Of a stretch of DNA of 64,000 nt, positions 1 through 64,000 are shown piece after piece (position 1 is the stretch's first letter; each line of letters begins with the position of its first letter). Both the position numbers and the translations under genes were made by a program. The notes under the pieces are model-generated. The model saw only the letters and a list, made by a program, of their open reading frames with translations, was not told the DNA's origin and did not search any database. Source of the stretch: Alphaproteobacteria bacterium (lineage in GTDB: Bacteria > Pseudomonadota > Alphaproteobacteria > UBA828); assembly GCA_965214705.1 (NCBI GenBank), contig CBDCCI010000002.1, forward strand, positions 1,952,001 through 2,016,000, written 5' to 3'.

Positions 1-642
1 CGCGGCGGCGGCAGCGGCGAGGAAGGCGCTGATCTTCTCAGGGTCCTTGCGCCCCGGCGCGGATTCGATGCCGGACGAGACATCGACCGCACGCGCACCC
101 GTGATCCTAATCGCCTCGCCCACGTTCTCCGCATCCAGGCCGCCGGAGAGCAGCCACCCGGTCGATGGCGGCGGCGCGGCCTCGAACAGCCTCCAGTCGA
201 AGGTCCGCGCATTGCCGCCAGGGCGCGTGTCGCCGGTCGTCGCCTTGGCGTCGAACAGGATCAGGTCGGCGCTTTCGCCGTAGTCGTCGGCACGGGCAAT
301 ATCTGAGGCTTGGGACACGCTGATTGCCTTGATGATGCGGCAGCCGGTGCGCGCGCGGATGGCCTCTGCGCGCGCCGGGCTCTCGTTTCCGTGCAGTTGG
401 ATATAGTCGAGTCGCATCTCGGAGAGAATAGCGTCGAGAAAGTCGTCGTCCGGCTCGACCATGACGCCGACGGTCGCGATGCTGTCCGGCACATCCGCGC
501 TCAAGGTCGCGGCCCGGCCTGGTGCCACGTCGCGCGGAGAGGGCGGAAAGAACACGAAGCCCAGGTACCGCGCGCCCCCGGCCAGCGCCGCATCGACGGC
601 GGCACGATCGCTCAGTCCGCAGGTCTTGACCGCAACAGGCAT
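1..642 (-). CDS. trpF: Phosphoribosylanthranilate isomerase (3' end runs off the window)
   Basis: Not in the ORF track; translated by hand from ATG at 642: MPVAVKTCGLSDRAAVDAALAGGARYLGFVFFPPSPR...VDVSSGIESAPGRKDPEKI, typical TrpF N- and C-terminal motifs. Confidence 0.93.
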   Translation of the reverse strand, partial: MPVAVKTCGLSDRAAVDAALAGGARYLGFVFFPPSPRDVAPGRAATLSADVPDSIATVGVMVEPDDDFLDAILSEMRLDYIQLHGNESPARAEAIRARTGCRIIKAISVSQASDIARADDYGESADLILFDAKATTGDTRPGGNARTFDWRLFEAAPPPSTGWLLSGGLDAENVGEAIRITGARAVDVSSGIESAPGRKDPEKISAFLAAAAAA

Positions 643-692
643 GGCCTACCCTATCCCGAATTTCTCGCCACGGCCCCAGCGAGAAACCGGGC

Positions 693-1049
693 TCAAGCGA
701 GGTCCTTGGGCGTCAGCGACACGGGCGCACCCGGCGCCACCGTCGCCCGCTGGGCGCGCACCGTCTCGTCGAGCTTCTCGCGCGCCCGCGCCAGCTCCTG
801 CTCCAATGCGCGCGTGCGCCTGCGGCCCCGGCGCGCCATGCTGCGCACCTTGTGGTCGAGCAGCCAGCGGACCAGGGCGCCGGTCAGGAACCCGACCAAC
901 AGCGCCCCCACTGCCAGCGCCCACATCGGAATCTCGAGGGTGTAGGGGAACGGCGCCACGCTGATGGTCACGGGGCCACGATTCGCCACGGCGAAGGCGA
1001 TGACGATCACCGCCACCGCCCCTGCGATCGCCCAGGCGAGAATCCTCAT
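693..1049 (-). CDS. lapA: LapA/DUF1049 family membrane protein
   Basis: Two hydrophobic helices with an 'FAVANR' motif and a basic coiled tail; usual position downstream of ihfB. Confidence 0.75.
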   Translation of the reverse strand: MRILAWAIAGAVAVIVIAFAVANRGPVTISVAPFPYTLEIPMWALAVGALLVGFLTGALVRWLLDHKVRSMARRGRRRTRALEQELARAREKLDETVRAQRATVAPGAPVSLTPKDLA

Positions 1050-1144
1050 GGGCTTGCTCTTCTGCGCCGCAATGCGCGGCCCGTCAACCGCGCCGTTCGG
1101 CGGTCGTGGTCCCGGACCGCCGCGCGCCGTTCAAGCCGCGGCGC

Positions 1145-1432
1145 TCATGGACGGTTGAGCCGCTCGCGCAGTTCCTTGCCGGTCTTGAAGAACGGCAGGA
1201 ATTTCTTGTCGACCCGCACCGCAGCGCCCGTGCGCGGATTGCGGCCCACGCGCGCGCCCCGCGGGCGGACCGAGAACGCGCCGAAGCCGCGAAGCTCGAC
1301 CCTGTCGCCCTGCGCGAGCGCGTCGCTGATCTCGTTGAAAATTCGGTTCACCACGCGCTGATAATCGCGGTGGTAGAGGTGCTGGTCGGCATGCTTCTCC
1401 GCCAGCAGTTGAATGAGTTCGGACTTTGTCAT
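1145..1432 (-). CDS. ihfB: Integration host factor beta subunit
   Basis: MTKSELI...[13 protein letters not shown]...RVGRNPRTG...[14 protein letters not shown]; rpsA-sppA-ihfB context. Confidence 0.95.
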
Positions 1433-1498
1433 TCCAGAGGCACTCCACCATGTGCACGCTCCCGGCGCATGTGCCGAGTTGCCGAGAACGTCGTCATT

Positions 1499-2410
1499 TC
1501 AGTCCGATAACTCAGGGTGCCAAACGGCGATCAGACCGTCAAGCGCTAGTGTTCGTAGCGGCAGGGTTCGCTTCAGCGCCGCGTCGAGGGTGCCCAGCAG
1601 GCCGCCCTCGTCGCCGGTCGTCACGTCGGTCGCCGGAACGCTCTTCGGCACGCCGTGTGCCTGCGCCAGCCACGCCCGCGCTTCCTCTTCGCCGCCGATG
1701 GCATCGACCAGGCCCGCCTGCACCGCCTGTCGGCCGGTGAAAACGCGGCCGTCGGCCAGCGTCAGCGCCGTCTCGCGGTCGAGGGAGCGCCGCTCCATCA
1801 GCAGGCGGAGAAAATACTCGTAGGTATCGCTCACTACGCTCCGCATGGCCTGGCGGGTCGGGTCATCCAGTTCCTCGTAAGGCATCGGCTTCGCTTTCAG
1901 CGGCCCGCTGCGGATCGCCTCCGCGCGCACCCCGATTTCTTCCAGGAGCGCGGTGAACTCGGCGGTCTGGAACAGGACCCCGATCGAGCCCGTGAGCGAT
2001 GATTCGCGGGCCAGCAAGCGATCTGCGGCCAGCGCCGCCATGTAGGCCGCCGAGGTCGCCGTCGTACCGAGAACGGCGACCACCGGCTTCTTCTCGGCGA
2101 GGGAGCGCAGGCTGAGATAAAGCGCTTCGCCGCCGACCGCCGTGCCGCCTGCCGAATCGAGCCGCAGGACCACCGCCTTGACCGCATCGTCGTCACGGAG
2201 ATCGGTAATGATACGGTCGCGCCCGGGATCGTCCTCGATGAACCCGCTAACCCAAAGCCGGGCCACGCGCTCGCCCTCGTCAAGGGCGAAGGGCATCGCG
2301 CCCACCAGGGCGGCGACGATCAACGCGACGATGGCAAGCGCACGCCAGATTGCGACGCCCCGCTTGAGACGGCGGCGGTCGAGCAACCTGTCTGGTTCCA
2401 GGCTCGCCAT
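1499..2410 (-). CDS. sppA: Signal peptide peptidase SppA (S49)
   Basis: N-terminal TM helix; LRLDSAGG, ATSAAY, TGSIGV and DGRVFTGRQA motifs. Confidence 0.92.
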   Translation of the reverse strand: MASLEPDRLLDRRRLKRGVAIWRALAIVALIVAALVGAMPFALDEGERVARLWVSGFIEDDPGRDRIITDLRDDDAVKAVVLRLDSAGGTAVGGEALYLSLRSLAEKKPVVAVLGTTATSAAYMAALAADRLLARESSLTGSIGVLFQTAEFTALLEEIGVRAEAIRSGPLKAKPMPYEELDDPTRQAMRSVVSDTYEYFLRLLMERRSLDRETALTLADGRVFTGRQAVQAGLVDAIGGEEEARAWLAQAHGVPKSVPATDVTTGDEGGLLGTLDAALKRTLPLRTLALDGLIAVWHPELSD

Positions 2411-2451
2411 CTCCCTCCTGGATCGCGGCCTAGAGGGTCAAGGTGCGCGCC

Positions 2452-4209
2452 TCAGCTCTCGTCGTCGGACGCGTCCTTGGCCTCCGCCGCGCGCGCGGCC
2501 TCCTCCTGCGTCTTGCGGTCGAGCGCGGCGCCGAGGATGTCGCCGAGGCTCGCGCCGCTGTCGGTCGAGCCGTACTCCTCCATCGCCTGCTTCTCTTCCT
2601 GGACCTCCAGGGCCTTGATGGAGAGCGTGACGCGCCGGTTGTTGCGGTCGATCTGTAGCAGCTTGGCGTCAACCTTGTCGCCCGCCGCGAAGCGCGAGGG
2701 GCGCTGCTCGTCACGGTCGCGGGCGAGCTCGGAGCGCTTGATGTCGCCGGGCAGCGATCCGAAGATTTCGACCTCGACGCTGTGCTCGTGCACCGCGGTG
2801 ACGGTGCAGGTCACGGTCTGGCCACGCCGCGCGTCCGCGCCCTGGAAGGGATCGTCGTCAAGCTGCTTGAGGCCCAGTCCGATTCGCTCCTTCTCGACGT
2901 CGACGGTCAGCACCTTGGCCTTCACTTCGTCGCCCTTCTTGTACCGTTTCAGGGCCTCCTCGCCGGGCGTCAGCCAGTCCAGGTCGGAGAGGTGCGCCAT
3001 GCCGTAAATCTCGCCCTGCAGCTCGACGAACAGGCCGAACTCGGTGATGTTCTTGATCTCGCCCTCGACGATCGCGCCCTCCGGATGGGAGTCGGCGAAG
3101 ACGATCCATGGGTTGTCCAGGCACTGCTTGAGGCCGAGGCTGACCCGGCGCTTCTCGGGATCGACGTCGAGCACCATCACCTCGACCTCCTGGCTGGTCG
3201 AGATGATCTTGCCCGGATGCACGTTTTTCTTGGTCCAGCTCATTTCGGAAACGTGGACCAGACCTTCGACGCCCGGCTCCAGCTCCACGAACGCGCCGTA
3301 ATCGGTGATGTTCGTCACCCGGCCGGTGAACTTGGTCCTGACCGGGTACTTGGCCTCAACACCCTCCCACGGATCGGCCTCGAGCTGCTTCATGCCGAGG
3401 GAGATACGCTGGGTCTCCGGATTGAAGCGGATCACCTGGACGTTGACGGTCTGGCCGATCTGCAAGGCGTCGGCCGGATGGTTGACCCGGCGCCACGAAA
3501 TGTCGGTCACGTGCAGCAGGCCGTCCACGCCACCGAGATCGACGAAGGCTCCGTAGTCGGTGATGTTCTTGACCACGCCCTCGAGAATTTGGCCCTCGTG
3601 CAGGTTGGCGATCAGCTCGTTGCGCTGCTCGGCACGGGTATCTTCCAGAACGGCGCGGCGGGAGACAACGATATTGCCGCGCCGGCGGTCCATCTTGAGG
3701 ATCTGGAACGGCTGGTCCGTGCCGACCAGCGGCGCGATGTCGCGCACCGGGCGGATATCGACCTGACTACCCGGCAGAAACGCCACGGCGCCGTCGAGAT
3801 CAACCGTGAAGCCGCCCTTGACCCGGCCGAAGATGACCCCAGAAACCCGCTCGCCGTCCTTGTAGGCCTGCTCCAGCTTCTCCCAGGCCTCCTCGCGGCG
3901 CGCCCGCTCGCGGCTGAGCGAGGCCTCGCCGCGCGCGGTCTCGAAGCGCTCGATATAAACCTCGACCTCGTCGCCGACCTTGACCTCGGCCGCCTGCCCC
4001 GGTGCGGAAAACTCCTTGAGCGGGACCCGGCCTTCCACCTTGAGGCCGACATCGATGAGGGCTGCGTCGTTCTCGATGGCGAGAACGGTGCCCTTGACGA
4101 CGCTCCCCTCGAAGCGGGGCTTGTCGTCGAGGAACGAGTCGAGCATGTCGGCGAAGGACTCTTTGGGCGCGCCGGCCTGCTCTGTTGCTTCCGTTGTCTC
4201 TGCTGTCAT
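2452..4209 (-). CDS. rpsA: 30S ribosomal protein S1
   Basis: Repeated S1 domains (NITDYGAFVDLGGVDGLLHVTDISW; GLVHVSEMSW); start placed at ATG 4209 (MTAETTE). Confidence 0.97.
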   Translation of the reverse strand: MTAETTEATEQAGAPKESFADMLDSFLDDKPRFEGSVVKGTVLAIENDAALIDVGLKVEGRVPLKEFSAPGQAAEVKVGDEVEVYIERFETARGEASLSRERARREEAWEKLEQAYKDGERVSGVIFGRVKGGFTVDLDGAVAFLPGSQVDIRPVRDIAPLVGTDQPFQILKMDRRRGNIVVSRRAVLEDTRAEQRNELIANLHEGQILEGVVKNITDYGAFVDLGGVDGLLHVTDISWRRVNHPADALQIGQTVNVQVIRFNPETQRISLGMKQLEADPWEGVEAKYPVRTKFTGRVTNITDYGAFVELEPGVEGLVHVSEMSWTKKNVHPGKIISTSQEVEVMVLDVDPEKRRVSLGLKQCLDNPWIVFADSHPEGAIVEGEIKNITEFGLFVELQGEIYGMAHLSDLDWLTPGEEALKRYKKGDEVKAKVLTVDVEKERIGLGLKQLDDDPFQGADARRGQTVTCTVTAVHEHSVEVEIFGSLPGDIKRSELARDRDEQRPSRFAAGDKVDAKLLQIDRNNRRVTLSIKALEVQEEKQAMEEYGSTDSGASLGDILGAALDRKTQEEAARAAEAKDASDDES

Positions 4210-4318
4210 CTGATCTCCGGAATGGTCGGTGGGCACTTTCGCGCAAGGCTTGCCCGGCATAAGCCGCGGGCCGTGACGGGTGAGCGCGTTTCCGCGGCGT
4301 GGGTTCCGCTACGTACCG

Positions 4319-4972
4319 CTACGTGGAGGAAAGACGCGAGTCGACGATTGCCGCCGCCTGCCCGAACACCTCATCGGGTCCGAGAGCGGTGGTGTCGATC
4401 CGACTTGCGTCTGCCGCCGGCTTCAACGGTGCGGCGCTACGCCGGCTGTCGCGGACGTCGCGAGCGATTATTTCTTCCAAAACACTGGATTCTATACTCT
4501 CGACGCCGCGCGATCGCAACTCACAAAGGCGGCGCTCCGCCCGCACTTCGGCGGTTGCCTCCAGGTAGAACTTCACTTGCGCCTCCGGGCAGACGACGGT
4601 GCCGATATCCCGTCCGTCCAGCACGGCGCCCGGCGGCGCGGCGGCGAAGGTCCGCTGATAGTCGAGCAGAGCCCGTCGCACAGCGCCGTGGGTCGCGACC
4701 ACCGATGCCGCCTGCCCCACATCTTCTTCGCGCAGCGCAGGATCGTCGAGGTCGGCGGCCGTGACATGACGCGCCGCCGCTGCCGCTTCCGCCTCCCGTG
4801 CTGGGTCGCTGTTTGCGCGCAGCAGGCGCAGTGCCGTCGCGCGATAGAGCGCGCCGGTATCGAGGTGCCGCAGCCCGTAGTGCGACGCGAGGCGGCGCGC
4901 GAGGGTGCCCTTCCCCGCCGCCGCAGGACCGTCGACCGCGATGACCAGCGGCGCCGGCTCACTGCGCGACAA
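4319..4972 (-). CDS. cmk: Cytidylate kinase
   Basis: IAVDGPAAAGKGT P-loop, LDTGALYRA, DGRDIGTVV; aroA-cmk-rpsA order. Confidence 0.96.
   Translation of the reverse strand: MSRSEPAPLVIAVDGPAAAGKGTLARRLASHYGLRHLDTGALYRATALRLLRANSDPAREAEAAAAARHVTAADLDDPALREEDVGQAASVVATHGAVRRALLDYQRTFAAAPPGAVLDGRDIGTVVCPEAQVKFYLEATAEVRAERRLCELRSRGVESIESSVLEEIIARDVRDSRRSAAPLKPAADASRIDTTALGPDEVFGQAAAIVDSRLSST
4491..4519 (-). promoter_or_regulatory. Putative sigma70 promoter for rpsA inside cmk
   Basis: Minus strand TTGCGA-N17-TATAGA in an AT-rich patch of the cmk CDS; E. coli rpsA promoters also lie within cmk. Confidence 0.5.
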
Positions 4973-6287
4973 TCGAGGCTCCCAGACGATTCATGTCGGC
5001 GACGAAGCCCGGATAGCTGGTGCCGATCATCGACCCGTCGTCGACGGTCATGGGCTTCCCGCTCGCCATGCCGAGGGTAAGAAAGGCCATGGCGATGCGA
5101 TGATCGAGGTGCGTCGCCACCAGGCCCCCGCCGGGCGGCGGGCCGCCGCATCCCTCGATATCGAGCCCGTCGTCCCGCTCGATCACTGTCACACCGGCGG
5201 CACGGAGACCCGCGGCGGTCGCGCCCAGCCTGTCGCTCTCCTTGACGCGCAGCTCGGCAAGCCCGTTGAGCCGTGTGGTGCCCTCGGCGCAGGCGGCGAT
5301 CACGCTCAGGATGGGATACTCATCGATCATGCTGGGCGCCCGCACGGCCGGCACGTCGACCCCGCGCAGCGGGCCGGCGCGCACCGCGATATCGGCAAGC
5401 GGCTCGCCCCCCAACTCGCGACGCGGCCCCATTTCGATCCTGGCACCCATCTCGCGCAGGGTCTTGAACAGGCCGATCCTGCCGGGATTGACGCCCACCC
5501 GGCGGATTACGATGTCGGAGCCGGGCACCATCAAGGCGGCAGCCATCGGAAACGCCGCAGCGCTCGGGTCGCCCGGCACGGTAAGCACGCAAGGCTGGAG
5601 CTCCGGATAGCCGGTGACGGCGATGACGCTGCCGCCGTCCGCGTGTGCTTTCACGCCGACCCGCGCGCCGAAGCGGCGCAGCATGCGCTCGGTGTGATCG
5701 CGGCTCGGCGCAGGCTCGATCACACGGGTCTCCCCCGGCGCATTGAGACCGGCGAGCAGCACCGCCGACTTCACCTGCGCCGACGCTACCGGCAGCCGAT
5801 ACTCGATGGGCAGCGGCTGGTCGGCGCCGATCAGCGCGAAGGGCAACCGGCCGCCGCTGCGGGCCTCGAAACGCGCGCCCATCCGCTCCAGCGGCTCGAT
5901 GATCCGGCCCATCGGCCGCTGTCGCAGCGAGGCATCGCCGGTCATGAAGGCGGTGAACCCGTGGCTCGCGCAGATACCCGCAAGCAGGCGCACCGCGGTG
6001 CCGGAGTTGCCGAGGTCGAGCACCGCGTCGGGCTCGGCCAGCCCGCCGACGCCGACCCCATGCACGTGCCAGCTTCCGTCATCGGCCGGCCCGATGGTCG
6101 CCCCGAGAGCGCGGAGCGCAGCCGCGGTCGCCGCCACGTCCTCCCCCTCCAGGAGGCCACTGACGCGAGTCTCGCCGACCGCGAGCGCGCCAAGCATGAG
6201 CGCACGGTGGGAGATGGACTTGTCGCCGGGCACCGAGCAGGTTCCCTTCAACGGGCCGGCAGCCGAGGAGATCAGGGGGTCTGGCAC
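4959..6287 (-). CDS. aroA: EPSP synthase (3-phosphoshikimate 1-carboxyvinyltransferase)
   Basis: VPGDKSISHRA, LGNSGT, SAQVKSA, RDHTERML, LRVKESDR, DHRIAMAF; start probably GTG 6287. Confidence 0.96.
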   Translation of the reverse strand: MPDPLISSAAGPLKGTCSVPGDKSISHRALMLGALAVGETRVSGLLEGEDVAATAAALRALGATIGPADDGSWHVHGVGVGGLAEPDAVLDLGNSGTAVRLLAGICASHGFTAFMTGDASLRQRPMGRIIEPLERMGARFEARSGGRLPFALIGADQPLPIEYRLPVASAQVKSAVLLAGLNAPGETRVIEPAPSRDHTERMLRRFGARVGVKAHADGGSVIAVTGYPELQPCVLTVPGDPSAAAFPMAAALMVPGSDIVIRRVGVNPGRIGLFKTLREMGARIEMGPRRELGGEPLADIAVRAGPLRGVDVPAVRAPSMIDEYPILSVIAACAEGTTRLNGLAELRVKESDRLGATAAGLRAAGVTVIERDDGLDIEGCGGPPPGGGLVATHLDHRIAMAFLTLGMASGKPMTVDDGSMIGTSYPGFVADMNRLGASIVAQ

Positions 6288-6407
6288 GTGCTCTCCGGCG
6301 CAGTCCTCGCGGCGCGCGCGTGGCGTGGCAATGGCGTCGGACACGCCCCGTCTCTAGCACAGCGCCGGGTGGCGTCAAGCGGTCCGAATTCGAACCAAAT
6401 TTTGGTT

Positions 6408-6436
6408 TTGACAGGGGGGCGCCAAACTGGCATTGG
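6408..6436 (+). promoter_or_regulatory. Putative sigma70 promoter upstream of the TIGR02300 gene
   Basis: TTGACA-N17-CATTGG in an AT-rich divergent intergenic region; the -10 is weak. Confidence 0.4.
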
Positions 6437-6476
6437 CGACGGTCATAATTGAAATAAGAGTATGGGAGGCATGGGC

Positions 6477-6800
6477 TTGGCAAAGCGGGAGTGGGGTAAC
6501 AAACACACCTGCGTGGCCTGCGGCGCGAAGTTCTACGACTTGCATCGCAGACCAATCGAATGTCCCAAGTGCGGCACCGTGGTCGAGGTCGAGACCGCGC
6601 GGCCGAATCGGCGCCGCCCGCCGGCGCAGCCGGAACCGCCGCCACCACAGGCGCCGCCCGCCAATGACGACGATGTCGCGGCAAGCGCGGTGGATGAGGC
6701 CACCGACGATGACGACGACATGATCGACGACATCGATCACGGCGATGACGGTCTGGTCGAAGGCATCGACAAGAGGGAGCCGACACAGGCGGAGTCTTGA
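6477..6800 (+). CDS. TIGR02300/FYDLN acid domain protein
   Basis: AKREWGNKHTCVACGAKFYDL...CPKCG zinc ribbon plus acidic tail; GGAGG RBS upstream of TTG 6477; usual position divergent from aroA. Confidence 0.9.
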   Translation: MAKREWGNKHTCVACGAKFYDLHRRPIECPKCGTVVEVETARPNRRRPPAQPEPPPPQAPPANDDDVAASAVDEATDDDDDMIDDIDHGDDGLVEGIDKREPTQAES

Positions 6801-6895
6801 CCCGCGGCGGACCGTGCCTAATTCTTGTTTCACCTTGCGTCGTGAGTAGCGGAGCGCCTAGGGTTCCACCCGCCGCGCGGCGCGCCCGGAATTGC

Positions 6896-6971
<76 letters not shown>

Positions 6972-6996
6972 TTCCGGCCGCCGAGGTGGCGCTAGC

Positions 6997-7686
6997 GTGA
7001 GCGCCCAGAAGAACATTCTGATCGTCGACGACGACCAGGCGCTGCGCCAGTCCCTCGCCGAGCAGCTCCACATGTACGAGGAGTTTTCGGCGAGCGAAGC
7101 GGGGACCGGTCGCGCGGCTCTCGATGCGATCAAGAGCGGCCGCTTCGATCTAATCCTGCTGGATCTCGGCCTGCCTGACATGGACGGCCGGGAGCTCTGC
7201 AAGCTCATGCGGCGCAGCGGCATCGCGGTGCCGATCATCATGCTGACCGCCGCCGACAGCGAGGCGGACACCATTCTCGGCCTGGATTCAGGTGCCAACG
7301 ACTACGTCACCAAGCCCTTCCGCCTCGGCGCCCTGCTCGCCCGCATCCGTGCCCAGTTGCGCCAGCACGAGCACAGCGAGGACGCGACCTTCACCATCGG
7401 CGAGTTCACCTTCAAGCCCGCGTCGAAGCTCCTGCTCAAGCCCGACGGCAAGGGCAAGATTCGCCTGACCGAGAAGGAAGCCGCGATCCTCAAGTACCTC
7501 TATCGCGCGCGTGACCGGGTGATCGCCCGCGACGTGCTGCTGAGCGAGGTGTGGGGCTACAACGCGAACGTCGCGACCCACACGCTGGAGACCCACATCT
7601 ACCGGCTGCGCCAGAAGATCGAGGACGAGCCCTCCGATCCCCGTCTGCTGATCACCGAGGGCGGCGGTTACCGATTGGTGGCATAG
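6997..7686 (+). CDS. OmpR/PhoB-family response regulator
   Basis: ILIVDDD, LLDLGLPDMDG, DYVTKPF receiver plus winged helix (THTLETHIYRLRQKIE...GGYRL); GTG start. Confidence 0.93.
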   Translation: MSAQKNILIVDDDQALRQSLAEQLHMYEEFSASEAGTGRAALDAIKSGRFDLILLDLGLPDMDGRELCKLMRRSGIAVPIIMLTAADSEADTILGLDSGANDYVTKPFRLGALLARIRAQLRQHEHSEDATFTIGEFTFKPASKLLLKPDGKGKIRLTEKEAAILKYLYRARDRVIARDVLLSEVWGYNANVATHTLETHIYRLRQKIEDEPSDPRLLITEGGGYRLVA

Positions 7687-7716
7687 CGGTTACGCTGCCG
7701 TCGCGGGCGGCAGCAA

Positions 7717-8511
7717 TCAATCGACCAAAAAATCCTTGAGCGCGTCGAGGGTCGCGTCGGGCTCTTCGTCGAGCATGATGTGGCCGGCTTGTGGAATCAC
7801 CACCGTGGTCGCATCCGGCAACATCCCGGCGAGCGCCCGCCCGCGCTTCGCCGGCGTCATCAGGTCGCGTGCGCCGATGACCACCAGTGTCGGGCAGGCG
7901 ACGGCCGCGGCGGCCGCTTCGCCGTCCTCGTAAGCGTTGGTCGCGACCAGGTCGTTGTGCAACACGCCGGGCGCCGCACGCTCGAGGGTGCGCAACCCAC
8001 CGCCGGTCATCCAGATCCCCGGCATCTTGTGGACGCCGTAATGCGCGCGCCGGCCATAGCCCCAGCCGGTGAGAAGCTCGAGCGCGTGGTGGTCGTCCGC
8101 AGCTGAGCTGTCGAGCAGGAGGTCGTTGACCGGGATCGCGGGCGCCGCGCCGAGCAGCGCGAGCTTGCGGACTCGCGTGCCGTGGCGCGCCGCCGCATCC
8201 ATCGCAACCAGGGCGCCCATGCTGTGGCCGACCAGGTTGGCCTCGCCGACCTCCGCCGCATCCATGAGCGCAACGAGCCAGTCCGCCATCGCCGGGATGG
8301 TGGGGCGCGGCGGCCCGTCCGAGCGGCCGTGGCCGGGCAGGTCGATCGCCAGCACGCTGCCGCCGTTCCAGGCAAAGTAGCGCGCCTGCAATTTCCAGAC
8401 CGTATGATCGAAGGCGGCGCCGTGCACGAATATCGTCACCGGCAGGCTGGGATCGAACGCCCGGCCGCCGGTGGCGGCGAAGGCCGTCGCGCCGTTGACC
8501 CTGATATCCAC
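7717..8511 (-). CDS. Alpha/beta fold hydrolase
   Basis: FVHGA, DLPGHGRS, GHSMG nucleophile elbow, C-terminal AGH; GTG start just after the metY stop. Confidence 0.88.
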   Translation of the reverse strand: MDIRVNGATAFAATGGRAFDPSLPVTIFVHGAAFDHTVWKLQARYFAWNGGSVLAIDLPGHGRSDGPPRPTIPAMADWLVALMDAAEVGEANLVGHSMGALVAMDAAARHGTRVRKLALLGAAPAIPVNDLLLDSSAADDHHALELLTGWGYGRRAHYGVHKMPGIWMTGGGLRTLERAAPGVLHNDLVATNAYEDGEAAAAAVACPTLVVIGARDLMTPAKRGRALAGMLPDATTVVIPQAGHIMLDEEPDATLDALKDFLVD

Positions 8512-8513
8512 GG

Positions 8514-9821
8514 CTAACGGCCCTTCGCGGCGCGTGCGGCCGCGCGAAGGCCGCGTTCGAGATCGGTGATCAGGTCCCCCGGGTCTTCCAGCCCGATGGA
8601 GAGCCGCACCATGTCCTCGCCGACGCCCGCGGCCTCCAGTGCCGCCGCGTCCATCTGCTGATGAGTGGTGCTGGCGGGATGGATGACGAGGCTCTTGGCA
8701 TCGCCCACGTTGGCCAAGTGCGAGAGCAGTTCCACCGCCTCGATGAAGGCCCGCCCGGCCTCGCGACCACCTTTCACGCCGAAGCAGAAGATTGCGCCTG
8801 AGCCCTGAGGCAGCAGGGTTTTCGCGCGCTCGTGATCGGGGTGTGAGGGGAGCTCCGGGTAGCTCACCCACGAGACGGCATCGTGCTCATCGAGGAAGGC
8901 CACGATCTTGCGCGCATTCTCGACATGGCGCGCCATACGGACCGGCAGGCTCTCGACACCCTGGAGAATGTGAAAGGCGTTGGTTGGGCTCATGCACGCC
9001 CCAAAATCCCGCAGGCCCTCTGCCCTGGCGCGCGCGATGAAGGCAGCCGGGCCGAACTCTTCGGCGAAGTCGATGCCGTGATAGCCGAGATAGGGCTCGG
9101 TGAGAGTCGGGAACTTGCCCGAAGCCTCCCAGTCGAATTTTCCGGCGTCGACGATGACGCCGCCGATGGCGACCCCGTGCCCGCCCAAGAACTTCGTCGC
9201 CGAGTGCATGACGATGTCGCAACCGTGCTCGATCGGGCGGCAGAGGCAGGGCGTGGCGAAGGTGCTGTCGATCATCAGGGGAACGCCGGCCTCGTGGGCG
9301 ATGGCAGCGACCGCCGGCATGTCCATGATCTCCAGGCCGGGGTTGCCCAGCGTCTCGCCGAAGACGAGCCGCGTCTCCGCTCGGATCGCCGTGCGGAACC
9401 CCTCGGTGTCGCGGGGATGGACGAAGGTCGTTTCGATCCCGAAGCGCGGCAAGGTGTGGGTGAAGAGGTTATGGCTGCCGCCGTAGATCGACGCGGACGA
9501 GACGATGTGCCCGCCGGCATCCATCAGGGTCGCGACCGCGAGATGAAGCGCCGCCTGCCCGCTCGCGGTGCAGACCGCCCCGACGCCCCCTTCCAGCGCA
9601 GCGACGCGCTCCTCCAGCACCGCGACCGTCGGGTTCGAGATGCGCGTGTAGATGTGGCCAGCCCGCTCTAGATTGAACAGCGAGGCCGCCTGCTCGGTGT
9701 CGTCGAAGACGTAGGAGGTGGTCTGGTAGATCGGCACCGCGCGGGCGCCGGTCGTCGGGTCCGGCTTCTGGCCCGCGTGCAGGCTCAGTGTGTCGCGCTT
9801 GAAGGCCAGTGGATCAGCCAT
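8514..9821 (-). CDS. metY: O-acetylhomoserine aminocarboxypropyltransferase/sulfhydrylase
   Basis: VPIYQTTSY, IYTRISNPT, HSATKFLGGHG (PLP lysine), LANVGDAKSLVIHPASTTHQQ. Confidence 0.9.
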   Translation of the reverse strand: MADPLAFKRDTLSLHAGQKPDPTTGARAVPIYQTTSYVFDDTEQAASLFNLERAGHIYTRISNPTVAVLEERVAALEGGVGAVCTASGQAALHLAVATLMDAGGHIVSSASIYGGSHNLFTHTLPRFGIETTFVHPRDTEGFRTAIRAETRLVFGETLGNPGLEIMDMPAVAAIAHEAGVPLMIDSTFATPCLCRPIEHGCDIVMHSATKFLGGHGVAIGGVIVDAGKFDWEASGKFPTLTEPYLGYHGIDFAEEFGPAAFIARARAEGLRDFGACMSPTNAFHILQGVESLPVRMARHVENARKIVAFLDEHDAVSWVSYPELPSHPDHERAKTLLPQGSGAIFCFGVKGGREAGRAFIEAVELLSHLANVGDAKSLVIHPASTTHQQMDAAALEAAGVGEDMVRLSIGLEDPGDLITDLERGLRAAARAAKGR

Positions 9822-9904
9822 TGCCTCTTTCCCCGGTGCGCCGATACGGCTCAGGCCGCCGCCCGGCGCGAGGCTCTGCCATCCGTGCTACGTTGGCAAG
9901 CGTC

Positions 9905-10078
9905 ATGACGGCAGACCGACGCAAGCAGAAGCCGGCCACTCCCGGTACTGGCAAGCGGCCCGAGCGCGAGGCGCGGCTCGCCGCCGCTCTGCGGGAGAAC
10001 CTGCGCCGGCGCAAGCGCCAGAAGAGCGAACGCAAGGCCGCTGCGCCGCCGCCGGATCGGGACGGCGACGGCGCGTAA
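9905..10078 (+). CDS. Small basic conserved alphaproteobacterial protein
   Basis: 57 aa containing 'REARLAAALRENLRRRKRQ', a motif recalled from a small uncharacterised alphaproteobacterial ORF family. Confidence 0.6.
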   Translation: MTADRRKQKPATPGTGKRPEREARLAAALRENLRRRKRQKSERKAAAPPPDRDGDGA

Positions 10079-10108
10079 AGCGAGCGTTCGGTCGCGGCAC
10101 CGCGCCGC

Positions 10109-10855
10109 TCACAGCATCACGTCGCCTGAGTTGGGCCCGAGGGTCTGGCCCACGTAGATGGCCCCGCCGGGGCCGGCGAGGAAGGCCACGGTCTCGGCGA
10201 TCTCCCACGCCTCGCCGAAGCGCCCGAGCGGCAGCTCGGCGGCCTTTGCCTGCTGCCACTCCTTGGAGATGTCGTTGAGGATCGGGGTGTTGCAGGGGCC
10301 GGGACCGATAGCGTTGACCCGCACGCCGCGGCTGGAGACTTCCAGCGCCAGCGACTTGGTGAGTCCGATCACGCCGGCCTTCGCAGCCGCGTAATGGGCC
10401 ATTTCATTAGCACCCTTGTGGCCGAGCTGCGAGGCGGTGTTGATGATCACGCCCTCGCCCTTCTCCAGCATCGGGCCGAGCGCCTCGCGGTCGCAGAGGA
10501 AGACGCCGCGCAGAAGCACCGCCACCATGCGGTCGAAGTCCTCCGTTTTCATCTCCACGAACGGCGACAGCTGGGCGTAGCCGGCATTGGCGAAGAGCAG
10601 CGTGCAGTCGCCGAAGGCGTTGCGGCAAGCCGCGAACATCGCCTTCACGTCGGACTCGCTCGCGACATCGCCGCCGATCGCCTCGGCCCGGCCGTTGCCT
10701 TCCCGGATCTTGGCGGCCGTGCGCTGGGCGTTCTCCTCGTTGATGTCCTGGCAGAAGATCGGCATCCCCTCCCGCGCGAGCCTGAACGCGCTAGCCTCGC
10801 CGAAGCCGCTGCCGGCACCGGTGATCACGGCGATGTGGTCCTGCATTTCGATCAT
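10109..10855 (-). CDS. Short-chain dehydrogenase/reductase (FabG-like)
   Basis: TGAGSGFG, ANAG, YAAAK catalytic motif. Confidence 0.92.
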   Translation of the reverse strand: MIEMQDHIAVITGAGSGFGEASAFRLAREGMPIFCQDINEENAQRTAAKIREGNGRAEAIGGDVASESDVKAMFAACRNAFGDCTLLFANAGYAQLSPFVEMKTEDFDRMVAVLLRGVFLCDREALGPMLEKGEGVIINTASQLGHKGANEMAHYAAAKAGVIGLTKSLALEVSSRGVRVNAIGPGPCNTPILNDISKEWQQAKAAELPLGRFGEAWEIAETVAFLAGPGGAIYVGQTLGPNSGDVML

Positions 10856-10885
10856 GACCGTCCACTCCCTTCGATTGTCGTTTGA

Positions 10886-12205
10886 TTACTCCGTTCGCCC
10901 GAACACGCGGGCGAAGATGGTATCAACGTGCTTGAGATACGGCTCCGGCGCGAACAGCGCGGCGAGCGCGGCGCGATCGAGCACTGCAGCAACCCGCGCG
11001 TCCGCCGCGAGCGCAGCCTCGAAACTTCCCCCGTTTTCCCAGATTTTTAGCGCGATTTCCTGAACCATAGAATAAGCTTCTTCACGCGACATGCCGCGCT
11101 CGATCAGCGCAAGCAGCACGCGCTGGCTGTAGACCAGCCCGCCCCGGCTCTCCAGGTTGCGCCGCATGGCCGCCTCGTCGACCACAAGTCCATCGACGAC
11201 CCCGGCAAGTCTGGTCAGCGCGAAGTCCAGCGCGATGGTGGCATCCGGCGCGAACACGCGCTCGACCGCCGAATGGCTGATGTCGCGCTCGTGCCAGAGC
11301 GCGATGTTCTCCAGCGCCGGCACCACGGCCGCGCGCACGATGCGGGCGAGGCCGGTCAGGTTCTCGGTCAGGATCGGGTTCTTCTTGTGGGGCATGGCCG
11401 ACGAGCCTTTCTGGCCCTTGCCGAAGGCCTCGGCCGCCTCCCCCACCTCGCTTCGCTGCAAATGTCTGATCTCCACCGCGAGCCGCTCGATGGCGCCGGC
11501 GATGACGCCCAGCACCGCGAAATACATGGCGTGGCGATCGCGCGGAATCACCTGGGTCGAGACCGGCTCCGGCGCGAGCCCCATCCGCTCCGCGACGTGC
11601 GCCTCGACCGCCGGGTCGACGCTCGCGAAGGTGCCGACCGGGCCGGATATGGCGCAGGTCGCGATTTCGCGCCGCGCTGCCTGCAGCCGTTCTTCTGCCC
11701 TCGCAAACTCGGCGTAGTGACCTGCGAGCTTGAGCCCGAAGCTCGTCGGCTCAGCGTGGACGCCGTGGCTCCGGCCGACGCAGAGCGTGTCCTTGTGCTC
11801 GAAGGCGCGGCGCTCCAATGCCGCGGCCACGGCATCGACGCCCTCTGCGAGCAAGGCACCGGCCCGGTCGAGCTGCACCGCGAAACAGGTGTCGAGGACA
11901 TCGGAGGAGGTGAGACCCCGGTGGATCAAGCGCGCCTCCGGCCCCACGTGGTTCGCGAGATTGGTGAGGAAGGCGATCACGTCGTGGCGAGTCTCGCGCT
12001 CGATCGCGTCGATCTTCGCGGGATCAATCAGCGCCGCCGGATGCTCCTCGATGGCGCGTGCGAGCGCGTCTGCCGCCTCCTGCGGCGCCTGCCCGAGCGC
12101 GACCTGAGCGTCAAGCGCGTGACGCTCGATCTCCAGCCAGATGGCGAACTTGGTTTCGGGTGCCCAGACCGCGGCCATCTCCGGGCGTGAGTAGCGCGGG
12201 ATCAT
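10886..12205 (-). CDS. purB: Adenylosuccinate lyase
   Basis: MIPRYSRPEM, TSSDVLDT, GRSHGVHAEP, GSSAMPHKKNP, HERDISHS. Confidence 0.97.
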   Translation of the reverse strand: MIPRYSRPEMAAVWAPETKFAIWLEIERHALDAQVALGQAPQEAADALARAIEEHPAALIDPAKIDAIERETRHDVIAFLTNLANHVGPEARLIHRGLTSSDVLDTCFAVQLDRAGALLAEGVDAVAAALERRAFEHKDTLCVGRSHGVHAEPTSFGLKLAGHYAEFARAEERLQAARREIATCAISGPVGTFASVDPAVEAHVAERMGLAPEPVSTQVIPRDRHAMYFAVLGVIAGAIERLAVEIRHLQRSEVGEAAEAFGKGQKGSSAMPHKKNPILTENLTGLARIVRAAVVPALENIALWHERDISHSAVERVFAPDATIALDFALTRLAGVVDGLVVDEAAMRRNLESRGGLVYSQRVLLALIERGMSREEAYSMVQEIALKIWENGGSFEAALAADARVAAVLDRAALAALFAPEPYLKHVDTIFARVFGRTE

Positions 12206-12257
12206 GGGATATCGCGGCGGGGGATCGACCCTCTCCTCAGATGCCGGCGGCAGGGCT

Positions 12258-12331
12258 TGGCTGGGGCGCCAGGATTCGAACCTGGGATCACGGGACCAAA
12301 ACCCGTTGCCTTACCGCTTGGCTACGCCCCA
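12258..12331 (-). tRNA. tRNA-Gln(TTG)
   Basis: Reverse complement TGGGGCGTAGCCAAGCGGTAAGGCAACGGGTTTTGGTCCCGTGATCCCAGGTTCGAATCCTGGCGCCCCAGCCA; anticodon TTG. Confidence 0.97.
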
Positions 12332-12552
12332 GGCGGGGCGGCTTTTACCACGGCGCGAAGCGGCGCGGAAGCGAGCGGCTTATCCTGATCGTGGCGAGAA
12401 CCCCTCCCCAAGGCGGGCCGCCAGCAGGCCCGATGGCCGCAAGACCGGTGGTCCGGGTAGCTTCGTGATTCCGGCAAGTGGTAGATTGTGGCCAGCGGTC
12501 GGCATTGCCGGCCGATAACGACCCATCAAGGGCGCATCAAGGGAGGCTTCAA

Positions 12553-13674
12553 ATGAAGCGAGTCTATGCCAAGACCACGGCCGCTGCCGTGGGCGCCGTC
12601 GCCGCTGTCGCGGTGACGGCTCTGCTGAGTGGAGCCCAGGCCCAGGGCCTGGACGCCGCCCGTCAAATGATCGAGGAACACCGCGCCAAGCCGGTGTTTT
12701 CCGCCCCGGGACCCGCATTCGACGCGAAGTCCTGTGCAGCCGGAAAGCGCGTCCTGACCATTCCTGTCTCCAGCGCGAACCCGTTCACCAAGAACATCGC
12801 CCTGGCAATGATCGAAGCCGGAACCGAAGCCGGCGTCGAGGTGACTGAATGGGAGAACCAGGCGCAACCGTCGCAATGGGTGCAGGGCATCAACTTCGCG
12901 ATCAACGAGGGCTTCGACCTGATCGATCTCCTCGGCGGCGTCGATCCCAGCGTGATCGTGCCGCAAATCCAAGCAGCAACGGGCGCAGGTATCGTCGTCA
13001 AGACGTCGCACTTCTACGACCTGACCCAGACGCCGCACGAGAGTGTCGACGGCGCCGTGCCGCTGAGCTTCTACAAGGTCGGTCAGATCCTCGCGAACTG
13101 GGCCATCAGTCAGACCGACGGCAAGGCTAACGTCGTCATCATCGGTTCCGACGAGATCGTTCCGACGGCGCCGTTCGTCCAGGGTATCCGCGACACGCTG
13201 CAAGCGAATTGCCCGGACTGTCAGGAAGTGGCGTACATCAATGCGCCGGTGCCCGAGTGGGCCACCAAGATTCAGCCCAGCGTCCAGTCGGCGCTGCTCG
13301 CCAACCCAGACGTCAACTACCTCATACCGATCTACGACTCGATGTCGCAGTTCGTCGTGCCGGCCGTCCGCGTGGCCGGCAAGACGGGGCAGGTCAACAT
13401 CGCGACGTTCAACGGCACGCCCTTCGTCATCGACCTGATCCAGCAAGGGCAGGTGGAGATGGATGTCGGCGAGTCGCTCGGCTGGATTGCACGCGGCATC
13501 CTCGATTCGCACATGCGCACGCTGTGCGGGTTGGCCGAGCCGGCCGAGCTGAACGTACCCTTCTATATTTTCGACAGCAGCAACGCGAACGATGCCGGCA
13601 CCCCGGCGGACTACGACCGCGGTTACGGCGACGTGCACGTCTCCGGCTTCCGCACGCTGTGGGGCCTTGAGTAG
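12553..13674 (+). CDS. Sugar-type (CUT2) ABC transporter substrate-binding protein
   Basis: Signal peptide ending AQA, periplasmic binding protein type I features, GGAGG RBS; operon with ATPase and permease. Confidence 0.85.
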   Translation: MKRVYAKTTAAAVGAVAAVAVTALLSGAQAQGLDAARQMIEEHRAKPVFSAPGPAFDAKSCAAGKRVLTIPVSSANPFTKNIALAMIEAGTEAGVEVTEWENQAQPSQWVQGINFAINEGFDLIDLLGGVDPSVIVPQIQAATGAGIVVKTSHFYDLTQTPHESVDGAVPLSFYKVGQILANWAISQTDGKANVVIIGSDEIVPTAPFVQGIRDTLQANCPDCQEVAYINAPVPEWATKIQPSVQSALLANPDVNYLIPIYDSMSQFVVPAVRVAGKTGQVNIATFNGTPFVIDLIQQGQVEMDVGESLGWIARGILDSHMRTLCGLAEPAELNVPFYIFDSSNANDAGTPADYDRGYGDVHVSGFRTLWGLE

Positions 13675-15298
13675 CAGTCACTCCGATCTCGGAACGGGGG
13701 CGCCGGATACCAGCGCCCCCGCTCTGTTTGCGGAGCACGTTTCCAAGACATTCGGCGGCGAGAAGGCGCTCAGCGACGTCGCCTTCACGGTTGCCCCACA
13801 GGAAGTTCACGGGCTCCTGGGCCAAAACGGCTCGGGCAAGTCAACTCTGATCAAGATTCTTGCGGGCTTTCATGCCCCGGACACTGGGGCAACCCTGCAA
13901 GTCTTCGGGCGCCCCGTTCCATTGCCTCTGGCGCCCGGCCAATTTCGCGGGCTGGGGCTTGCCTTCGTGCACCAGCATCTCGGTCTCATGCCCAGCCTGA
14001 CCGTGCTTGAAAACCTGATGCTCAGCGAGCTTGCGACGCGCGCCGGCGCCTATATCAATTGGGCACGGGAACGGCAGCGCGCCAGAGAGGTCTTCGCGCG
14101 CTTCGACCTCGACCTGGACCCGTCGGCCAAGGTGGAAGATCTGCCACAGGTGGAGCGCGCGCTCCTCGCGATCGTTCGCGCCTTCGACGACATCCGCGGC
14201 GAACGCGCGGCGCATGACACGCCGGGCATCCTCTTTCTCGACGAGCCCACGCCGTTCCTGCCGAAGGAAGGAGTCAGCCAGCTCTTCGGGCTGGTGCGCG
14301 GCATTGTCGACGAGGGTGCGAGCGTCATCTTCGTCTCCCACGACGTTGACGAGGTTCTCGAAATCACCGACCGTGCCACCATTCTGCGTGACGGCCGCGT
14401 TGCCGGGACCCTCGAAACGGCAAACGCGTTGTACGCCGATTTCGTGGAGCTGATCATCGGACGCCGTATCGAGGCGTTCCAGGCCAAAGCGCACGACCTG
14501 CGCGGGGCGGAAGTCGATGTGGCCGTGAGCGGCCTGACCGGCGGCACCGTCGTCGATCTCTCCGCGGATTTGCACCGTGGCGAAGTTCTCGGCCTGACCG
14601 GCTTGATCGGCTCCGGTTTCGACGAGGTGCCATACCTGTTGTTCGGCGCTTCGCGGGCCGCATCAGGCACGCTCAAGATCCACGACAAGTCATACGATCT
14701 GCATGACATTTCGCCGCAGCGGGCGATGGAGGGAGGCATTGCGCTGCTTCCCGGCGACCGCCTTGGGACGGCGGGCGTTGGCGACCTGACTCTTATCGAC
14801 AACATCACCCTTCCCGTCCTCTCTTCATTCCACAGCCTGACCGGCCTGAAGCGTCGTGCGATGCGGCGCAGGACGTCCGAGCTGGGCAGGGAATTCGACG
14901 TGCGGCCCAACGTGCCGGAGAGGGAACTCGAGTCTCTCTCGGGCGGCAACCAGCAGAAGGTCCTGCTCGCCAAGTGGATGCAGACGAGCCCGTCCCTCAT
15001 GCTGCTGGACGAGCCGACCCAGGGCGTGGACGTTGGCGCCCGGCAGCAGGTCTTCGAGGCAATCCGCGACGTGGCGGCGCAGGGTGCGGCGGTCATCTGC
15101 GCCAGCACCGACTACGGACAACTCGCGGCGATCTGCGATCGCGTCCTGATTTTCGCGCGCGGCCGGGTGGTTCGAGAGCTCGTCGGCAGCGATGTCACCA
15201 AGGACCGCATCGCCGAGCAGACGGTCCTCAGCCTGGCATTGGGCAATCAGGGAGAAGCCGGCACGGCGGGGCACTCAACGGAGCAGGTACATGGCTGA
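13667..15298 (+). CDS. Sugar ABC transporter ATP-binding protein (tandem NBD)
   Basis: GQNGSGKST, FLDEPT, LSGGNQQKV, LLDEPTQGVDVGA; start approximate (TTG overlapping the SBP stop). Confidence 0.92.
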   Translation: MSSSHSDLGTGAPDTSAPALFAEHVSKTFGGEKALSDVAFTVAPQEVHGLLGQNGSGKSTLIKILAGFHAPDTGATLQVFGRPVPLPLAPGQFRGLGLAFVHQHLGLMPSLTVLENLMLSELATRAGAYINWARERQRAREVFARFDLDLDPSAKVEDLPQVERALLAIVRAFDDIRGERAAHDTPGILFLDEPTPFLPKEGVSQLFGLVRGIVDEGASVIFVSHDVDEVLEITDRATILRDGRVAGTLETANALYADFVELIIGRRIEAFQAKAHDLRGAEVDVAVSGLTGGTVVDLSADLHRGEVLGLTGLIGSGFDEVPYLLFGASRAASGTLKIHDKSYDLHDISPQRAMEGGIALLPGDRLGTAGVGDLTLIDNITLPVLSSFHSLTGLKRRAMRRRTSELGREFDVRPNVPERELESLSGGNQQKVLLAKWMQTSPSLMLLDEPTQGVDVGARQQVFEAIRDVAAQGAAVICASTDYGQLAAICDRVLIFARGRVVRELVGSDVTKDRIAEQTVLSLALGNQGEAGTAGHSTEQVHG

Positions 15299-16289
15299 AG
15301 GGACCGAGGTATCTGCCAAGGAGAAGGGTGTCGATTGGCTTCTCGTGCTGGAAAAGTACGCGCTGATCCTGGCCTGGATCGCGTTGATCGTGGTTTTCGC
15401 CTTCGTGGCCCCGTCATCGTTTCTCCAATGGCCGACCTTCTCCTCCATCATATTCGGCTCCCAGGCCGTTCTGGTCGTGCTGACCCTGGGCCTGATCATC
15501 CCGCTCACGGCGGGCGACTTCGACGTTTCGGTCGCCGCCGTTCTGACCTTCTCGGCAATGATTCTCGCCGTCCTGAACGCCAAGATGGGCTTGCCGCTCT
15601 GGCAGGCCGTTCTGGCGTGCCTGGCCATGGGGCTGATCGTCGGCTTTCTCAACGCGTTCTTCATTATCTTCTTTCGAATACATTCCTTGATTGTGACCCT
15701 TGGCACGGCATCGGTCATCCAGGGGCTCATCCTGTGGATCAGCAGCTCGCAAACGCTGAGCGGCGTGTCTCCCGGCCTGATCGACTGGGTCATCGTCAAT
15801 CGTCTCTTCGATATTCCGCTGGCCTTCTACTACGCGATGGCTCTGGGTGTGATCATTTGGTACGTCTTCGAATTCACGCCCATCGGCCGGCGCCTCCTGT
15901 TCGTGGGCCGCGGACGCGAAGTCGCCCGCCTATCCGGTATCAGCGTGGTGCGCGTCCGCGGCGTTGCTCTCGTGGCGTCCAGCGTCATCGCCACGCTCGC
16001 CGGCATCATCAACGTGGGCACCACGGGCGGCGCCGACCCGCTGTCAGGCCTCACCTTCCTGCTCCCGGCCTTTGCCGCCGCGTTTCTCGGCGCGACGAGC
16101 ATTGTTCCCGGACGGTTCAATCCGCTGGGCTCGATCATCGCGGTGTTTTTCCTGGTCACCGGCATCACCGGGCTCAACTTCCTGGGCGTCGACACGTTCG
16201 TGCAGAACATGTTCAACGGTGCCGCGCTGATCCTGGCCGTGTCCCTCTCGCAGCTCGTGCGCGGTCGGAAGGAGCAGGGGCTGACCTGA
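15291..16289 (+). CDS. Sugar ABC transporter permease (RbsC-like)
   Basis: AGDFDVSV, SLIVTLG, GRRLLFVG...ARLSGI, AAAFLGATS; polytopic membrane protein. Confidence 0.92.
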   Translation: MAEGTEVSAKEKGVDWLLVLEKYALILAWIALIVVFAFVAPSSFLQWPTFSSIIFGSQAVLVVLTLGLIIPLTAGDFDVSVAAVLTFSAMILAVLNAKMGLPLWQAVLACLAMGLIVGFLNAFFIIFFRIHSLIVTLGTASVIQGLILWISSSQTLSGVSPGLIDWVIVNRLFDIPLAFYYAMALGVIIWYVFEFTPIGRRLLFVGRGREVARLSGISVVRVRGVALVASSVIATLAGIINVGTTGGADPLSGLTFLLPAFAAAFLGATSIVPGRFNPLGSIIAVFFLVTGITGLNFLGVDTFVQNMFNGAALILAVSLSQLVRGRKEQGLT

Positions 16290-16374
16290 CCGGCGCACGA
16301 ACTCAAAGTCCGATACACCGCGCCATGTCGCTGCCGGACGTGGCGAGCCCCATGTCGGGCTCAGGCGCGACCGT

Positions 16375-16863
16375 TTAACCCGGCTCCTCGTGGAAGAAGC
16401 GGAGCCGGTGAGCGGCGACACGGCCGAAGCGAATCGCCTGCTTGCGGCGGAGCCCCTGGGCCATGGACTGGAGCGGCGCATCGCGCCTGATCTCGGCGCC
16501 GAAGCGGTCGGCGACAATGATGCCCACGTCATTCGGCAGCACGTCGAGGGGGAAGGCGTCGCCCACCGCGAAGTAGAGCCGGTCGCAATGGTTTCGATAG
16601 TCGCCCCACTTGGTGTCGGCCCGAAAATCGGCGAGCCCGCTCTTGATCTCGACGATGACGAAGCGGCCCTTGCCGTCCTGCCCCAGCACATCCGCCCGCC
16701 GGCCGGTGCCGAGTGGCACTTCCACGAGCGGGCAGATCCCCATCTCGTCTAGCAGCCGGCACACGCCACGGGCCAGCCCCTCCGCCCGGCCCTCGGCCAC
16801 GCAGGGGCGCGCGAGGTCCAATGCAAGCTGAGCAGACGCGGACTCGGAGACGGAAACGGACAT
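16375..16863 (-). CDS. mmcB: MmcB-family DNA repair protein (PD-(D/E)xK-like)
   Basis: LARGVCRLL, GRRADVL, IVEIKSGLADFRADTKWGDYRNHCDRLYFAV, IVADRFGAEI. Confidence 0.9.
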   Translation of the reverse strand: MSVSVSESASAQLALDLARPCVAEGRAEGLARGVCRLLDEMGICPLVEVPLGTGRRADVLGQDGKGRFVIVEIKSGLADFRADTKWGDYRNHCDRLYFAVGDAFPLDVLPNDVGIIVADRFGAEIRRDAPLQSMAQGLRRKQAIRFGRVAAHRLRFFHEEPG

Positions 16864-16924
16864 GAACACCACGGTCGTGATTGACCCGATGTTCCTAGTT
16901 TAGTCCAATTTGAGTCTTTTTGTA

Positions 16925-17014
16925 TCCCTCAGACGCCGGGCGCTCGCTCCGCTCGCTTGGCTTTCGCGCCTTACGGCGCGCGGCGCAGTCGCGCCGTCCG
17001 GGCCTTCGGCCCGG
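16925..17014 (-). repeat. Four-hairpin dispersed element, copy A
   Basis: TCCCTCAGACGCCGGGC GCTCGCTCCGCTCGC TTGGCTTT CGCGCC-TTAC-GGCGCG CGGCGC-AGTC-GCGCCG T CCGGGCC-TTC-GGCCCGG; aligns with 53162-53250. Confidence 0.85.
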
Positions 17015-17045
17015 CTCTCTTCATATTCCAGCCCCGCCGCGCCCG

Positions 17046-17795
17046 TCAGGCGTGGTCGAATTGGGCCGGCTTCTCCTTGCCGAGGCGGGTCCAGTATTCC
17101 GCCGGGATCAGCTCGGGCTTCTTGTAGAAGTGCCAGCGGCAGGGCTTGGCGTGATCGGGGTCGAAGTCGGTGACCCAGAGCGGCGCGCCGCCCCACTCGA
17201 TCGGCAGGATTTCGTTGAGGGCGCAGTGGACGCAGTAATAGGGCACGTCCTTGCGGCCCCAGCTCCACCAGTGCGCCTCCTGGGTCGCGCCGAAGTTGTA
17301 GGGCGGGCCGAGGCGCGAAGGGGTCTGGTCCACCGGGTCGCCGCGGCGCATGCGCCCGCCACTGCCGCAGGGGTCCATCACGATGGTGTAGCGCTCCGAT
17401 TCCTCCAGCACCTCGATGTCGCCCTCCTGCCGCGGGCCGCAGCGGTGGGCGCGCATCATCTCGGCGGTGAGCGTGACCTGGCGCTCGACGGTCATCTTGC
17501 GGAACCCCTTCCAGGTCCGCTTCATCATCCAGGTCTCCTGTGTCGCACGCAGCATGGCGTAGACCTCGCCCTCGCCGAACTTGCGCCCGATCTTGGTCAG
17601 CAGGTCCCAGACCCAGTCGCAGTAAAGATCGTGCAGGCCCTTCCACTCGTGGATCAGGTTGCGCGCAAGCGTCTTGGCCTCGTCCGTGCGGCCCGCGTCG
17701 ATCGCCTCTTCGATCACCTCCCCGGTGGGCCGGCCGAGATCGTCGAGGTCGTCCTCGCGCAGCACCCGGCCCGCGAAATCGGAAAGCCTGAGCAT
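17046..17795 (-). CDS. Uncharacterised Cys/His-motif protein (possible V4R/ATC-hydrolase-like metal-binding fold)
   Basis: Clean codon usage and strong RBS; motifs MRAH, DPCGSGG, YYCVHC, PCRW; fold assignment is inference. Confidence 0.75.
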   Translation of the reverse strand: MLRLSDFAGRVLREDDLDDLGRPTGEVIEEAIDAGRTDEAKTLARNLIHEWKGLHDLYCDWVWDLLTKIGRKFGEGEVYAMLRATQETWMMKRTWKGFRKMTVERQVTLTAEMMRAHRCGPRQEGDIEVLEESERYTIVMDPCGSGGRMRRGDPVDQTPSRLGPPYNFGATQEAHWWSWGRKDVPYYCVHCALNEILPIEWGGAPLWVTDFDPDHAKPCRWHFYKKPELIPAEYWTRLGKEKPAQFDHA

Positions 17796-17817
17796 GTCGT
17801 CTCCCCTTCCTTAACGG

Positions 17818-18879
17818 TTATGCGTCCTGCGCGGGGCGGACGGCACCGACGAGGCGGCCCGCCCAGTTGCGCAAGGGCTTGTCCAGCATGTCTGCCAGTG
17901 CCTCCCGGTCGCGGTCGTCGAGAACGCCGAGACGGTCGAGCATGGCCGCGATCGCGGCATCGGCGGCACGGGTTGCGCCGTCCCGCACCTTCAGCGCGAG
18001 CCCGAGGCCGCTCTCGTAGAGCGCCGCGTAGAACACCCCTTCCGCGCCGAACTTGACCAGCACGCGCTCGCCGGCCGTCTCGATGATGCGCGTGCAGGCG
18101 CGGCCGTCGCCCGCGACCATGAAAGGATGGGCTGCCACGGCCCGGCGTACGCGCGCTATCGCGGCTTGGCGCTCCTCCGAGAGACCGGAGGAGTCCGCGA
18201 TGTTGGCCGCGGCCCGTGCGAGCCCGGAGAGCGGCAGACCGATGGTCGGGATGCTGCAGCCGTCGATGGCCCACGGCGCCCGGTCGAGATTGCAGCCGGA
18301 AAGTGCGGCAATCGCGGCCGACACCCGCCGCTGCACCGGATGGTCGCGCGCGATGTAGCCCTGCGTCGGCTCGCCCAGCGCCTGCGCCGTCACCAGGAAG
18401 GCGCTGTGCTTGCCCGAGCACATGTTGTGGACCGCGCGCCCCGCCTCGCCCTCCCGTACGCAGTCATGGGCGGAGGGCGTGTGGTAGGGCAGGTGCGGCC
18501 CGCATTCGAGGTCGTCCTCGCTGAGCCCGGCGCGCGCGAGCCAGCCACGCACGACTACGACATGGGCCGGCTGGCCGTTGTGCGAGGAGCAGGCGAGCGC
18601 GACCTCCTCGTCAGTCACCGCATAACTCTCGGCGGCTCCGCTCTCGAGCAGCGGCAGGACCTGGACCGACTTGATGGCGGAGCGCGGATAGACCACCGCA
18701 TCAGTCTCGCCCCAGCCGTGGACGAGGCGCCCGGCCGGATCGACCACCGCCGCATCCACCAGGTGCCGGCTCTCCACCGCCGGGCCGCGGGTGCATTCGA
18801 CCACGAACGGCCCCTGCCGTTCCGTTCCCAACCTAGCCTCGCCTTGCTGCTGCATCTGGCCGTTGCGAGAGCGTAGCAC
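17818..18879 (-). CDS. L-asparaginase II (class 3, Rhizobium-type AnsA)
   Basis: RSAIKSVQ, ACSSHNG, HNMCSGKH, DGCSIPT, KFGAEG; true start may be ATG 18855 or later. Confidence 0.88.
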   Translation of the reverse strand: MLRSRNGQMQQQGEARLGTERQGPFVVECTRGPAVESRHLVDAAVVDPAGRLVHGWGETDAVVYPRSAIKSVQVLPLLESGAAESYAVTDEEVALACSSHNGQPAHVVVVRGWLARAGLSEDDLECGPHLPYHTPSAHDCVREGEAGRAVHNMCSGKHSAFLVTAQALGEPTQGYIARDHPVQRRVSAAIAALSGCNLDRAPWAIDGCSIPTIGLPLSGLARAAANIADSSGLSEERQAAIARVRRAVAAHPFMVAGDGRACTRIIETAGERVLVKFGAEGVFYAALYESGLGLALKVRDGATRAADAAIAAMLDRLGVLDDRDREALADMLDKPLRNWAGRLVGAVRPAQDA

Positions 18880-18892
18880 GCCGGCGTCTCGG

Positions 18893-19741
18893 CTACGTGT
18901 CGCTGGCCGCCGTCAGCACCTCGCTCGCCCACCACAGGCGCCGCGCGGTCTCCGTATCGCGCGAGGCGCGTGACGATCGGACGGGCTTGCGTTTCACGAA
19001 GTACTGCCCGCTCACCTCGGCAAGCTCAGGCGCGGTGGCGAGATAAATCATCGTGTCCGCGCCGCGCTCGGGAGTGAGCACGAGCGGGCTGGTCAGGATG
19101 AAGCGCATCCAGCGCGGAATGTTGCGGAAGATACCCGTTGCGACGACGCCGGGGTGCAGGCAGTTGGCGGTGACGCCGGTGCCCTCCAGCCGTCGCGAAA
19201 GTTCGAGGGTGAAGAGAATGTTCGCGAGCTTGGAGCGGCCGTAGGCGCCGAAGCCGGAATAGCGCCGCTCGCCCTGCAAATCTTCCAGGTCGAGGGTGAA
19301 GCTCTTGTGCGCTGCGGAGCTCACGGTCACCACACGCGACGGCGCGCTCGCCTTGAGCCTGTCGAGCAGAAGGTAGGTCAGCAGGAAGGGTGCCAGGTGG
19401 TTCACCGCGAAGGTCGCCTCCAGCCCGTCTTCGGTCACGAGCCTGGTGCCCCAGCCGGCGACGCCTGCGTTGTTGATCAGCACGTCGAGGCGATCGAACC
19501 GCTTCAGGAAGGCAGCCGCGACCTCGCGCACCTGCCGCTGGGACGCGAGGTCGGCGATGAGCAGTGCCGCATCACCGCCGCGCTGCCCGATCTCCTCCAC
19601 CACGGCGGAGCCGCTGGCGTGGTTGCGGCAGATGAGCACGACCGTCGCGCCCCGCCCTGCGAGGTCGATGGCCGTTACCCTGCCGATCCCCGAGTTCGCG
19701 CCCGTGACGACGCAGACTTTTCCGTGCATTTCAGCTTGCAT
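18893..19741 (-). CDS. SDR oxidoreductase (retinol dehydrogenase-like)
   Basis: TGANSGIG, INNAG, VNHLAPFLLT, YGRSKLAN, LHPGVVAT. Confidence 0.92.
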   Translation of the reverse strand: MQAEMHGKVCVVTGANSGIGRVTAIDLAGRGATVVLICRNHASGSAVVEEIGQRGGDAALLIADLASQRQVREVAAAFLKRFDRLDVLINNAGVAGWGTRLVTEDGLEATFAVNHLAPFLLTYLLLDRLKASAPSRVVTVSSAAHKSFTLDLEDLQGERRYSGFGAYGRSKLANILFTLELSRRLEGTGVTANCLHPGVVATGIFRNIPRWMRFILTSPLVLTPERGADTMIYLATAPELAEVSGQYFVKRKPVRSSRASRDTETARRLWWASEVLTAASDT

Positions 19742-19782
19742 CGGCGATGCTCAATGCGGCCGTTCCGAGGCGCTCGCGGGCA

Positions 19783-20580
19783 TCAGGCTGCAGCGGCGGC
19801 AGGCGCGAGAATTTGGAGCGCGGGCGCGTGCAGCCGGCGGTCGCCCACCGCCAGCACCTGGCCGTCGGCGCCGACCGGGCCGCCACTCCACGAGGTCACG
19901 ACGCCGCCGGCGCCCTCGACGATGGGAATCAACGCCGCGATGTCCCAGGGGTTCATGCTCGCCTCGACCACGAGATCGACGAAGCCGGCGGCGAGCATCC
20001 CGTAGGCGTAGCAATCGGCGCCGAAGCGGCGGAGACGCACCCGCGCGGCAAGCGCCTCAAACGCGGCAAGCTCGGCCGGCGTGAACATATTGGGCTCGGT
20101 TGCATAGAGAGTAGCCCCGGCCAAATCAGGACACGAGCGCACGGCAAGACGCCTGTCGCCCAGGTAGGCGCCCTCGCCGTGGCCGACAAAGCGCTCGCGC
20201 AGGAAAGGCTGATCCAGCACGCCGATAATGCCTCGGCCGCGGTCCTGCAGCGCGATCAGCGTGCCCCAGGTCGGCATGCCGGAGATGAATGCCTTGGTGC
20301 CGTCGATGGGGTCGATGACCCAGGTGAAGCGGGCATCCGGGCGCTCGTACCCGTGCTCCTCGCCGAGGATGCCGTGGTCGGGGCAACTCTCGTTGATCAG
20401 CGCGCGAATCGCGGCCTCGGCCTCGCGATCAGCCGCCGTGACCGGCGAGTAGCCCGCGATATGGTCCTTGTCTTCGATCGCAAGTGATTGCCGGAAATAG
20501 CGCAGAATGACCGCACCCGAGGCATCGGCCAGCCGATGAGCCAGGGGAAGAAAATCGCGCCAGGCTTCCGTGTCCGCCAC
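19783..20580 (-). CDS. hisN: Histidinol-phosphatase (inositol monophosphatase family)
   Basis: PVTAADREAE, ILGEE, WVIDPIDGTKAFISGMPTWGTLIAL, DCYAY, WDIAALIPIVEGAGG; GTG start 20580. Confidence 0.88.
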   Translation of the reverse strand: MADTEAWRDFLPLAHRLADASGAVILRYFRQSLAIEDKDHIAGYSPVTAADREAEAAIRALINESCPDHGILGEEHGYERPDARFTWVIDPIDGTKAFISGMPTWGTLIALQDRGRGIIGVLDQPFLRERFVGHGEGAYLGDRRLAVRSCPDLAGATLYATEPNMFTPAELAAFEALAARVRLRRFGADCYAYGMLAAGFVDLVVEASMNPWDIAALIPIVEGAGGVVTSWSGGPVGADGQVLAVGDRRLHAPALQILAPAAAAA

Positions 20581-20751
20581 ACCCTTTTCCTCTGTTTCTG
20601 CATGAGGGCCTGACCATAGCAGCACGGCCCCGCGGCCCGCCATCGTGGTACTGAATGGCAAGAGGAGACGGCGCTTGCACGGTCGCATCGTTTGGCCGAC
20701 GCTCAGGCCGCTTGAGAAACAGAGGCAACGGATTCGGCACGGAGCGATCGT

Positions 20752-23229
20752 ATGCACCGCGTGTTTCGCCAAATGCTGCCCATCCGCCCATGTCTCGTGT
20801 TCCCGCTGATCGCGGTCTTCATGGCCGTAGTAATGGCGGGTCCCGCGCAAGGCGGCGACGCCGGCGCGGACACCTCCGTGGGCAGCCTGATTTCGAGCGT
20901 GCCGGTGGGCAATTTACGGCCCGTGACCGTGATCGACCGCGACGACATTGACCTTTCCGGCATGCGCAACGTCTGGGACCTCCTGCGTAGCCGGGACGAG
21001 TTCAACTACTTCGGCCTGCACCGCCCCTTAAAGCTCGGGGGCCTTCGTGCCGCGATCCTGATCAACGGCCGGCGCATTTCAGACTCGTACTTTGATCTGG
21101 ACGCGCTGCCCATATCGGCCATCGAGCGTATCGAGATTCTCAGCTCCAGCGCTGTTGCCATTCATGGGGCTCAAGCCATCTCCGGCGCGATCAACATCGT
21201 GCTGAGGAGCGGCTTCGAGGGAGTCGAGGCCCAGGCTCACGGCGAAAGTCCACGAGACTCCGGCGGTGAGGCAGGTGTTGCCTCCGCGCTATGGGGCGGC
21301 AGCATCGGCGCGGGACACCTGATCGTCGGGGCGGATGTCTTCAACCGCAACGAGGTTCGATCCGTCGATCGCACCTACAGCCGCGCCTCGTGGACTCCCG
21401 GCGGCTCCTTCGACGACGCGCACGGCGTCTCGGTGGCCGGCAATACGGCCATCGTCTTCACGGAGGAGGGACCGGTTGCCCGCTCGCTCGGCCCCTGCGA
21501 GGGCAGCCAGTACACTGGCCCGCTTTCGGAACCCTACGGCATCCCCGGCGAGGGATGCGGGTTCGCCTACGGCAACATCGAGTGGAACTGGGAACGGCGG
21601 CAACGGGAAACTGCGTTCCTCATGGGGGATTACCCGGTCGGCCAAGACCTGTCGGTCTATCTCGATGCGCGCGTGGCCGACAGTGACTACACAAGCCTAT
21701 ACATGGCCCCGTTGCCCGACAGGCTCCCCCTCGGCGGTGGTGGCTTCGTCCTCCACCGCTTTGTGGGCCACGGCGATCGCGTCTGGCGCTGGACGGCGCA
21801 AGAGCATGACATCACGCTTGGCGTCGAAGGGCGCCTCACGGACGATATCCGCTATGACGCGCACCTGCGCTCGTTCTCGAACGACGACATTTTGCAGGGC
21901 GGAACCTTCGTGCACGAACCCGCAATTCTGGAGGCTATAGCAGCCGGCAGCTACGATCTCCGCAACCCGCTTTCCACCGATCCCGGCCATCTCGAGGTAG
22001 TCCGGGACACGGGTGTCACCCGCTTCGTCGACAACCTCACGAGGCGCAGCGAAGCGCGGGTCGCGCTCGATGGATCGAGCTTTTCCATCGGCGGCCGGCC
22101 TATCGGCTGGGCGGCGGGAGCGGAGTGGGTTCGCGAGAGCCGTGAATGGCTCACGACGTACGTCAGTGGTGCCGGGGACGTGATCGAGGAACAGAGCGAC
22201 GTTATCGGCTCTTTCGGCGTCAGCTTCACCGGGGAGCGCGACAGCGTCTCGCCATTCCTGGAGGTTTCGCTCCCGCTCCACCGGATCTGGGACGTCGGCC
22301 TCGCCGGGCGCTACAGCGACCATGACGACGTCGGCGCGACCACCGCAGCGCAAATGGAAACGGTCTTCGAGCTGAGCCCGGACTTCGCGCTCCGGGGCAA
22401 TTGGAGCATGGCCGACAGGGCCCCGTACCTGGGCGGCCTGCACACGGCACGCGTCACGTCAGTTCCCCGCATCTACGATCACGCGACGGAGCGGCGCTAC
22501 CAGGTGGAGGCGGTCAACTTCGGGAACCCCGACCTCGAGCCGGATCGGGGCGAGAGCTACGGTGCGGGAATCGTCACCAAGCTCGGCCCCGTCTCGCTGA
22601 GCGCCGACTGGTACTGGACCAAGCTTTCCGAGCTGCTGACGGTCGTCGGCGCGCAGGACATCGTCGACTACGAGCACGAACACGGGTCATTGCCGCCGGG
22701 CACCGTCATCCACCGCGCGCCGCCGCTCGTTCCTGACACGCCGGGGCTGATCACAAGAATAGAAAAGCCGATCCTCGGCGACGGCGAGGTCGATATTTCA
22801 GGCTTCAACGTCCATGCCCACACGGCGTGGTCGGCCGATTGGGCGGATTTCGACCTCGACGCCCGCTGGTCTCATGTACAGGACTACGAAGAGCGCGCCC
22901 TCGACTTCGTGGGGCCGGACGACTTTGCCCGTAACCGTCTCCACGTCACGCTGAGCGGCACGCGGGGCAAGGTCACGGCGCAGTGGAGCGTCTACGGGAC
23001 AACCGGCTACAGAGGGAGTGTCGGTCGCTTCGGCTCGTGGGTGGGCCACGACGTTTCCGTGCGCTGGCGCAACCCTTACGAGTTCGATGGCGTCGAGCTC
23101 ATGGGCGGCATTTTCAACGCCTTCGACGCCGAACCGTCGATCAACCCTGAGATTCCCGAGGATCCGGACGAGAGCCTGGATTCGATTCGCGGGCGGACGT
23201 TCTTCGTGACCGTCAAGAAGGTCTGGTGA
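20752..23229 (+). CDS. TonB-dependent receptor
   Basis: Signal peptide, plug motifs (VTVIDRDDI; ILINGRR; LPISAIERIEIL; AISGAINIVL), GNPDLEPD, C-terminal GRTFFVTVKKVW. Confidence 0.9.
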   Translation: MHRVFRQMLPIRPCLVFPLIAVFMAVVMAGPAQGGDAGADTSVGSLISSVPVGNLRPVTVIDRDDIDLSGMRNVWDLLRSRDEFNYFGLHRPLKLGGLRAAILINGRRISDSYFDLDALPISAIERIEILSSSAVAIHGAQAISGAINIVLRSGFEGVEAQAHGESPRDSGGEAGVASALWGGSIGAGHLIVGADVFNRNEVRSVDRTYSRASWTPGGSFDDAHGVSVAGNTAIVFTEEGPVARSLGPCEGSQYTGPLSEPYGIPGEGCGFAYGNIEWNWERRQRETAFLMGDYPVGQDLSVYLDARVADSDYTSLYMAPLPDRLPLGGGGFVLHRFVGHGDRVWRWTAQEHDITLGVEGRLTDDIRYDAHLRSFSNDDILQGGTFVHEPAILEAIAAGSYDLRNPLSTDPGHLEVVRDTGVTRFVDNLTRRSEARVALDGSSFSIGGRPIGWAAGAEWVRESREWLTTYVSGAGDVIEEQSDVIGSFGVSFTGERDSVSPFLEVSLPLHRIWDVGLAGRYSDHDDVGATTAAQMETVFELSPDFALRGNWSMADRAPYLGGLHTARVTSVPRIYDHATERRYQVEAVNFGNPDLEPDRGESYGAGIVTKLGPVSLSADWYWTKLSELLTVVGAQDIVDYEHEHGSLPPGTVIHRAPPLVPDTPGLITRIEKPILGDGEVDISGFNVHAHTAWSADWADFDLDARWSHVQDYEERALDFVGPDDFARNRLHVTLSGTRGKVTAQWSVYGTTGYRGSVGRFGSWVGHDVSVRWRNPYEFDGVELMGGIFNAFDAEPSINPEIPEDPDESLDSIRGRTFFVTVKKVW

Positions 23230-24398
23230 TCGGAGCCCGCATCCCGATACGTGGCGCCGGCACGGCAGCGCTTGCCATCGGAGCGCTTGCGTTCGCCGCT
23301 GCGCTGACGCTGGCGCCGGCCAGTGGGACCGCGGCCGAGCGCCAATGCGAGGGGCCGGGCATCAACCACCTGCCAGAGCCGGCGGCCTCCGACGACGTGC
23401 TCAGCGTCCTCGCCTACAACGTCTATCTGCTGCCCTCCCACGTCCGCAACATTCCCTTCATGGGTGAGCGCTTCGCTCTCGCGCAGGAGGAGCGGGCCGC
23501 CCTCATCCCGCGCTTCCTCGCCCCCTACGACGTGATCATCCTGTCGGAGGCCTACGACGACGGCGCGCGTGCGACCCTTCTCGCGGGGCTGAGGGCGCAG
23601 GGGTTTCGCTATGCGACCCGCATCCTGGGCACCGCCTGCCGCGCCGCCTCACGCTGCGAGAAGGGCGCAGTCTACGAACAGCCCCTCACCGAGGACGCGC
23701 CGCGCGGGGGCGAGGGCGACACCTGGTTCGGCGAGGACGGCGGCGTGCTGATCGCCAGCAGGCATCCCATCGGTGCCGCCAAGGAGTGGGTCTACGCCGA
23801 TTGCGTAGAGCCCGACTGCAATGCCGCCAAGGGCTTCGTCTATGCCCGCATCGACAAGGGCAGCGCGCGCTACCACGTCATCGGCACCCACGCGCAGTTC
23901 GGCTGGAGCAGGGAGCAGCGCACGGCCAAGGCAGCGCAGTTCCGCGCCATCCAACGGTTCCTGGAGGAGCACTCGGGGATTCCGCGCTCGGAGCCGATCA
24001 TCGTCGGCGGCGACTTCAACGTGCTCAGCCACGCGTTCGAGAGCCTGCTCGACGACGAGCCGCTCGGTGTGCTTGCGCCGACCTTTCGCGGCCATCGCTT
24101 CACCCGAGAGTCGCGCAGCGACTGGGCGCGGCGCGGCAACGGCTACGTCGATTACGTGCTCGCCAAGAAGGGCTGGCGCGAGCCGCGCTACCACAGCAAC
24201 TGCCCGATGGTCTTTCGCAGCCTCTTCGACTTCGAGGACCGCACGCTGTTCTCGGCCGTGCGCGGGCAAGGCTACTGCGATCTCTCGGACCACTGGGCCG
24301 TGTGGGGCTATTTCGACTACCGCGACGATGCCGCCGAGCCGCCCGACTGCCCGGTTCCCCAATTCCCGCCGGGCTCAGCCCCGTCCATGCGGCGCTAA
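23226..24398 (+). CDS. Secreted sphingomyelinase C-like EEP phosphodiesterase
   Basis: Signal peptide; YNVYLL, LSEAYD, EDGGVLIASRHPI, AAKGFVYARI, GTHAQ, GGDFN, VDYVL, LSDHWAV. Confidence 0.8.
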   Translation: MIGARIPIRGAGTAALAIGALAFAAALTLAPASGTAAERQCEGPGINHLPEPAASDDVLSVLAYNVYLLPSHVRNIPFMGERFALAQEERAALIPRFLAPYDVIILSEAYDDGARATLLAGLRAQGFRYATRILGTACRAASRCEKGAVYEQPLTEDAPRGGEGDTWFGEDGGVLIASRHPIGAAKEWVYADCVEPDCNAAKGFVYARIDKGSARYHVIGTHAQFGWSREQRTAKAAQFRAIQRFLEEHSGIPRSEPIIVGGDFNVLSHAFESLLDDEPLGVLAPTFRGHRFTRESRSDWARRGNGYVDYVLAKKGWREPRYHSNCPMVFRSLFDFEDRTLFSAVRGQGYCDLSDHWAVWGYFDYRDDAAEPPDCPVPQFPPGSAPSMRR

Positions 24399-24413
24399 GG
24401 CGCGCGCGCTCCC

Positions 24414-25814
24414 CTACTCCGCCGCGTCGAGGCGGCGCTCCTGCTGCATCCAGCGCGGCTTGCTGGTCGCGTGCTCGCGCACGAAGCTCTGGGTCGGCAT
24501 CCGCGGATCCTCCCAGTACAGCATGGGCTTTTCCCAGTTGTAGCGCGCGGGCTCGGGGATCGGCGCCTCGGTATCGACGACCGCGCCGTCCTTCATCACG
24601 ACCGCGAGGCGCTCCCTGTCCTGCAGCACGGCGATGTCGGCGAGCGGATCGCCGTCCACCACGAGGATGTCGGCGAGCTTGCCCTCCTCCAGCGTGCCGA
24701 TCTCGTCCTCCATGCCGAGCGTCAGCGCCGCGTTGGCGGTGCCCGCGCGGATCGCCTCCATGGCGCTCAAGCCGCCATAGGTCATCAGGTGCTCCATCTC
24801 GCGGGCGTGCCACTCGCCGTAGGGCACCGAGCCCTGGCCGCTATCGGTGCCGGCGATGATGGTGATCCCCTCGGCATGGGCGCGGGAGACGACGTTGGCA
24901 AGCCGCTCAACCTCGTCCTTGTAGGCGTCGAGGATGAAGTCGGAGCAGCCGAGGTCCGGACCCCATTCGAGGGTGTTCGCCAGCAGCGAGAAGGTGGGGA
25001 TCAGCGGCGTCGGGTTGCGGAAGAGCACGTCAAGGTCGTCGTCGGACATGTAGGAGCCGTGGATGATCCAGTCGAAGCCGGCGCGGATGGCATCGGCCGC
25101 CGCGCGGCCCGAGCGCGCATGGATGGTGCAGACCTTGCCGAGCCTGTGCGTGACCTCGGCGATGGCGCGCAAGTCGTCGAGCCCGATGCTGCCGGCAAGC
25201 TCCGCCTCGCCGGTGAGCACGTCGCCGTCGCCGGCCACCTTCACGATGTCGACGCCGTCCTTGATCTCGCGGCGCGCCTCCGTGACCATTTCCTCGCGCG
25301 TGTTGCAGAGTACGGCGAACGACGACTTGGGGTGCTCCATCCAGCTGGGCCAGGGCGAGCCGATCGCGTTGAAGGTGGTGATGTAGCGCCCGGCCGACGC
25401 CATGCGCGGCCCTTCGATCAGGCCGGCGTTAATGGCGTCGCGGACCGCGACCGAGATGTTCCAGGTGGATCCTGGATCGGAGAACGCGGTGACGCCCGCG
25501 CGCAGCACCTTGCGCGCGTTGTTGGCGGCGCGCAGGGTGCGGTACTCCACGCCTGCGTAGAGGTCGAGCTCCTCGAACGAGAGAATGTCGCCATAGGAAA
25601 TGTGGCAGTGGGCGTCGATCATGCCCGGCATGACCGTGTGCCCGGCGGCATCGATGGTCCGGTAGCCGCCCAGGGTCTCGGCCGCGGCCGCGACCTCCCG
25701 GTCCGGGCCGATCTTGCGGATGCGGTTGCCCTCCACCAGCACCGAAACGCGGTCCTGCGGTGACGCGCCGGTGGCGTCGAGCAGCCGCCCGCCGGTGATC
25801 AGATATCCGCCCAT
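24414..25814 (-). CDS. Metal-dependent amidohydrolase (prolidase/imidazolonepropionase-like)
   Basis: MPGMIDAHCH, IHA, IIHG, AGTDSG, GTLEEGKLADILVVDGDPL. Confidence 0.9.
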   Translation of the reverse strand: MGGYLITGGRLLDATGASPQDRVSVLVEGNRIRKIGPDREVAAAAETLGGYRTIDAAGHTVMPGMIDAHCHISYGDILSFEELDLYAGVEYRTLRAANNARKVLRAGVTAFSDPGSTWNISVAVRDAINAGLIEGPRMASAGRYITTFNAIGSPWPSWMEHPKSSFAVLCNTREEMVTEARREIKDGVDIVKVAGDGDVLTGEAELAGSIGLDDLRAIAEVTHRLGKVCTIHARSGRAAADAIRAGFDWIIHGSYMSDDDLDVLFRNPTPLIPTFSLLANTLEWGPDLGCSDFILDAYKDEVERLANVVSRAHAEGITIIAGTDSGQGSVPYGEWHAREMEHLMTYGGLSAMEAIRAGTANAALTLGMEDEIGTLEEGKLADILVVDGDPLADIAVLQDRERLAVVMKDGAVVDTEAPIPEPARYNWEKPMLYWEDPRMPTQSFVREHATSKPRWMQQERRLDAAE

Positions 25815-25960
25815 GTCATTGCCCTTCCCTACGCCCCCGCGCTCCCCGGCGCCTCACCCAACGGGGCCAGCCCACGCATGGAGGCAGGTTTGGATTCGCC
25901 CTTCGCCCTCTGTACGATCAGCGACAGCTTGAGGCAACCGAATAGCCGGGGAGGCAGGGC

Positions 25961-26956
25961 ATGAGCAGAGTGGGAGTCGCGTTCTCGGCAGGGTTGAACG
26001 CGTCCGAAACCGTCGAGTGCGCGCAACTCGCCGAATCGCTCGGCTATGATTCGGTCTGGATGGCAGAGGGGCACGGCGGTGACCAATTCGCGGTGCTCTC
26101 GGCGGTCGCGGCGCAGACCAGCAGGGTGCAGCTCGGCACCTGCATCTCCAGCGTCTTCGTGCGCTCGGCGCCAACCATCGCGATGTCGGCGGCGGTGGTC
26201 GATCAGCTTTCCGAAGGCCGGTTCATCCTGGGTCTCGGCTCCAGCCACAAGGTCCAGGTCGAGCCCGAGCACGGCCTCGTCTACAGCAAGCCGGTGACGC
26301 GCGTGCGGGAGACCGCCGAGGTCGTGCGCCGCCTGTTGCGGGACGGCCAGGTGTCCTTCCAGGGCGAGACCGTCGCCATCGAGAACTACGAGCTCTGGTT
26401 CCAGCCGTTCCGCCCCAGCCTGCCCATCTATTACGCGGCCGTGTTCCCCAAGATGATCGGGATATGCGGTGAGGAAGCGGACGGCCTGATCCTCACCCGC
26501 ACCACGCTCGACGTGGGAGCCGAGGCCCGCAAGTACATCGCCGCCGGGGCGAAGGCGGCGGGGCGCGATCCCGGCGCGGTCGACGTCACCACACTGGTCC
26601 CGACCGCAGCCGCCGACGATCCTGCCGACGCTTACGATGCTCTGCGGCCGGGTGTTGCGATGTATACGGGCTTCTTCCCCCGCTACAACCGGATGGCACA
26701 GGACCAGGGCTTCGGCGAGGAAGCAGCAACGATCGCCGAGCTATGGGGGCGCGGCGAGCGCGAGGCGGCGACCCGGGCGGTGAGCGACGCGCACATCGAC
26801 GCAGTCTGCATTGCCGGCACGCCCGAGCGCTGTCGCGAGCGGGTCGAGGCCTATCGCGCCTCGGGCATCGACCTGCCGATGATCGCGCCCATGGCCGGCG
26901 GCCCCAACGCCAAGGCGATGGCCGAGACCACCATCAGGGCCTGCGCCCCGCGCTGA
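25961..26956 (+). CDS. LLM class flavin/F420-dependent oxidoreductase
   Basis: AESLGYDSVWMAEGHG, LGTCI, DQLSEGRFILGLGSSH, IAGTPE. Confidence 0.88.
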   Translation: MSRVGVAFSAGLNASETVECAQLAESLGYDSVWMAEGHGGDQFAVLSAVAAQTSRVQLGTCISSVFVRSAPTIAMSAAVVDQLSEGRFILGLGSSHKVQVEPEHGLVYSKPVTRVRETAEVVRRLLRDGQVSFQGETVAIENYELWFQPFRPSLPIYYAAVFPKMIGICGEEADGLILTRTTLDVGAEARKYIAAGAKAAGRDPGAVDVTTLVPTAAADDPADAYDALRPGVAMYTGFFPRYNRMAQDQGFGEEAATIAELWGRGEREAATRAVSDAHIDAVCIAGTPERCRERVEAYRASGIDLPMIAPMAGGPNAKAMAETTIRACAPR

Positions 26957-27013
26957 GAGGGTCGTCGTGCCGCTGCCCGAGCATCTGAGCGTCCCGTCGC
27001 GGGAGGCGCGGGC

Positions 27014-27523
27014 GTGACCGGCGCGATGCGCGGCTACATTCTCGTGGTCGACACGGTCAACCGCCGCGTCGGGCGCGTCATCATGTACGGCATGTTCGCG
27101 ATCATGGCGATACTGCTGTGGTCGTCGCTCTCGAAGACGTTTTTCAATCCCTCATTGTGGACGCTCGAAATGGCCCAGTTCGCGATGGTGGGCTATTACA
27201 TTCTGGGCGGTCCCTACGCGGTTCAAACGGACGCGAACGTGCGGATGGACCTGTTCTATGGGTCGTGGTCCGCACGCCGAAAGGCGTGGTTCGACGTCTT
27301 TACGGTGTTCTTTCTGCTCTTCTATCTGGCGGTTCTTCTCTGGGGCGGAATCGACTCCACGATTTACAGCTTTCAGTACGGCGGGGAGCGAAGCCCCAGC
27401 GCCTGGCGGCCTTATCTTTGGCCGATCAAGGTGGTCATGGTCACCGGTATCGTCTTGATGGTTTTTCAGGCAGTTTCCGAGTTCTTCAAGGACATCCTGC
27501 GACTTCGGCGCGAGGACTTCTGA
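27014..27523 (+). CDS. TRAP transporter small permease (DctQ)
   Basis: Four TM helices, WTLEMAQF, NVRMDLFY. Confidence 0.9.
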   Translation: MTGAMRGYILVVDTVNRRVGRVIMYGMFAIMAILLWSSLSKTFFNPSLWTLEMAQFAMVGYYILGGPYAVQTDANVRMDLFYGSWSARRKAWFDVFTVFFLLFYLAVLLWGGIDSTIYSFQYGGERSPSAWRPYLWPIKVVMVTGIVLMVFQAVSEFFKDILRLRREDF

Positions 27524-28848
27524 TGTCCTACGAGCTCATCACCGTCCTGATGTTCGCGCTGATGATGCTCATGCTGGCGACCGGCCAGCGCGTCTTCGCC
27601 GCCATCGGATTCGTCGCCGTTCTGTCCGCGCTCCTGCTCTGGGGCGATCGCGGCGGTTTCGACCTGGGCTTCTCCGCCGCCATGAAACTCATGAAATGGT
27701 ATCCGCTGCTCACGCTGCCGATGTTCATTTTCATGGGGTACGTCCTCTCGGAATCGAGGATCGCGGACGATCTTTATCGCATGTTCCACGTCTGGACCGG
27801 CGGCATGGCCGGCGGGCTCGCCATGGGCACCATCGGCCTCATGGTGCTGGTCTCGGCGATGAACGGACTCAGCGTTGCGGGCATGGCCATCGGTGCCACC
27901 ATCGCGCTGCCGGAGCTGCTCAGGCGCAACTACGACAAGCGCATGGTGACCGGGGTTATCCAGGCCGGAAGCTCCCTCGGCATCCTTGTGCCCCCATCCG
28001 TGGTGCTCGTGCTCTACGCGATGATTGCGCGCCAGCCCGTCGGCCAACTTTGGCTCGCGGGTCTCTTCCCCGGACTGATGATGGCCGCGCTCTTCGTGCT
28101 CTACATCTGGCTGCGCTGCCGGATTACGCCGAACCTCGGTCCGGTTCTTCCCAAGGCGGACCGCGACATTCCCCGAGTCGAAAAGCTGAAGCTCCTCCGG
28201 GCCGGCCTCCTGCCGCTGTTCATCTATGCGGTGATGATTGTGCCCTTCGTCACGGGGTCGACCTCGCTCGTCGAGTCCTCGGCCATCGGCGCGCTCGCCG
28301 CCTTTCTCGCCGCCGTGGTCAGGCGCCGCATGACCCGGCAGGTCTTCGAGAACTCGGTGCGCAACACGCTCCGCATCACCTGCATGTTCATGTGGATCAT
28401 CATGGCGGCATTGGCCTTCGGCTCGGTGTTCGACGGGCTCGGCGCCGCGCACGCGATCGAGAACCTGTTCACCGAGCAAATGGGGCTCTCGCCCTGGATG
28501 GTCCTCATTCTCATGCAGCTTTCGTTCCTCGTGATGGGAACGTTCCTCGACGACACGGCGATGCTGGTAATCGTGGCGCCCCTTTACGTCCCTCTCGTCG
28601 ACGCGCTGGGCTTCAACTTGATCTGGTACGGCATCCTCTACACCATCACCACGCAGATCGCGTACATGACCCCGCCCTTCGGCTACAATCTGTTCCTGAT
28701 GCGGGCGATGGCCCCGCCCGAAATCACCTTGCGCGACATTTATCGATCAATCATTCCCTTCGTGGGCGTGATGATCGTTGCACTTGCCATCATCATGATC
28801 TTCCCGGAAATCGCCCTGTGGTTCCCGTCTTACGTTTACGGCAACTGA
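27523..28848 (+). CDS. TRAP transporter large permease (DctM)
   Basis: LLTLPMFIFMG, SLGILVPPS, GTFLD, TPPFGYNLF; ATG overlaps the DctQ stop (TGATG). Confidence 0.93.
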   Translation: MSYELITVLMFALMMLMLATGQRVFAAIGFVAVLSALLLWGDRGGFDLGFSAAMKLMKWYPLLTLPMFIFMGYVLSESRIADDLYRMFHVWTGGMAGGLAMGTIGLMVLVSAMNGLSVAGMAIGATIALPELLRRNYDKRMVTGVIQAGSSLGILVPPSVVLVLYAMIARQPVGQLWLAGLFPGLMMAALFVLYIWLRCRITPNLGPVLPKADRDIPRVEKLKLLRAGLLPLFIYAVMIVPFVTGSTSLVESSAIGALAAFLAAVVRRRMTRQVFENSVRNTLRITCMFMWIIMAALAFGSVFDGLGAAHAIENLFTEQMGLSPWMVLILMQLSFLVMGTFLDDTAMLVIVAPLYVPLVDALGFNLIWYGILYTITTQIAYMTPPFGYNLFLMRAMAPPEITLRDIYRSIIPFVGVMIVALAIIMIFPEIALWFPSYVYGN

Positions 28849-28895
28849 TCGATAACCCGGTTCAATGTCACATCAACCTGGAAGGAGAAAGACCC

Positions 28896-29939
28896 ATGAC
28901 AACACGGCGTAATCTTCTCAAGGCGGCCGCTGCCGTTCCGGCCGCAGCCGCTGCCGCTGCCATCGTGAAGCCTTCGGTTGCGCAGGCGCAGATCACCTGG
29001 CGGATGCAGACCTATGCCGGCCCCGCCCTGGCCGAGCACGTGGTGGTACCCGCGATCGAAATGTTCAACAAGATCGCGGGCGAGCGCATGCAGATCGAGC
29101 TGTTCTTCTCCGATCAGATCGTGCCGACGGGCGAGCTCTTCCGCGCGATGCAGCGCGGCACCATCGATGCGGTGCAGTCCGACGACGATTCCATGGCCTC
29201 GCCCACCGAGGTCACCGTCTTCGGCGGCTACTTCCCGTTCGCCTCGCGCTACTCGCTCGACGTGCCCGTGCTCTTCAACCAGTACGGCCTCAACGAGATC
29301 TGGGGTGCGGAGTACGAGAAGGTCGGCGTCAAGCACATCTCGGCGGGCGCCTGGGACCCCTGCCACTTCGCGACCAAGGACCCGATCCATTCGCTCGCCG
29401 ACCTGGAGGGCAAGCGGGTCTTCACCTTCCCCACCGCCGGGCGCTTCCTGACCCAGTTCGGCGTGGTCCCGGTCACGTTGCCGTGGGAGGACATCGAGGT
29501 CGCGGTGCAGACCGGCGAGCTTGACGGCGTCGCCTGGTCCGGCATCACCGAGGACTACACGGTGGGCTGGGCCGACGTGACCAACTACTTCCTCACCAAC
29601 AACATCTCAGGCGCGTGGATCGGCCACTTCTACGCCAACATGGAGCGCTGGAACGAGGTTCCCGAAGACCTGCAGACGCTCCTGCGCGTGATCTGCGATC
29701 AGTCCCACTACTACCGCCAGTGGTGGTACTGGGGCGGCGAGGCCAGCCTGCGCGTGCACGGCACCAAGATGCAGCTGACCTCGATCCCGGACGACGAATG
29801 GGCGCAAGTGGAGGCCGCCGCGCGCACGTTCTGGGACGAGATCGCGGCCGAATCCGAGACCAAGGCCAAGGTGGTCGAGGTCTTCAAGCAGTACAACGCG
29901 GACATGGAGAGGGCGGGCCGCCCCTACCGTTACGGTTGA
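28896..29939 (+). CDS. TRAP transporter substrate-binding protein (DctP family, Tat-exported)
   Basis: TTRRNLLK twin-arginine signal, WRMQTY, QTGELDGVAW; AAGGAG RBS. Confidence 0.92.
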   Translation: MTTRRNLLKAAAAVPAAAAAAAIVKPSVAQAQITWRMQTYAGPALAEHVVVPAIEMFNKIAGERMQIELFFSDQIVPTGELFRAMQRGTIDAVQSDDDSMASPTEVTVFGGYFPFASRYSLDVPVLFNQYGLNEIWGAEYEKVGVKHISAGAWDPCHFATKDPIHSLADLEGKRVFTFPTAGRFLTQFGVVPVTLPWEDIEVAVQTGELDGVAWSGITEDYTVGWADVTNYFLTNNISGAWIGHFYANMERWNEVPEDLQTLLRVICDQSHYYRQWWYWGGEASLRVHGTKMQLTSIPDDEWAQVEAAARTFWDEIAAESETKAKVVEVFKQYNADMERAGRPYRYG

Positions 29940-29949
29940 TCCGCGAGAG

Positions 29950-29976
29950 GCGGCCCCGCGCCAGTCGCGGGGCCGC
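29950..29976. terminator. Hairpin between convergent genes
   Basis: GCGGCCCCGCG-CCAGT-CGCGGGGCCGC perfect 11-bp stem; no U-tract. Confidence 0.5.
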
Positions 29977-31295
29977 TACCATCCGGCGAAGGCGGCGACG
30001 TCTTCGTCTGAGACCCGGCCGGCCGCCACGTCCTCCAGCGCTTGGTCGAGGATGGCCAGTCCCTCGTCGATCTCGTCTTCGGAGATGGTCAGCGGCGGGG
30101 TGAGCTCGAGCACGTTCGATTCCATCCCGACGTAATAGAAGATCAGCCCAAGCTGGTGGGCGCGGAAGGCGACCTTCGCCGTCTCGCTGCTTGCCGGCTC
30201 CTTGCTCACCGGGTCGCGGACCAGCTCGACACCGCAGGTGAGGCCGCGACCGCGCACGTGGCCGATCAGCGCATGGCGCTGGGCGAGACGCGCCAGCCCC
30301 GCCAGCAGGTGCTCGCCCCTGAGCGCGGCCCTCGCCATCAAGTCTTCCTCCTCGATGGTGCGCAGGACGGCGCGGCCGGCGGCGGCGCAGACTGGATTGC
30401 CCGCCGCCGTCATGATGGCGAAGGCCGGCTGAAGGTTCATCAGCTCCGCCGGGCCGATCACGGCGGAGATCGGCAGCCCGCCGCCCAGGCCCTTGCCGTA
30501 GACGACGATGTCCGGGCTCAGGCCCTCGGCCTCGAAAGCATGAAACAGGCCGGTGCGGCCCATGCCGACCTTGACCTCGTCCACCACGATGAGGATTCCG
30601 TGGGCGCGGCAGCGCTCCTCCAGCCCCTTGAGGAAGCCGGCGGGCGGCACGATGAGGCCGCCGTCCGACTGGATCGGCTCGATGAAGACGGCAGCGATCT
30701 CGTCCGGCCGAAGCTCGCTCTCGAAGCGCCGGTCGAGGTCGTCGAGGGCACCTTGGACCAGATCGGGCGTGAACTGCGGGCGGTAGGAGTCGGGGTAGAC
30801 CAGCCGTGTGAGACCGGCGCGCGCCGGCGCGTGGCTCTGTGAGCTGTGGCCCGAAACAGACATCGAGGCCGCGCTGCCGCCGTGATAGGCGCCGACGAAG
30901 GAGAGGATGCCGCGGCGCGGCGTCGCCGCCTCCAGCAGGCGCACCACGGCGTCGTTGGCGTCCGAGCCGGCATGGCCGAACCAGACCCGCCGGTCGCGAT
31001 CGTCGGGCAGACGTGCCAGCAGGTCCTCCGCCAGCCCGACCGCGTGCCCCACCGCGCACGAGGCGAGGCTGACCGCGCCCATGTTGCGCACTGCCTCGCT
31101 GACCGCCTTGGCCAGCGCCGGGTGGCTGTAGCCCAGGCTCGCCGCGCCCCAGGAGGCGCTGAAGTCGAGCACGCGCCGGCCGCCCTGCTCGATCACGTAG
31201 GAGCCCTCGCCGCCCACTGTGGTTGCCGGGAAGAAGCGAATCCGCTCGATATCGGCGATGGCGCGCGCGTCTCGGGTCAGCAGGTCGTCGGTCAT
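29976..31295 (-). CDS. PLP class-III aminotransferase-fold enzyme, alpha-amino-epsilon-caprolactam (ACL) racemase-like
   Basis: RFFP, SWGAASLGY, AYHG, EPIQSDGG (Asp), DEVKVG (Lys in place of Gln), GKGLGGG, YYVG and C-terminal FAGW all match the recalled Achromobacter obae ACL racemase pattern. Confidence 0.82.
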   Translation of the reverse strand: MTDDLLTRDARAIADIERIRFFPATTVGGEGSYVIEQGGRRVLDFSASWGAASLGYSHPALAKAVSEAVRNMGAVSLASCAVGHAVGLAEDLLARLPDDRDRRVWFGHAGSDANDAVVRLLEAATPRRGILSFVGAYHGGSAASMSVSGHSSQSHAPARAGLTRLVYPDSYRPQFTPDLVQGALDDLDRRFESELRPDEIAAVFIEPIQSDGGLIVPPAGFLKGLEERCRAHGILIVVDEVKVGMGRTGLFHAFEAEGLSPDIVVYGKGLGGGLPISAVIGPAELMNLQPAFAIMTAAGNPVCAAAGRAVLRTIEEEDLMARAALRGEHLLAGLARLAQRHALIGHVRGRGLTCGVELVRDPVSKEPASSETAKVAFRAHQLGLIFYYVGMESNVLELTPPLTISEDEIDEGLAILDQALEDVAAGRVSDEDVAAFAGW

Positions 31296-31342
31296 GGCGC
31301 GATCCCGGCTTCGATGTTGGCAGTGCGTGCGTGGGCGGCGAG

Positions 31343-32764
31343 TCAGAGCGGCGGGAGCACGTCCCGCCACGGATTGGCCGCCTCGTAGGCCGACGCGGCC
31401 TGGAAGACGCCGAGATCGTCGTAGGTCCGCCCGACGATCTGAATGCCGGTCGGTAGGCCAGCGTCGGTGAGCCCGCTCGGCACCGCGATCACCGGGCACT
31501 GGCTCACCATGTTGAAGGGATAGCAGAGGTTCCAGCCCAGATAGGCATGGACCGGCTTGCCGTTGACCCGGAAGTCCTCTGCGCCGCAGTCGTGCTCCGC
31601 CGCTACCGTCGGCAAGGCGAGCGACGGACACACCAGCACGTCGCATTCCTCCAGGATCGGCGCCAGCGAGCGGAACATGGCGCCGCGCACGATGTTGCAG
31701 CGGTAGAGCGTTCCCGCCGAGTGGGCACGGCCGTTCTCGATGATGCGGACCATGTAGGGGTCCATCTCGTCGCGCCACTCGTCGACCATGCCGCCGAGGC
31801 TCGACGCCGCCATGCCCTCCCAGTAGCGAAGGTAGGGATGCGGCAGGTCGAACCCGTCCCAATCCGGCTTCACCTCGCGGATGGTACAGCCGAGGCGTCG
31901 GAAAACCTCTATCGCCGCCTCCGTGTTGCGGGCGACCTCGGGGTCGATCTCGAACATGCCGAGGTCCATGGAGAAGCCGACGGTCCAGCCCTCGATCGGC
32001 GGATTGCTCTCGGGCAGGACGATCCGCTCCTTGAGCGAGCACATGTCGTCGCCGTGGGCGCCCGACATCACGTTCTGCATTACTGCGGCGTCGCCCACGC
32101 TCCGCGTCATCGGCCCGTAATGGAGCAGCGATTCGATAGGGTGGTCCCGGTCCAGCGGGTTGCGTCCGAACGGCGGCTTGTAGCCGACGACGTGGCAGGC
32201 TGCGGCCGGGATGCGGACGGAGCCGCCGGCGTCGGTGCCGTCGGCGAGCACCGTCATGCCTGCGGCGAGCGCTGCGCCGGCGCCGCCCGAGGAGCCGCCG
32301 GGCGCGTGATCCAGGCTCCACGGGTTGCGGGTGACGCCCCAAAGCGTGCTCGCGGTGATCGGAGCGTAGGCGAACTCCGGCGTGGTGGTGCGCGCGTGCA
32401 TGATGCCGCCGGCGTCCAGCAGCCGGGCGACGGTTGGCGCGGTGCGCTCGGGCCTGTGGTCGGCGAACGCCTTCGAGCCGAAGGTGGTGAGCTCGCCCGC
32501 GACCGGGTGAAAGTCCTTGATGGCGACCGGGATCCCCTCCAGCGGCCGCGCCTCTCCGCGCACGTAGGCGGCCTCTGCCGCGCCGGCCTGATCGAGCGCG
32601 CGCTCGGCATGGACCTCGGTGAAGGCGTTGAGCGCAGGGTTGACGGCCTCGATCCGCGCCAGCGTCGCCTCCATGAGTGCGACAGGCGAGAGCGTCCCGG
32701 CCTTGAACGCGGCAATCGCCTCGGTGGCGGTCAGGGTGCAAAGCTCTCGCGCGGACAAGGTCAT
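31343..32764 (-). CDS. Amidase (amidase-signature family)
   Basis: AIKD (Lys), PGGSSGG, GTDAGGSVRIPAA Ser-cisSer-Lys triad, GLPTGIQIVG. Confidence 0.93.
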   Translation of the reverse strand: MTLSARELCTLTATEAIAAFKAGTLSPVALMEATLARIEAVNPALNAFTEVHAERALDQAGAAEAAYVRGEARPLEGIPVAIKDFHPVAGELTTFGSKAFADHRPERTAPTVARLLDAGGIMHARTTTPEFAYAPITASTLWGVTRNPWSLDHAPGGSSGGAGAALAAGMTVLADGTDAGGSVRIPAAACHVVGYKPPFGRNPLDRDHPIESLLHYGPMTRSVGDAAVMQNVMSGAHGDDMCSLKERIVLPESNPPIEGWTVGFSMDLGMFEIDPEVARNTEAAIEVFRRLGCTIREVKPDWDGFDLPHPYLRYWEGMAASSLGGMVDEWRDEMDPYMVRIIENGRAHSAGTLYRCNIVRGAMFRSLAPILEECDVLVCPSLALPTVAAEHDCGAEDFRVNGKPVHAYLGWNLCYPFNMVSQCPVIAVPSGLTDAGLPTGIQIVGRTYDDLGVFQAASAYEAANPWRDVLPPL

Positions 32765-32804
32765 TCTCTTCTCCCGGCCCTGCCCCGCTGCCCTGGCCCG
32801 CCGG

Positions 32805-33539
32805 CTAGCTCCGGGCGCCGCCGTAGCGCCGCTCGCGGCTCTGGAACTCGCGGATCGCCTGATCGAGGTGATCGAGCGTGAAGTCAGGCCAAAGCGTCGG
32901 TACGAAGACGAGCTCGGTGTAGGCCGACTGCCACAGCAGGAAGTTGCTGAGGCGCTGCTCGCCGCTGGTGCGGATCACCAGATCGAGGTCCGGCAGGTCG
33001 CGGGTCTGGAGGTGGCGCTGGACCGTCTCCTCGGAAATCTGGTCGGTATCGAGCGCCCCGTCGCGGACCTGCTCGGCAATCCGGCGCACGGAATCGACGA
33101 TTTCCTGCCGCCCGCCGTAGTTGACGGCGACGGTGAGGGTAATCGTGGCGTTGTGCCGGGTGCTTTCCTCGGCCTCGTCGATGAGGGCGTTGATCTCCCT
33201 GCTCAGCCGCGAGCGGTCGCCGATGAAGGCGATCTGGACGCCGTTGCCTTGCAGGTCGGCAACCTCGCGGCGCAGGTAGAGCCGCAGCAGCCCCATGAGG
33301 TCCGCGACCTCGCCCTCGGGCCGCTTCCAATTCTCCGATGAGAACGCGTAGATGGTGAGGTAGCGGATGCCCCGGTCGGGGCAGCCCCGCAGGATTCTCT
33401 TCACGACCTCGGCGCCGCGCCGGTGCCCTGCCGCTCTCGGCAAACCCCGTGCCCGTGCCCAGCGTCCGTTTCCGTCCAGAATAATGCCGACGTGCAGGCC
33501 GGAATCCTGCTGGTCGGCGAATGACCGCGTGAGCGCCAT
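32805..33539 (-). CDS. uppS: Undecaprenyl diphosphate synthase
   Basis: HVGIILDGNGRWA, YAFSSENWKRP, NYGGRQEI, IRTSGEQRLSNFLLWQ. Confidence 0.96.
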   Translation of the reverse strand: MALTRSFADQQDSGLHVGIILDGNGRWARARGLPRAAGHRRGAEVVKRILRGCPDRGIRYLTIYAFSSENWKRPEGEVADLMGLLRLYLRREVADLQGNGVQIAFIGDRSRLSREINALIDEAEESTRHNATITLTVAVNYGGRQEIVDSVRRIAEQVRDGALDTDQISEETVQRHLQTRDLPDLDLVIRTSGEQRLSNFLLWQSAYTELVFVPTLWPDFTLDHLDQAIREFQSRERRYGGARS

Positions 33540-33541
33540 GT

Positions 33542-34099
33542 TCAGACCTGCAAAATCTCCTGTTCCTTGGCCTCGAACATCTCGGTCATCTTCTTGACGA
33601 ACCCGTCGGTCATCTCCTGAATTTCGCCTGCCCACAGCCGCGATTCGTCCTCGCCGAGCTCGCCGGCGCGCTCCATCTTCTTGAGCTGATCCATGCCGTC
33701 GCGCCGGACGTTTCGCACCGCCACCTTGGCCTGCTCCGCATACTTGCCGGCAACTTTGGCGAGTTCGTGGCGGCGTTCCTCGTTCAGCTCCGGAATCGGA
33801 ATGCGGAGCGACTGGCCGTCCACGATCGGGTTGAGCCCGAGATCGGAGGAGCGGATTGCTTTTTCGACGGCCTTCACCTGCGTCTTGTCCCAGACCTGGA
33901 CCGAGAGCATGCGCGGCTCGGGGACGTTGATGGTCGCGACCTGGTTGAGGGGCATCTCCGTCTCGTAGGCCTCGACCACGATGGGCTCCAGCAGGCTCAA
34001 GGACGCCCGCCCGGTGCGGAGACCGCCCAACTCCTTCCGGAGCGCCTCGACGGCGCCGTTCATCCGGCGTTCCAGGTCGTCGAGATCAGGATCGGCCAT
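33542..34099 (-). CDS. frr: Ribosome recycling factor
   Basis: [37 protein letters not shown]. Confidence 0.97.
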
Positions 34100-34109
34100 C
34101 GCGGCAGCC

Positions 34110-34829
34110 CTAGTCAGAGATGACGGTGAAGGGTCCGTTCCCGTCCAGCACGGCGGCGAGCCCGCCCTTCTTCTGAATGGAGAATACCACAATCGGAATG
34201 TCGTTTTCCCGCGCCAGCGAGATCGCCGACGCGTCCATGGCCTTCAGGTCCTTGGAGAGCACGTCCATGTAGGAAAGCCGCTCGAAGCGCGTCGCGGCGG
34301 CATCGACCTCGGGGTCGGCGGCGTAGACTCCGTCGACCTTGGTGCCCTTGAGCAGGGCGTCGCAGCCCATCTCGGCGGCCCGCAGCGCCGCGGCAGTATC
34401 GGTGGTGAAGAAGGGATTGCCGGTGCCGCCGGCGAAGAGCACGATTCGCCCCTTCTCCAGATGGCGCTGCCCGCGCCGGCGAATGTAGGGCTCGCAGACT
34501 GGCGCGATGGGCAGCGCAGAGAGCACCCGCGTGGCCTTGCCCATGCGCTCCAGCGCATGCTGCATGGCGACCGCGTTCATCACCGTCGCCAGCATGCCAA
34601 TGTAGTCGGCGGTGGCGCGTTCCATGCCGGCGGCCTCGTGGGAGGAGCCGCGAAAGATGTTGCCACCGCCGACCACGGCGCAGACCTCCACGCCCCTCTC
34701 GTGGACCTCGGCGATCTCGCCCGCGAGCCGATCCACCGCGTCGCCATTGATGCCGTAGGGTTCGTCTCCCCGCAGCGCCTCGCCGGATATCTTCAGGAGG
34801 ATGCGCTTGAAGCGGGGAGAAGCGGTCAT
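34110..34829 (-). CDS. pyrH: UMP kinase
   Basis: [38 protein letters not shown]. Confidence 0.97.
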
Positions 34830-34857
34830 CGCCGGCTCCAGGGCAGAAGGCTGATAT

Positions 34858-35784
34858 TCAAGAACCGAGCTGCTCGGCGACCTCGGCGGCGAAGTCCTTG
34901 CTTTCCCGCTCGATCCCCTCGCCCAGCTGGTAGCGGACGAAGCCGCTCACGGAGACCGAGGTGCCAAGGTCGGCGGTAAGCCGCTCCAGCACCGCTTTCA
35001 CCCGGCTCTCACCATCGAGTATCCAGGTCTGCTCAAGCAGTACGACCTCCTCGAAGAACTTGCGCAGCCTGCCCTCGATCATCTTCTCGATGATCTTCTC
35101 GGGCTTGCCCTCGGCGCGGGCCTGCTCCGCGAGCACCGCGCGCTCGCGCTCGACCATCGCCTGATCGAGCGAATCGCGCGAGACCGCATGGGGGCTCGCG
35201 GCCGCGATGTGCATGGCAAACTCGTGGGCGGGACGAGCGAGGCTCTCGGCAGACGCGTCCGATTCGACCGCGACGATCACGCCGAGCCGGCCCAGTCCCG
35301 GCGTTGCCGGCATGTGGATGTAGTCGCCGACGGCGCCCGAGGGCGTGGAGAGCACCGCCGTCCGCCGCAGCTGAATGTTCTCGCCGATGGTGGCGACGAG
35401 ATTGGTGATTTCCTCGGCGACCGTGCGGCCGGTCCCCGGATAGGACGCTGCGGAGAGGCGCTCGATATCGCCGTCGCAATCCAGCGCCAATGTCGCGACC
35501 TCGCGCACCACCGCCTGAAAGTCACCGTTGCGCGCGACGAAATCGGTCTCGGCGTTGATCTCGACCATCGCTGCCTTGCCCGGCGCCGTCGCCAGCCCGA
35601 TCAGCCCTTCGGCTGCGGTGCGGCCCGCCTTGCGCTGGGCCTGGGCGAGGCCGCTCTTGCGCAGCCAGTCCACCGCAGCTTCCAGTTCGCCATCGGTCTC
35701 GGTCAGCGCCTTCTTGCAATCCATCATGCCGGCGCCGGTCTTGTCGCGCAGTTGCTTGACCAGCGCGGCCGTGATCTGAGCCAT
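34858..35784 (-). CDS. tsf: Translation elongation factor Ts
   Basis: [28 protein letters not shown]. Confidence 0.98.
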
Positions 35785-35813
35785 CGTTCGCTACTCCTGA
35801 ATGCGCGGCGCGA

Positions 35814-36782
35814 TCACGCGCCTGCCGCCTGCTCTGCCTCTCCGCCCTCCGGCGCTGCGGTCGCTTCGGCCGCCTGAGCCGCTTCCGGAGCTTCCGGTGT
35901 AGTCGGCGCGTCGGGTGCCTCGGCCGCCTCCGGTGTCGCGGCGGTATCCGCAGGGGCTTCCGGCGCCGCATCGCCATCGGCCGGTGACTTCTCGGCCTCC
36001 GCGGCAACCTCTGCGGGTGCCTCGGCATCGGCCGGCGGCAGATCCTCGGCCAGCCCTTCCTCGGCAGCGCCAATGTCGGCGCCGGAGGCGGCAAGCTCCT
36101 CTTGCAGGCCGTCGATGACCGCGCGGGCGAACAGGTCGCAATAGAGGTTGATCGCGCGGATGGCGTCGTCGTTGCCGGGAACCGGGTGGGTGATGAGGTC
36201 GGGATCGCAATTGCTGTCGATGATCGCGACCACCGGGATGCCCAGCTTGCGCGCCTCCAGGATTGCGATGTCTTCCTTGTTGGTGTCGATGACCACGAGC
36301 ATGTCCGGCACGCCGCCCATGTCGCGAATGCCGCCGAGCGCGAGGTCGAGCTTGTTGCGGCGCCGCACCAGCTGCAGCATCTCCTTCTTGGTCAGGCCCG
36401 CGCTCTCGTCGGCAAGCGTCGCTTCGAGGTCAGCGAGCGTCTTGATTGAGCCCGAGATCGCCTTCCAGTTGGTCAGCATCCCGCCCAGCCAGCGGTGGTT
36501 GACGTAATACTGGCCGCAACGCTTGGCGGTCTCCGCGATCGGGCGCGAGGCCTGCCGCTTGGTGCCGACGAACAGGATTCGCCCACCCCCGGCAGCCACG
36601 TCGCGCAGGGAAACCAGCGCCTGATGAAGCAGCGGCACGGTCTGTTCGAGATCGATGACGTGAACGCCGTTGCGCGCGCCGAACAGATAGGGGCGCATCT
36701 TCGGGTTCCAACGCCGGGTCTGGTGCCCGAAATGCACGCCGGCTTCGAGCAGCTGGCGCATGGTGAATTCTGGCAAAGCCAT
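35814..36782 (-). CDS. rpsB: 30S ribosomal protein S2 with acidic C-terminal extension
   Basis: [38 protein letters not shown]. Confidence 0.98.
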
Positions 36783-36882
36783 TGGCCGTCCTTTCTCCGG
36801 TTCCTCCTCCGCGGATCATGCCCCGGCTGGGCCGGGCACCGGATCGGCACGCTCTCCGAGAGTGCCGTCTTCCGCGTGTGAA
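36783..36882 (-). ncRNA. rpsB 5' leader (t44/S2 autoregulatory element-like)
   Basis: Minus strand CACACGCGG...hairpin...GGTGC...CCGCGGAGG..AACC immediately before the RBS, the usual architecture of the rpsB-tsf leader. Confidence 0.65.
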
Positions 36883-36906
36883 TTCCTGCTCTACGCAGGT
36901 GGGCGC

Positions 36907-36935
36907 TTGATAGCGCCGGCGCCCCCGGCGCGCAA
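36907..36935 (-). promoter_or_regulatory. Putative sigma70 promoter for rpsB-tsf
   Basis: TTGCGC-N17-TATCAA just upstream of the leader. Confidence 0.5.
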
Positions 36936-36950
36936 GGCCTGAACCGGCCT

Positions 36951-39900
36951 TTAGCCGGCCCGCGCCGCCGAGAGCTCCTGGACGGTCGTGACCCCGGCAA
37001 GCGCGCCGATCTCACCACCGAGAGTAGGGCTGAGCGCGTAGGATTCGGGCAGCTCGACCTCCACCGTGCCCTCCCCGCCGGTCTCGACGAAGAGCGCGAT
37101 TCGCCCGCCGCCCGCAGGACGGTTGGCGAGCATCGCGCCCAGCGGCTCCAGCGCGGCCGGATCGTGCACGAAGACCGCGAGACCCGTGAGATTTCGCGAA
37201 AGCCGCGCCTCCAGATCGTCGAAACTCTGAGCGGAGAGCTTGACCTCCTCGCCCTCGATGCGGGCCTGCGCGGTCACCAGCACCGGCTTGCCGGGCTCAA
37301 GCACATCGCGGCCCTCGCCGTAGGTCTCGCGGAAAGCGGCCACCTCGAAGCTGCCGCTCGGGTCGGATAGCTGGATGAAGGCGTAGCGCCGCGAGCCCGG
37401 CCCGCGCTCCCTGACGTTCAGCACCATGCCAGCGAGGCGGAAGCGCGTGATACCCCGCGCCACCTGCTGCGCCACCTCGGCGGCGGACGTGACCGAGAGG
37501 CCCTTCAGCGCGTCCTGGTAGGAATCGAGAGGATGGGCGGAGAGATAGAAGCCGACCGCTTCCTGCTCGGCGGCGAGCCTCTCGTTTTCGTCCCAATCCT
37601 CCTGCTCTGGCAGGCGCGGCCTGGGCGCGAGCGTCGCATCGGCCTCGTCGAAGAGCGAGGCCTGCGAACGCGAAGCCTTGGCCTGTCCCGAATAGGCCAG
37701 AAGGACCTCGGCACCGTCCGCCATCTGCTTGCGGTTCGACGTGAGGCTGTCGAAGGCGCCGGCCTTGGCCAGATTCTCGATCTGGCGGCGGTTGATCTGA
37801 TGCGGATCGACCCGACCGGCGAGGTCGAAGGGATCGGCAAACGGCCCGTTGGCCGTCCGCTCATCGGCCAGCGCCGTCATCGCCTGCACGCCGACGTTCC
37901 TGATCGCGCCGAGGGCGTAGCGGATTGCCTTGGTGCCGTCGGCCTGGCTCTCGACCGAGAAGGTCGCCCGCGAGGCGTTGATATCCGGCGGCAGCAGGGG
38001 AATTCCGAGCCGCTCCAGCTCCCGGCGGAACAATTCCAGCCGGTCGGTGTTGTTGATCTCCAGGCTCATCGAGGCGGCCATGAACTCGACCGGGTGGTTG
38101 GCCTTGAGATACGCGGTCTGGTAAGCGACCAGCGCGTAGGCCGCGGCGTGGGACTTGTTGAAGCCGTAGCCCGCGAACTTCGCCACCAGCTCGAAGATGC
38201 GGGTCGCATCATTGCGGGCGACCTCGTTGGCAAGGGCGCCGTTCACGAAGGTCTCCCGCTGGGCGTCCATCTCCGCCTTGATCTTCTTGCCCATGGCGCG
38301 GCGCAGCAGGTCGGCGGAGCCCAGACTGTAGCCGGCGAGCACCTTGGCGATCTCCATCACCTGCTCCTGGTAGATGATGACGCCAAAAGTCTCCTCCAGC
38401 AGACCGGTCAGCATGGGGTGCAGATAGTCCGGCTTCTCCTTGCCGTGCTTGCAGGCGATGTAGCGGGGAATGTTGTCCATCGGGCCTGGGCGGTAGAGCG
38501 CGACGAGGGCGATGATGTCCTCGATGCTATCGGGCTTGAGGTTGCGCAGCGCGTCCCTCATGCCGGCACTTTCCAGCTGGAACACCCCCATGGCGGCGCC
38601 GCTGCCCAGCATCTCGTAGGTCTTCCGATCGTCGAGCGGGAGCGCATCGATATCGATCTCGACGTCGGCCTCGTGCAGCATCGCGCTCGCATGATCGAGC
38701 ACGGTGAGCGTCTTGAGACCCAGCAGGTCGAACTTCACCAGCCCGGACATCTCGGCGTACTTCATCGAGAACTGGGTCGCCGGCATCTCGGAGCGCGGGT
38801 CGCGATAGAGAGGCACGAGTTCGCTGAGCGGCCTATCGCCGATCACGATGCCCGCGGCGTGAGTCGAGGCGTGGCGGTACAGCCCTTCGAGCTGGAGCGA
38901 GATCTCGATCAGGCGCGCGACGGCCGCATCTTCGTCGCGCTCGGCCTTGAGCCAGGGTTCGTTGTCCAGCGCCTGCTGCAGGGTCACCGGGTTGGCGGGG
39001 TTGTAGGGGACCAGCTTGCAGAGCCGGTCGACCCGGCCGTAGCTGAGGCCGAGCACGCGGCCGACATCGCGGAGCACCGCGCGGGCCTGGAGCTTGCCGA
39101 AGGTGATGATCTGGGCGACGCGGTCCTTGCCGTAGCGCCGGCAGACGTAGTCGATCACCTCGTCGCGGCGCTCGGGGCAGAAGTCGATGTCGAAGTCAGG
39201 CATCGACACCCGCTCGGGATTGAGAAAGCGCTCGAACAGGAGACCGAAGCGGAGCGGGTCGAGATCGGTGATGGTGAGGCTCCAGGCCACCACGGAGCCC
39301 GCGCCCGAGCCCCGGCCGGGGCCGACCGGAATCCCCTCGCCCCGCGCCCAGCGCACGATATCGGCGACGATGAGGAAGTAGCCCGCGAACTGCATCTCGA
39401 TGATGACGCCGAGCTCGTAGCCGAGGCGCTCGCGATAGGGCGCCGCCGCTGCCTTGCGTGCCGCATCGTCCATGTCCGCGCTGTAGACCTGCGCTTCCAG
39501 GCGGCGCTCCAGCCCCGCCTCGGCCTGGGCGCGCAGGGCGTCGGCCTCGCTCGCGTCGCCGGCGGTGGAAAAGACCGGCAGGATCGGCTTCCGCGTCGGT
39601 GCCATGACGGCGCAGCGCCGGGCGACGACCAGGGTGTTGTCGACGGCCTCCGGCAGGTCGGCGAAGAGCGCTCGCATCTCGTCTGCCGGGCGGAAGCGGT
39701 GCTGCGGGGTGAGCCGGCGCCGGTTCTCGTCCTCGACATGGCTGTTCTGGGCGATGCAGAGAAGCGCGTCATGGGCCTCGTATGTTTCTTCGCGCAGGAA
39801 ATAGGCGTCGTTGGTCGCGACCAGCGGCATGTCGAGTTCATCGGCGAGCGCGATCAGCCGCGCCTCGATCTGCTCCTCCTCCGGCAGACCGTGGCGCATG

Positions 39901-40424
39901 AGCTCGACATAGAGCCGGGCGGGAAAGATCTCGCCGAGCTGCTCCAACAGCGCGCGCGCGGCCTTGACCTGACCGTCGATGAGCAGACGCCCGACCGGCC
40001 CGGCGGGGCCGCCGGTGAGCGCCAGCAGACCCTCCGCCCGCACCGCCAGCTCGTCCAGGGTAACAAGAGGCTGCCCGCCGGCGCCGTCCTGCAGGTAGGC
40101 GTCGCTGGTCAGCGCGGTCAGGTTTCGGTAGCCGGTCTCGTCCTGGGCAAGCAGCAGGAGCCACGATGCCTCACGGCTCTGCTGGCCGGGTTGCTCGGTG
40201 CGCGTGCCGATCGCGAGGTCGCAGCCGACGATGGGCTGCACGCCGGCCCCGCTGCAGGCCTCCGAGAAGGCCAGGGCGCCGAACATGTTGCCGCGGTCGG
40301 CGATGGCGCAGGCGGGCATCCGCCAGTCGCGGCAGGTCTCGACCAGCTCGTCGAGCCTGATCGCGCCCTCCAGCAGCGAATAGGCGGTGCGGACCCTGAG
40401 GTGGACGAAATCGGCGTGGCTCAT
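36951..40424 (-). CDS. dnaE: DNA polymerase III alpha subunit
   Basis: PHP domain (FVHLRVRTAYSLLEGA), GPGRGSGAGS, PDFDIDF, KFAGYGFNKSHAAAY, OB fold; no intein visible. Confidence 0.98.
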   Translation of the reverse strand: MSHADFVHLRVRTAYSLLEGAIRLDELVETCRDWRMPACAIADRGNMFGALAFSEACSGAGVQPIVGCDLAIGTRTEQPGQQSREASWLLLLAQDETGYRNLTALTSDAYLQDGAGGQPLVTLDELAVRAEGLLALTGGPAGPVGRLLIDGQVKAARALLEQLGEIFPARLYVELMRHGLPEEEQIEARLIALADELDMPLVATNDAYFLREETYEAHDALLCIAQNSHVEDENRRRLTPQHRFRPADEMRALFADLPEAVDNTLVVARRCAVMAPTRKPILPVFSTAGDASEADALRAQAEAGLERRLEAQVYSADMDDAARKAAAAPYRERLGYELGVIIEMQFAGYFLIVADIVRWARGEGIPVGPGRGSGAGSVVAWSLTITDLDPLRFGLLFERFLNPERVSMPDFDIDFCPERRDEVIDYVCRRYGKDRVAQIITFGKLQARAVLRDVGRVLGLSYGRVDRLCKLVPYNPANPVTLQQALDNEPWLKAERDEDAAVARLIEISLQLEGLYRHASTHAAGIVIGDRPLSELVPLYRDPRSEMPATQFSMKYAEMSGLVKFDLLGLKTLTVLDHASAMLHEADVEIDIDALPLDDRKTYEMLGSGAAMGVFQLESAGMRDALRNLKPDSIEDIIALVALYRPGPMDNIPRYIACKHGKEKPDYLHPMLTGLLEETFGVIIYQEQVMEIAKVLAGYSLGSADLLRRAMGKKIKAEMDAQRETFVNGALANEVARNDATRIFELVAKFAGYGFNKSHAAAYALVAYQTAYLKANHPVEFMAASMSLEINNTDRLELFRRELERLGIPLLPPDINASRATFSVESQADGTKAIRYALGAIRNVGVQAMTALADERTANGPFADPFDLAGRVDPHQINRRQIENLAKAGAFDSLTSNRKQMADGAEVLLAYSGQAKASRSQASLFDEADATLAPRPRLPEQEDWDENERLAAEQEAVGFYLSAHPLDSYQDALKGLSVTSAAEVAQQVARGITRFRLAGMVLNVRERGPGSRRYAFIQLSDPSGSFEVAAFRETYGEGRDVLEPGKPVLVTAQARIEGEEVKLSAQSFDDLEARLSRNLTGLAVFVHDPAALEPLGAMLANRPAGGGRIALFVETGGEGTVEVELPESYALSPTLGGEIGALAGVTTVQELSAARAG

Positions 40425-40577
40425 GGCAGGGTCCTAACGAATCGATGGACAGCGCGAACACTCGATAGATGCCACAGGGCGCCGCCGCGGTCACGCGCTG
40501 CGGCCATGCGGGGACGTCGGGACAGCGAGCGATGGCCCGACGGGGCGCACTTTGCTAGACTCCAAGGATTCTAGCGA

Positions 40578-41249
40578 ATGGACTGGGAGCCGGGCGCGAT
40601 GGACGACACCGGAGAGACACGCGTTTTCGAGCAGGAAGACGACCTGCGCGAGACCATGGGCGAGACCATGGAAATCTCGGTGAAGAAGTGCATCCCCTCG
40701 TTGGACAAGCACTGCAAGGATTTCATCAGCCGCTCGCCGTTTCTCTGCATCGGCACCAGCGGCGAAAGCGGCCGCGCCGACGTCTCGCCGCGCGGCGACC
40801 CACCGGGCTTCGTTCAGGTGCTCGACGACAACACGCTCTTCATCCCGGACCGGCCCGGCAACAACCGGCTCGACACGATGACCAACATCATCGAGAACCC
40901 GAACGTCGGCCTGCTGTTTCTGGTCCCCGGCTTCGACGACACGCTGCGGGTGAACGGCAAGGCAACGATCATCCGCGACGAGGCGCTGGCCCAGGCAACC
41001 GTGGTCAAAGGCAAGGAGCCGAAGGTCGGCATCAAGGTCGAGGTCCAAGAAGCCTTCCTGCACTGCGCCAAGGCGTTCAAGCGCTCGCGGCTCTGGGACG
41101 AAGAGAGCAGGCAGAACCGCCGCGAGATGCCGTCACTGGGCCGTATCATCCTGGAGCAGACGGCGCCGCCGGAGGAGCCGCCTTCGGAGGAGACGGTCAA
41201 GGAGACCGACGAGTTCGTCGAGGAGAACTATCGCACCGAACTTTACTGA
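40578..41249 (+). CDS. Pyridoxamine 5'-phosphate oxidase-like FMN-binding protein (MSMEG_1061 family)
   Basis: DVSPRGDPPGFV, IPDRPGNNRLDT, TLRVNG, FLHCAKAFKRSRLW. Confidence 0.88.
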   Translation: MDWEPGAMDDTGETRVFEQEDDLRETMGETMEISVKKCIPSLDKHCKDFISRSPFLCIGTSGESGRADVSPRGDPPGFVQVLDDNTLFIPDRPGNNRLDTMTNIIENPNVGLLFLVPGFDDTLRVNGKATIIRDEALAQATVVKGKEPKVGIKVEVQEAFLHCAKAFKRSRLWDEESRQNRREMPSLGRIILEQTAPPEEPPSEETVKETDEFVEENYRTELY

Positions 41250-41348
41250 GGAGGCGGGCACACACCCGTTTACGACGACCCGCCACGGGAGCCGGGACGC
41301 CGGCCGAGCCGGCCTCTAGAGGTGCATGACAGCAGCAGGAGCTTCGCC

Positions 41349-41900
41349 ATGGAACGGATCGATGTCAGCCCCGAGTACATGGAGAGCGAGCGAGTCGCCC
41401 GCTACAAGGACCTGAAGTCGAGCGCCCACGCGTTCGTCGATGCGCTCATTCCGGGCTACGAGCGCGACATCTACAACATCATCGGCCGCGGCGTGGTCGA
41501 GGACAAAGAGCTCAAGCCCCCGATCATCGACAACCGCGACTTCAATGTCGGCCTGATCAAGGCCGAGCCCGGCAAGGGCGCCTCGCTGCACATTCACGAG
41601 ACCAACGAGGTGTTCATTCCGCTGACCGGCAAGTGGGGCATCTACTGGCAGAACAGCGACGGCCAGCGGCACGAGGTGGTGCTGGAGCCCTATGACACCG
41701 TCTCGGTCCCCATCGGCGCGAGCCGGGGCTTCCGCAACGCAGGCGACGAGACGGCGCTCATGCTGGCGGTGGTGGGCGGCACCGATCCGGGCAAGGTGCA
41801 CTGGCCCGAGGAGACCATCGAGGAGGGGCGGCGCTACGGCATCGGCCTCGACGAGCACGGCGACCTCGTGCTGCTCGAGGGCTCTCAAGCGGCAGAGTGA
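41349..41900 (+). CDS. Cupin domain protein
   Basis: GASLHIHETNEVF and DTVSVPIGASRGFRN cupin motifs; AGGAG RBS. Confidence 0.82.
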   Translation: MERIDVSPEYMESERVARYKDLKSSAHAFVDALIPGYERDIYNIIGRGVVEDKELKPPIIDNRDFNVGLIKAEPGKGASLHIHETNEVFIPLTGKWGIYWQNSDGQRHEVVLEPYDTVSVPIGASRGFRNAGDETALMLAVVGGTDPGKVHWPEETIEEGRRYGIGLDEHGDLVLLEGSQAAE

Positions 41901-41939
41901 TCCCGACCGGGCGGCGGGGCGGCCCCTTCGTCCCGCCGC

Positions 41940-41967
41940 TTGACAGTTTGGAACCGCGCGGTAATGT
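41940..41967 (+). promoter_or_regulatory. Putative sigma70 promoter for rpmG
   Basis: TTGACA-N16-TAATGT about 40 nt upstream of the ATG. Confidence 0.55.
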
Positions 41968-42004
41968 CGCCGCGTCCGCGACACCAAATAGCCGAGCATA
42001 ACCA

Positions 42005-42172
42005 ATGGCCAAGGCCAACAGTATCCTGATCAAGCTCGTCAGCTCGGCGGGTACGGGGTTCTACTACACGACACGCAAGAACCCGCGCACCCAGACCGAG
42101 AAGCTTTCGCTCCGCAAGTTCGACCCCGTCGCCCGCAAGCACGTGGTCTTCAAGGAAGCGAAGATCAAATAG
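42005..42172 (+). CDS. rpmG: 50S ribosomal protein L33 (zinc-free type)
   Basis: Not in the ORF track; translated by hand: [55 protein letters not shown]. Confidence 0.97.
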
Positions 42173-42189
42173 AACCCGCAGGATTCTGC

Positions 42190-42675
42190 ATGTCTTCCGG
42201 GCTGCACCGCCGGCGCGCCGGCGGGGCGTTGGGGCTCGCGGCAGGTCTGCTTCTGTCGCTGGCGCTCGTGCATGCATCCGTCCCCGCGCGGGCGGACATG
42301 CAGGCGGGCTGGCAGGCGTACACGGCCGGCGATTACGAGACGGCCATCGGCGAATGGCAGCCGCTGGCCGAAGCCGGCAATTTTCAGGCGGCCTACGCGC
42401 TCGGCATGGCCTATCAGATCAAGGGCGAGCCCGCTGACGCAGTGCCCTGGTACGAGCAGGCGGCCAGCGCCGGGTTGACCGAGGCGCAGATCCTGCTCGG
42501 CACGATGTATGCGCGCGGCAGCGAGGTCCCCCGCGACCTCGTGCGCGCCTACGCCTGGCTTCACCGGGCGGCCGAGAAGAAGAGCCCGAATGCCCAGCTG
42601 ATCCTCGAGTCCGTCGCGGCGCTGATGACCGCCGAAGAGATCGAGGAGGCGAAGGCGCTGAGCGCGACGCTGTAG
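42190..42675 (+). CDS. Exported Sel1-like repeat protein
   Basis: Signal peptide; AAYALGMAY, AQILLGTMYARGSEVPRDLVRAYAW. Confidence 0.85.
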   Translation: MSSGLHRRRAGGALGLAAGLLLSLALVHASVPARADMQAGWQAYTAGDYETAIGEWQPLAEAGNFQAAYALGMAYQIKGEPADAVPWYEQAASAGLTEAQILLGTMYARGSEVPRDLVRAYAWLHRAAEKKSPNAQLILESVAALMTAEEIEEAKALSATL

Positions 42676-42762
42676 GGGCGCTTGTTCTCCAGCGGTAGCT
42701 CGTGCGCCGGGCCACGCCGGTGCCCCGATCGAGAAGTTTCACTGACAAGGCACCCCAATTCA

Positions 42763-42875
42763 CGTCATGGCCGGGCTCGTCCCGGCCATCCACGTATTTG
42801 CCCAGGCTTCGACAAATCCGGCTGAGACAGATGCCCGGAACACCCCCGGACTTGATCCGGGGGCCGGGCATGACG
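42763..42875. repeat. REP/RPE-like palindromic element
   Basis: CGTCATGGCCGGGCTCGTCCCGGCCATCCAC...GATGCCCGG...GCCGGGCATGACG inverted ends with an internal palindrome CCCCCGGACTTGATCCGGGGG. Confidence 0.8.
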
Positions 42876-43002
42876 AGACAAGTAGGCGGGCGGGGAGACT
42901 GGGCGGGATCGCAGCGCACCGCCGTGCTCTGATGGGGCCGAAATTGCGCCCCTCCGCGCACTTGCCTAGAGTCGAGCCCGGTACGTTGCGCGAGGGCATG
43001 GT

Positions 43003-44028
43003 TTGGCTCGTCCCGACCTGACGACCCGCTTCCTGGGCTTGGACCCGAAATCGCCGGCCGGGCGTCTCCTTGGCGCGGCGGAACGCGCGATCATCGAAAA
43101 CCCCACGGTCTTCACCGCCGGTATCCTGCTCCTGCTGTGGCTGATCCTGTCGCAGCTCTCGCCCTACTTCTTCACCGTCAGCAACCTGTTCGAGATCACG
43201 GTCCAGGCCGCCGTGATCGCGCTGATCGCGGTGGGGCAGACCTTTGTCATCCTCTCGAAGGGGATCGATCTCTCGGTCGGCGCGATCCTCGCCGCCTCTG
43301 CGGTCACGTCCACCATGGTGATGGATGCGGGATACGGCCTCGGCGCCGGCGTCATCGCCGGGATCGTTGTCGGCGCCTTCTTCGGCGCGGCCAACGGTGT
43401 CGCGGTTGGTTATCTCCGCATCCCGCCCTTCGTCGCGACGCTCGGCATGATGGGGATCGCCCGCGGCTACGCGCTCATCATCACCGAGGGCATTCCCATC
43501 TTCAGGGTGGCGGAGGGCTTCGAAATCCTCGGTCAGGGCCGCCTCTGGGGGGTGGTGCCGGTGCCGACGATCGCCACGCTCGGGCTCTACGCGGTCGGCG
43601 TGTTCGTGCTGCTCCGCACCCGGCTCGGCCGCTACACCGTCTCGATCGGGAGCAACGAGCAGGCGACCAAGGTCTCGGGCGTCAACGTCCCGCTCTACCT
43701 GATCCTCATCTACGGCCTGAGCGGCGTCACCGCCGGCATCGCGGGGCTCACCGAAGCCTCGCGCATCGGCAGCGGCCAGCCGGCGGGCGGGGTGGGCTAC
43801 GAGCTCGACTCGATCGCTGCCGTGGTGATCGGCGGCACCAGCCTCTTCGGCGGCCAGGGCAGCCTGATCGCGTCGTGGATCGGGGCGCTCATCATCGCCA
43901 CGCTGCGCAACGGGCTGAACGTGCTCGGCGTCTACGCCTTCTGGCAGCTAGTCGCCATCGGTGCTATCCTCATCGCCGCCGTCTACATCGACAATTGGCG
44001 GCGTCTGAGGCGCGGTGGAGAACAATAA
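43003..44028 (+). CDS. Sugar ABC transporter permease (RbsC-like)
   Basis: GIDLSVG, PPFVATLG, GSNEQATKVSGV, ELDSIAAVVIGGTSLFGG. Confidence 0.92.
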   Translation: MARPDLTTRFLGLDPKSPAGRLLGAAERAIIENPTVFTAGILLLLWLILSQLSPYFFTVSNLFEITVQAAVIALIAVGQTFVILSKGIDLSVGAILAASAVTSTMVMDAGYGLGAGVIAGIVVGAFFGAANGVAVGYLRIPPFVATLGMMGIARGYALIITEGIPIFRVAEGFEILGQGRLWGVVPVPTIATLGLYAVGVFVLLRTRLGRYTVSIGSNEQATKVSGVNVPLYLILIYGLSGVTAGIAGLTEASRIGSGQPAGGVGYELDSIAAVVIGGTSLFGGQGSLIASWIGALIIATLRNGLNVLGVYAFWQLVAIGAILIAAVYIDNWRRLRRGGEQ

Positions 44029-44079
44029 CGAGGCCACGCGCCGGGCAACGGCGCGTGTGCCGTAATAGGAGGAGAAACC

Positions 44080-45060
44080 ATGAAATTGCGCGTTTCCATC
44101 ATCAGGTCTTTACGCGCGGTGGCCGCGGCCGCCGTTATCGCTGCAGTGACGGCGGCAGGCCTTGGCTCCGACGCGTTCGCGGCGGACAAGACCTTGGCCT
44201 GGATCCCGAAATCGACCGATTCGTCGTTCTGGCTTGCCATCAAGCGGGGCGCGGAGAAGGCCGGCGCTGAGCTCGGCTACGAGGTCCTCTATGTCGGCAC
44301 CCAGGACCAGACACAGATCGCGGGCCAGATCAACCTGGTCAACGACATGGTGACGCGCAGGATCGACGGCATCCTCATCGCCGCGACCGATGCCAAGGCA
44401 CTGTCCGACCCGGTGACCAAGGCCATCGAGGCCGGCGTGCCGGTGATCACGGTCGATTCCGGCATCGACCCCGACACCTCGCTCGCCTACATCGCCACCG
44501 ACAACATCGGCGCCGCCAGGGCCGCAGCCAAGCACCTGGCGGGGCTGATCGGCGGCAAGGGCAAGGTCGGCGACATCGGCATTACCGCCGGCTCCCAGAC
44601 CGGGTACGAGCGCGAGAACGGCTTCGTCGAGGAGATGAAGAACTATCCCGACATCGAGGTGCTGCCGGTGCAGTACTCGGAATGCAAGCCGGCCAAGGCG
44701 CTGAACATCGCCACCGACATGCACACCGGCAATCCCGATCTCGTCGGCTTCTATGGCGCGTGCGACGGCGCCGGCACCGGCGCGGGTCAGCTTTCCAAGC
44801 AGAGGGAACTCGATCTCCGCATCGTCGCCTTCGACAGCTCGGCCGAAGAGTTCGAGCTGTTCAAGGAGGGCTATATCGACGCGCTCGTCCTGCAGGACCC
44901 GTTCAAGATGGGCTATGACGGCGTCTACACCTTGGACAAGATCATCAAGGGCGAGACGATCGAGCCGCGCGTCGTGGCCATTCCGGCGGCGGTGGTGACG
45001 CTGGAGAACATGAACGAGCCGGCGATCCAGAAGCTGCTGAGCGATATGGAGCTTCTGTAA
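44080..45060 (+). CDS. Sugar ABC transporter substrate-binding protein (RbsB-like)
   Basis: Signal peptide; IPKSTDSSFW, VITVDSG, IATDN, AFD, LQDPFKMGY. Confidence 0.92.
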   Translation: MKLRVSIIRSLRAVAAAAVIAAVTAAGLGSDAFAADKTLAWIPKSTDSSFWLAIKRGAEKAGAELGYEVLYVGTQDQTQIAGQINLVNDMVTRRIDGILIAATDAKALSDPVTKAIEAGVPVITVDSGIDPDTSLAYIATDNIGAARAAAKHLAGLIGGKGKVGDIGITAGSQTGYERENGFVEEMKNYPDIEVLPVQYSECKPAKALNIATDMHTGNPDLVGFYGACDGAGTGAGQLSKQRELDLRIVAFDSSAEEFELFKEGYIDALVLQDPFKMGYDGVYTLDKIIKGETIEPRVVAIPAAVVTLENMNEPAIQKLLSDMELL

Positions 45061-45173
45061 CCGTATCCAGGGCCGGGCGCGCGGTCGCCCGCCCGGTGCC
45101 GGGAACGAACGGGCCTCCGTCGCAGTTTGGCGCGGCGGAGGCCCAAATCACCGTAGCAAGGGGAGAACCGACC

Positions 45174-46217
45174 ATGACACCCAAGTTGCACAGAATGGCC
45201 GTATCGGCGCTCGCAGCGATCGGTCTGGCCGCGGTGATCACCGGTGCGCAGGCGCAGGAGATCGACACGATTGCGGTCCTGGTGCCTGAGCAGGGCACCG
45301 ACTTCGGCTGGAACCAGCAGGGCGTCGACGCGACACGGGCGGTCGGCGAGGCCATGGGGCTCGAGGTCATCTCGGCCGAAGGCCTCGGCTACGGCGACGT
45401 GCGGCCGACGCTGCGCGAGCTCGCGGCCGAAGGCGCCGACCTGATGATCGCCCACGCCAGCGGCTACAACACCGCAGCGCCCGAGATCGCCGCCGAAACC
45501 GGGGTTGCGGTCGCGATCGTGGACAGGCCTGAAGACATGGTGCCGGGTCTGGTCGCCGACTACACGTTGAGTGGGCATGACGGCGCCTACATGGCCGGCA
45601 TGCTGGCGGCTCAGCTCTCGCGCACCGGCACGCTCGGCATCGTCGTCTCCGGCGAGCCGCCGTCGTGGAACTCGCAGTCCGCCGGCTTCGCCATGGGCGC
45701 ACGCGCCGCCAACCCAGACGTGAACCTGCTCTACGCGGTAATCGGACCTGCGGCCTACGCCGACGCCGCAGGCGGCAAGCGGGTCACGGAATCGGTGATC
45801 GCCGCCGGCGCCGACATCGTGTTCGGCCAGGGCGACGGCTCCACCTTCGGCATGCTCCAGGCGGTGGAGACGGTGCCTGCGGCCGACGGCGGTAAGGTGC
45901 TGTTCATCGACGTGATCGGCGACAAGAGCGAGATCGACAAGGGCCACCTGCTCTCGTCAGTGGTCTGGAACATGGTGCCGGTCTACTCCGCGATGGTCGA
46001 GGACTTGAAGAGCGGAACGTTCGGCACCGTCGGCTACGCCATCCAGTTGGCCGACGATTCGGTGCAGCTTCTGCGGACGGCGCACATCTCCGACGAGATG
46101 TGGGCGGGACTGATGGACGTCCGCGCCCAGATCATCGCGGGCGAGATCGACGTGCCCGCGATCTGGGAGGCCACGGAGGTACGCGCTCTGATGTCGTCGG
46201 TGGACGCGGCTGAGTAG
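45174..46217 (+). CDS. BMP/PnrA-family ABC substrate-binding protein
   Basis: Signal peptide; DFGWNQQG, AYMAGMLAA, GIVVSGEP, GADIVF, IDVIGD. Confidence 0.88.
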   Translation: MTPKLHRMAVSALAAIGLAAVITGAQAQEIDTIAVLVPEQGTDFGWNQQGVDATRAVGEAMGLEVISAEGLGYGDVRPTLRELAAEGADLMIAHASGYNTAAPEIAAETGVAVAIVDRPEDMVPGLVADYTLSGHDGAYMAGMLAAQLSRTGTLGIVVSGEPPSWNSQSAGFAMGARAANPDVNLLYAVIGPAAYADAAGGKRVTESVIAAGADIVFGQGDGSTFGMLQAVETVPAADGGKVLFIDVIGDKSEIDKGHLLSSVVWNMVPVYSAMVEDLKSGTFGTVGYAIQLADDSVQLLRTAHISDEMWAGLMDVRAQIIAGEIDVPAIWEATEVRALMSSVDAAE

Positions 46218-46339
46218 CGCACGCAGAGAACGCAGGCGACGCCCGGCGGCGCAAGAGCACCGCGCGCCGGGCACGCCTGCCCTTTCCCGGCGGCCGACTC
46301 AGTGCCGCCCAACCTGACTGGTAGCAAGGTGGCCTGACC

Positions 46340-47923
<1,584 letters not shown>

Positions 47924-47930
47924 TCGCGCG

Positions 47931-49016
47931 ATGACACACGCGCCGACCGCACATGAGGAACGGCTCGCCCCCGGCGCGACCGCGTTGCGCCGCTGGGCCA
48001 CGCCGGTTGCGGCGGCGCTGCTGCCCATCGTGCTCGCGCTCGGCGTCGGCGCCCTGATCCTGCTGGTGCTCGGCGCCGATCCTGGCGCCTTCTACTACCA
48101 CATCGTTCGACGCGGCCTGCTGAGCTGGATCGGGCTGCAGGACACGATCACCCGCTGCGCGCCGCTGCTGCTGCTCGGCGCGAGCCTGATCGTCGCCTTC
48201 CGTGCCGGCCTCTGGAACCTCGGTGTCGACGGGCAGTTCCTGCTGGCCGCGGTGATCTCAGCCGCGCTCGCGCCGGCGCTGGTCACTGTGCTACCGGTCT
48301 GGCTCGTGCTGCCGCTGGTGATGCTGGTGGCGATGGCCGTGGGCGCCGTCTGGTCGCTGCTGCCGGCGCTGCTCAAGGCCTATTACGGGGTCAACGAGAT
48401 CGTGACCACGCTGATGATGAGTTTCTTGGGGATCAGCGCGGCGAACGTGCTTATCAAGCTCCCCTTCGACGACCCCACCACCACGGTGCCGCAGACCGAG
48501 ACGCTGGCGACTGACGACCGCCTGCCGCGCCTCTTCGGCAGCACGATCAACGTGGGCGTGATCGTGGGCCTCGCGGTGATCCTGTTCATCCACTGGCTGA
48601 TGACACGGACGTCGTTCGGCCTGCGGCTGCGGCTCGTGGGCGCGAATCCGCGCGCGGCGGTGCACGTGGGGCTCCCGCTCGGCGCGCTGATGGTCGCGGT
48701 GTTCGCGCTGAGCGCCGGCCTCGCCGGGCTCGCCGGCTCGGTCGAGATTCTCGGCGTCTGGGGCAACGTGCGGGCCGATTGGAACCCGGCCTACGGCCTG
48801 ATGATCATCCCCTTGGTCTTTCTCGCCCGCTTCAACGGCATCGCCGTGATCGGCTTCGTCTTCTTCTTCGCCGTGCTCTCCATCGGCGGCGAAACCGCCT
48901 CGCGCAAAGCGGGGCTCCCTAACTACTTCATCCTGGTGCTGGTGGCGCTGATGCTGATCTTCCTGGCGCTCACCGAATGGCTCGGCCAGCGCCGCCAGAT
49001 GGCGGCACGGGACTGA
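47931..49016 (+). CDS. Nucleoside-type ABC transporter permease 1
   Basis: FRAGLWNLGVDGQ, VNEIVTTLM, GANPRAA. Confidence 0.9.
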   Translation: MTHAPTAHEERLAPGATALRRWATPVAAALLPIVLALGVGALILLVLGADPGAFYYHIVRRGLLSWIGLQDTITRCAPLLLLGASLIVAFRAGLWNLGVDGQFLLAAVISAALAPALVTVLPVWLVLPLVMLVAMAVGAVWSLLPALLKAYYGVNEIVTTLMMSFLGISAANVLIKLPFDDPTTTVPQTETLATDDRLPRLFGSTINVGVIVGLAVILFIHWLMTRTSFGLRLRLVGANPRAAVHVGLPLGALMVAVFALSAGLAGLAGSVEILGVWGNVRADWNPAYGLMIIPLVFLARFNGIAVIGFVFFFAVLSIGGETASRKAGLPNYFILVLVALMLIFLALTEWLGQRRQMAARD

Positions 49017-49022
49017 CCGGTC

Positions 49023-49961
49023 ATGTCGCAGGGCCTGCTCAGCGACGCCTTCCTGATCTCGCTGATCGCGGGCGCGGTCGCGGCCGGCGTGCCGCTGCTG
49101 CTGGCGGGGCTCGGCGAGCAGGTCTCGGAGAAGGCAGGCGTGCTCAACATCGGCATCGAGGGGATGATGCTGTTCGGCGCCTACGCCGGCTTCGCCACCG
49201 CCTTCGGCACGAACTCGCTCTGGCTCGGCTTCCTCGCGGGCGCCGCCGCGGGCCTGGTGATGGCCATGTTGATGGCGCTCTTCTGCGTGCGGCTTGGCCT
49301 CAACCAGATCGTGATCGGGATCGCGCTCACCCTCGGCGCGGACGGCATCACCGCCCTCCTCCACCACGTGCAGTTCAGCCGCACCTACCCGCGCCTGCCG
49401 CGGGTCGAGACCCTGGACATTCCGGGGCTGAGCGAGATTCCGATCATCGGACCGAGCCTCTTCGCCCGGCACCCGATGGTCTACATCGCGGTCTTCCTCG
49501 TGCTGGTCCTCGCCTATCTCTTCCGCAACACCCATGTCGGGCTCAACCTGCAGGCCGCCGGCGACAAGCCCGATGCGCTGGACGCGGCCGGAATCAGCGT
49601 GACCGCGACCCGCACCTGGTCGGTGCTCTTCACCGGCGTCATGGCGGGAATGGGTGGCGCCTATATGGCGATGATCGGCGCAGGCATCTTCGTGCCCTTC
49701 ATGACCGGGGGCGCGGGCTTCATCGCCATCGTGCTGGCGATGCTGGCGCGCGGGCGCCCCATCTGGGTGCTGATCGGGGCCTTCCTCTTCGGCGCGAGCC
49801 TTTCGCTCACCACCGCGTTGCAGGTGGGCGGCGTCAACGTGCCCACGGACGTGGTGCAGATGCTGCCCTTCCTCATGGTGATGATCGTGCTGGTGCTGTT
49901 CGCCCGGCGCGCGAGCCTGCCGGCGGCGCTCGGCCTGCCCTACGTGCGCGGGCAGCGCTAG
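49023..49961 (+). CDS. Nucleoside-type ABC transporter permease 2
   Basis: EKAGVLNIGIEGMML, AGDKPDALDAAGI, GAGFIAIVL, PAALGLPY. Confidence 0.9.
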   Translation: MSQGLLSDAFLISLIAGAVAAGVPLLLAGLGEQVSEKAGVLNIGIEGMMLFGAYAGFATAFGTNSLWLGFLAGAAAGLVMAMLMALFCVRLGLNQIVIGIALTLGADGITALLHHVQFSRTYPRLPRVETLDIPGLSEIPIIGPSLFARHPMVYIAVFLVLVLAYLFRNTHVGLNLQAAGDKPDALDAAGISVTATRTWSVLFTGVMAGMGGAYMAMIGAGIFVPFMTGGAGFIAIVLAMLARGRPIWVLIGAFLFGASLSLTTALQVGGVNVPTDVVQMLPFLMVMIVLVLFARRASLPAALGLPYVRGQR

Positions 49962-49988
49962 ACTGGCGCGGGCACAGGGAGCGAGGCG

Positions 49989-50807
49989 ATGAAAGAGACG
50001 CGGGTCTTCATCCTGGACGGCGGCACGCTGGTGATCGACGGCTTCCACATATACTGGAACCGCGGGCCGGCGGGCGAGGTGCGCTTCCCCGTCTACAGCG
50101 TGCTGATCGACCACGCTGACGGCCTCTACCTCTTCGACACCGGCTTCGACTGCGACCACGTCAACGCCGTGCTGCCCTTCGAGAAGCCGATCCAGTCGGA
50201 GGCGCAGACCCTCGTCGGCGCGCTGGCGCTCGCGGGCTACCGGGCCCAAGACATCGATTACGTCGTCAACTCGCACTACCACTTCGACCACTGCGGCGGG
50301 AACCGTCACCTGCGCGAGGCCTGCACGGTCTGCCACGCGCTCGAATTCGCCCAGTGCGCGTCCCCGGCGCCGTTCGAGATGCTGGGCTATTCCGACATGC
50401 GCTTCCACGCCGATCTCTACCGCGAACGGCTCGCGAAGGAAGGCCGCGCGGTGCCGGACGATCCCGAGAGCGATATCTGGACGCCCAGGGTCGAGCTTAT
50501 CAGCGGCGACCAGGAGATCGCCAAGGGCCTCCACCTGATCGAGACGCCTGGCCACACCGCCGGGCACTACAGCCTTCTGGTCGAGCTCGCCGGCCGGCGG
50601 CCCATGCTGTTCACCGCCGACGCCGCCTACACCCGCAAGGGGCTGGAGCAGGAGATCATCCCGAGCTTCCACCTGGACCCGGTGAAGGCGGTCGCCTCGA
50701 TGAAGCGGCTCAAGAACGTGGCGGTCGAACGCGACGCTGAAATCTTCGTCGGCCACGACGCAGACGCCTTCGCGGGATACGACACCGCGCCCGCCTGGTA
50801 TAGCTGA
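49989..50807 (+). CDS. 4-pyridoxolactonase-like metallo-beta-lactamase-fold lactonase
   Basis: HYHFDHCGGN zinc motif; WNRGPAGEVRFPVYS, VLPFEKPIQ, PFEMLGYSD, FHLDPV closely follow the recalled Mesorhizobium loti 4-pyridoxolactonase sequence. Confidence 0.82.
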   Translation: MKETRVFILDGGTLVIDGFHIYWNRGPAGEVRFPVYSVLIDHADGLYLFDTGFDCDHVNAVLPFEKPIQSEAQTLVGALALAGYRAQDIDYVVNSHYHFDHCGGNRHLREACTVCHALEFAQCASPAPFEMLGYSDMRFHADLYRERLAKEGRAVPDDPESDIWTPRVELISGDQEIAKGLHLIETPGHTAGHYSLLVELAGRRPMLFTADAAYTRKGLEQEIIPSFHLDPVKAVASMKRLKNVAVERDAEIFVGHDADAFAGYDTAPAWYS

Positions 50808-50857
50808 GCGCCCCTTTCCCGTTCGGCACCCGGCTCGTATTCCGCCACAATGGTCCG

Positions 50858-53077
50858 ATGACGACACGAATCGCGTCCGCGGTTCGCGCACTCGCATCGG
50901 AGCTGCGGGCCGATGCCGGCTCGGCCATGCTGCCGACTGCGCTATCCACAGGCCTCATCATCGCTGTGATCGTGCTGGTCGGCGAAGCCGCCATCGCCTC
51001 CATCATCTTCTCGGGGCCACTCTCCCCGCTCGTCCCCCAGGGCACGGGTGCGATCCTGTTCGGCACGCTCGTCATGTGCTTTCTCACGGCGCTGGCCTGC
51101 ACCTACAAGGGCACGATCTCCGTCCCCCACTTCGCGCCGGCCGCGGTGCTGCTGACGATCGGCGCTGCGGTCGCCGCCGTCATGGTCTCCGCCAGCGGCG
51201 AGGCGGTGTTCGCGACGATGATCGTCATCGTCGGCCTGTCGACCGTGGCGACGGCGATCTGCTACCTGCTCATCGGGTGGTTCGGGCTCGCCCGTCTGTT
51301 CCGCTTCATGCCCTACCCCCTGGTTGGCGGGTTTCTTGCGGGGCTCGGCTGGTTCCTGGTCAAGAGCAGCGTCGCGGTGGCGAGCGGAATCACGATGACG
51401 TGGGAGACGCTGCCCACGCTGGCCGAGATCGACACGATCCAGAAGTGGGCGCCAGCCGTGTTCTATGGTGTCCTGCTGCTCGTCGTCGCCAAGGTCCGGC
51501 CCCACTATCTCATCCTGCCCGGATCGGCAGTGGTCGCGATCGGGGTCTGCCACGCAACGCTCTTCGCACTCGACATACCGCTCGCGGAAGCCACTGCGGC
51601 GGGCATCCTGTTCGTGGGTATCCCGGCGGGGTCCGCCTGGCCTCCCATCGGGTTGAGCGATCTCGCTCTTGTGGACTGGGGTGTGGTGACGTCTCAGCTT
51701 CCCGGAATCCTGGCCGTGATGCTGGTCGCCCTCATCAGCCTTGTGTTCTGTGCGGGCGGGCTGGAGCTGATCAGCGGCGTCCAGATCGACCTGAACAGGG
51801 AGTTCCGTGCGGAAGGCGTCTCCAGCCTGTTGGCCGGACTCGGCGGCAGCGCCCCCGGCTGCAACTCGATCCCCAACTCCGCGGTCAGCCATGCAACCGG
51901 GGCCGAGACCCGGCTGACGGGGGTCACGGTCGCGCTCATCGTCGGCCTGATTCTGTTCGTCGGCGGCGACGTCCTGGCGCTGATTCCGACGCCGGTGCTC
52001 GGCGGTCTCGTGCTGTTCGTCGGACTCAACCTGCCCTACGAAGTGCTGGTCTCCAACCGCAAGACGCTGCCGTGGCTGGATTACGGCATCGTCCTCGCGG
52101 TCTCGCTCGTCATCGTCTTCGTCGGGTTCCTGGAAGGCGTGGCCGTGGGGCTCGCGGCGGCCGTGGTCTTCTTCGTCGTGCGCTTCAGCAAGGTGAGCGT
52201 CGTCGATGAAGCCTTCACGCTGCGCCAGCAGCGCAGCAAAAGGACCCGTTCCGCCACCCACAACGCCATTCTCCGCCATTGGGCCGAGCGGGTGCAGGTC
52301 TATCGGCTGCGCGGCTACGTCATTTTCGGCAATGCCGCCGCCATCGGCGACCGTCTCAATCGAGTGCTCAAGGCCGAACCGCCTCCCCTGTGCGTGTTGC
52401 TGGACTTCGCACAGGTCTCGGGCTTCGACAGCTCGGCCGCAAATGTCATGAGCCGCGCGGTCCGGGCTGCGCACGCGCGGGGCACGCGAATCGTGCTCAG
52501 CGCCGCGGCCGAGCACGTCCGCTCCATCCTGCATCGCGGCCTGCCTGCCCCCTTGCGGGACTCGCTGATCCTGGTCGAGGATCTCGACCGTGCGTTGGAA
52601 CGCTGCGAGGACCTCGTCATCGCCGAGTGGGATCGCCAGCACGGCGGCTCGGACGAGGCGCGGGAGGAGCTGTTCGGATTGTCCTTCGATCACGCCATGC
52701 GCGACCTCGACAGGCAGTCCCGCTTCGAGGCGCTCGTGCACCGGCTTGCGCCCTGGCTGGAGACCCGCAGCTTTGAGGCCGGCGAGATCATGGTGGCACG
52801 TGACGAGGTGATGGACGGCATGCTCCTCGTGACCGAGGGCCGGGCCGTCGCCCGCGAGGACGACACCGGCTCAAGGGTGGAAGAGTACGGCCCTGGCGAT
52901 GCGCTTGTCGCCGGCGCTGCGCTCGCACCGCATGTGTCGCGGACGCCGGTGATCGCAGAGGTGCCGTGCCGCGCCCTCCTGATGACACCCGCCGCGCGCG
53001 AGGCCCTGGAGCGCGACGACCTGGCGCTTGTCGTCGAGCTCGACCGTTACCTCATCGAGACGATGTCGGCGCAGTAG
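50858..53077 (+). CDS. SulP/SLC26 anion transporter with STAS and cNMP-binding domains
   Basis: FMPYPLVGGFLAG, DLNREF, STAS (LRGYVIFGNA, LDFAQVSGFDSSA), C-terminal cNMP-like domain. Confidence 0.9.
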   Translation: MTTRIASAVRALASELRADAGSAMLPTALSTGLIIAVIVLVGEAAIASIIFSGPLSPLVPQGTGAILFGTLVMCFLTALACTYKGTISVPHFAPAAVLLTIGAAVAAVMVSASGEAVFATMIVIVGLSTVATAICYLLIGWFGLARLFRFMPYPLVGGFLAGLGWFLVKSSVAVASGITMTWETLPTLAEIDTIQKWAPAVFYGVLLLVVAKVRPHYLILPGSAVVAIGVCHATLFALDIPLAEATAAGILFVGIPAGSAWPPIGLSDLALVDWGVVTSQLPGILAVMLVALISLVFCAGGLELISGVQIDLNREFRAEGVSSLLAGLGGSAPGCNSIPNSAVSHATGAETRLTGVTVALIVGLILFVGGDVLALIPTPVLGGLVLFVGLNLPYEVLVSNRKTLPWLDYGIVLAVSLVIVFVGFLEGVAVGLAAAVVFFVVRFSKVSVVDEAFTLRQQRSKRTRSATHNAILRHWAERVQVYRLRGYVIFGNAAAIGDRLNRVLKAEPPPLCVLLDFAQVSGFDSSAANVMSRAVRAAHARGTRIVLSAAAEHVRSILHRGLPAPLRDSLILVEDLDRALERCEDLVIAEWDRQHGGSDEAREELFGLSFDHAMRDLDRQSRFEALVHRLAPWLETRSFEAGEIMVARDEVMDGMLLVTEGRAVAREDDTGSRVEEYGPGDALVAGAALAPHVSRTPVIAEVPCRALLMTPAAREALERDDLALVVELDRYLIETMSAQ

Positions 53078-53123
53078 GCGAGGCCTTTGCGACCCCACCT
53101 CCCCCTGTCCCCCTCCCAACTTA

Positions 53124-53250
53124 TTCATTTCCCTCAATCGCCGGGCGCTCGTATTTTCATTTCCCTCAACGGCGGGCGCGAACTCCGTTCGCTTGGCTCC
53201 GCGCTTCGCGCGCGGCGCATTCGCGCCGTCCGGGCTGCTTCGCAGCCCGG
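53124..53250 (-). repeat. Four-hairpin dispersed element, copy B, preceded by a duplicated left end
   Basis: TTCATTTCCCTCAA at 53124 and 53156, then GCGAAC-TCC-GTTCGC TTGGCTC CGCGC-TTC-GCGCG CGGCGC-ATTC-GCGCCG T CCGGGCTGC-TTC-GCAGCCCGG. Confidence 0.85.
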
Positions 53251-53344
53251 TCCCATCAGGGCAAACGCTTCGTCGGTTGCCGGTAGCGTGCCCCGGACCA
53301 TGGTGCGGTGCACAGGAAGGGGCGGCGCGGGGCAGCATCGCGGG

Positions 53345-54133
53345 ATGAGCCACCACACCACCCGCGAGCACAGCCACGCCATGCAAAACGAACCCCCAAA
53401 GAGCACAACGGCCGGGACGTTCGGCCGCTCCTCCATCGACCGCCTGCCGGCCAAGCTTCGCGAGGCTGTCGATCAGGCCATCGCGGACGGCGCCACCATC
53501 GACGAGATCACCGCCCGCATCCGGGCCCAAGGCGAGACATGCTCGCGCTCGGCCGTCGGCCGCTACGCCAAGAACATGCGCGACCTGATCTGCCAGCAGC
53601 AGGAGACCGACCGCACCATCAAGGCGTGGATGGACGCGCTCGGAGAGCGCCCGGAGGGCCAGGCGGGGCTCATCCTGATCGAGACCCTGCGGACCATGGC
53701 GCTCGCCACCATGGCTCGTCTCAGCGCGCGGGAAGAGCCCGTGTCGACGGAGGAGCTCGCCCGCCTCGCCCTCACCCTCAAGCGCATCGAAGGCACCGAC
53801 AAGCTCCGCAAAGACCGGGAGCGGGCGGCAAAGAAGGCGGCGAACGACGCAGACAGCGCCAAGCGCCAGGGCGGGCTCTCGCCGGAGGCGGTCGCCATCA
53901 TCCGCGCGGAGGTGGAGGGCAGGCCCCCGCCACCCCCGCCTGCTCCCCGCACCGTCACGTCGGTGCCGGTGGACCCGTGGAACCCTGCCGAAGCCCGCCT
54001 ATACCCATCAATCCCACCTGATCCCGGCGAATCCCACTTGAGCCCGGATAATTGCTATGAATCCTGGACGGAAATTGCGCCGCGGGTGTTTCGCACCAGC
54101 CCCACATCGATCCTGTCCCTCGGGCCGGCGTGA
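53345..54133 (+). CDS. DUF3486 / phage Mu gp27-like protein with C-terminal extension
   Basis: RSSIDRLP..LRE HTH start, SRSAVGRY, GLSPEAVAIIRAE end-of-domain motif; start ATG 53345 or 53381. Confidence 0.8.
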   Translation: MSHHTTREHSHAMQNEPPKSTTAGTFGRSSIDRLPAKLREAVDQAIADGATIDEITARIRAQGETCSRSAVGRYAKNMRDLICQQQETDRTIKAWMDALGERPEGQAGLILIETLRTMALATMARLSAREEPVSTEELARLALTLKRIEGTDKLRKDRERAAKKAANDADSAKRQGGLSPEAVAIIRAEVEGRPPPPPPAPRTVTSVPVDPWNPAEARLYPSIPPDPGESHLSPDNCYESWTEIAPRVFRTSPTSILSLGPA

Positions 54134-54165
54134 GGCGCGGGCGGGAGTGTGGCGGGAAAAGCCGT

Positions 54166-55794
54166 TCAGGCGTCCGGCAGCCGGTAGTCCTGGAACATCT
54201 CGCGCAGGCGCGACTTCTGAATCTTGCCCGTGGCGGTGAGCGGCAGCTCGTCGACCAACACCACGTCGTCGGGCAGCCACCACTTCGCGACCCTGGCGGC
54301 AAGGTAGGCGTTGATGGTGTCCTTGTCCGGTGCGCAGCCGTCCCGCGGCACGACCACCATGAGTGGGCGCTCCTCCCACTTGGGATGGAAGACGCCGATG
54401 ACCGCGGCCTGCTTCACGTCCGGGTGGCCGACTGCCGCGTTCTCCAGGTCGATGGAGCTGATCCACTCGCCGCCCGACTTGATCACGTCCTTGGTGCGGT
54501 CGGTGATGCGCATGAAGCCGTGCTCGTCCAGGGTGGCGACGTCGCCGGTGGGGAACCAGCCGTCGCCGTCGAGCTTGTCCCCGCCCTCGCCCTTGAAGTA
54601 GCCGCTGGCAGCCCAGTTGCCGCGCACCCACATGTCGCCAAAAGTCTTGCCGTCGCGCGGCACCGGCGCGCCGTCCGCGTCCGTGATCTGGAGTTCCAGG
54701 CCGAACTGCACGCGGCCCTGCTGGCTCAGCACGGCCTCGCGTTCGTCGCCAGAGAGTGCGTCGATCGCCGGCGTCGCGGTCGCCATGGTGCCGAGCGGCG
54801 AGGTCTCGGTCATGCCCCAGAGCTGGTGCACCGTCACCCCGTAGGGGTCGGCCAGTCGCTCGATCATGGCGCGCGGCACCGCGGAGCCGCCGATGGCGAC
54901 CCGCTCCAGGCTCTCCACCTTCTTGCCGCTCTCGTCGAGATGGTCGATCAGCATGGTGAAGACCGTGGGCACACCGAGCGCGAAGGTCACCCCCTCCCCC
55001 TCGATCAGCTCCTGCAGGCTCTGCCCGTCCATCTTGGTGCCGGGCAGCACCAGGCCCGCGCCGGAGAGGCAGCCGAGATAGGGCAGCGACCAGGCGTTGC
55101 CGTGGTACATCGGCGCGATCGGCATCAGCACGTCGTGGGCGGAGATGCCCATGGCGCTGTTCTGGCAGGCGGCCATAGCGTGCAGCAGGGTCGAGCGGTG
55201 GCTGTAGAGCACGCCCTTGGGATTGCCCGTCGTGCCCGAGGTGTAGCAGAGCGAGGACGCGGCGCGCTCGTCGAAGATCGGCCACGCATAGTCCTCGCTC
55301 TCGCCCGCGAGCAGGGTCTCGTAGCAGAGGACGTTGGGAAGCGCGGTCTCCGGCATGTGCGCCTCGTCGGTCATCACCACGACCTGCTCGACCGTCGTGA
55401 GTTGGTCCGCGATGCGCTCCACCAGCTCGACGAAGGTGAGGTCCACGAACAGCACCCGGTCCTCGGCGTGGTTGATGATGTAGACGATCTGCTCGGTGAA
55501 GAGCCTGGGGTTCACCGTGTGCAGCACGGCGCCCATGCCGGAGACGCCGTAGAAAAGCTCCTGATGGCGATAGCCGTTCCAGGCGAGCGTGCCGACCCGG
55601 TCGCCGTGGCCGATGCCGAGCCGCGCTATGAGGTTGGCGACGCGCCGCGCGCGCCGCTCGCACTCGGCATAGCCGTAGCGGTGGATCGGGCCTTCGACGG
55701 TGCGCGAGACCACCTGGCGATCGCCGTGATACTCCGCCGCATAACGGATCAGCGACGAGATCATCAGCGGGATCTCCTGCATCAGGCCGTGCAT
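54166..55794 (-). CDS. Acyl-CoA ligase (AlkK/DmdB-like medium-chain or methylmercaptopropionate CoA ligase)
   Basis: [54 protein letters not shown]. Confidence 0.9.
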
Positions 55795-55960
55795 GGCTCC
55801 TCCCCTCGTTCGGTCGGCCGGGGCCGCGCGCCCCGCGCCATTATCGGCTTCCGCCGCGCCGGTCGAAAGACTTTCCCGTGCGTCGCTGATATTCTCGCCG
55901 CCCTTGCAGGGAGCGGCATGCGTTCAGGCTGCGCAACGAGAGACCGGGGAGGAGAGGATC

Positions 55961-56728
55961 GTGAAACTGGAGGGAAAGACGGCGCTGGTCACCGGAGGGT
56001 CCTCGGGCATCGGCGAGGCGATTGCGGTCAGGTTCGCGGCCGAGGGCGCGCGCGTCGCTGTCGTCGGCTCCTCCGATCTGGCCAAGGCGCAGCAGGTCGT
56101 GGAGAAGATCGAGGCGGCGGGCGGCGCGGCCCAGGCCTTCGTCGCCGACGTGCGCGACGTGGATGCGGTCAAGGCGCTGGTCGGCGCCGTGAGGGATGCC
56201 TTCGGGCGCATCGACATCCTGGTCAACTCGGCCGGCATCTTCGAGCCGACGCCGATCGGCGAGACCAGCGAGGCCGAATACGACGCGACCATGGACATCA
56301 ACGTAAAGGGCACCTTCTTCGCGATCAACGAGGTGGCGCCGGTGATGATCGCGCAGGGCGGCGGCAAGATCGTCAACCTCTCGTCGGTGACGGGGGTGAT
56401 GGGGTTCAAGAGCTTCTCGGTCTATTGCGCGTCGAAGGCGGCGGTCAACTACCTCACGCGTGCGCTGGCGCTGGAGCTGAGCCCCCACAACATCGCGGTG
56501 AACGCGATCCTGCCCGGCAACACGGCGACGCCGATGAACGTGAAGATCCGCACTGAGCCGCAGTTCAAGGAGATGCTGGAGGGCATGACCGCGGTGACGC
56601 CGAGCAACCGCACCTACTCGGAGGCCGACGACATGGCGTCCGCCGCGCTCTTCCTCTGCTCCGAGGACGGCCGCGCCGCCCACGGCTCGCTCATGCTGCT
56701 GGACGAGGGCATCTCCTGCGGCCTCTGA
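55961..56728 (+). CDS. SDR oxidoreductase
   Basis: TGGSSGIG, VNSAG, YCASK; GTG start after a GGAG RBS. Confidence 0.92.
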   Translation: MKLEGKTALVTGGSSGIGEAIAVRFAAEGARVAVVGSSDLAKAQQVVEKIEAAGGAAQAFVADVRDVDAVKALVGAVRDAFGRIDILVNSAGIFEPTPIGETSEAEYDATMDINVKGTFFAINEVAPVMIAQGGGKIVNLSSVTGVMGFKSFSVYCASKAAVNYLTRALALELSPHNIAVNAILPGNTATPMNVKIRTEPQFKEMLEGMTAVTPSNRTYSEADDMASAALFLCSEDGRAAHGSLMLLDEGISCGL

Positions 56729-56739
56729 GCGCCCCGACC

Positions 56740-57354
56740 ATGAGTGTGTCCGCGCAGGAGGCCGTTCCGGCCGGCAAGCTCTACACGGTGATTACCCATC
56801 TCGCGATGGAGTCGCCGCCGGCGCTGGAGCCCCCTCCCCCACCGGCGCCCACGCCCGGCGTTAGCCTCGAGCGGCGGCGGGCCATGCCGGTCGCCAATTA
56901 CCTGCGCCTCTATCACGCGATCGGCGATGACTGGCTCTGGTGGAGCCGGCTGACGTGGGACGAGGCGAGGCTCGCGGCCCATCTCGTGGAGGAGGAGACC
57001 GAGGTCTATGTGGCGGAGGCCGACGGCGAGGAAATCGGCCTGATCGAGCTTAACCTGCGGCCCGCGCCGGATATCGAGCTGCGCTACTTCGGCCTGATTC
57101 CGTCGTGGATCGGCAAGGGCCTCGGCGGCTGGCTGCTCGCCCATGCGCTCGCCGCCGTCGGGCGTCACCGACCGCGCCGCATGATCCTCAATACCTGCAC
57201 CCTCGATCATCCCGGCGCTCTCGCCTTCTATCAGAAGCATGGTTTTGCCATCACTCACAGCGAGGTCGATATCGTCGACGATCCCCGCCTCATCGGCCTG
57301 CTGCCGATGGATGCCGCACCCCACATCCCCCTGACCGCCCCTGCCAATGGCTGA
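56740..57354 (+). CDS. GNAT-family acetyltransferase
   Basis: WLWWSRL, YFGLIPSWIGKGLG acetyl-CoA motif, NTCTLDHPGALAFYQKHGF. Confidence 0.9.
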   Translation: MSVSAQEAVPAGKLYTVITHLAMESPPALEPPPPPAPTPGVSLERRRAMPVANYLRLYHAIGDDWLWWSRLTWDEARLAAHLVEEETEVYVAEADGEEIGLIELNLRPAPDIELRYFGLIPSWIGKGLGGWLLAHALAAVGRHRPRRMILNTCTLDHPGALAFYQKHGFAITHSEVDIVDDPRLIGLLPMDAAPHIPLTAPANG

Positions 57355-57400
57355 CCGGGGGCGCTTGTTGCTTCATGCTCCCACTCGCTAGATTGAGCCC

Positions 57401-58192
57401 ATGACTGACACCAAGAGCGACGCGGCGGCGCAGGCCATCTGGACGGCCTGGAGCGGCCATCACCTGATCGACGGACTACCCGAGGCGTGCCGGCCTGGCA
57501 CGACCGCCGAGGGCTACGCGGTGCAGGCCGCGCTCGCACGCCTCGCCGGCGCCACGCCCGTGGGCTGGAAGATCGCGGCCACCAGCGAGGCCGGGCAGAA
57601 GCACATTGGCGTGGACGGCCCCCTCGCCGGGCGCCTGTGGCAGAGCAAACTCCACCAGAGCGGCACCAAGCTGCCGGCCGGCCACCTGCACATGGCGGTG
57701 GTCGAGGCGGAGTTCGCGTTCCGCATGGGTCGGGATCTGCCGGGCGGGGACGGCGACTACACGGTGGACGCAGTCATGGACGCGGTGGCGGCGCTGCACC
57801 CGGCCATCGAGATTCCGGATTCGCGCTTCAGGGACTTCACGGTCGTGGGCGCCGCCCAGCTCATCGCCGACAACGGCTGCACCGAGTACTGCGTGCTGGG
57901 GCCAGAGGCGCCGGAGGGTTGGCGCGCGGTCGACCTTGCCGCCCACCCGGTCGTCGTCACCGTCGACGGCGAGGAGGCCGCCACGGGCAAGGGGGCGAAC
58001 GCGCTCGGCGACCCGCGCATTGCGCTCACCTGGCTCGCCAACGAACGGGTCCGTCACGGCGAGGCGCTCGCGGCCGGCGACGTGGTCATCACCGGCACCT
58101 GCATCGTGCCGGCGCCGATCGCGCACAAGAAGCACGTGCGCGCGGATTTCGGGGCGCTCGGCGCGGTCGAGGTGGCGCTGGCTTCCTTCTAG
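57401..58192 (+). CDS. 2-keto-4-pentenoate hydratase / FAH superfamily protein
   Basis: GWKIAATS, EAEFAF, PAIEIPDSRF, IADNG, GDVVITGT. Confidence 0.88.
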   Translation: MTDTKSDAAAQAIWTAWSGHHLIDGLPEACRPGTTAEGYAVQAALARLAGATPVGWKIAATSEAGQKHIGVDGPLAGRLWQSKLHQSGTKLPAGHLHMAVVEAEFAFRMGRDLPGGDGDYTVDAVMDAVAALHPAIEIPDSRFRDFTVVGAAQLIADNGCTEYCVLGPEAPEGWRAVDLAAHPVVVTVDGEEAATGKGANALGDPRIALTWLANERVRHGEALAAGDVVITGTCIVPAPIAHKKHVRADFGALGAVEVALASF

Positions 58193-58884
58193 CCGGTGTC
58201 GGACTCCGCTTCTGCGGGCTGGCGGGCCTTGACGAGCCAGCCGAGCAGCAGGGTCGCCACCACCGCGCCGATGAGTTGCGCCACGATGAACGCCGGCATG
58301 TGGAGCGGCATGATCCCGGAGAAGGTGTCGGTGAGCGAGCGGGCGATGGTCACCGCCGGGTTGGCGAACGACGTGGACGACGTGAACCAGTATCCCGCGG
58401 TGATGAAGAGACCGACGCCGTAAGGCACCAGTTCCGGCCTGAAGCGCAAGCAGCCCAAGATCGTCGCGACCAGCCCGAAGGTCGCGGTGAACTCGCCGAG
58501 CCACTGGGAGAAGCCGGTGCGCTCCTTGAGGGACGCGGCGACGATGGGCTCCTCGAACATGCCGTGCGCCAGCATCGCCCCGCAGATGCCGCCGGCCACC
58601 TGCGCCAGCAGGTAGAGCCCCGCGTCGCGCAAGCCGATCTCGCGGCGTATCAGGAAGCTGAGCGTGACGGCGGGGTTGAAGTGCGCGCCGGAGATGGGGC
58701 CGAAGATCACGATGAGCACCACCAGGATGGCGCCGGTGGGGATCGTGTTGCCGAGCAACGCGAGCGCGACGTTTCCGCCCGAGAGCGTCTCGCCCATGAT
58801 GCCGGAGCCGACGACCACGGCGAGCAGCAGCAGCGTCCCCAGCCACTCCGCGAAGAGCCGCCGCCCTAGATCGAACCGTTCCAT
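58189..58884 (-). CDS. MIP/aquaporin (AqpS-like)
   Basis: Two NPA motifs (HFNPAVT, FANPAVT), WFTSSTS; start ATG 58884. Confidence 0.9.
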   Translation of the reverse strand: MERFDLGRRLFAEWLGTLLLLAVVVGSGIMGETLSGGNVALALLGNTIPTGAILVVLIVIFGPISGAHFNPAVTLSFLIRREIGLRDAGLYLLAQVAGGICGAMLAHGMFEEPIVAASLKERTGFSQWLGEFTATFGLVATILGCLRFRPELVPYGVGLFITAGYWFTSSTSFANPAVTIARSLTDTFSGIMPLHMPAFIVAQLIGAVVATLLLGWLVKARQPAEAESDTG

Positions 58885-59330
58885 CCCCTCCCCCGGTTTC
58901 GTTCGTTCAGCGCTTAACCCGGAACCTTCCCCGATGTCATGGCCTGCACGGCACATTCCGGCCTGCCCCTGGCAGATCCGGCGCCCGCACCATGGACCGG
59001 AGCACAGCGTGGGCAATCCGGGTTAGACACCTGCGAACCCTGCTGATCGGATCAGGACGGAAAGGCGAGATGAAGGAATTGCGAAACGACAGAATGAACC
59101 CAATCTCCCGCAGCCGCCGGTTTGGCATCGAATTGCGTCGAGACACGCGCAAGCTGGTTCCCGGTCATCGACCATACTCGCGCGCCGATTCTTCCCGAAA
59201 CGCCGAGAGTCAATTGTGACATCTGTGTTGCAGTTGCATGACAGACGGTGTTCTGCGCCGCGGGCCGCCCCGTTTGACCCCTGCCTGCGGCGGTGAATAA
59301 TCGGCGCCGACGCGCCGCAGGGAGAACGCA

Positions 59331-61370
59331 GTGGGCCGACTGGCGACCGATATCGGCGGGACCTTCACCGATCTCGTCTACTTCGACGAGGAGACCGGCG
59401 CGCTCGGCGTCGCCAAGTCGCTCAGCACGCCGGACGATCTGACGCGGGGCGTGCTCGACACCATCGACCAGGCGGCGCTCGACGCCGACACGGTGGACTA
59501 CTTTGTCCACGGCGGGACAACCGTGATCAACGCCATCACGGAGCGGACGGGCGCGAAGACCGCGCTGGTCACCACCAAGGGCTTTCGCGACGTGCTGGAA
59601 ATCGCGCGCGGCAACCGCCCCGATCTCTACAACCTGCGCTACCGCAAGGAGGTCCCCTTCGTGCCGCGCCGGCTGCGCTTCGAGGTGCGCGAGCGGGTCG
59701 ACGCCAAGGGGCGCATCCGCGTGCCGCTGCATCTCGAAGACCTGGACCGCGTGATCGAGGTGTGCCGCGCCCAAGGCGTGGAGGCCATCGCCATCCAGTT
59801 CCTCCATTCCTACGCCGCGCCCGCGCACGAAGAGGAGACGGCGGCCTATCTGCGTAAGCGGCTCAACGGCGTCGCGATCACCGCCTCTCACGAGATCACC
59901 CGCGAGTGGCGCGAGTACGAGCGCGCCAACACGGCCGTCCTCAACGCCTACGTGCAGCCGATCGTGCAGCGCTACTTCGACACCCTGGAGGCCGGCATCG
60001 ACAGGCTCGGGCTCGACTGCCCGATGATGGCGATGCAGTCGAACGGCGGCACCACGAGCTTCGGCTGGGCCAGGGAACACCCGATCACGCTGCTGGAATC
60101 GGGGCCGGCGGCCGGCGTCAATGGCGCCGCGCTGATCGGCCGGCTCTGCGACGAGCCCGACGTGATCTATCTCGATATCGGCGGCACCACCGCCAAGTGC
60201 TCCACCATCGAGGGCGGCGAGCCCAAGGTCACCACCGATTATCGGCTGGAGGCGACGCGCATCCGCTACGGCTATCCGGTGCGGGTGCCGGTGATCGACA
60301 TCGTGGAGATCGGCGCGGGCGGCGGCTCCATCGCCTGGTTCGACGAGGGCGGCACGCTCTGCGTGGGCCCCCGCAGTGCCGGCGCCGATCCGGGGCCCGC
60401 CTGCTACGACCGCGGCGGAACCGAGCCCACCGTGACCGACGCCAAGCTCATTACCGGCGTGCTCAACCCGGCAAACTTCGCCGGCGGGCAGTTCTCCCTC
60501 GATGTCGGACTGGCGCGGACTGCCATGGGCAAGATCGCCGACGGGTTGGGCTGTAGCGTCGACGAGGCGGCGGTCGCCGTGATCCGCCTGGTCGACGCCA
60601 ACATGATCAACGCGCTCAAGCTGGTCTCGATCCAGCGCGGCCACGATCCCAACGACTTCGCGTTGATGGTGGGCGGCGGCGGCGGCGCCATGCACGGCGC
60701 GAGCCTTGGCCGCGAGCTCGGCGTGAATGAGATCGTGGTGCCGCGCTATCCGGGTCTCTTCTCGGCCTGGGGCATGCTGGCGACCGCGCCCCGCCGGGAT
60801 TTCTTGCGCACGGCGCTCCAGCGTGCGGACACCATGGAGGTAGCAGACCTGCGCGCGCTCTTCGCCGAGCTGCACGAGGAAGCGGAACGCTACTTCGCCT
60901 CCGAAGGCGGGCGCGGCACGTTCACCGCCGCCTGCCATCTCGACATGCGCTATTTCGGGCAGGAGCACGCGGTGACGATCCCCATCAACCTCAATGGGGC
61001 AAGCCGCGCCTCGATCCTCGACGCGTTCCATGCGGCGCACGAGCGCGCCTACACCTTCCGCCTCGCGGAGACGCCGGTCGAGCTCGTGACGTTCCGCCTC
61101 ACCGCAACGGCCGATGTCGCCCGGCCGGAACTGACCCCGTGGACGACGGAAGGGCGCTCGGCAGGCGCGGCGGCGCGGGAGGGGCGCACGGTCGATTTCG
61201 GTGAGGACGGCCGGCACGAGACCCGCGTCTACGACCGCGACCTGCTGCCGCCAGGCTTCGAGGCAGACGGCCCGGTCATCGTCGAGGAGCCGTCGTCCAC
61301 AACCCTGGTCTGCCCCGGCCAGCGCGTCCGGGTGGACGACCTGGGCTTCCTCAGAATCACCGAGGCATGA
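59331..61370 (+). CDS. Hydantoinase/oxoprolinase A subunit
   Basis: DIGGTFTD, TTKGFRDVLEI, REYER, ESGPAAG, DIGGTT, IGAGGGSIA, SAGADPGPACY. Confidence 0.93.
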   Translation: MGRLATDIGGTFTDLVYFDEETGALGVAKSLSTPDDLTRGVLDTIDQAALDADTVDYFVHGGTTVINAITERTGAKTALVTTKGFRDVLEIARGNRPDLYNLRYRKEVPFVPRRLRFEVRERVDAKGRIRVPLHLEDLDRVIEVCRAQGVEAIAIQFLHSYAAPAHEEETAAYLRKRLNGVAITASHEITREWREYERANTAVLNAYVQPIVQRYFDTLEAGIDRLGLDCPMMAMQSNGGTTSFGWAREHPITLLESGPAAGVNGAALIGRLCDEPDVIYLDIGGTTAKCSTIEGGEPKVTTDYRLEATRIRYGYPVRVPVIDIVEIGAGGGSIAWFDEGGTLCVGPRSAGADPGPACYDRGGTEPTVTDAKLITGVLNPANFAGGQFSLDVGLARTAMGKIADGLGCSVDEAAVAVIRLVDANMINALKLVSIQRGHDPNDFALMVGGGGGAMHGASLGRELGVNEIVVPRYPGLFSAWGMLATAPRRDFLRTALQRADTMEVADLRALFAELHEEAERYFASEGGRGTFTAACHLDMRYFGQEHAVTIPINLNGASRASILDAFHAAHERAYTFRLAETPVELVTFRLTATADVARPELTPWTTEGRSAGAAAREGRTVDFGEDGRHETRVYDRDLLPPGFEADGPVIVEEPSSTTLVCPGQRVRVDDLGFLRITEA

Positions 61371-61395
61371 ACCGGCGGTGACCGGGGCTGCTGCC

Positions 61396-62382
61396 ATGCG
61401 CGCCATGGTCTATCGCGGCAATAGTCCCGCGCTCACCCTGGAAGAGCGCCCGGTGCCCGAGCCCCGCGCGGGCGAGGTTCTGGTCCGGGCCTCGGCCTGC
61501 GGGGTCTGCCGCACCGATCTCCACGTGGTGGACGGCGACCTCACCGAGCCCCGGCTCCCCGTCGTGCCGGGGCACGAAATCGTGGGGCGCGTGGCGGCGT
61601 TCGGCCCTGGGGTCGAGCGCTTCAGCGAAGGAGAACGCGTCGGCATCCCCTGGCTCGGCTGGACCTGCGGCACCTGCCGCTATTGCCGGAGCGGCCGGGA
61701 GAACCTGTGCCCGGACGCGCGCTTCACCGGCTACACCCTGGACGGCGGCTACTGCGATTACTGTATCGCCGACGAGCGCTACTGCTTCCCTCTCCCCGGC
61801 GAGCGCGACGACGCGCATTCGGCGCCGCTGCTCTGCGCCGGGCTGATCGGCTACCGCGCGCTCGCGATGGCGGGCGATGCCGAGTGCCTCGGCCTCTACG
61901 GCTTCGGCGCGGCCGCGCACATCATCGCCCAGGTGGCCCGGGCCCAAGGCCGGCGCGTGTTCGCCTTCGTCCGGCCAGGCGATCAAGCAGCGATGAATTT
62001 CGCGCGTGGCCTCGGCGCCGAATGGGCCGGCGCATCGGACGAAGCCCCGCCGGAGGAACTGGACGCCGCTCTGCTGTTTGCGCCCGTCGGCGCCCTGGTC
62101 CCCGCCGCGCTTCGCGCCATCGCGCCGGGCGGCACCGTGGTGAGCGCCGGCATCCACATGAGCGACATTCCCTCGTTCCCCTACGAGTTGCTGTGGCGGG
62201 AGCGGCGCATCGTCTCGGTCGCCAACCTCACGCGGCGCGACGGCGAGAAATTCCTGGCGCTCGCCGCGAAGACGGAAATCGAGATGCACATCGAGCCCAT
62301 GCCGCTCGCGGAGGCCAACCTGGCGCTGGACCGCCTGCGTGCAGGCCGCCTTCAGGGCGCCGCGGTGCTCACGATGGACTGA
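61396..62382 (+). CDS. Zinc-dependent alcohol dehydrogenase family protein
   Basis: CGVCRTDLH, GHEIVG, four-Cys structural zinc site, PLLCAG, YGFGAAA. Confidence 0.93.
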   Translation: MRAMVYRGNSPALTLEERPVPEPRAGEVLVRASACGVCRTDLHVVDGDLTEPRLPVVPGHEIVGRVAAFGPGVERFSEGERVGIPWLGWTCGTCRYCRSGRENLCPDARFTGYTLDGGYCDYCIADERYCFPLPGERDDAHSAPLLCAGLIGYRALAMAGDAECLGLYGFGAAAHIIAQVARAQGRRVFAFVRPGDQAAMNFARGLGAEWAGASDEAPPEELDAALLFAPVGALVPAALRAIAPGGTVVSAGIHMSDIPSFPYELLWRERRIVSVANLTRRDGEKFLALAAKTEIEMHIEPMPLAEANLALDRLRAGRLQGAAVLTMD

Positions 62383-62385
62383 GGC

Positions 62386-63261
62386 TCAGAGAGGCACGCC
62401 CATCTGCGCCATCGTCGCCCACGTCAGATCGCTGTCGGGCTCGCGAAGCTGGTCGGCCATGGTGAAATGATTGAAACCGGGGAGTTCCAGCCGGCTGAGC
62501 GGGTAGCCGTGCGCCTCCCACACCGCCGCCATGGCGTTGGCCTGGCGCTCGTATTCGTCCGATTCGATATCGCCCGAGACCAGCATCAGCGGCGCCGCCA
62601 TCGGGTAGCGCTGCGCCACCGGGCTGTTGCGCCGCGCCTCCGCTTCGTCCATGCCGACCTTGTCGTTGAGGTAGCAGAGGCGGATGGGCTCCAGGTCATA
62701 GATGCCCGAGATCGAGACCGCGCTCTTGATCAGGTCCGCCGGCAGGCCGGCGCCGAAGGCAGGCCAGTCTGTCGCCAGCAGCATGGCGGCGAGGTGGCCC
62801 CCCGCCGACTGGCCGAGCGCGTGGATGCGCCTTGGGTCGCCGCCGATCGACGCGGCGTTGCGCCATACCCAGGCGGCGGCGGCGCGGTTCTGCCGCACGA
62901 TCTCGTCCATGCGGTAGTCGGGCGCGAGGCCGTAGTTGATGACGACGGTGGCCACGCCGTGGGGGCGGCAGCCTTCGGCCACGAAGCTGTCGTGATGCTT
63001 GTCGAGCGAATACCAGTAGCCGCCATGGATCATGATGAGGATCGGGGCGTCATGCCGCTCTGCCGGAAAGATATCGAGAGTCTCGACCGGGAGATCGCCG
63101 TAGGCGACATCCCGCCCGCCTGGCAGCGCCGCGCGGGTCTCCGCGCTCCAAGCCAGCCAGCGGTCGAAGTAGTCGACGTACTCGGGGATGCGCGCGCGGT
63201 TGTTGTACTGCGCGTCCAGCGCCGCCCGATCGTAGCCTCGGTAGATCGCCTCTCCGCTCAT
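62386..63261 (-). CDS. Alpha/beta hydrolase (arylformamidase-like)
   Basis: LDAQYN, IHGGYW, GQSAGGHL, SGIYDL, NHF. Confidence 0.88.
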   Translation of the reverse strand: MSGEAIYRGYDRAALDAQYNNRARIPEYVDYFDRWLAWSAETRAALPGGRDVAYGDLPVETLDIFPAERHDAPILIMIHGGYWYSLDKHHDSFVAEGCRPHGVATVVINYGLAPDYRMDEIVRQNRAAAAWVWRNAASIGGDPRRIHALGQSAGGHLAAMLLATDWPAFGAGLPADLIKSAVSISGIYDLEPIRLCYLNDKVGMDEAEARRNSPVAQRYPMAAPLMLVSGDIESDEYERQANAMAAVWEAHGYPLSRLELPGFNHFTMADQLREPDSDLTWATMAQMGVPL

Positions 63262-63379
63262 CCGGCTCTCCCGATAACTGTCTCCCACGAGTGTAGCCGT
63301 ATTCCGTCCCGGCCATCGACCGCAGCGGTGCGGCACACTACATTACGGGGACGGCGAGTGAAGCGAGAGGGGCACGCCC

Positions 63380-63946
63380 ATGCACCGCATGTTCCGCACG
63401 ATGGTCGCCGCTGCTGCCGCCATCGGCGCAACCTTGTGGATCGGAGTGCCGGCTGCGCAAGCCGCCTCCATCGGGGGTCCCTTCGAGCTCGTCGACCACA
63501 CCGGACAGACGGCCACCGAAGAAAGCTTCGACGACCGCTACCTGCTGGTCTATTTCGGCTACGCCTACTGCCCGGACATCTGCCCGACGGAGCTGCTCAT
63601 CATGGGCCAGGCAGTGGACGAGCTCGGCGACCTCGGCAACGAGGTCCAGCCGCTCTTCATCACGGTCGATCCCGCGCGCGATACGGTCGAATACCTGGCC
63701 GATTACGTGCCCTCGTTCCACCCACGCCTGATCGGGCTGACGGGCAGCGACGAGCAAATTCACGCCGCGGCCAAGGCCTACCGCGTCTTCTATCGGCTCA
63801 ACGAGCCGGACGAAGACGGCGCCTATCTGGTCGATCACACGTCCTACATCTATTTCATGGACCCCGACGGCGACTATCTGACCCACTTCGTCTTCGGCCA
63901 GGGGCCGGAGAAGATGGCGGAGATCATCCGCAAGCACCTGGATTGA
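63380..63946 (+). CDS. SCO1/SenC copper chaperone
   Basis: IGGPFELVDH, FGYAYCPDICP, ITVDPARD, YLVDH. Confidence 0.95.
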   Translation: MHRMFRTMVAAAAAIGATLWIGVPAAQAASIGGPFELVDHTGQTATEESFDDRYLLVYFGYAYCPDICPTELLIMGQAVDELGDLGNEVQPLFITVDPARDTVEYLADYVPSFHPRLIGLTGSDEQIHAAAKAYRVFYRLNEPDEDGAYLVDHTSYIYFMDPDGDYLTHFVFGQGPEKMAEIIRKHLD

Positions 63947-64000
63947 GCAGGCGGAACCAGGCGGGCGAATGGCGGATTCGGGGAGCAGCGCCGCCGCTAT

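Follow-up and report, generated by a model that had tools for sequence, protein, structure and literature searches.

Repeated chromosomal units carrying a Mu gp27-like (DUF3486) gene behind a conserved core in one alphaproteobacterial genus

Where bacteria have kept phage packaging genes for themselves, two arrangements are known, the complete gene transfer agent and the satellite that can excise. PICIs with TerS and capsid-forming PICIs (cf-PICIs) are described as satellites that carry packaging genes of their own (10.1101/2025.02.11.637232, PMC10085698, PMC10690885), and RcGTA as a gene transfer agent with a small terminase (PMC6854486). Lateral transduction is described as starting at in-situ pac sites of one intact prophage or PICI (PMC8575938, PMC8575950, PMC12829572).

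The locus considered here lies in a window of 64,000 nucleotides, the whole stretch of DNA that was analysed, from an alphaproteobacterial genome. Positions 53094–54141 hold, in order, a C-tract, an element head in duplicate, an element of four hairpins, an intact open reading frame (ORF) of the Mu gp27/DUF3486 family and phased ATCCC repeats. As one of the long forms, this segment belongs to a repeated family of units that, among the searched genomes, occurs in a single genus; the general order of the unit is an optional hairpin element, a 21-nt core, a leader of ~30 nt, an ATG at +51/52, the DUF3486 gene, a phased-repeat array and the right end. The small-terminase-like gene itself (53345–54133, + strand, 262 codons) matches Pfam PF11985 (Phage_Mu_Gp27) at E 1.6e-26, with 94.2 bits against a cut-off of 28 and profile positions 1–171 of 173, and PHROG 426 (‘terminase small subunit’) at E 4.6e-33, with profile positions 5–181 of 184. 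These near-full-length matches place the protein in the Mu gp27/DUF3486 family and bear out an earlier claim of an intact DUF3486 ORF with a repeat-bearing tail, the ATCCC repeats of which recur at a 10-nt phase. By database annotation, gp27 is the presumed small terminase of Mu. A second ATG (53381) is the start in most homologues; M13 is almost invariant in alignment A2.

An AF2 model of the protein (pLDDT 78.9) has an N-terminal helix-turn-helix (HTH) plus long helices. Fold searches recovered no small-terminase fold above noise: Foldseek against the PDB gave no match at E ≤ 0.001 and small terminases only at E > 1, and the VIA wide structure search returned generic helical hairpins alone (Z 7–8.6). 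At the sequence level, a PDB search gave HTH-level noise only (StbA, E 0.11), PADLOC and NCBIfam profiles gave nothing beyond noise, and a peptide-pattern search of viral contigs (IMG/VR) found no close relative. A near-invariant peptide, TVTSVPVDPWNPAE, follows a proline-rich linker (53951–54001, + strand); it is kept in 25/25 aligned copies, its region has the lowest dN/dS of the gene (0.16), and it is a candidate protein–protein contact motif. Two metatranscriptome runs yield contigs over the cassette, as multi-copy sequence at ≥88% identity that may derive from DNA and from which start, strand and level are not readable; the X19 contigs, to which the same multi-copy matching at ≥88% identity and possible DNA origin apply, cover the cassette and leave the adjacent sulP gene uncovered. 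Runs labelled sponge metagenome contain 25–32% of the sampled words.

The gene had been called solitary in a preliminary description of this DNA, and in the window and around every copy it is: none of the 122 ORFs neighbouring the copies is a phage structural gene, there is no terminase, portal or capsid neighbour, and all nine copies lack the Mu order, in which the gene lies directly upstream of TerL. Genome-wide it is not, for there are nine DUF3486 matches (eight above cut-off), and relatives contain up to 16 copies per genome. The copies are maintained rather than decaying. Among six close paralogues dN/dS is 0.31–0.63, and below 1 in 15/15 pairs; orthologues at the sulP–ligase site of the window, which the cassette occupies in at least five related loci, give 0.34–0.67; and intact DUF3486 ORFs stand at orthologous sites across species with flanks diverged by 6–11%. 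With nine copies here and dN/dS of 0.35–0.5, the locus is a discrete repeated cassette, as had been proposed, rather than the unique remnant with dN/dS near 1 that was the stated alternative. We disfavour, as very improbable, the reading that the copies are leftovers of old Mu-like prophages that evolve neutrally and are kept alike by gene conversion. Fragments and stop-bearing copies do occur (14/123 match rows from relatives have in-frame stops, and many rows are fragments), as do signs of gene conversion, in that the copy which G017 has at the d1 site shares 94.6% identity with the window copy and 92.4% with d1. Neutrality is nevertheless hard to reconcile with ORFs that stay intact at orthologous sites despite such flank divergence, with paralogue ratios that are all below 1, or with the strong constraint on TerL and portal described below.

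The hairpin element (53156–53254, + strand) comprises a head and four GC-rich hairpins, the latter located between 53171 and 53250 in agreement with what had been noted before. The genome has 46 HSPs to it and 26 near-full copies; across these copies, 27 predicted pairs are 97.3% paired and five pairs have compensatory changes; the single-sequence fold of 53078–53344 is no better than shuffles (z −0.35). Short, intergenic and multi-copy, with conserved hairpins, it is REP/BIME-like. Rfam finds only two tRNAs at gathering score in the whole window, and nothing at E ≤ 1 in 52900–54300. Just upstream lies a truncated extra head (TTCATTTCCCTCAATCGCCGGGCGCTCG, 53124–53151, + strand; direct repeat D3), which corresponds to the duplicated element end of the preliminary description: 53124–53144 and 53156–53176 are 86% identical over 21 nt, and tandem heads also occur at related loci. 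The G-tract cluster seen earlier is present as well, at 53094–53120, with its G on the − strand and its C on the + strand; this C-tract motif, CCCACCTCCCCCTGTCCCCCTCCCAAC, is a separate short repeat that often stands beside hairpin elements, with 14 genomic copies at ≤2 mismatches and 23-nt exact copies adjoining hairpin elements at related loci.

Judged from its distribution, the hairpin element, which had been assigned to the cassette, lies outside the cassette proper and forms a REP-like family of its own: only 6/26 near-full copies are at DUF3486 cassettes, and genome G011 has the element and no DUF3486. The second copy reported near position 16925 does exist (16914–17014, + strand). It lies 36 kb from any core unit and is an independent member of this separate family, not a non-autonomous derivative of the cassette. 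The hairpin element is the integration site of a P4-type integrase (intA) island family, whose 429-aa integrase has five copies at ≥95% identity; at least four of these abut a hairpin element, some without a cassette. We considered a link between integrase and DUF3486, given integrases beside copies d3 and d9 and one short unit, and rejected it: the two beside d3 and d9 are part of an island that has inserted into the hairpin element, and integrase is absent at 6/9 DUF3486 copies. A hairpin element lies within 200 nt of 15/21 right ends, which means that many cassettes are bracketed by direct hairpin copies.

The 21-nt core of the unit, CCGGACCATGGTGCGGTGCAC (53293–53313, + strand), is near-palindromic and may be a site for an operator or an activator; its centre is ~43 nt from the ATG, on the upstream side. 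The core has 40 genomic copies at ≤2 mismatches, nearly all with an ATG at +51/52, and every one of the nine DUF3486 copies sits behind one. There are 9–69 copies in 15/18 genus genomes and none in 12 outgroups (a reversed-pattern control gave 0); a search of IMG/VR for the core with one N gave a single match in unrelated context, about the chance expectation by a rough estimate. In nine usable unit pairs from G017 and G000 the core is 94% identical versus 86–90% just upstream, which is mildly informative. The leader of 30–31 nt from core to first ATG (53314–53344, + strand) consists of a GC-rich stem, CANNAT, 6 nt and the ATG, a pattern taken from a by-eye alignment of 40 copies; it has no Shine-Dalgarno sequence, so the mRNA may be leaderless. 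Core and leader together may be a promoter with its transcription start. A sigma-54, ECF or LexA-type reading of the core was rejected on spacing, by eye against the consensus sequences.

Most core copies are ~250-nt non-coding derivatives, about 30 in all, with core and 3′ phased repeats. Long and short units have both ends in common, and one intermediate has an N-terminally deleted ORF. It is these short core units, unseen in the preliminary description, that are the actual non-autonomous relatives of the cassette; Rfam matches to two of them are at chance level.

These observations bear on the rather improbable idea that the cassettes encode domesticated transcription factors, in which the HTH protein would bind the core and regulate its own and other core promoters, the packaging ancestry being irrelevant. 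The idea is attractive in that 40 units have a 16-bp near-palindrome with constant spacing to the ATG, subtypes with a common core also have a conserved recognition helix, protein and core occur together in 15/15 genomes and are both missing in 3/3, and no Mor/C-type activator for such promoters was found in 31 genomes. It sits poorly with the units themselves: for most there is no conserved ORF to drive, close species differ by a 23-nt indel that disrupts the frame, the downstream genes are a miscellany, and identity over 50+ nt at every site would be unusual for a regulon. Furthermore, the entire gp27 domain has been kept, C-terminal part included.

The phased 10-nt repeats A[TG]CCC lie inside the coding tail (54001–54045, + strand), with ATCCC at 54011, 54021 and 54031 and a degenerate unit on either side (54001 and 54041); the pattern is matched three times here versus 0 in 100 shuffles. 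Copy number varies between cassettes, and the arrays of relatives are of variable length, up to five 30-nt units. Each DUF3486 subtype has its own repeat class, which recurs in short non-coding units; the window subtype has it within the ORF, whereas in d7 it follows the stop codon, which indicates that the repeats are a DNA or RNA feature and not a coding one. It had been suggested that the protein recognises its own repeats. The pairing of subtype with repeat class lends this indirect support; the HTH recognition helix is almost identical across subtypes with different repeat classes; binding of the shared core fits that better than binding of the repeats. The unit closes with a near-invariant right end, ‘tail2’ (54075–54141, + strand), which includes the stop codon (54131–54133) and ends sharply at GGCCGGNGTGAGGCG, with an outer boundary that is sharp in 22 aligned copies. 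Across related loci tail2 is 87.7–98.4% identical to the window copy; it is 88–96% identical at loci with a CDS of only 82–89%, and 96% conserved at locus L064 despite ~1.1 kb of DNA inserted between tail2 and repeats.

Conserved ends, dispersal and short forms raise the possibility, which we consider unlikely, of a selfish element: the family would be MITE-like, with the cassette as its long, autonomous-looking form and with short core units that arose from it by internal deletion, the DUF3486 protein would be a DNA-binding factor that spread requires in trans, with host or island tyrosine recombinases at the hairpins perhaps providing the route, and the core before TerL and portal would reflect common descent alone. 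Such an element would explain long and short forms with both ends alike and the N-terminally deleted intermediate, ends better conserved than the interior, 9–69 copies per genome in a family absent from three genus members, the bracketing of 15/21 right ends by hairpins that are integrase targets, and G018 with its 25 cores and single DUF3486 gene. It would also explain why copies stand at contig ends in fragmented assemblies and at synteny breakpoints. On the other hand, neither transposase nor recombinase is encoded, the sole ORF being DUF3486, a family with no known catalytic activity; the two ends are unlike each other; and terminal inverted repeats, target duplications and clean empty sites were not found. 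A clean sulP–ligase empty site, for which the preliminary description had called, was not found either: the G018 slot is occupied by another gene, and the family-free genomes have different synteny at the ligase gene. G000 and G017 have nine copies each, all positional orthologues, which speaks against recent moves; the two polymorphic sites between these genomes are both replacements without clean borders. Finally, a selfish element leaves purifying selection on a core-bearing TerL and portal unexplained.

The preliminary description had found no large terminase or portal, and that is correct for the window, where terminase, portal, transposase and integrase families have no match among 57 called ORFs; it is not correct for the genome, in which a TerL–portal pair lies ~770 kb from the cassette on the same contig. 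A core (one mismatch, ATG at +51) stands between this TerL and the Mu-type portal, and a degenerate core, also with ATG at +51, stands ahead of TerL. Walker-like, DE and STH motifs can be made out by eye in the 458-aa TerL. Both genes are under purifying selection: dN/dS is 0.09–0.23 for the portal and 0.21 for TerL, at dS 0.27–0.42. Twelve genomes have a full-length TerL uninterrupted by stop codons, and G008 has a split one; in G018, a core with two mismatches precedes TerL, and TerL and portal are 81 kb apart. G003 has a truncated gp27-like gene immediately ahead of TerL, in the Mu order, a sequence arrangement that counts for a common origin of DUF3486 and TerL.

DUF3486, core and portal of this type occur in the same 15/18 genus genomes, and TerL in 14; the fifteenth, G007, is only 67% complete. 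None of the four is found in G011, G015, G016 or the 12 outgroups, apart from a single weak DUF3486 match in G025 and, in G015, an incomplete portal that is of a different type. The three family-free genus genomes are the most diverged (ligase identity 84–85% vs 89–94%), and the co-occurrence of the parts may reflect one acquisition plus shared descent. The 98.5% complete genome has no match to Phage_Mu_F, Mu-like_gpT or HK97 capsid families and no Mu transposase, Mor/C, F or T gene was detected in it, no tail gene was seen near any part, and no helper phage was identified in the window’s genome. Other Mu-type TerL/portal pairs, 29–49% identical, are present in G002, G006, G010 and G012; from their sequences, these are possible helper candidates.

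Bearing these findings in mind, we tentatively favour the reading that the host has a resident packaging system without capsids of its own and that the cassettes are its dispersed modules, each a small terminase plus site; the mechanism we infer is as follows. DUF3486, TerL and portal would be the kept remainder of a Mu-like packaging operon; the small-terminase-like proteins would bind the unit’s own core and/or phased repeats through their conserved HTH, and would then recruit the common TerL and portal, each cassette marking a chromosomal packaging start. Mu-type packaging starts on integrated DNA and a capsid gene was not found; capsids would thus come from a Mu-like phage, whether infecting or resident, and the system would interfere with this capsid donor, transfer flanking host DNA, or do both. 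The earlier view of a packaging-related or domesticated phage DNA-binding protein is compatible with these data. For the packaging reading count the family match, the multi-copy, selected DUF3486 genes, the core before portal and TerL, the purifying selection on these two genes, the co-occurrence in 15 genomes, the gene order in G003, the subtype-tied repeats and the possible helpers. Against it count a dN/dS of 0.35–0.5 that is high for a core function, the stops and fragments among relatives’ copies, the recognition helix shared by subtypes with different repeats, the possible single acquisition behind the co-occurrence, and the lack of a capsid match in the three families searched and of a helper phage in this genome; to these are added the separation of TerL and portal in G018, the split TerL in G008 and the unrecovered small-terminase fold.

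A quite improbable rival reading dispenses with DNA transfer: host-kept proteins, with or without TerL and portal, would act as an anti-phage decoy that poisons or misdirects the packaging of Mu-like phages. Its appeal lies in the G018 sulP–ligase slot, which has an AbiJ-like gene instead of the cassette (PADLOC candidate PDC-S32, E 3.3e-52), in the Mu-type phages within the genus, and in paralogue diversification and a variable tail, which are arms-race traits. One slot replacement is an anecdote, however; the PADLOC match of the DUF3486 protein itself is at noise level, and ~30 non-coding units with conserved cis ends are left unexplained. Within the packaging reading, it is conceivable but unlikely that one TerL, one portal, many TerS-plus-site modules and site-only derivatives under one promoter signal seize the capsid proteins of an infecting Mu-like phage and fill them with host chromosome from dozens of starts. 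Such a system would unite defence with genome-wide gene transfer and would form an undescribed class between satellites and gene transfer agents.

What we describe is a small terminase, TerL and portal kept under selection across at least 15 species (TerL in 14 genomes), with the parts scattered and the small-terminase gene multiplied along with its own DNA signals. If the parts cooperate, bacteria would have a new way of turning the phages that infect them to use, in defence or in the exchange of genes, and there would be a testable handle on Mu-type small-terminase recognition. The conservative gain is a large unnamed repeat family, with 9–69 copies per genome and a promoter-like core that is sharply conserved, together with a REP-like element acting as an integrase target and the first function-relevant context for DUF3486 outside phages; in full-text literature searches DUF3486 turned up in one paper and Phage_Mu_Gp27 in none.

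REP/BIME elements and MITEs are the comparison classes for the repeated DNA. The hairpin element resembles REP/BIME in being a short, GC-rich sequence, found between genes in many copies, with compensatory changes, and the relation of short core unit to long cassette is like that of a MITE to an IS; unlike these classes, the core units are asymmetric, without inverted ends or transposase, and the hairpin element is an integrase target. The cassette protein resembles phage Mu gp27 in its near-full-length profile match and in its HTH and long helices, whereas its gene lies away from TerL in nine dispersed copies, and it has an extra tail of ~70 residues with a near-invariant VPVDPWNP motif and translated DNA repeats.

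PICIs and cf-PICIs share with our system phage-derived packaging proteins outside a complete phage, and a helper would have to supply the other virion parts. In contrast, the cassettes do not form one excisable island and have no integrase, replication or regulatory module; their parts lie dispersed along the chromosome and occupy fixed orthologous positions in different species; and portal and TerL are present while a capsid gene was not found, cf-PICIs being described as making their own capsids. Gene transfer agents are likewise host-resident, vertically inherited phage packaging genes, possibly at several loci under common control; here, unlike there, no capsid or head-maturation gene was found in the three families searched, and the small-terminase gene is multi-copy with site-like repeats, as against the sequence-blind terminase of gene transfer agents. 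As in lateral transduction, packaging would, by analogy, start on the unexcised chromosome and take flanking host genes with it; there the pac is that of one intact prophage or PICI, whereas here there would be many stand-alone TerS-plus-site modules.

The layout proposed in the preliminary description is borne out: the convergent genes for a SulP/STAS/cNMP transporter (50858-53077, + strand; left flank) and an AMP-binding ligase (54166-55794, - strand; right flank) enclose all the features it listed. These are a C-tract (53094-53120), a truncated copy of the element head (53124-53151), a complete copy of the hairpin element (53156-53254) and an intact DUF3486 ORF that starts at 53345 (or 53381) and ends at 54133. 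This ORF matches Pfam PF11985, Phage_Mu_Gp27, over nearly the whole profile (E 1.6e-26), and also PHROG 426, 'terminase small subunit' (E 4.6e-33). A pattern search places ATCCC repeats at 54011, 54021 and 54031, three matches vs none in 100 shuffles. Terminase, portal, transposase and integrase are, as had been claimed, missing from the window: none of the 57 called ORFs, profile-scanned in two sets (5 + 52), matches these families. Gene content is otherwise typical of core chromosome (ribosomal protein S2, EF-Ts, DnaE, S1); the sole Rfam matches at gathering score are tRNA genes at 6896-6968 (+) and 12261-12331 (-).

The DUF3486 gene, the paralogues of which were to be counted, is not unique: the whole genome (G000; 7.92 Mb, 3 contigs) contains nine PF11985 matches, eight over the cut-off and one weak, and six copies are close paralogues (80-92% DNA identity over about 0.85-1.0 kb). 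No phage structural genes lie beside them among 122 ORFs called in 12 loci, eight around other DUF3486 copies and four around leader-only copies. We note that G000 has 8.7% estimated contamination, exceeds all 18 relatives from its genus in size (2.8-6.3 Mb) and contains several multi-kb segments three or more times. Among 30 related genomes, DUF3486 is present in 15 of the 18 from the same genus (maximum 15-16 matches per genome) and, as a weak match, in one of the 12 from outside it; in fragmented assemblies the copies are often at contig ends. In the related genomes, 14 of 123 listed match rows have in-frame stops and many rows are fragmentary; decaying copies thus occur alongside intact ones.

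All nine copies in G000 are preceded by a 21-nt near-palindrome, CCGGACCATGGTGCGGTGCAC, the core. It occurs 40 times in G000 at up to 2 mismatches, with an ATG at +51/52 in nearly all cases; the intervening leader comprises a GC-rich stem, CANNAT and then 6 nt, and a Shine-Dalgarno sequence is absent between core and ATG. The core is found in exactly those 15 of 18 same-genus genomes that have DUF3486, and in none of the 12 outgroups: a unit family with a shared promoter-like core is limited to this genus among the genomes searched. A domesticated family of regulators is one rival account of such units. Contigs from two metatranscriptome runs cover the cassette, but as evidence for transcription of the window copy itself they do not suffice.

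The window protein belongs to the Mu gp27 family by profile, and is not adjacent to a large terminase (TerL), the usual context of that family. G000 has a single large terminase (Terminase_6C; PHROG 2 and 5909) and a single Mu-type portal (PF06074, E 8.9e-88; PHROG 113), paired on contig 3 at 1236983-1239769 (L065:11983-14769, - strand) among housekeeping genes and a ParE toxin-antitoxin pair; neighbours include pyruvate carboxylase and a MetE-like gene, and no further phage gene is close by. A core with one mismatch lies between the two genes; its ATG at +51 opens a 17-codon frame, the stop of which overlaps the portal start. TerL is itself preceded by a degenerate core with ATG at +51 (two mismatches in the related genome G018), is 458 aa long counted from that ATG, and by eye shows what we take to be Walker-like, DE and STH motifs. 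Both genes are clearly under purifying selection across species, with dN/dS of 0.09-0.23 for the portal (vs four species) and 0.21 for TerL (vs two species) at dS 0.27-0.42. A portal of this type is present in the same 15 of 18 same-genus genomes, and TerL in 14; both have 0 of 12 among outgroups. The fifteenth genome, G007, has no TerL match and is 67% complete; in G008 TerL is split by an insertion; in G003 a truncated gp27-like gene immediately precedes TerL, the order known from Mu; and the only portal in G015 is a partial one of a different type. Some members of the genus also carry Mu-type TerL/portal pairs that belong to other lineages. In G000 there is no match to Phage_Mu_F, Mu-like_gpT or HK97 capsid, nor to the Mu transposase core, the last being weak evidence as the DDE_2 search was also silent in control genomes; Mor/C is found in none of the 31 genomes.

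From these sequence comparisons we infer that DUF3486, TerL and portal derive from a Mu-like packaging operon and have been retained. The dispersed small-terminase genes, with their own DNA signals, would mark packaging start sites; the single TerL and portal would serve all of them, and capsids would come from a helper phage. Against this, a single acquisition could account for the co-occurrence of the components, given that the genomes lacking all of them are also the three most diverged.

When the 40 core copies in G000 are sorted by motif content, seven belong to DUF3486 cassettes (the cores of the other two cassettes are more degenerate), one to a cassette deleted N-terminally, 10 to short units with GRCCACCTTG...CCGGAATAGGCCG arrays, 14 to short units with ATCCCRC-type arrays, one each to the portal and a DUF5675 gene, and six have no recognisable 3' module. 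The DUF5675/PHROG 1501 gene (L128:2165-2686) takes as its start the +51 ATG that follows a perfect core (G000 C3:2897534 unit). A short unit measures about 250-300 nt, and its apparent ORF is not conserved: one unit compared between G000 and its closest relative, G017, has a 23-nt internal indel, and the conserved parts are the core, the first ~45 nt past the ATG and the 3' module. A selfish, MITE-like family is a second rival reading of these units. One short unit (L108, G000 C1:2184377) points towards groES-groEL, which begins ~375 nt further on and is oriented alike, and another (L122) faces a second groEL. The short-unit arrays contain CTTG, a target of the IS91 family. G000 also has ~100 near-identical 346-360-aa tyrosine recombinases, paired with an IS91-type Y2 transposase (e.g. 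L068:5361-7646, L103, L106); this element sits right past the 3' array in four of 29 short-unit loci, and three more loci have a DDE or IS66 element at that position.

Each DUF3486 subtype is paired with its own repeat class, a third class accompanying the copy d8. Since the repeats lie within the coding tail in the window subtype and directly past the stop codon in copy d7, they are a DNA or RNA signal, translated only incidentally in the window subtype. Subtypes that differ in their repeats have the same recognition helix, which counts against the proposed packaging role. The 3' end of long cassettes has a sharp border, and its last ~60 nt are 88-96% conserved where the coding region is only 82-89%.

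The hairpin element has 26 near-full copies in G000; pairing is 97.3% across 27 predicted pairs, five of which show compensatory changes. Only nine of these copies have a core within 1.3 kb, and where the hairpin is upstream the spacing is fixed, at 135-143 nt (seven cases) or 214-230 nt (two further cases); another copy lies no more than 200 nt past the cassette right end in 15 of 21. The preliminary description had united hairpin and DUF3486 in one cassette; this view does not hold, as only 6/26 copies are at cassettes and genome G011 has the hairpin though it lacks cassette and core. The hairpin is thus separate from the cassette, and the copy at 16925, suggested as a possible non-autonomous derivative, is an ordinary family member 36 kb from any core. 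The P4-type integrases adjoining the DUF3486 copies d3 and d9 share 96% identity; this 429-aa protein has five copies at >=95% identity (L011:8536-9822, L017:7894-9177, G000 C1:265385, C3:1322318 and C3:2903342), at least four of which are inserted in a hairpin's 3' half. Because, in addition, the hairpin-cassette junction at d3 is uninterrupted in G017 where G000 has the integrase, the hairpin is the insertion site of the P4-type integrase island. From the location of the hairpin's other half, the d3 island may extend up to ~197 kb.

Related loci with a cassette at the sulP-ligase site number at least five (L039, L037, L041, L064 and L059), some with extra inserted DNA; flank identity is 89-94% and cassette identity 73-94%. 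The insert in L064 (6674-7794) places ~1.1 kb, including pieces matching repeats elsewhere in G000, between the phased repeats and a right end that is still 96% identical. All nine DUF3486 copies of G017 match those of G000 by position, with at least one flank each; more distant genomes have cassettes at places empty or different in G000, and several cassettes are at synteny breakpoints. In one related MAG (L061 and L063, vs G000 C2:150828/151904), each flank of copy d1 runs into the 3' end of a cassette, the two cassettes being different and oppositely oriented. This points to an inversion or insertion event between inverted cassettes, or else to misassembly caused by the repeats.

Codon analysis, for which dN/dS had been named as a check, used the 25 of 37 sources with the N-terminus and stop inside the locus (12 truncated copies were dropped). 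Over the gp27 domain the median pairwise (Nei-Gojobori) dN/dS is 0.49; values are 0.31-0.63 among the six paralogues, 0.34-0.67 among positional orthologues and 0.16 over the invariant peptide TVTSVPVDPWNPAE. The DUF3486 gene is under moderate purifying selection, not neutrality, which speaks against the rival idea that the copies are neutral debris; the cassette values are fairly high, a point against the packaging reading. Anti-phage decoys are a further alternative, for which the sulP-ligase slot of G018 offers one hint of a defence context: there, the place of the cassette is taken by a gene of low GC (L129:590-1477; 296 aa) that encodes an AbiJ N-terminal domain and matches the PADLOC candidate PDC-S32 (E 3.3e-52).

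In full-text literature, the only mention of DUF3486 that we found is a phage annotation in one paper; Phage_Mu_Gp27 gave no mention, and a broader search yielded nothing relevant. Satellites that carry packaging genes are similar in that phage packaging genes are kept, and differ from the present case, which has no excisable island with an integrase. Gene transfer agents differ in that no structural gene set was found here, and share with these units the feature of packaging genes kept by the host.
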